From the IMG/VR virus record IMGVR_UViG_2049941000_000426: a stretch of 20,726 bases of DNA. One strand, 5' to 3'. The position numbers and the translations under genes were made by a program. The notes beneath the pieces are model-generated. The model was not told the DNA's origin. It searched no databases and saw nothing but the letters and a program-made list of their open reading frames with translations. Every line of letters starts with the position of its first letter. Position 1 is the first letter of the stretch. Shown here one piece after another: positions 1 through 20,726 of the stretch. The stretch is from an uncultured virus (IMG/VR IMGVR_UViG_2049941000_000426) (lineage: Duplodnaviria; Heunggongvirae; Uroviricota; Caudoviricetes).

Positions 1-1
1 C

Positions 2-109
2 TCCGTCGTGTCGGCAAACGGGCGACTCGACGTGAGCGGCTATGCCCCGGGCAGGGGCGTCTTCTATCTGTCGGCCGACAACCTACAGGTGACAACGAAT
101 GAGTCTTGA
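2..109 (+). CDS. C-terminal fragment of upstream gene (possibly the missing end of the baseplate J-like protein)
   Basis: Open frame SVVSANGRLDVSGYAPGRGVFYLSADNLQVTTNES* ends at TGA 107-109 and overlaps the ATG at 99 of the next gene. Not in the ORF track. Confidence 0.6.
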   Translation, partial: SVVSANGRLDVSGYAPGRGVFYLSADNLQVTTNES

Positions 110-1454
110 TTCATACACCAAGAACGGTAGCAACCTCCAGACGGCGTCCGGCGTACTGGGCGCCTTCTGGACACGCGTCTTCCCGGACAACGGACTTGTC
201 AACTCCGTCATGGGCGAGACCGCGTGGGCCGATACCGTCACGGAAGGGATGATGCGGACGATTCCGTCGTGGCTGTCGGGAAAAGCGGACGGCGTCATGC
301 GCGTCGACCGGCTGGAGCTTGTGCCGGTCGACAAGGCCGTCAGGGAAGTTGCCCAAGCAGACCGAGGATATATCGTCGGTGGCGTCTATGCGGACGCCCC
401 TTCGACATCGGGCAAATGGAAAGTGGAGTTGTCCCTGGACTACAGGAGCGTGCCCTTGATAGTCCCGATGGGAGGCTTCCCCCTCATGGAGGGCATCGAT
501 TACCAACTGGATGGCAGATACCTCATATTCCGGGAAAACCCAGCCGCCTTGGGTATTCCGTCCGATATGCAGGATGTAAGCGGAAGACCGGCGTTGTGCT
601 GGAGTTTCCTGTTGCCGGCATGCGTGCCCGATATGCTGGATGCCGGTAGTAACTTCGACTTCTACGACCTTCCCGCGGAGGCACGGGAGTCCCTCATCGA
701 TCTGCTCACGCAGGAGGGCTCCCTGTCACGCATCCTTCGGTTCCTTGAATCCTGTGCAGGCGTGACGCCTCCGACGATATTCGAGAAGACCGATGCACTA
801 GGCTCCTATACGAGCCTTGAATCGACTTGGCTGGAGGGAGACACCCTATATGGTGCGACATCCGGTGGCGAGATCATCTCGACGCCCGCGGGTGAATCCC
901 TCCTTTCGGGGTATAATAACAGCGACAACCGCATCGGACTGGACAGCCCTGTGACACAGGGCATCCGGATATACGAGAAGTATTCCGAAGGCGACGGTCC
1001 GGGGATTGCTTCCGGCGACGCGTTCCTCCCGAATAAAACGGTGTCGCTCGACGCCGGGGAAACAGGCGCGATCGACCCGACAGGCGAATGGGAGGAGAAA
1101 GTCGTACAGGCCATGGAGGATGCCGGAGTGGATCCGGACACTGCTCTTCCCGGCGGCGACGTGAATCCTGTCGAACGGCTGTACAAGGCGCTGAACCGCA
1201 ACCAGCCATCCGCCATCAGCCTGACCGGTGAACTTGGAAGGAACCTGTCCAACACGGTTGGAGCTTTTCAGGCTGTCCATGACTCGGTTCCCGCCGGAAC
1301 GCTTCTGGACATTACGAGCAACGTCCTCCTTGAGGACACGGTACATATGGAAATGACAGACAACTGCGAGGCGTTCCGCGCAATCATCGCCAGCGACAAC
1401 GCGACCGTATCGCCCGCCGACATACCGATAATCCCAGCAAGGACGGTACTATGA
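99..1454 (+). CDS. Phage structural protein, probable baseplate wedge-type subunit
   Basis: 451-aa ungapped ORF with an ATGA overlap to the next gene. N-terminal LGAFWTRVF and EGIDYQLDGRYLIF segments resemble large-phage baseplate/tail proteins. Function is inferred from context. Confidence 0.55.
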   Translation: MSLDSYTKNGSNLQTASGVLGAFWTRVFPDNGLVNSVMGETAWADTVTEGMMRTIPSWLSGKADGVMRVDRLELVPVDKAVREVAQADRGYIVGGVYADAPSTSGKWKVELSLDYRSVPLIVPMGGFPLMEGIDYQLDGRYLIFRENPAALGIPSDMQDVSGRPALCWSFLLPACVPDMLDAGSNFDFYDLPAEARESLIDLLTQEGSLSRILRFLESCAGVTPPTIFEKTDALGSYTSLESTWLEGDTLYGATSGGEIISTPAGESLLSGYNNSDNRIGLDSPVTQGIRIYEKYSEGDGPGIASGDAFLPNKTVSLDAGETGAIDPTGEWEEKVVQAMEDAGVDPDTALPGGDVNPVERLYKALNRNQPSAISLTGELGRNLSNTVGAFQAVHDSVPAGTLLDITSNVLLEDTVHMEMTDNCEAFRAIIASDNATVSPADIPIIPARTVL

Positions 1455-1848
1455 CTCAGAAAACGGACATTTCATTGAAGATAGAGGGATTTGTCACGAC
1501 CTTCATCCGGAAGGACGGAATCGATGTTCCAGTGGACGGGAGACATAACGCACCCCAGGCCTACGCCGCCGATGTCGTCTGCGAGGCGCTCATGCATGGA
1601 AAGCCTTTGTCCAAGGTCTATTTCCTATACGCGAACACCAGCAGTCCGTCGGCCATAGGCGCATCAGCGAAGAACCTTACCATTCAGGACTTCCTCACAA
1701 TCGGCGCGAGCAGCGGGCATGGTCTTGTCTCCAGCCCGGTCTTCGCGACAGGAAAGGCTGCCGGCCAAGGAACGACCATTCTTCCGATGACCGCCGATTT
1801 CCTGTCGGTCACCAGCCCGGCGAATCATCTGAAAGGGATCAGCTTCTC
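1451..1848 (+). CDS. Phage tail/baseplate-associated protein, 3'-truncated by gap
   Basis: Coupled start. The N-terminal I-x-G-F-V...H-N...AADVV...L pattern is typical of tail/baseplate accessory proteins. The ORF-track translation beyond the gap at 1849-1858 is chimeric. Confidence 0.5.
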
Positions 1849-1859
1849 NNNNNNNNNNT

Positions 1860-2276
1860 ACACGGCTTGCCGAGAACGCCGCGATAGACTTGGGGAAGGC
1901 CGCCGCACGGCTCATGTGGTCCAAGCTGGCGTACTCCCATCGTGCGGTCCAGCTGCAGCTCCTTCCGAACTGGGTCTTCAGCCGGCGTTTCGACAGGGAT
2001 GTCCACGCCGACTACGAAACAGGCGTTCCATGGTCGCTCATCGGGAAGAACGTGTTCTTCCAGATGCCCTACGGATGCCACGAGACTGAAAAGTGGCGGG
2101 ACATCCCGTATATTGGATATGTTAAAGGAATGTCCTTGAGCGTCTCCGTCGACGGTCCGGTCCTCGGTGTCTCCGCCGACGTAACGAATATCAGGACAGC
2201 CAGGGAAGACAACCAGTTCGCCTTCCCGTCCGAATCAAACCCCTTGTACACGGATGTAGATGCAGACCCCGTTTGA
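1860..2276 (+). CDS. C-terminal fragment of probable baseplate hub/late-control-D-like protein
   Basis: The frame is open from the gap (TRLAENAAIDLGKAAARLMW...IGYVKGMSLSVSV...VTNIRT). Helix followed by beta-rich C-terminus. Overlaps the sigma gene start. Family call is inference. Confidence 0.4.
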   Translation, partial: TRLAENAAIDLGKAAARLMWSKLAYSHRAVQLQLLPNWVFSRRFDRDVHADYETGVPWSLIGKNVFFQMPYGCHETEKWRDIPYIGYVKGMSLSVSVDGPVLGVSADVTNIRTAREDNQFAFPSESNPLYTDVDADPV

Positions 2277-2983
2277 CGACAAGCAAAAGAACATCGACCC
2301 CGGCAACGCAGCCTGGGAGGCCTGGCATGCCTCGGACACGCCCGAGACGCGGAAGGCCCTTCTTGAAGCGGTGTCCCCGCAGATAGGGACGGCCCTGCAC
2401 ACGTTCGCCCCGGGCATGGAGAAGGGTCTCCTACTGAAGGCCAACACGATGACCCTGAAGGCCGCGTCGACCTACGACCCGAACAGGGGCCTGAAGTTCA
2501 AGTCCTACGTCTACCAGCAACTGCAACCCCTCCAGCGCGTGGCCGGTAAGCGATCCAGCATGGTTCAGATACCCGAACGGCATCTGATCGAGGGCCGTCG
2601 TCTTTCAGAGGAGACACAGCGTTTCCTGGATGAAAGAGGATATGAACCCTCGACCGCCGACCCCTGNNNNNNNNNNGAGCGTCAAGCGGATCGAGGCTAT
2701 CCGCTCCCATAGGGCGAACGTCTCCGAGTCCATGGCGACCAGTCCGGAAGGCGACCCGATGGCCTCCCAACAGGAGGACCTGCAGAAGGCGTGGTGCGAC
2801 TATGTCTACAATTCCCTTCCATCCTTCGACCAGAAGATCTATGAGTGGCGGACAGGATATGCAGGAGCCCCGATGCTGGGCGTCGTCGAGATTGCGAAAC
2901 GTCTCAATACTTCCCCGGCCACTGTGAGCCAGCGGATGAAGAAAATCACTTCCATGATACAGGAGGGCCTTAACCTTGAGTGA
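2260..2983 (+). CDS. Phage-encoded sigma-70-family RNA polymerase sigma factor (split by 10-N gap 2667-2676)
   Basis: Region 2.3-like YDPNRGLKFKSY, MVQIPE (cf. IRIP) and region 3 GYEPST come before the gap. Region 4 HTH EIAKRLNTSPATVSQRMKKI follows the gap in the 2630..2983 frame. Confidence 0.85.
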
Positions 2984-3329
2984 CGACTTTCTGTACAGGG
3001 TGAAATCCTATGTCACGTCCGTCTGGGACACGGTGATGGGGCATTTGTCCCATCCTGATCCGGTGAAGAAAGAGGACGCCTTGCAGGCCTGTGAAGAGGC
3101 GGCCGGTGAAATGCAGAGTAAATTCTGCACGGACGACCCGCCTTCCATGGATCACGCCGCAATAGCCGCCCGGCAGGCCGGCATACGGTCTATCGCGACA
3201 GGGGAGCTTCATAAGGCCTACCAGCTGTCCCGTTCCGCGAAGATAAAGGCCGCCGTCAACACGGTCGCCTTCATCGTGCGGGACAAGGGTGGGCTGGACA
3301 TCATGAAAGGGAGAATTTATGAAGAGTGA
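2976..3329 (+). CDS. Hypothetical protein
   Basis: 117 aa. TTG start preceded by AGGAGG (2961-2966). Overlaps both neighbours. Confidence 0.7.
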   Translation: MSDDFLYRVKSYVTSVWDTVMGHLSHPDPVKKEDALQACEEAAGEMQSKFCTDDPPSMDHAAIAARQAGIRSIATGELHKAYQLSRSAKIKAAVNTVAFIVRDKGGLDIMKGRIYEE

Positions 3330-3681
3330 CCTGAACATCCTTGGAATGATGAGAGGGGAGAAACCGGGCTATTCGACGGACATCGAGACAAACCCGCAGC
3401 GGCTAGCCGTCGTCCTGATGGTGTCCCCGGAGGACGCCGGAAGAACTTACGGCGGAAGCCTCGCCGGTATGTCGGGCCGCGTGAACGACCCGGAGAACGT
3501 GTCCTTGTCCATCGCCTCTAAGCTGGATGACGCCGTCCAGTGGATGCGCATGAACAGCGACACAGTTCCGAATGACTTTACGGCCAGCGTGGAAAGCGTG
3601 TTTCCCGAGGCCGACAGACTGACCATATCGCTCAAGGCCGGATCCTACGCTTCCGGCCAGAACGTCAACATTTCCCTATAG
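3319..3681 (+). CDS. gp25-like baseplate wedge/sheath initiator protein
   Basis: 120 aa, immediately upstream of baseplate J. QRLAVVLM...YGGSL motif and C-terminal beta strands (RLTISL). GGGAG RBS. Confidence 0.6.
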   Translation: MKSDLNILGMMRGEKPGYSTDIETNPQRLAVVLMVSPEDAGRTYGGSLAGMSGRVNDPENVSLSIASKLDDAVQWMRMNSDTVPNDFTASVESVFPEADRLTISLKAGSYASGQNVNISL

Positions 3682-3683
3682 AC

Positions 3684-5080
3684 ATGCTGAACACGACAAA
3701 CATCGATAAACAGGCCGTCTTCGCGGCCGAGAACCGATACGCCGAACGGATGAAGGAAAACGGCCTGGACGCTTCTCCGGGCTCCGCCATCCGCGAACTG
3801 GTGGTGAGACCCTCGGCCGTGTTGTCGGAACTGGAGGAGGAATGGCGGCAGGAGCTGATATCCTCCTTGAATCTGAACGCCATCGCGGACGGGACTGTGG
3901 AAGGCGACGACACCCTTGTGGACGCCCTCGCCTCCATCTACCGGATCCAGCGGAAAGGCGGTTCAAGCTCCGCAGGGAGCATCAACCTGGAGATCGACTA
4001 TACCGGCAGCCCTGTGTATGTGAACCAGTCATGGTCATTTACCGCCGACGGGCATGATCTCCTGTTCAGCGGTGTCTATGCGGGAAGCCTCGACGGAACC
4101 GCCGGGGGCGGGCTTGTGAAGAAGGAACGTCTCGTCCGTTACCCATCCGCAGTCGCGGATGACGGGACGGTCACCTACTCCTACAGCATGCTCATCCCGG
4201 TAACTTGCCCTGACGGCTCGGACATTGCCGCGGGCACGCCCGTTGAGGTCAGAGGGCCCTCCAGCGCCGTCAAATCGGCCAGCGTATTCTCTCCTGTCAC
4301 CGGGGGAGGCGACCGCGAGACCAACCAGGAACTCGCAAAACGCATTCTGGAGGCCCTTCCACCCGGCGTGATGTCCACCCCTCTGCAGATCAGGAACACT
4401 CTCTGCGAGCGGTTCGGGCGCCCGGTGGACCGCACGTCGGTCATGGGAGGCCAGGACGGCATCCCAAGGGCCCGGGACATCATCACAGGGTTTGCGATGC
4501 CCGGGTTCGCCGACATATACACGGCCATGAAAGGGGACTGCCCCGTGGATGTCATCACGGTGGACGCGGTTCCCGTCGAGGGATACACCGGCATCTGGCG
4601 GATCGTCCTTGAACCGCCTGTCTCCGCCGGTGTATATGATGTCGTGTCGATCTACGCGGATGGAAATCGAGTCCAGCAGATATCGACCATGACATGGGAG
4701 GCCGTCGATTCAGAGCGTCATATCGTCCCGGCCGGCTGCCACCGGTTCAGCTCCTATCAGAAAGTGACGATGACGTTTGTCGCTTCCGGTTCCGGAAGCA
4801 CCCTTCCCTGCACGGTGTCCTTGAGGAAGCAACCTGACATACAGGCAATTCAGGACTTCGTCGACAACTCCGATCGCCGGGCCCCCGGCCAGGACATCCT
4901 GGTCAAGGCCGCCACCCCGTTCTTCCTATCCGTCGGGGTGACAGTCGAAAAGGGAGCCCCCGTCTCATTGGAGACGATGAAAGAGGCGATCTGCTCCCAC
5001 ATCAACGCACTGCCCGTTGGCAGGGGGTACGTGAGCGGACAGGACATCATGGACGCCTTAAACCCATTAGGTGTCAAAAC
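3684..5080 (+). CDS. Baseplate J-like (gp6/gp47-type) wedge protein, 3'-truncated by gap
   Basis: LDASPGSAIRELVVRP, YRIQRKGGSSSAGSI, VTGGGDRETNQELAKRI and ICSHINALPVG are characteristic baseplate J segments. The ORF-track extension to 5864 is chimeric. Confidence 0.85.
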
Positions 5081-5090
5081 NNNNNNNNNN

Positions 5091-6516
5091 CGGGAACGGT
5101 ATCACCTACAATGCGGGAAACCCCGTATCGGTCGATTTCCGGAACACGGCACAGGTACAGATAACCCAGAACGGAAGNNNNNNNNNNNNNNNNNNNNNNN
5201 NNNNNNNNNNNNNNNNNNNNNNNNNNNNNNNNNNNNNNNNNNNNNNNNNNNNNNNNNNNNNNNNNNNNNNNNNNNNNNNNNNNNNNNNNNNNNNNNNNNN
5301 NNNNNNNNNNNNNNNNNNNNNNNNNNNNNNATGGAAGCAATACCAGGCGTTGCGGGAGCTATGGAACTATCTGGTCATCCGGAACATGGTTGTCTTCAAT
5401 GCCCAGTATCAGGGGGACAAGGCCTACATCAAGGCACGACTGTCCAATACGTCCATGTTCCAGATTCCGGTCGGAAAGATGACGATCGGTTTCGAGGGAT
5501 CGTCCTGCGACGCTCTATGGGAGGCCGCGGAAAGCTTCGACAGCAACGGTGCCCGCGTCGAGTGGGAAACATCATCCGCGAAACGGCAGCCGGTAGCCAC
5601 CGGAAGCTGGGAAGTCACCCCCAAGACGTCCTGCTATGTGGCGCCGGGTGGCTATCTGGAACTTTCCATCCGGTTCTCCCTTTACGGGACGACGCCTTTC
5701 CAGCTGAGCCCGACTCTGACGAAACGGGACACCCCTTGGGTCGGGCAATGGCCTGTCTGCTCCGGAAGCCTTGTCATCAAGCCAGGACAGCTCAGCTGGA
5801 CCCAGACCCATTTCAACCCGACGAATTATGGCGGCAACCCGTCAGGTCTTCCTCCTACCGGTGATGGCTGTCTGAACCGGTTCAGCCCGGGAACGGCCTC
5901 CGCCGCGTGGGAGAACTACCCGNNNNNNNNNNACCGGTTCAGCCCGGGAACGGCCTCCGCCGCATGGGAGAACTACCCATCCACTGTTTCTCCTGTAAGA
6001 CCCTCCCTCTATATCGGATTCACCTGCACCCACGACAGGGAGACTGCCTCGTTCAGCTCCGACTTCGACCAGGTGATCGAACAGGACGAACCGGACGACG
6101 CCGGTTCATTCTCCATTGACCGGACGGCTACGACGGCAACTCTGAAATGGACGCCATCCGGCAACTCCGGCCAGAACAGCAGTCCGTCAAACATTCTGAC
6201 CATCACGCTGAACAACCGTCACTTCCACGAAGGGGACGGCATCGCCCTGTCCATTCCGAAAGGATGGTGCCAGAGCATGTCGGGTTCCTCCCTGAAGGTT
6301 GTCTGCGTATGGGACATCCCGGCGAACCAGCTGATCGAGAACGACTCCGAGGCGGGCGGCGAGAAGAACCTGAACATCCCGTCGGAAGCCGGTTCATCAA
6401 AGGTTCTCAAGAAACGGATAACCTTGAACAGCCAGCAGTACACGGTCGATTCCGTCCGTACGCCTTATCTTTATGTATCGGTATCCGAAACAGACGACGA
6501 CCTGCCTTTCAGTTAA
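5091..6516 (+). CDS. C-terminal part of large beta-rich virion structural (tail-associated) protein
   Basis: Long open frame rich in S/T/G/W, interrupted by gaps. Ends TAA at 6516, 3 nt before the next ATG. Confidence 0.6.
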
Positions 6517-6519
6517 TCA

Positions 6520-7190
6520 ATGGAATTCGACCTTACCCAATCCCTTACCTTCCCGTTCACGGAGCCCCATGAGGATATTCCTCATGGGCTTCTTGTCGAC
6601 GCCCATGTCGTCGGTGCGGATTCCTGTGTCTTGAATGCCGTCATGGTGTNNNNNNNNNNACGGACTCCGACTGGTTTACCGTGGACAGCCCGAATTACAC
6701 GGCGAAACAGGAAGGCGGGTCGGTATGGACGATCAACGAGGCTTCGGGGACAATCAATTTCAGCGTGACGGCCGGAAAGGTGTTCCTGACGACGGACAAC
6801 AGCAAGCTGACCGATGTCGAGTTCGTTCCGAGACTGGTTTTCTATTCGGACAAACCGGACGGGACGTACAAGAGCTATACCACATTCAACAACATCGTGA
6901 ACGACCATTCCTGGAACAACGGATATGGCGCCACGGTGACAAGGAACGCGGATGGGACGTTCAAGGTAAATCTGGACGGAACGGAAAGGAACCTTCCCAT
7001 GTGCGAGACAATCGTCACAAAGATAGGGAATCAGTACTGGCTGGAACGGCTGGTTCCCCAGTGGAAGGGATGCGACGACAACGACCAGCTTCGGTCTGTC
7101 ATCAAGACGTCAACTGAACTCGGGCTGTCTGCCGGAACAAAGCTTCCATTGGATGATGTTCTGGAAGGCAAAGTCAATGGAGGTGTCTGA
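6520..7190 (+). CDS. Hypothetical tail-associated protein (split by 10-N gap 6650-6659)
   Basis: Joins the 6520 N-terminus (MEFDLTQSLTFPFT...) to the 6681..7190 frame. TGATG overlap with the next gene. Confidence 0.6.
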
Positions 7191-7906
7191 TGAACCAAGT
7201 CATGAACCAATCCTTCCGTGACTGGTCCTCCACACGGAAATTCCCCTTTACCGACGGCTCCGACATGACATGCACGGACGGTCGTCGAATCCCTTTGTCC
7301 GCGTTCACGATGATAACCCTTTTCCCGGACACGGAGGGAAGCGCCCGTATATCCGAGATAAACGAGACCGGCATTCTGTTCGACATGGAAGGATGGACGG
7401 CTTTCGCGGCGTTTTCCGGATACTCCGATGGATGGATGCCGATCATGAAGGAGGGAAGCTGTGTCGGATCCGTCATGACGAATGACAACGATCTTCTGTA
7501 TATCAAGGGCATGGCGTCCTTCCAGTCGATGGTCTTCACGGAAGGGCATCTTGATTTGAGGCCCGAGACGGTGAAGGGGTTCTGTCTGGATGAACCGCAG
7601 CTTCTCCCATTGCCGACTTTCTTCGGCATGCCGGCCATCACGATGACGGTGTCCCTGGACTCCGCCCGCTACTCCGTCANNNNNNNNNNNNNNNNNNNNN
7701 NNNNNNNNNNNNNNNNNNNAAAGGTGAATCTTAATACGACGGCAACGGTGACGAACCAGACCTATCCCGTATCCTATATCGGCAATGGCTCCAACACATA
7801 CGCGGCGAATCCGTCCGGGTGCATTACCATCCGCACCCCCGATTGGTGCGACTCGCAGTTCATCGTCAAGGACGGGCAGATTGTTTTCCATCAGAGGGGG
7901 TCGTGA
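7190..7906 (+). CDS. Hypothetical tail-associated protein
   Basis: GGAGG RBS and TGATG coupling at both ends. N-terminal RKFPFTDG motif. Confidence 0.7.
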   Translation: MNQVMNQSFRDWSSTRKFPFTDGSDMTCTDGRRIPLSAFTMITLFPDTEGSARISEINETGILFDMEGWTAFAAFSGYSDGWMPIMKEGSCVGSVMTNDNDLLYIKGMASFQSMVFTEGHLDLRPETVKGFCLDEPQLLPLPTFFGMPAITMTVSLDSARYSVXXXXXXXXXXXXXXKVNLNTTATVTNQTYPVSYIGNGSNTYAANPSGCITIRTPDWCDSQFIVKDGQIVFHQRGS

Positions 7907-8733
7907 TGTTCAGACCGATCGACACATTGGCATACGACATAGACTGGCCGATAGAGGGCGGACGGATCATAGGACTACGGGACGCCCGTGTCATCGTGAC
8001 GAAGCGTCCTACTGGAATGGCGTTTCCCTGCGACATAGTCATCACCCGTGTCAGAAGCTCCAATCTTATCTTCGCCCTGCGGGCAAGAGGGGGTTCTGTC
8101 TATGACTCCTCGAAGCTGACGATCTACAAGGGGAATACGGCGACCACTACTCGTGCGTCCAACGATTATCTGACGNNNNNNNNNNNNNNNNNNNNNNNNN
8201 NNNNNNNNNNNNNNNNNNNNNNNNNNNNNNNNNNNNNNNNNNNNNNNNNNNNNNNNNNNNNNNNNNNNNNNNNNNNNNNNNNNNNNNNNNNNNNNNNNNN
8301 NNNNNNNNNNNNNNNNNNNNNNNNNNNNNNNNNNNNNNNNNNNNNNNNNNNNNNNNNNNNNNNNNNNNNNNNNNNNAGGAGCTTCTCGACGTCGAACTCC
8401 ACTCCTTTGCGAGTCGTCCCCTGTTGCGTGATATGGCTGGCCCCGACTGAGGATGTCTTCGACGGATCCGTTCTTCCGGAACCGAACAACGGCTGGAGCA
8501 AGGAAGTCGACACGGGGGCCAACACAATCACCTACAGGGCAGATGAAGTCGATCCCGGTTCACCTACGGAAGACAGGTTCAAGATGGTCAACGGCCTGGC
8601 AAGACCTAATCTGGTCATAACGGCCGACGGTGACGGTTCAATCAACAACGTCATAGGCCAGCCTGGAGGAACTAGCACAATAACGATAAATCCCGGTCTC
8701 AGGGATCTGTCCAACAACGGGAGGGTCCTATGA
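7906..8733 (+). CDS. Hypothetical tail-associated protein (internal gap)
   Basis: True start is likely ATG 7906 (TGATG overlap, GAGGGG RBS), not 7819. ATGA overlap with the next gene. Confidence 0.65.
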   Translation: MFRPIDTLAYDIDWPIEGGRIIGLRDARVIVTKRPTGMAFPCDIVITRVRSSNLIFALRARGGSVYDSSKLTIYKGNTATTTRASNDYLTXXXXXXXXXXXXXXXXXXXXXXXXXXXXXXXXXXXXXXXXXXXXXXXXXXXXXXXXXXXXXXXXXXXRSFSTSNSTPLRVVPCCVIWLAPTEDVFDGSVLPEPNNGWSKEVDTGANTITYRADEVDPGSPTEDRFKMVNGLARPNLVITADGDGSINNVIGQPGGTSTITINPGLRDLSNNGRVL

Positions 8734-9398
8734 GCAACGCCAGCCTTTGCACAGTCTCCATATCACAGGACGACTACCGGTACTATGTGAAAAACATCAC
8801 GGTACTGGACAGCGCCGTCACGTCCCTTGGTTCGGACTCCCTGTACTACACTTTGCCGGAGCAGTTCAAACTGTGGGACTCCTCTGTCAAGTACTGGGAC
8901 CAGTTCGAGAACACGTCCATACCGGCGAAGAACCCGGGCGGTTTCCGCTCCAACCCGCATACAGGGGACTATACGAACTTGTACCGGTACGAGAACCCGT
9001 TCCCCGTTCCGTGGGACTCCGCGAAATACGACGACTCCATAGGACTGGAGTTCCCGAAAGGGTTCCTGAAGCCGACCCCGCCGGTGGTGACGTACAACGT
9101 CGACCCCTATCAGCCGACGATCGAACTGGACATTCCCCCGTTCGACATCCCCGAGATAACGGTCCCTTATCTTGTCCTGCCAGACTTCAGCATCAAGAAC
9201 TACATCCGAAGACGCGGTCTCCGGACAATCAACGTGGTTGTGGACGGTCCATGTCTCACAGGGTCGGTGTCGTATGCGTCGAAGTCCACGATCGCGAATA
9301 TCACAATTGGTTGGGACACGCCGCCGCCGTCAGGCGGAACGTATGCGTTGATGACAAGCAATGGCCAATGCTACTGGCAGACCGTCAACCTCTGTTAA
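8730..9398 (+). CDS. Hypothetical protein, Pro/Tyr-rich, probably structural
   Basis: 222-aa ungapped ORF with GAGGG RBS. Last gene of the + strand run. Confidence 0.7.
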   Translation: MSNASLCTVSISQDDYRYYVKNITVLDSAVTSLGSDSLYYTLPEQFKLWDSSVKYWDQFENTSIPAKNPGGFRSNPHTGDYTNLYRYENPFPVPWDSAKYDDSIGLEFPKGFLKPTPPVVTYNVDPYQPTIELDIPPFDIPEITVPYLVLPDFSIKNYIRRRGLRTINVVVDGPCLTGSVSYASKSTIANITIGWDTPPPSGGTYALMTSNGQCYWQTVNLC

Positions 9399-9803
9399 GC
9401 AGATCGTATTTGAGAAGGTCGAGGAATATCGGGGCTCTCGTGGAGTATGTGATGATCTCCAGGGAGCCCTTCCTTATGCCTTCGGAGACATAAGGGCTGT
9501 AGATCCCCATGAACCGGCTGAACCCGCCTTTGTCCGTCTGGAANNNNNNNNNNGTCACCGTAATTTCCGGGGTCATTCGCCATGTCCTCCAGTTTTCTGC
9601 ATACAAGATAAAGATTCTCAGGGATGAAGGAGCCTTCCGTCCGAAGCCATGCCGACGCGTCGCAGTTCATAGGCCGTCTAGACTTCACAAGGCTTTTCGA
9701 CCCGATGAAGATAAGATGCCTTCCCTTCATCCATTCCGGTGTCATCAGAGGGGCCGTCCCGTGGGAACCAGCCCAGAGGATGTCCGGGAATCGCCCTTCG
9801 GCG
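9385..9803 (-). CDS. Hypothetical protein, partial and split by gap
   Basis: AEGRFPDILWAGSHG...NDPGNYGD, then after the gap at 9544-9553 most plausibly FQTDKGGFSRF...LLNRG*. Confidence 0.45.
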
Positions 9804-9813
9804 NNNNNNNNNN

Positions 9814-10170
9814 CATCCCGGCTGACATCTCGTTCATATAGGATACGAGCTTGCCCGTCCTTTCCTCGATCGTCGAACCGAAACGGTCCGCCTCGTCCCT
9901 TGTGTCGAACACGATGGACACGGCGCGGTCCCGGTACATCCCGTAGTTCCTCTCGACAAAACGATAGGGGTATTCCACGAGGGTGCAGGGATTGGCGAAG
10001 GTCTCGAACAAGGGTGTGGCGTCCGTGTTCACAAGGGAGCGTTTCCGGTGGAGAAGGAACACGCCTGGGTCCTCGAATCCCATGGAGGATGTCACCCACG
10101 CGTCGAACTGCATCTTGCCGCCGGCCAGACGGGTCTTTTCCGTTTCGATTGAAAGAGAGTATTCGGTCAT
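9814..10170 (-). CDS. Hypothetical (possible virion) protein, end in gap
   Basis: GGAG RBS upstream of ATG 10170. Protein-like 119-aa stretch (FETFANPCTLVEYP...YRDRAVSIVF). Confidence 0.65.
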
Positions 10171-10439
10171 ATCAGATAGGACTCCGCGCCCATTGTCATT
10201 CTAATGTTTGGAACGGCTTTTATACGGAAAGCGTTTCTTGCGCACTCTAACACGTTTTTTCTTTCGGTGGTACCGAGGTGCGATAACATGCGAAATAACC
10301 TGGGGTACTCCGCCTGCAGGAAGGCACTTCGCCTGCACCTCGAGCAGTTTCTTCTCGATGGATTCATGGGGGAGGCCGAGCTTGTCCAGCCGGCAGCGGC
10401 TGCCGCCCCGCTTGAGATCAGCCATTGATAGGTCGACGG
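10167..10439 (-). CDS. Small CxxC-containing hypothetical protein, 5' end in gap
   Basis: The frame stays open back to the gap (PSTYQWLISSGAAAAAGW...RRNCSRCRR...AESYLI*). ATGA overlap with the 10170 start. Confidence 0.5.
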   Translation of the reverse strand, partial: PSTYQWLISSGAAAAAGWTSSASPMNPSRRNCSRCRRSAFLQAEYPRLFRMLSHLGTTERKNVLECARNAFRIKAVPNIRMTMGAESYLI

Positions 10440-10521
10440 NNNNNNNNNNNNNNNNNNNNNNNNNNNNNNNNNNNNNNNNNNNNNNNNNNNNNNNNNNNNN
10501 NNNNNNNNNNNNNNNNNNNNN

Positions 10522-10987
10522 ATGCCTCCATGACAAGAACCGCTTTCCGGAAGCTGTCACAGATATACAAGGTGTCACGCCCTTCGTCATGAAGCCATGC
10601 CCTGAAGCGTTGCATCATGGAACGGGGCCTTCCAGCCGAGTCCAGTTCGAGCCATTCCGGCAATGTCTCGCCTCTTCCCGTCATCGGGTATTCGACGACC
10701 ACAGGCTCCTTTTCCGTCCTTCCCTTGACGAGAACGACCCGGTCCTTGCAGGAGACCCTTCCCTTCAGATGCTCCACCGGAAAGCCCGAGCTTGTGAACA
10801 TTCTCGACAGGATATTCGCGATGTCCTGCCGAACATCGAGCCATTTGTCATCGTCGAACAGCGTTCCCCATTGATAAACCCCCTTCCCTTGCCAGCCGCA
10901 GGCTTGACAAACAAAGGAACCTGTTTTATTTCTGACAGGAGTGACAGTATATTCATCGTTGCATACTGGACACTTCATGAACAGCAT
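10522..10987 (-). CDS. N-terminal Zn-ribbon protein, end in gap
   Basis: MKCPVCNDEY...SFVCQACGWQG, two CxxC pairs. Start at 10987 or 10978. Confidence 0.65.
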
Positions 10988-11005
10988 AGGATACGCCTGT
11001 ATACA

Positions 11006-12853
11006 ATGAACAACCCTTATAACGACAGCAATGCCTTACGGCATGAGGAGATATGTCTCCTGTACGGGCTCGACCCGCACGTCCATAATATAAAGGAAGC
11101 GGAGGAGGCTCCAAGGGCCCGTCTTTACGGCTGGCCTGAAGCGGAGCGCTATCCGCTCGACACGCCCGGGCGCACCATGCTGTCATGGGCGTACGCGAAC
11201 GAGGACATGGAGGATTCCGAAAGGGACCGTGTTCTCGGGAACATCAAGAAGGCTGCCGACTTCTGGAAGATCAGCCTTCCGGAACGCCATGAGGAGAAGG
11301 AGGAGGACGCGAAATACGTCCTCAAGATCTCGGGCGAAGGCTGGGAAGACTCCTACAAGCTGAACACGGCGGCTGAAGTGAAAAGCATTGTCGACCACGT
11401 CCGCAAGAACGCGGCCGACTTCTCCTATACGACCCGTCTTCAGTATGCCAACGGCATTGTCGGCGCACCGAGGGATCTGAAGAAGACTCTCTCGGAAGAG
11501 GACGTCGACTGGATCCGCCACGTGAAANNNNNNNNNNCAACGGCATCGTCGGAGCCCCGAGAGAGTTGAAGAAGACCCTCTCGGAAGAGGACGTCGACTG
11601 GATCCGCCACGTGAAAGGCGAGATCCTGACCGACGGCGCCAGTGTGAAGCGGGCCTGTGACGAACGCGCCGCCTGCATGGAGCAGATGGGCNNNNNNNNN
11701 NNNNNNNNNNNNNNNNNNNNNNNNNNNNNNNNNNNNNNNNNNNNNNNNNNGCGAGGTCTTCCGCAAGGTCTCCGAGGGCGTGAAGGACACGGACGTCGTG
11801 GACGTCCCGTTCATCCGAAAGGTGGCCTCCGCGATGGACCTGGCGGATAGAACGGTAGGCGCGAACGTCCTGTACGGAAGCGTCATCAAGATGCCCGAGT
11901 TCTCCATTGACGGCTATACCCCTGAACAGATCAAGAAGGCGANNNNNNNNNNTTTTAGGCGCTATTCGTTTTCCCAAGTCATTATTACGCAATAAAACCA
12001 TCTTTTTATGCCCCTTGAGATAGCCTCCAACATCCCCGACATCATCAAGTCACTGGTGAAGGTCTGCAACGCTTCGCCGGAGCCTTCGCTCGCCACGTTT
12101 CTTCCATTACTACGATTCGAAGGACATCCGTACTCCCTGAAGTTCCATTTCCAGCTGGAGCCACTGTATAGACTGAGACAGCCTAGGCGTGTTGTCTTCA
12201 TGACAGGTCGACAGGTCGGGAAATCACAGGGGCTGGTTAGCAGTCTNNNNNNNNNNNNNNNNNNNNNNNNNNNNNNNNNNNNNNNNNNNNNNNNNNNNNN
12301 NNNNNNNNNNNNNNNNNNNNNNNNNNNNNNNNNNNNNNNNNNNNNNNNNNNNNNNNNNNNNNNNNNNNNNNNNNNNNNNNNNNNNNNNNNNNNNNNNNNN
12401 NNNNNNNNNNNNNNNNNNNNNNNNNNNATGGAGCAGATGGGCCACCCCGAACTGGGCGAGGTCTTCCGCAAAGTATCCGAAGGCGTGAAGGACACGGATG
12501 TCGTTGACGTCCCGTTCCTCCGCAAGGTGGCTTCCGCGATGGACCTGGCGGATAGAACGGTAGGCGCGAACGTCCTGTATGGAAGCGTCATCAAGATGCC
12601 CGAGTTTTCAATCGACGGCTACACTCCTGAGCAGATCAAGAAGGCGAACGAGGACATGGCGGTCATCGACGAATCGACGGTGACCAGTCGCAACCGTGTC
12701 GCCATGCACCGGGACAAGGTGGACGACTTCTTCATGAAGATCGCCGGAGAGGACACCCGCGCCCTGTCCCTCAATGATCTTGTGAAACGTATCCAGACCA
12801 TGGACGCCATCGAGAAGGACGCCTTCAAGGACATCCTCGGGAAGATCATGTGA
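11006..12853 (+). CDS. Hypothetical phage protein (about 335 aa when reassembled from 11006-11527, 11538-11691 and 12428-12853); possibly head-associated
   Basis: Overlapping pieces join unambiguously (WIRHVK/GEIL..., CMEQMG/HPELGEVF). The N-terminal YGWPEAERYPLDT...IKKAADFWKI motif is seen. The span includes allelic duplicates and a misplaced terminase fragment. Confidence 0.7.
12008..12246 (+). CDS. Terminase large subunit N-terminus (misplaced contig)
   Basis: MPLEIAS...RRVVFMTGRQVGKSQGLVSS. The 3' end matches the reverse complement of about 17066-17114 apart from a synonymous change in the Thr codon (ACA in both) region being identical over the overlap. Confidence 0.85.
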
Positions 12854-13518
12854 TGACCAAGCACGAGCTGTGGCATAGCAAGAGAGGCTTCGGCTCCGCC
12901 CTACTGATCGCCTGCATAGACGACTTCGGGCTGGAGTGCGTGAACTGGGAGCCGGAGACCCTTGAAATCACCGTGCGCGAGAAGTATGGTGATGTCGACC
13001 CTGACAGCGTCGAAAGGCTTCTGGCGGCCATCGGCGTCCTGACGAGCAACATGTTCACACAGGACGTGATAGCCCTCTGCATGACATGCGCGACCCTCGA
13101 CTTCGAACGCACCGGAAAGGACAGTTTCGTCCCGGCCGGCCTGGACGAGATCATGTGGGGTCTTACAGAGGCCAGGCTTCTGCTTGGCGGTCTAGACGAC
13201 AAGGAGTTCTCCGACGAGGTTTGCATCTATGTCGGCAAGCTTCTGGCCGACGAGGGTCTCGAGAATCCGCCAGACACCTTGTCCTTCGCCGTGAAGAACA
13301 ATGGCGGGCTGGACAAGGACACCCTGGCCGATCTGCCGGACCTCTCCGCCCTCTTCGAGGAGGACCAGGCGACGTCCCGCAGGACGCTGGACATGGTCGC
13401 CATGGAGAAGCTAAGGATGCTCCTCGAGCAGATAGACTCCTTGAAGCTGAGAACAAGCGACCTCGCGGAATTCAAGGAAGTTTTCAACCGGATGAAAAGT
13501 GTGAAGCAGAATGCCTGA
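12853..13518 (+). CDS. Conserved-looking hypothetical phage protein near terminase
   Basis: TGATG-coupled ATG at 12853. DDFGLECVNWEPETLE motif. Largely helical and acidic. Confidence 0.75.
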   Translation: MTKHELWHSKRGFGSALLIACIDDFGLECVNWEPETLEITVREKYGDVDPDSVERLLAAIGVLTSNMFTQDVIALCMTCATLDFERTGKDSFVPAGLDEIMWGLTEARLLLGGLDDKEFSDEVCIYVGKLLADEGLENPPDTLSFAVKNNGGLDKDTLADLPDLSALFEEDQATSRRTLDMVAMEKLRMLLEQIDSLKLRTSDLAEFKEVFNRMKSVKQNA

Positions 13519-13888
13519 TCTCAGTCAAATATTCCAAGCAAGACCCAACCCGATGGCGTACGGCGACGCGATGCTAGACGGAAGCGGCCCCTTCTCCATG
13601 GAGGAGGCCCTCGCCAAGCAACAGGCTGCCGGTCAGTCGCCCGAGCAGGAGGACATGGACAAGCAGGTCCTTGAGAAGCTCAAGGCGAAGACGGACGCTC
13701 TCGGAAATTCGAACAAAGTGAAGGAACTCTCGCTGAAGCTCATGGAGGAGATGCAGAAATCCCAGGAGCTCGAGGCGAGGATGCAGGAGCATCCCGAGGT
13801 ATTGGACCTCGTGGACCAGCTTTTGAGTGAAGAAGAAAGCGGCCAGCCCGCGGAACAACCCCAACCTACCCAGGAACCGATTCAATGA
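13511..13888 (+). CDS. Hypothetical Glu/Gln-rich coiled-coil protein
   Basis: 125 aa, overlaps both neighbours. Confidence 0.7.
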   Translation: MPDLSQIFQARPNPMAYGDAMLDGSGPFSMEEALAKQQAAGQSPEQEDMDKQVLEKLKAKTDALGNSNKVKELSLKLMEEMQKSQELEARMQEHPEVLDLVDQLLSEEESGQPAEQPQPTQEPIQ

Positions 13889-14979
13889 GCAATCTCTACG
13901 AAAAAGCAATCAAGATCGCATATGAGAACCGTGCGAACGCCATGATTGCGGCTAAGAAAGCCGCCGACGATGGTCGTATCGCCAAAGCGGTCGAAGCCTT
14001 CAAGGGTTTCATGGCTTCCCATCCGAATGTCAAGAAAGGCGCTACAGCCGGTCTATGGGGCGGTGCCGCGATGATCCCGACGTATGGCATCACCCGTGCG
14101 CTGGGCGGTACCCCTGGTCAGGCATGGCGTAACGCAGGTATTACCGGTGGTGGTGTCGCAGCCGCGAAAGCGACATATGACTATCGGAACGAGATCAAAG
14201 GCGGTCTTGGAAAGGCCGGTGAAGCTATCAAGGGCTTGTTCGACAAGGTGAAGTCGAAGCCTGCGGCGCCTCAGGGTCAAAACAAACCAAGTTCTCCGGC
14301 ATCAACGTCAAAGGCTACCCCATCCACTACTGCTGCCAAGGAAGAGACAGTCAAACAGCCTCGGCCAAACAACACTCTGGATCGTATGAGCAAGTGGGAC
14401 GCGAATATGCAGAAAATTATTGCAGATGGCGTCAATAAGGCCAATGAAGATGCTGCGGGCATAGATCAGCAAATAGCGATGCTGCAGACCAATCCTGTTC
14501 AGAACGCTCAGCGTATCAGTGTACTTCAGGCGAAGAAAGACAAACTAAACGGAAACGGACCAAAAGAACCGATAAGAGAGCCTTTGTCGCCCAAAGAAAA
14601 GGAAATACAAAGCCTGAAACAGCAATATGACATGTTGGGGATGGGCGACGATACCGGCCAACACGCGCAAAAACGCAGCGAAATACTGGCAAAAATAGAC
14701 GAATTGAGAGGAAAAAAGACAAGTCAGATTACGCGTGAAGCGAGTTATCCAACCGGCTCTCTGAATAAATCCAAGAATTGGGGTAAAATCTCTGAGGAAC
14801 TTACAGGACAGGACTTGACCGATGCCCTCGTGGATGCAGGACAGTCTTTGCTTAGCAATAGAAACGGGTTGGCGGAAGCTCAGGAGCTGATGTCACTTGT
14901 AAACAACGCTGGAAATCTTACTAAAGGTCAAGAAATTCGCGCTAACGAGCTGTTATACACCCTTGGTTTCCTTAAGTAA
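13885..14979 (+). CDS. Hypothetical protein with Gly/Ala-zipper hydrophobic hairpin and coiled-coil tail; possible internal virion/ejection protein
   Basis: 364 aa. GATAGLWGGAAM...AGITGGGVAAA segments, a P/S/T linker and a K/E/Q-rich C-terminus. Confidence 0.7.
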   Translation: MSNLYEKAIKIAYENRANAMIAAKKAADDGRIAKAVEAFKGFMASHPNVKKGATAGLWGGAAMIPTYGITRALGGTPGQAWRNAGITGGGVAAAKATYDYRNEIKGGLGKAGEAIKGLFDKVKSKPAAPQGQNKPSSPASTSKATPSTTAAKEETVKQPRPNNTLDRMSKWDANMQKIIADGVNKANEDAAGIDQQIAMLQTNPVQNAQRISVLQAKKDKLNGNGPKEPIREPLSPKEKEIQSLKQQYDMLGMGDDTGQHAQKRSEILAKIDELRGKKTSQITREASYPTGSLNKSKNWGKISEELTGQDLTDALVDAGQSLLSNRNGLAEAQELMSLVNNAGNLTKGQEIRANELLYTLGFLK

Positions 14980-15048
14980 TCTCTCCCAAAAGCACCGTCC
15001 AGTGTTTTTTCATGCCTTATTTGTGAAAATTTCACAAAAACAGGCCTT

Positions 15049-15094
15049 AAAAAGCCCAAAATGACCGTTTTTGAGTCATTTTGGGCTTCTTTTT
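15049..15094. terminator. Bidirectional intrinsic terminator
   Basis: Perfect 14-bp stem AAGCCCAAAATGAC / GTCATTTTGGGCTT (15052-15088) with an A-run before and a T-run after, between convergent genes. Confidence 0.8.
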
Positions 15095-15109
15095 CGATAA
15101 AATCCGCTC

Positions 15110-15553
15110 TTACCGGATGATTCCGTTAACCCGGTCTTCTATCGAACGGGCTTTTTTGAGCTGTTCACCCTCGAAAATGGCCTTTTGAATCTCTTTCAGG
15201 GCCTGGTCATCCTTCTCAATGGCCTCGTTCAGCTTTCTTCCAAGTTCGACAAGCATCTCTGCGGCCGCTACAGGGTCAGCAAGAATCGGTTTCTTAAGAC
15301 TTTCCTTCATACGGTTCAGCTTTGTGAACACTTCAGCGTACGTCATGACCATATGATCCCTCAAATCCATGGGATCCGGCTTCAATTCGAACTCGAAAAG
15401 CCCGTCATGGTACTTGATTGACTTGATCCGGTTGAATGTCTGTGGCACGGAACCCGTCTCACGGGCGATGGAATCGCCTTTCAGGGCCTCCAATTGCTCC
15501 ATTTCGGCCGTATGTACCGATTTTTTGCCGTCTGCACCGATTAAATTCAGCAT
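15110..15553 (-). CDS. Hypothetical protein downstream of terminase
   Basis: 147 aa. AAAAGGAG RBS 5 nt before the ATG. Confidence 0.75.
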   Translation of the reverse strand: MLNLIGADGKKSVHTAEMEQLEALKGDSIARETGSVPQTFNRIKSIKYHDGLFEFELKPDPMDLRDHMVMTYAEVFTKLNRMKESLKKPILADPVAAAEMLVELGRKLNEAIEKDDQALKEIQKAIFEGEQLKKARSIEDRVNGIIR

Positions 15554-15569
15554 TTTTACTCCTTTTCGC

Positions 15570-17114
15570 TTATAGTTCCTTTGTCATGCCCTCCGAAGCC
15601 CAGTCCGGAAGGTTGTCGTACTTTTCGACCATCGCCCCGAGCTCCGGCCGACACTTATTCGTGTACCAGATGGCGTTCGCCCCAAGGTTGATGGCATGGG
15701 CCGTGTCGTCCGGATGGGTCCCCATGCGGGTGATAATCCTTATGTCGCCACTGTTCTGGGTGCTCCGGATGTCTTCTCCTAACGCAAGGAAGTCGTCCAG
15801 AAGATCCGAACAGCTGGAATACACCGGAAGAAGCAGTTTCTTGGCCTTTATGGCCGCCATGGTGAGCGCCAGAGACCTTGTCTTGTCCAGAGAGTAGTAC
15901 CCGCCATGCCCATTGTTCGGTTCATTGTACCGTAGCGTATCCTGACGTGGGGCCCACATGTATACAAGGGGCACCGTCATGATGCCGTCGCCCTGCATTT
16001 CCTGGTTCAGCATCTCCTCCTTGATGGCCCCCGCGCCTGTCCCGTCATGCGCTATGTACACGCAGTCGAACTCCCGGGCCAGCATGACGGCCCTTCCGAC
16101 CTGCTCGGCATGTGACTTGCCCGTAGGGACTTTTTCAATGTAGAGGACCTCTATGACGTTTTGCATAGGACGTAGTCCCAGAATTGCCATGACGGTGAAC
16201 GACTCGCCCTCCAAGCCGTACCCGCCCCAGTCTATCCCCAGAACACGCTGTCCGTAGTTGCCCTTGTTTTTGAAGGCTTCCCCGATGTCGTTAATGTGCC
16301 CGGTAGAGGCCTGTTCAAGATCTTTACGAGTAATCAGCCTAACCGCGGCGTCTGATGGCTCTCCCAATATTTCATTGGCGAACTGAGAGGGTGGGTAGCT
16401 AGCCTTTTTAATAAGTAGCTCATGCCATTTTGCTTCTGATGTACAGTGTAACGGGTGGGTTATCTGTGAAAGATGGAATCCGTCGAACTGACCCCTTAGC
16501 TCCGGTCTTCGGAAGGAATAAAAACTTTTTCTTACATCCAGCGGTCTTCCACACTTGGCGCAGATGCAGGTTGTTTTCCCTATCATCTTTTCCAAGTCTT
16601 GATCCAGACACGCGATGTTTGTCTTATTGCAGTGATCGCATTTTATAGTCACTTCCCCTCCTGATGACTTATTGAAATAGTAGGGAAGAGTTCCGTCTGT
16701 GAGCTTTGGGGTTCCTGTGAAAAGATAGGTACCGCCCTGTTTAACAGCTGACATGGTCTCAGCTGCGATGTTTATTATATCTACCTCCATATCATCGACC
16801 TCGTCGGCTATAAGGCAGGCTATTGAACTAACACCGCGAATACGGGAGGCATCCCCGCCTATATAAGCGAAATGAGCCCGACTTCCCGAAGTGAATTCAC
16901 GGATGAGCATGGAGTTATTGCACCGGCTGTTCGTCAGGTAGTTTGCGATATAGGCCTGCGCCACCATGTTTCGGAAGGTCACGTTCGATATATGCCTGAC
17001 CTGCATGAACTGCGGTTCGCATATCATGACATGATAATTCGGTATAAGCCCACACCGGAGCACCAGACTGCTAACCAGCCCCTGTGATTTCCCGACCTGT
17101 CGACCTGTCATGAA
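15570..17114 (-). CDS. terL: Terminase large subunit, GpA-like, intein-free allele (about 577 aa with N-terminus from 12008)
   Basis: Walker A TGRQVGKS, Walker B CLIADEVDD, coupling motif FTGTPK, Zn finger CDHC...CAKC, nuclease motifs LGIDWG, AHDGTG and PDDTAHA. Confidence 0.92.
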   Translation of the reverse strand, partial: FMTGRQVGKSQGLVSSLVLRCGLIPNYHVMICEPQFMQVRHISNVTFRNMVAQAYIANYLTNSRCNNSMLIREFTSGSRAHFAYIGGDASRIRGVSSIACLIADEVDDMEVDIINIAAETMSAVKQGGTYLFTGTPKLTDGTLPYYFNKSSGGEVTIKCDHCNKTNIACLDQDLEKMIGKTTCICAKCGRPLDVRKSFYSFRRPELRGQFDGFHLSQITHPLHCTSEAKWHELLIKKASYPPSQFANEILGEPSDAAVRLITRKDLEQASTGHINDIGEAFKNKGNYGQRVLGIDWGGYGLEGESFTVMAILGLRPMQNVIEVLYIEKVPTGKSHAEQVGRAVMLAREFDCVYIAHDGTGAGAIKEEMLNQEMQGDGIMTVPLVYMWAPRQDTLRYNEPNNGHGGYYSLDKTRSLALTMAAIKAKKLLLPVYSSCSDLLDDFLALGEDIRSTQNSGDIRIITRMGTHPDDTAHAINLGANAIWYTNKCRPELGAMVEKYDNLPDWASEGMTKEL

Positions 17115-17124
17115 NNNNNNNNNN

Positions 17125-17444
17125 TGAAGGCTTCCCCGAGGTCGTTTATTCTTCCTGTAGACGCTTGCTCAAGTTCTTTTCTGGTTATCAGACGGATGCT
17201 TTGATCGTCCGGGGTTCCCAAGATTTCATTGTAGTACTGATTGCGCGGATAGGTTGAGGCCTTGTTTAGAAGTTCCAACCACTTCTCCTTGGACGTACAG
17301 TGCAGCGGATGAACTATCTGGGATAGATGGAAACCATCGAATACACCTCTGAGTTCAGGTCTTCTAAAAGAGTAGTAGCTTTTCCGGACATCAAGAGGTC
17401 TTCCACATTTCGCACAGATGCAGGTGGTCTTCCCTATCATCTTT
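17125..17444 (-). CDS. terL: Terminase large subunit internal fragment, divergent second allele
   Basis: MIGKTTCICAKCGRPLDVRK...DLGEAF is collinear with the 15570..17114 protein, with many substitutions. Confidence 0.85.
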
Positions 17445-17955
17445 NNNNNNNNNNCCGGTTGGCCTCCGTCCGTGTCTTATTGTTGCACATGCCCATCCAG
17501 TCCGTCGCAGCNNNNNNNNNNGCAGGCCGCCGGGGCCGGTGTCTCTCCCGTCCAGTCATGCCACTGCTGTGGATTGATCGTTGCACGNNNNNNNNNNCAG
17601 TAGAGCCGCGGTCCCCGTCGAGTGGTCGTAGGCGTTGAAGCCGATGGTCTGGACCCCAGTGCCCTTGTAGTTCAAAANNNNNNNNNNAGCTTTTCCGATC
17701 AGCATGTCGGTCAGGATTCTGATGGAAGACGGACAGGCNNNNNNNNNNAGCCCCTTTCAGAGCGTTCGTGTAGGTGTCGAAGTGGTACCACAGCCAGTCC
17801 GCCCAGTCCAGCATCTCGCCGACTGTNNNNNNNNNNACCTATAAAAGACGTAAAAGCAAAAAATTTTATAATATCATTTGATTTCTCTGATAGGCAGTGT
17901 ATGTTAATATCTGTAGTCAAGAGAAACGCATCATATCACGGAAGGNNNNNNNNNN

Positions 17956-18554
17956 AAACAACGATCCTTGAATAAGAAGATCTACAGGGGTGCACCGCTC
18001 CTGTAGATCTTCTAGCTTCCATCGACGCGGGATACCCTTGCGGTACCCCGCGTGGATGGTTGAACGGGAACTGCATTGCTCCCGTCCACGGGGAATCCCC
18101 GCGGTCTTCGATCTTGCGCTTTCCGTCTTTTATAAACCGGGCGACCAACACCTCTATGAGCGCCAGCTCATCGAGAAGTTGGTCGCCCGGTGGTCCGAAG
18201 TCCGGATGTCCATTGTCCGGGCGGAAGGGAATCCCCTCCGAGTCCACAGGAAAGAAGCAGCGTCCTGGATCTAAGACAGTACCGTGCTTCTATCCAAGTA
18301 CCGACTTGAGGTGGAAGCACGGTAGTGTCGTCCGGATCGAACGGCATATCCCGTTCGCCGACAGGGAAGCCCCGTCGTTTTCCTCCGAGTCCATCCAAGA
18401 CTTGACAAGGCCTGCATTGGCCTTATTTTNNNNNNNNNNGAATTTTTAAATAGACATCCGGTTCCGTCTTAAACAAGCCAGGTATCCTGATCCACGCTGG
18501 TAAACACGGAACGTGGAAAACCGCGTGGATCAGGATACCTGTGCCCGGTCAGGC
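17956..18554. ncRNA. Candidate structured non-coding hairpin array
   Basis: Perfect stems of 14 bp (17975-18013), 14 bp (18136-18191), 11 bp within 18275-18329 and 19 bp (18479-18541), plus smaller hairpins. GGGAA(T/G)CCCC occurs at 18091, 18227 and 18364. No convincing ORF. Confidence 0.55.
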
Positions 18555-18652
18555 NNNNNNNNNNNNNNNNNNNNNNNNNNNNNNNNNNNNNNNNNNNNNN
18601 NNNNNNNNNNNNNNNNNNNNNNNNNNNNNNNNNNNNNNNNNNNNNNNNNNNN

Positions 18653-18727
18653 GAAGACGATGTTTATGACATTGAGGTAGAAGGAACTCATAGTTACATT
18701 CTCGCAAATGGTTTATTATCAGGGAAT
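18653..18727 (+). mobile_element. Intein C-terminal splicing region (blocks F/G)
   Basis: EDDVYDIEVEGTHSYILANGLLSGN is followed by C+1. Not in the ORF track. Confidence 0.9.
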
Positions 18728-18886
18728 TGTGACGACATGGAGGAAGATGTCATAAACATCGCCGCAGAGACGATGTCCGCTGTCAGAAGCGGTGGTTCCT
18801 ATCTGTATACAGGAACTCCAAAGCTTACAGACGGGACATTGTCTCGGTTCTTCGACAGGTCATCTGGTGGTGAGGTAACGATTCAT
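18728..18886 (+). CDS. terL: Terminase large subunit extein fragment, second allele
   Basis: CDDMEEDVINIAAETMSAVRSGGSYLYTGTPKLTDGTLSRFFDRSSGGEVTIH aligns to VDDMEVDIINIAAETMSAVKQGGTYLFTGTPKLTDGTLPYYFNKSSGGEVTIK. Confidence 0.9.
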
Positions 18887-19162
18887 TGATTTTCCCTTGA
18901 CTCTGGNNNNNNNNNNNNNNNNNNNNNNNNNNNNNNNNNNNNNNNNNNNNNNNNNNNNNNNNNNNNNNNNNNNNNNNNNNNNNNNNNNNNNNNNNNNNNN
19001 NNNNNNNNNNNNNNNNNNNNNNNNNNNNNNNNNNNNNNNNNNNNNNNNNNNNNNNNNNNNNNNNNNNNNNNNNNNNNNNNNNNNNNNNNNNNNNNNNNNN
19101 NNNNNNNNNNNNNNNNNNNNNNNNNNNNNNNNNNNNNNNNNNNNNNNNNNNNNNNNNNNNNC

Positions 19163-19481
19163 TTCATAAAGCTGTCGGAGCTGATATCTCCCTATACACC
19201 AGCATCGATGATGTACAAGGTCAATCTATTTATGCAGAAATGTCGGCAATGCGAGAAGGACATGCCTTTAAGCAAAGCAGATTTCTGCTCGGAAGAGTGT
19301 CGGAAGAAGTATTACGAACTTCACAAAACAGAAATGTGGCTGAAGCAAAAAGAGAAGGAAGCAAACTACAGCGAAGAACGGAAAGCGGAGATACGCAAAC
19401 GCAGGCGAGATCAGAAACGAGAGAAGTTTGCGAACATGACGGAAGAGGAGAAAGAAGTAGTAAGAGACTACAAGAGGAAGC
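19163..19481 (+). CDS. C-terminal end of LAGLIDADG_2 endonuclease domain followed by Zn finger and charged helix (fragment)
   Basis: The frame is open from the gap. FIKLSELISPYTPASMMYKV matches the I-SceI/LAGLIDADG_2-type terminal motif (LI-x-PY-x-x-x-SM-x-YK). It is followed by CRQC...FCSEEC and a K/R/E-rich helix. Confidence 0.7.
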
Positions 19482-19493
19482 NNNNNNNNNNGG

Positions 19494-19645
19494 TCTCCGG
19501 ACGGAAACAGTGGAAGTCTAGCCCTTTGCTCATATCCATTAGAGGATGTAACACTGTTTCAGAAATGGCTGATAGACAAATGGGGAATGGAGACAGTGCT
19601 TCAAGAAGCAACCCACTCAGTTTCGAAACACAAATTCTACCTGTT
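19494..19645 (+). CDS. LAGLIDADG_2 endonuclease, second-domain fragment
   Basis: Frame from 19494 reads SPDGNSGSLALCSYPLEDVTLFQKWLIDKWGMETVLQEATHSVSKHKFYL. Not the frame shown in the ORF track. Confidence 0.7.
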
Positions 19646-19702
19646 NNNNNNNNNNGCTATTCGTTTTCCCAAGTCATTATTACGCAATAAAACCACATTT
19701 TT

Positions 19703-19806
19703 ATGCCCCTCGAGATAGCCTCCAACATCCCCGACATCATCAAGTCGCTGGTGAAAGTCTGCAACGCTTCGCCGGAGCCTTCGCTCGCCACGTTTCTTCC
19801 ATTACT
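19703..19806 (+). CDS. terL: Terminase large subunit N-terminus, second allelic copy
   Basis: Same protein as from 12008, with a few synonymous SNPs and a near-identical upstream region. Confidence 0.85.
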
Positions 19807-19925
19807 NNNNNNNNNNNNNNNNNNNNNNNNNNNNNNNNNNNNNNNNNNNNNNNNNNNNNNNNNNNNNNNNNNNNNNNNNNNNNNNNNNNNNNNNNNNNNN
19901 NNNNNNNNNNNNNNNNNNNNNNNNG

Positions 19926-20252
19926 GGAAGATGCGTCTATCAGAGGTTATCGAACATGAGTTTACTCGAAGAAGCAAAGAAGGAAGGATTATCGGAGTTA
20001 CAGCTAAATGCGCTGATGGGGACAATCCTCGGGGATGGCTGTATCAGATCCCAGAGCCAGAACACGGCGTTTGTCCTGTGGGACCACTCTGCGAAACAGA
20101 AAGACTACGTGAATGCCAAGTACCAACTATTGTCCGGGTTCGTGACGAGGCCTCCATACGAGAAGCCGAATCCCGGTTACGGGGACTTCTTGTGCATATT
20201 GCGAACGACAAGTCTTACGACACTTCGCTCGTTGTATCAGATGGTGTATCCG
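19926..20252 (+). CDS. LAGLIDADG_2 endonuclease, first-domain fragment
   Basis: LSELQLNALMGTILGDG...HSAKQKDYVNAKYQLL...LRSLYQMVYP. The frame is open upstream of the ATG at 19956 (GRCVYQRLSN), so this is probably an internal domain. Confidence 0.85.
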
Positions 20253-20624
20253 NNNNNNNNNNGCCTAATGCCAGAGTTGGTGCTGCCGACAACCTTATTG
20301 ACAAGAATGCCGAAGGTACACCTGCTGAGTTCACCTANNNNNNNNNNGCCGAAGGACAGCAAGCAGAAGGGCAAGCTCGTCAAGCGGGAGGACAAGGANN
20401 NNNNNNNNTTTCCCGAAAACATTCTCCATTGTCAGACAATCATCGTTCGGCATTTTTCCNNNNNNNNNNACCCGAGATATGCCCGCTTGTCGTGGGGCTC
20501 ATGGAGTAGTGGGAGAGAAGNNNNNNNNNNCGCCGTGCGAATGACCATCACCCTGTTCAGAAGTTCTACCGAGATATGCTCCAGATGATGCTCCGCGTTT
20601 GTCAGTTCGCCCAGNNNNNNNNNN

Positions 20625-20726
20625 GGGCTCGCATATCATGACATGGTAGTTCGGAATAAGACCACACCTTAGAATAAGACTGCTAACCAGCCCCTGTGAT
20701 TTCCCGACCTGTCGACCTGTCATGAA
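20625..20726 (-). CDS. terL: Terminase Walker A fragment, divergent second allele
   Basis: FMTGRQVGKSQGLVSSLILRCGLIPNYHVMICEP. DNA is identical to allele A through VSS, then heavily recoded. Confidence 0.85.

Follow-up and report, generated by a model that had tools for sequence, protein, structure and literature searches.

A modular non-coding hairpin array in a tailed-phage population of the cattle gut

The window analyzed here is the whole 20,726-nt scaffold of an uncultured tailed virus (Caudoviricetes; IMG/VR record IMGVR_UViG_2049941000_000426), which is interrupted by 35 runs of N. It carries a gpA-type terminase large subunit gene on the minus strand (15570-17111) and encodes a baseplate-wedge-like protein, and its other open reading frames (ORFs) are orphans. 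A series of hairpins fills two stretches free of N, one of 474 nt (17956-18429) and one of 115 nt (18440-18554). Because the scaffold is a chimera with its pieces out of order, the neighbors of the 474-nt piece are not to be taken as native. A preliminary description of the array had called its placement unreliable, and public contigs, probably from the source sample, indeed contradict the joins. The A/T-rich piece 17837-17945 runs on in them into sequence other than that at 17956. Downstream of 18429, a public contig continues into letters that are absent from the window, in agreement with a contig of another study. The piece 18440-18554 is directly preceded in a public contig by window positions 18885-18906 plus 8 nt, and not by 18429. 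Short words from the flanks of the public contigs are absent from the window, and the window itself contains the start of the terminase gene three times, with fragments of two terminase types.

Read on the plus strand, each module of the array consists of a linker of about 30 nt, a long hairpin (C; one or two per module), a short hairpin (B) and a constant hairpin (A). Modules 1-3 are 136-137 nt each and have an identical helix order, and about ten hairpins follow one another in series, all with loops of 3-11 nt. In the window, the first of them is an extra long hairpin, hp0 (17975-18013); it has a 14-bp perfect stem and a loop with the palindrome GTGCAC, and four more pairs can form on the plus strand only, via two G.U pairs. 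In unit 1, the long hairpin C1 (18019-18059) has 18-nt arms that form 16 Watson-Crick pairs with one A.C and one G/G mismatch. It is followed by the short hairpin B1 (18062-18087), with the loop CTGCATTG, and by A1 (18086-18104), an 8-bp G+C-rich stem closed by an AAT triloop with the core GGGAATCCCC at 18091; one A.C in A1 on the plus strand becomes G.U on the minus strand. The linker of about 31 nt that follows (18105-18135) contains TTCCGTCTT (18121-18129) and an A/T-rich run.

Unit 2 comprises C2 (18136-18191; perfect lower stem of 14 bp, small internal loops, tip of 6 bp), B2 (about 18200-18222), which is the most strain-variable part of the array with four SNPs in other contigs, and A2 (18222-18240), with the core GGGAATCCCC at 18227. 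An exact copy of the linker motif CCTCCGAGTCCA lies at 18235-18246 and a second at 18382-18393. Unit 3 is made up of C3 (18275-18329), B3 (18338-18357; 7-bp stem, 6-nt loop) and A3 (18359-18377), which has the core GGGAAGCCCC at 18364 and is followed on the plus strand by TTTT. Between hairpin A and the following long hairpin, the linkers are 31, 34 and 30 nt long. The 474-nt piece ends in a last hairpin (18406-18429), the only one of the hairpins to be assigned a strand (plus), in which the stem AAGGCC/GGCCTT with the loop TGCATT (18406-18425) runs into ATTTT. In the separate 115-nt piece, TTCCGTCTT at 18462 precedes C4 (18479-18541), whose arms form 19 consecutive Watson-Crick pairs (18479-18497 with 18523-18541).

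All of the elements that had been noticed initially were confirmed at their positions. The long hairpins at 17975-18013, 18019-18059, 18136-18191 and 18275-18329 and the short hairpins were found where they had been placed, and the GGGAA(T/G)CCCC cores at 18091, 18227 and 18364, spaced 136 and 137 nt apart, have no other exact copies in the window. The reuse of linker motifs is also borne out, since TTCCGTCTT, CCTCCGAGTCCA and CTGCATTG each occur twice. The two copies of TTCCGTCTT (18121 and 18462) compare with 0.18 expected, and both copies of CTGCATTG (18071 and 18412) are hairpin loops, in B1 and the last hairpin, on different stems. The statement that the long stems share no obvious sequence was slightly too strong. 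The units are nearly unalignable, in that MAFFT needed many gaps and left almost no common sequence, and the long stems (18-30 bp, near-perfect) vary from module to module; however, C1 and C4 both carry CCGCGTGGAT and GGATACC, and B1 and B3 have the stem GAACGG.../...CCCGTYC in common. The supposed fourth unit does contain its 19-bp perfect stem, but it follows the interruption point of a terminase gene and not 18429. GATC occurs eight times against 2.3 expected, an excess to which we give no weight because palindromic arms count it double.

The 474-nt piece folds far more strongly than shuffled versions of it. As plus-strand RNA it reaches a minimum free energy of -242.8 kcal/mol, compared to -159.9 +/- 5.8 in 100 shuffles (z -14.3), none of which was as good. 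Folding of both strands had been proposed as a check, and the minus strand gives a similar result (-241.5 kcal/mol, z -11.2), as do DNA parameters (z -12.0). In a G+C-corrected scan of 132 windows of 300 nt over the whole scaffold, the two array windows were the only strong outliers, at -5.5 and -4.8 SD; the next, at -2.4 SD, covers a bidirectional terminator of the ordinary kind.

Contigs from runs of four studies contain the array at 95-99% identity, which rules out that a single assembly produced it. The public runs that carry it are labeled bovine gut metagenome; none of the seven runs listed with the stretch is on record as RNA, which makes them uninformative on expression either way, and contigs do not reveal a strand or the ends of an RNA. 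One public contig flips strand inside hairpin C2. Another reads 50 nt more before 17956, and the 30 nt of these that are visible form a fourth A-type hairpin with an 8-bp stem of other letters and an AAA loop, after which come, as in the other modules, a ~30-nt linker and a long hairpin. The array therefore exceeds the extent of the scaffold and has at least four modules, which are diverged in sequence and follow in tandem at spacings of 136, 137 and about 158 nt.

Hairpin A provides the evidence for selection on structure. It has eight pairs, a 3-nt loop and the core GGGAA(T/G)CCCC, with a GG-AAK-CC tip (GG-AAN-CC over the four or more modules). Among the three window copies, both sides have changed in three of the eight pairs. 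On the plus strand 21 of the 24 pairing cells are standard, the three exceptions being A.C mismatches that read G.U on the minus strand, where all 24 cells pair; with the partner slid as a control, 33-54% are paired. Shuffles matched the hairpin A values in 25 of 500 cases. Two natural variants in contigs of other runs, 18226 A>G in A2 and 18363 A>G in A3, convert the sole A.C of each hairpin to G-C and thus produce perfect 8-bp stems. The remaining variants lie elsewhere: 18345 C>T is in the B3 loop, those at 18177 and 18180 alter the position of an internal loop in C2, and 18382 C>A and the insertions after 18191 and 18378 fall in linkers. The C>T changes at 18186 and 18188 in C2 would keep G.U pairs on the plus strand provided that their partners are unchanged; the contig stops short of those partners. 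The four changes in B2 refold it as a CCGG-AAT-CCGG hairpin, reminiscent of the tip of hairpin A. The events are few, and they suggest that hairpin A is under selection for its structure and not its sequence. The original proposal of structural selection over the array thus finds its support in this hairpin, through the compensatory pairs, the fourth copy upstream and the A.C to G-C variants.

The array is non-coding by the measures that we applied. A conserved protein ORF had been named in advance as the outcome that would speak against it, and none was found. None of the four ORFs that cross the array reached a Pfam family cut-off in a search at E-values up to 1; the sole row was Fur_reg_FbpA (E 0.049; score 13.7 bits, cut-off 22). 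The longest of these ORFs (123 aa) has no homologue at E-values up to 0.01, and the translations are rich in Ser, Arg and Pro. In agreement with the first impression, the 54 window ORFs scanned with Pfam, out of 122 listed (at least 60 aa), include no visible partner protein.

Known families of RNA and repeats do not account for the array either. Rfam 15, a set that includes group I and II introns, CRISPR direct repeats, msr and large RNAs of the ROOL/GOLLD type, gave no match at gathering score over the whole window. At E-values up to 10 it returned a single match, mir-5892, with 16.6 bits (E 4.3) where the gathering score is 82, and a search over 17100-20726 returned none. ARAGORN found no tRNA or tmRNA gene in the window. 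A CRISPR array was rejected: its spacers would be separated by identical direct repeats of 25-37 nt, whereas the longest direct repeat families are 10-21 nt in 2-3 copies and TRF finds no tandem repeat in the array. The same TRF result, together with units that share only short motifs, led us to reject repeats of a type III toxin-antitoxin system, as ToxI-like repeats are near-identical units of about 34-45 nt in tandem, with a toxin gene beside them. The early view that the array is neither CRISPR nor tRNA nor an Rfam family was thus upheld. Because only the shape and a 7-10-nt motif are kept from unit to unit, the array is missed by repeat finders, by CRISPR and TIGR finders and by Rfam.

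Searches for related loci in phages and metagenomes, which had also been suggested, found none. A distant-mode blastn search of 50,697 phage records gave no relatives. Exact words were absent both from viral contigs (a 32-mer, a 22-mer and a 25-mer across the terminase junction) and from metagenome contigs (a 30-mer), and a pattern of linker motif plus A hairpin had no match in viral contigs. A pattern of the B+A module matched two viral-contig loci with one identical sequence, which to the eye looks like ordinary G+C-rich sequence without a hairpin array, and we took it as chance. Pairs of GGGAAKCCCC motifs 118-140 nt apart occur at 22 viral loci. We rejected these as relatives, since both copies lie in an A-type hairpin (at least four of five outer pairs) in none of the 22, compared to all three copies in the window. 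Five of the 22 fold with z of -4 or below in rough shuffles: L010 and L012 lack the module layout on inspection, L019 is a 15-nt tandem repeat, and L022 and L023 were set aside by the A-type hairpin criterion alone.

The hairpin arms, whose comparison with phage and host had been proposed, do not reveal targets. A scan of 185,579 species genomes with arm 22-mers found one identity of 23 nt, inside an ORF of an uncultured Firmicutes MAG, and the remaining arms gave a best E-value of 0.095 against that genome. Against the rest of the window and L034, L001 and L002, the best matches were 12-13 nt (E at least 0.22). We rejected host targeting by the arms and consider the single identity to be due to chance, with no other arm matching the same genome.

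Taken together, these observations establish the 474-nt stretch as a genuine non-coding modular hairpin array of a tailed-phage population of the cattle gut. Literature searches did not find a published description of such a tandem-hairpin or stem-loop non-coding array in phages. The array is of an undescribed type, real and unusual in structure, and the evidence for it comes from one narrow lineage and a broken assembly.

The terminase fragments in the window bear on the genomic context of C4. In the intein-bearing terminase type, a C-terminal splicing block lies at 18653-18730 and a LAGLIDADG domain at 19956-20588. The plus-strand piece 18653-18906 holds the C-terminal end of this intein and then residues ~169-220 of a variant terminase copy, with a stop codon at 18887-18889; its segment 18713-18883 is 74% identical to residues 164-220 of L034. 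Beyond ...ACGAT at 18883 the homology to two uninterrupted copies is lost, and the stop follows 4 nt later. This loss of homology, together with the public-contig join to 18440-18554, places C4 and its TTCCGTCTT motif at the start of an intervening sequence in the variant terminase gene. By eye, the junction before C4 contains TTGACT, 17 nt and TTTAAA, a candidate promoter-like site that could lead into C4. The window piece at 20531- has 12 nt in common with this junction and then diverges, which hints weakly at a presence/absence polymorphism of the C4 module. A 1600-nt contig with C4 continues for about 615 nt past 18554 with no match to the 474-nt array, so the array is not immediately adjacent to C4. 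The scaffold places a second piece of the variant terminase (17443-17126, residues 239-344) on the other side of the array. There the two exon pieces are oriented in opposite directions, away from one another, and we found no 3' junction of the interruption.

Among metagenome contigs, the terminase has a relative at 82% identity (L034), in a contig that stops 85 nt upstream of the gene. The best match among viral contigs has 38% identity (L001) and those among cultured phages have at most 25%, while none of 401 genomes of the Firmicutes phylum matched and the LAGLIDADG query found no relatives among viral contigs. Three independent assemblies of the terminase start each break 47-85 nt upstream of the ATG.

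We tentatively favor a reading of the array as a modular structured non-coding RNA of a rumen phage, because complementarity is conserved and sequence is not. Selected complementarity would imply a single-stranded nucleic acid, which in a tailed dsDNA phage would most often be RNA. The array might then be transcribed as a single RNA, with the plus strand slightly favored. The constant hairpins and the common CUGCAUUG loops could serve as recognition handles for a protein or could make loop-loop contacts. The long double-stranded hairpins could act as stabilizers, or an RNase specific for double strands, such as RNase III, could cut them and would thereby release unit-length RNAs. Against this reading, stems of such length and perfection are unusual in a conserved RNA, and we saw no loops of the GNRA or UNCG type.

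The slight preference for the plus strand comes from the last hairpin with its T-run and from the orientation of TTCCGTCTT followed by a long hairpin, which is equal in both pieces. In the 115-nt piece, this orientation is also that of the terminase exon upstream. The last hairpin with ATTTT is weakly terminator-like, on the plus strand only; the terminator scan made no call there, and a promoter-like site (TTGACA, 16 nt, TATTTT) was called on the same bases. True RNA genes usually fold better on one strand. Here, wobble-type mismatches within helices (5 G.T on the plus strand versus 8 on the minus strand, with B2 and flanking positions left out) show no strand bias, and individual hairpins differ in their preference, A and B1 for the minus strand and hp0 and C3 for the plus strand. 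The full pairing of hairpin A on the minus strand counts against the plus-strand preference.

A more specific version of the RNA reading is improbable in our estimation: the phage would encode a hairpin-RNA array that is processed unit by unit, each unit joining a constant handle to an interchangeable long hairpin cargo. Such units could be decoys against a host nucleic-acid sensor, or precursors of guide-like small RNAs for a partner that the broken assembly hides.

A serious alternative, to which we give somewhat less credence than to the structured RNA, is that the hairpins act as DNA in a single-stranded or supercoiled state, as a replication origin, a priming site, a site of packaging or end processing, or hairpin-type promoters. 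The folding data fit this, in that both strands fold equally well, DNA parameters also give a strong z-score and wobble-type mismatches lack strand bias. The near-perfect stems look as if they were palindromes kept perfect by template switching, and the assembly breaks 47-85 nt before the terminase ATG would fit a genome end or a palindromic region that is hard to assemble. However, proteins that bind dsDNA conserve sequence, and here complementarity alone is kept. An 8-bp stem with a 3-nt loop, as in hairpin A, rarely extrudes from duplex DNA without special factors. The array also lacks iterons and has no direct repeats beyond the 9-12-nt motifs. The scaffolder's placement of the array beside an A/T-rich piece and terminase fragments could be read in favor of a DNA site, but the public contigs do not join that A/T-rich piece to 17956.

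It is unlikely, but worth weighing, that the hairpins belong to an intervening sequence, either a self-splicing intron or a mobile insertion, in the variant terminase large-subunit gene, as peripheral structure of that sequence or of a small gene that it carries. The gene is interrupted: homology is lost at 18883 with the stop 4 nt on while two uninterrupted copies continue, and the interruption point connects through 8 nt to the C4 piece. An intein with a LAGLIDADG domain also resides in this gene, which makes it a hot spot for selfish elements. The exon ends in T (18883), and group I introns have their 5' splice site after U. In the scaffold, the second variant piece lies on the other side of the array, but the two exon pieces face away from each other, and a 3' junction was not found. 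Group I introns also have a conserved catalytic P3-P7 core, and Rfam gave no group I or II match at E-values up to 10, nor was such a core detected in these fragmented and out-of-order pieces. The array is absent from the ~615 nt that follow C4, and we know of no intron core that looks like some ten independent hairpins with a 137-nt period.

We consider it improbable that the array has no function at all, being made of quasi-palindromes from template switching or small palindromic insertions, or being in part a short-read assembly artefact. The assembly is very poor, with its N runs, its chimeric scaffold and a contig that flips strand in C2, the piece at 20531- hints weakly that the C4 module may be present or absent, and no relatives were found. 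Against this, the same sequence with few changes recurs in contigs of four studies. Neither accidental palindromes nor misassembly sits easily with a regular helix order and a constant motif every 136/137 nt, with the compensatory changes and mismatch-repairing variants of hairpin A, or with a loop, CTGCATTG, that is conserved on stems that differ.

Read on the minus strand, the modules invite comparison with retron RNAs, in which a closing stem encloses two short hairpins and a long hairpin that a reverse transcriptase copies. The minus-strand order of A, B and long C resembles msr-msd, as does a closing stem of 9 bp that pairs 18261-18269 with 18393-18401 around unit 3, and only on this strand is hairpin A fully paired. 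We regard a retron-like identity as very unlikely: the closing stems of units 1 and 2 are weak or ambiguous, Rfam gives no match, and the 54 of 122 window ORFs scanned with Pfam include no reverse transcriptase, in a scaffold that lacks the native flanks of the array. Known retrons have one msr-msd RNA each and are not known to carry a tandem array.

A stem-loop TIGR array of guide RNAs for a Tas (Nop-domain) protein, which the published accounts describe as phage-borne tandem hairpins with variable stems and a terminator at the end, is close to refuted by loops of 3-11 nt here compared to roughly 28-43 nt there and by the lack of a Nop-domain match among the 54 of 122 window ORFs scanned with Pfam, a protein count to be read with the native neighbors missing from the scaffold and with Tas able to escape Pfam.

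At present, the array is a well-defined target for re-assembly and for mapping of rumen metatranscriptomes. If it is transcribed and processed, it would be a phage-borne RNA architecture that current finders and Rfam miss. It lies in or close to a terminase region rich in selfish elements, namely the intein and the interruption, and could be a mobile or regulatory module of phage packaging genes.

Comparison with known systems shows which parts of this architecture have parallels. Decoy or sponge RNAs of the CsrB/RsmZ type expose GGA in the loops of many short hairpins. The array resembles them as a non-coding series of repeated small hairpins with a short constant motif, but here most of GG-AAK-CC lies in the stem, inspection by eye shows no obvious enrichment of GGA, and each unit adds an 18-30 bp hairpin. 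The RNase III hairpins of T7-like and SP82-like phages lie between early genes, one per junction. Like our long hairpins, they are long and imperfect, with about two helical turns and small internal loops; unlike them, they have no constant companion hairpin or fixed period, and no genes separate the hairpins here.

REP and BIME elements are clusters of hairpin-forming palindromes in non-coding DNA, as is the array. However, the REPs of one genome share a common sequence that recurs at many sites, whereas the long stems here are unrelated to one another and to the rest of the window. Integron attC sites, at ~57-141 nt, are similar in size to our units and likewise conserve structure and not sequence. 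They are defined by R''/L''-L'/R' boxes, extrahelical bases and a nearby integrase, whereas the array has no R'/R'' core words by eye and no cassettes between its sites, and the 54 window ORFs scanned with Pfam include no integrase.

Stem-loop TIGR arrays occur in phages as tandem hairpins with sequence-variable stems and a terminal terminator (PMC12045711; bioRxiv 10.64898/2026.09.09.750476). In each of their units, a large loop of roughly 28-43 nt holds two spacers flanked by box C/D motifs, and the arrays come with a Nop-domain protein (Faure et al. 2025, PMC12045711; bioRxiv 10.64898/2026.09.09.750476). Our array differs in having three hairpins per unit, a unit of ~137 nt, loops of 3-11 nt and no Nop protein seen, but it is alike in being a phage-borne tandem of hairpins in which the stems vary while a few positions and the geometry stay constant. 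The reading as handle plus cargo would share the modular logic of CRISPR and TIGR arrays, but with a cargo that is double-stranded.

Our reading of the 18653-18889 segment (+ strand) shows the C-terminus of an intein (...THSYILANGLLSGN, immediately followed by C) and, directly after it, terminase residues ~169-220, which are 74% identical to the terminase encoded on L034, a metagenome contig with a relative of the window's terminase large subunit. There is therefore a variant terminase whose Walker-B region bears an intein. A LAGLIDADG_2 endonuclease domain is found at 19956-20588 (+; E 7.9e-09), and because its frame is open upstream as far as the N gap, this could be the intein's own homing-endonuclease domain and not a free-standing gene.

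Terminase sequence is present in the window as five fragments in both orientations, at 11953-12246, 15570-17114, 17126-17443, 19656-19806 and 20625-20726. By their identity to L034 the fragments form two groups, one at 94-97% and one at 74-82%, and each of the three assemblies that contain the start of the terminase gene breaks 47-85 nt upstream of its ATG. Either two or more related phage genomes are mixed in the scaffold, or it is mis-ordered.

The frame of the variant terminase is broken off after ...ACGAT (18883), with a stop codon at 18887-18889, and two uninterrupted terminase copies continue past the matching point. In a public contig that contains part of the window, the interruption point (18883-18906) is joined to the piece that carries the long hairpin C4 (18440-18554). 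An intron, a split of the gene and a recombination junction are all possible explanations of the interruption. Over its first 12 nt (20531-20542), the piece that begins at 20531 matches the junction just before the C4 module at 18440; these 12 nt consist of the 8 joining letters plus GAAT, and beyond them the two sequences diverge. The hairpin module may thus be present in one variant and absent from another.

Within the hairpin array, 18192-18222 is the most strain-variable part (4 SNPs in 23 nt), and GTCC recurs there every 7-8 nt (GTCCGAA GTCCGGAT GTCCATT GTCCGGG). The 3' arm of the long hairpin C3, together with the GTCCGG that follows, is identical over 23 nt to positions 8001-8023 of L025 (G001 contig 65), which lie in an ORF of an uncultured Firmicutes MAG. 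We judge this identity to be chance; none of the other hairpin arms matches that genome.

Small zinc-ribbon or zinc-finger-like ORFs lie at 10418-10987 (-) and 19208-19481 (+), with a TFIIB-type zinc ribbon match at E 3e-05 and weak MYND/FCS-like matches. The viral contig L019, found by searching for paired GGGAAKCCCC motifs, contains a 15-nt unit (CCCCTTGCAGGTTGG-like) that is repeated in a long tandem array at ~2890-3170; this array has no relation to the hairpin array of the window. Between convergent genes at 15049-15091 stands a 17-bp hairpin with an A-run and a T-run at its sides. This hairpin is a typical bidirectional intrinsic terminator, and provides an example of how an ordinary terminator looks in this phage.
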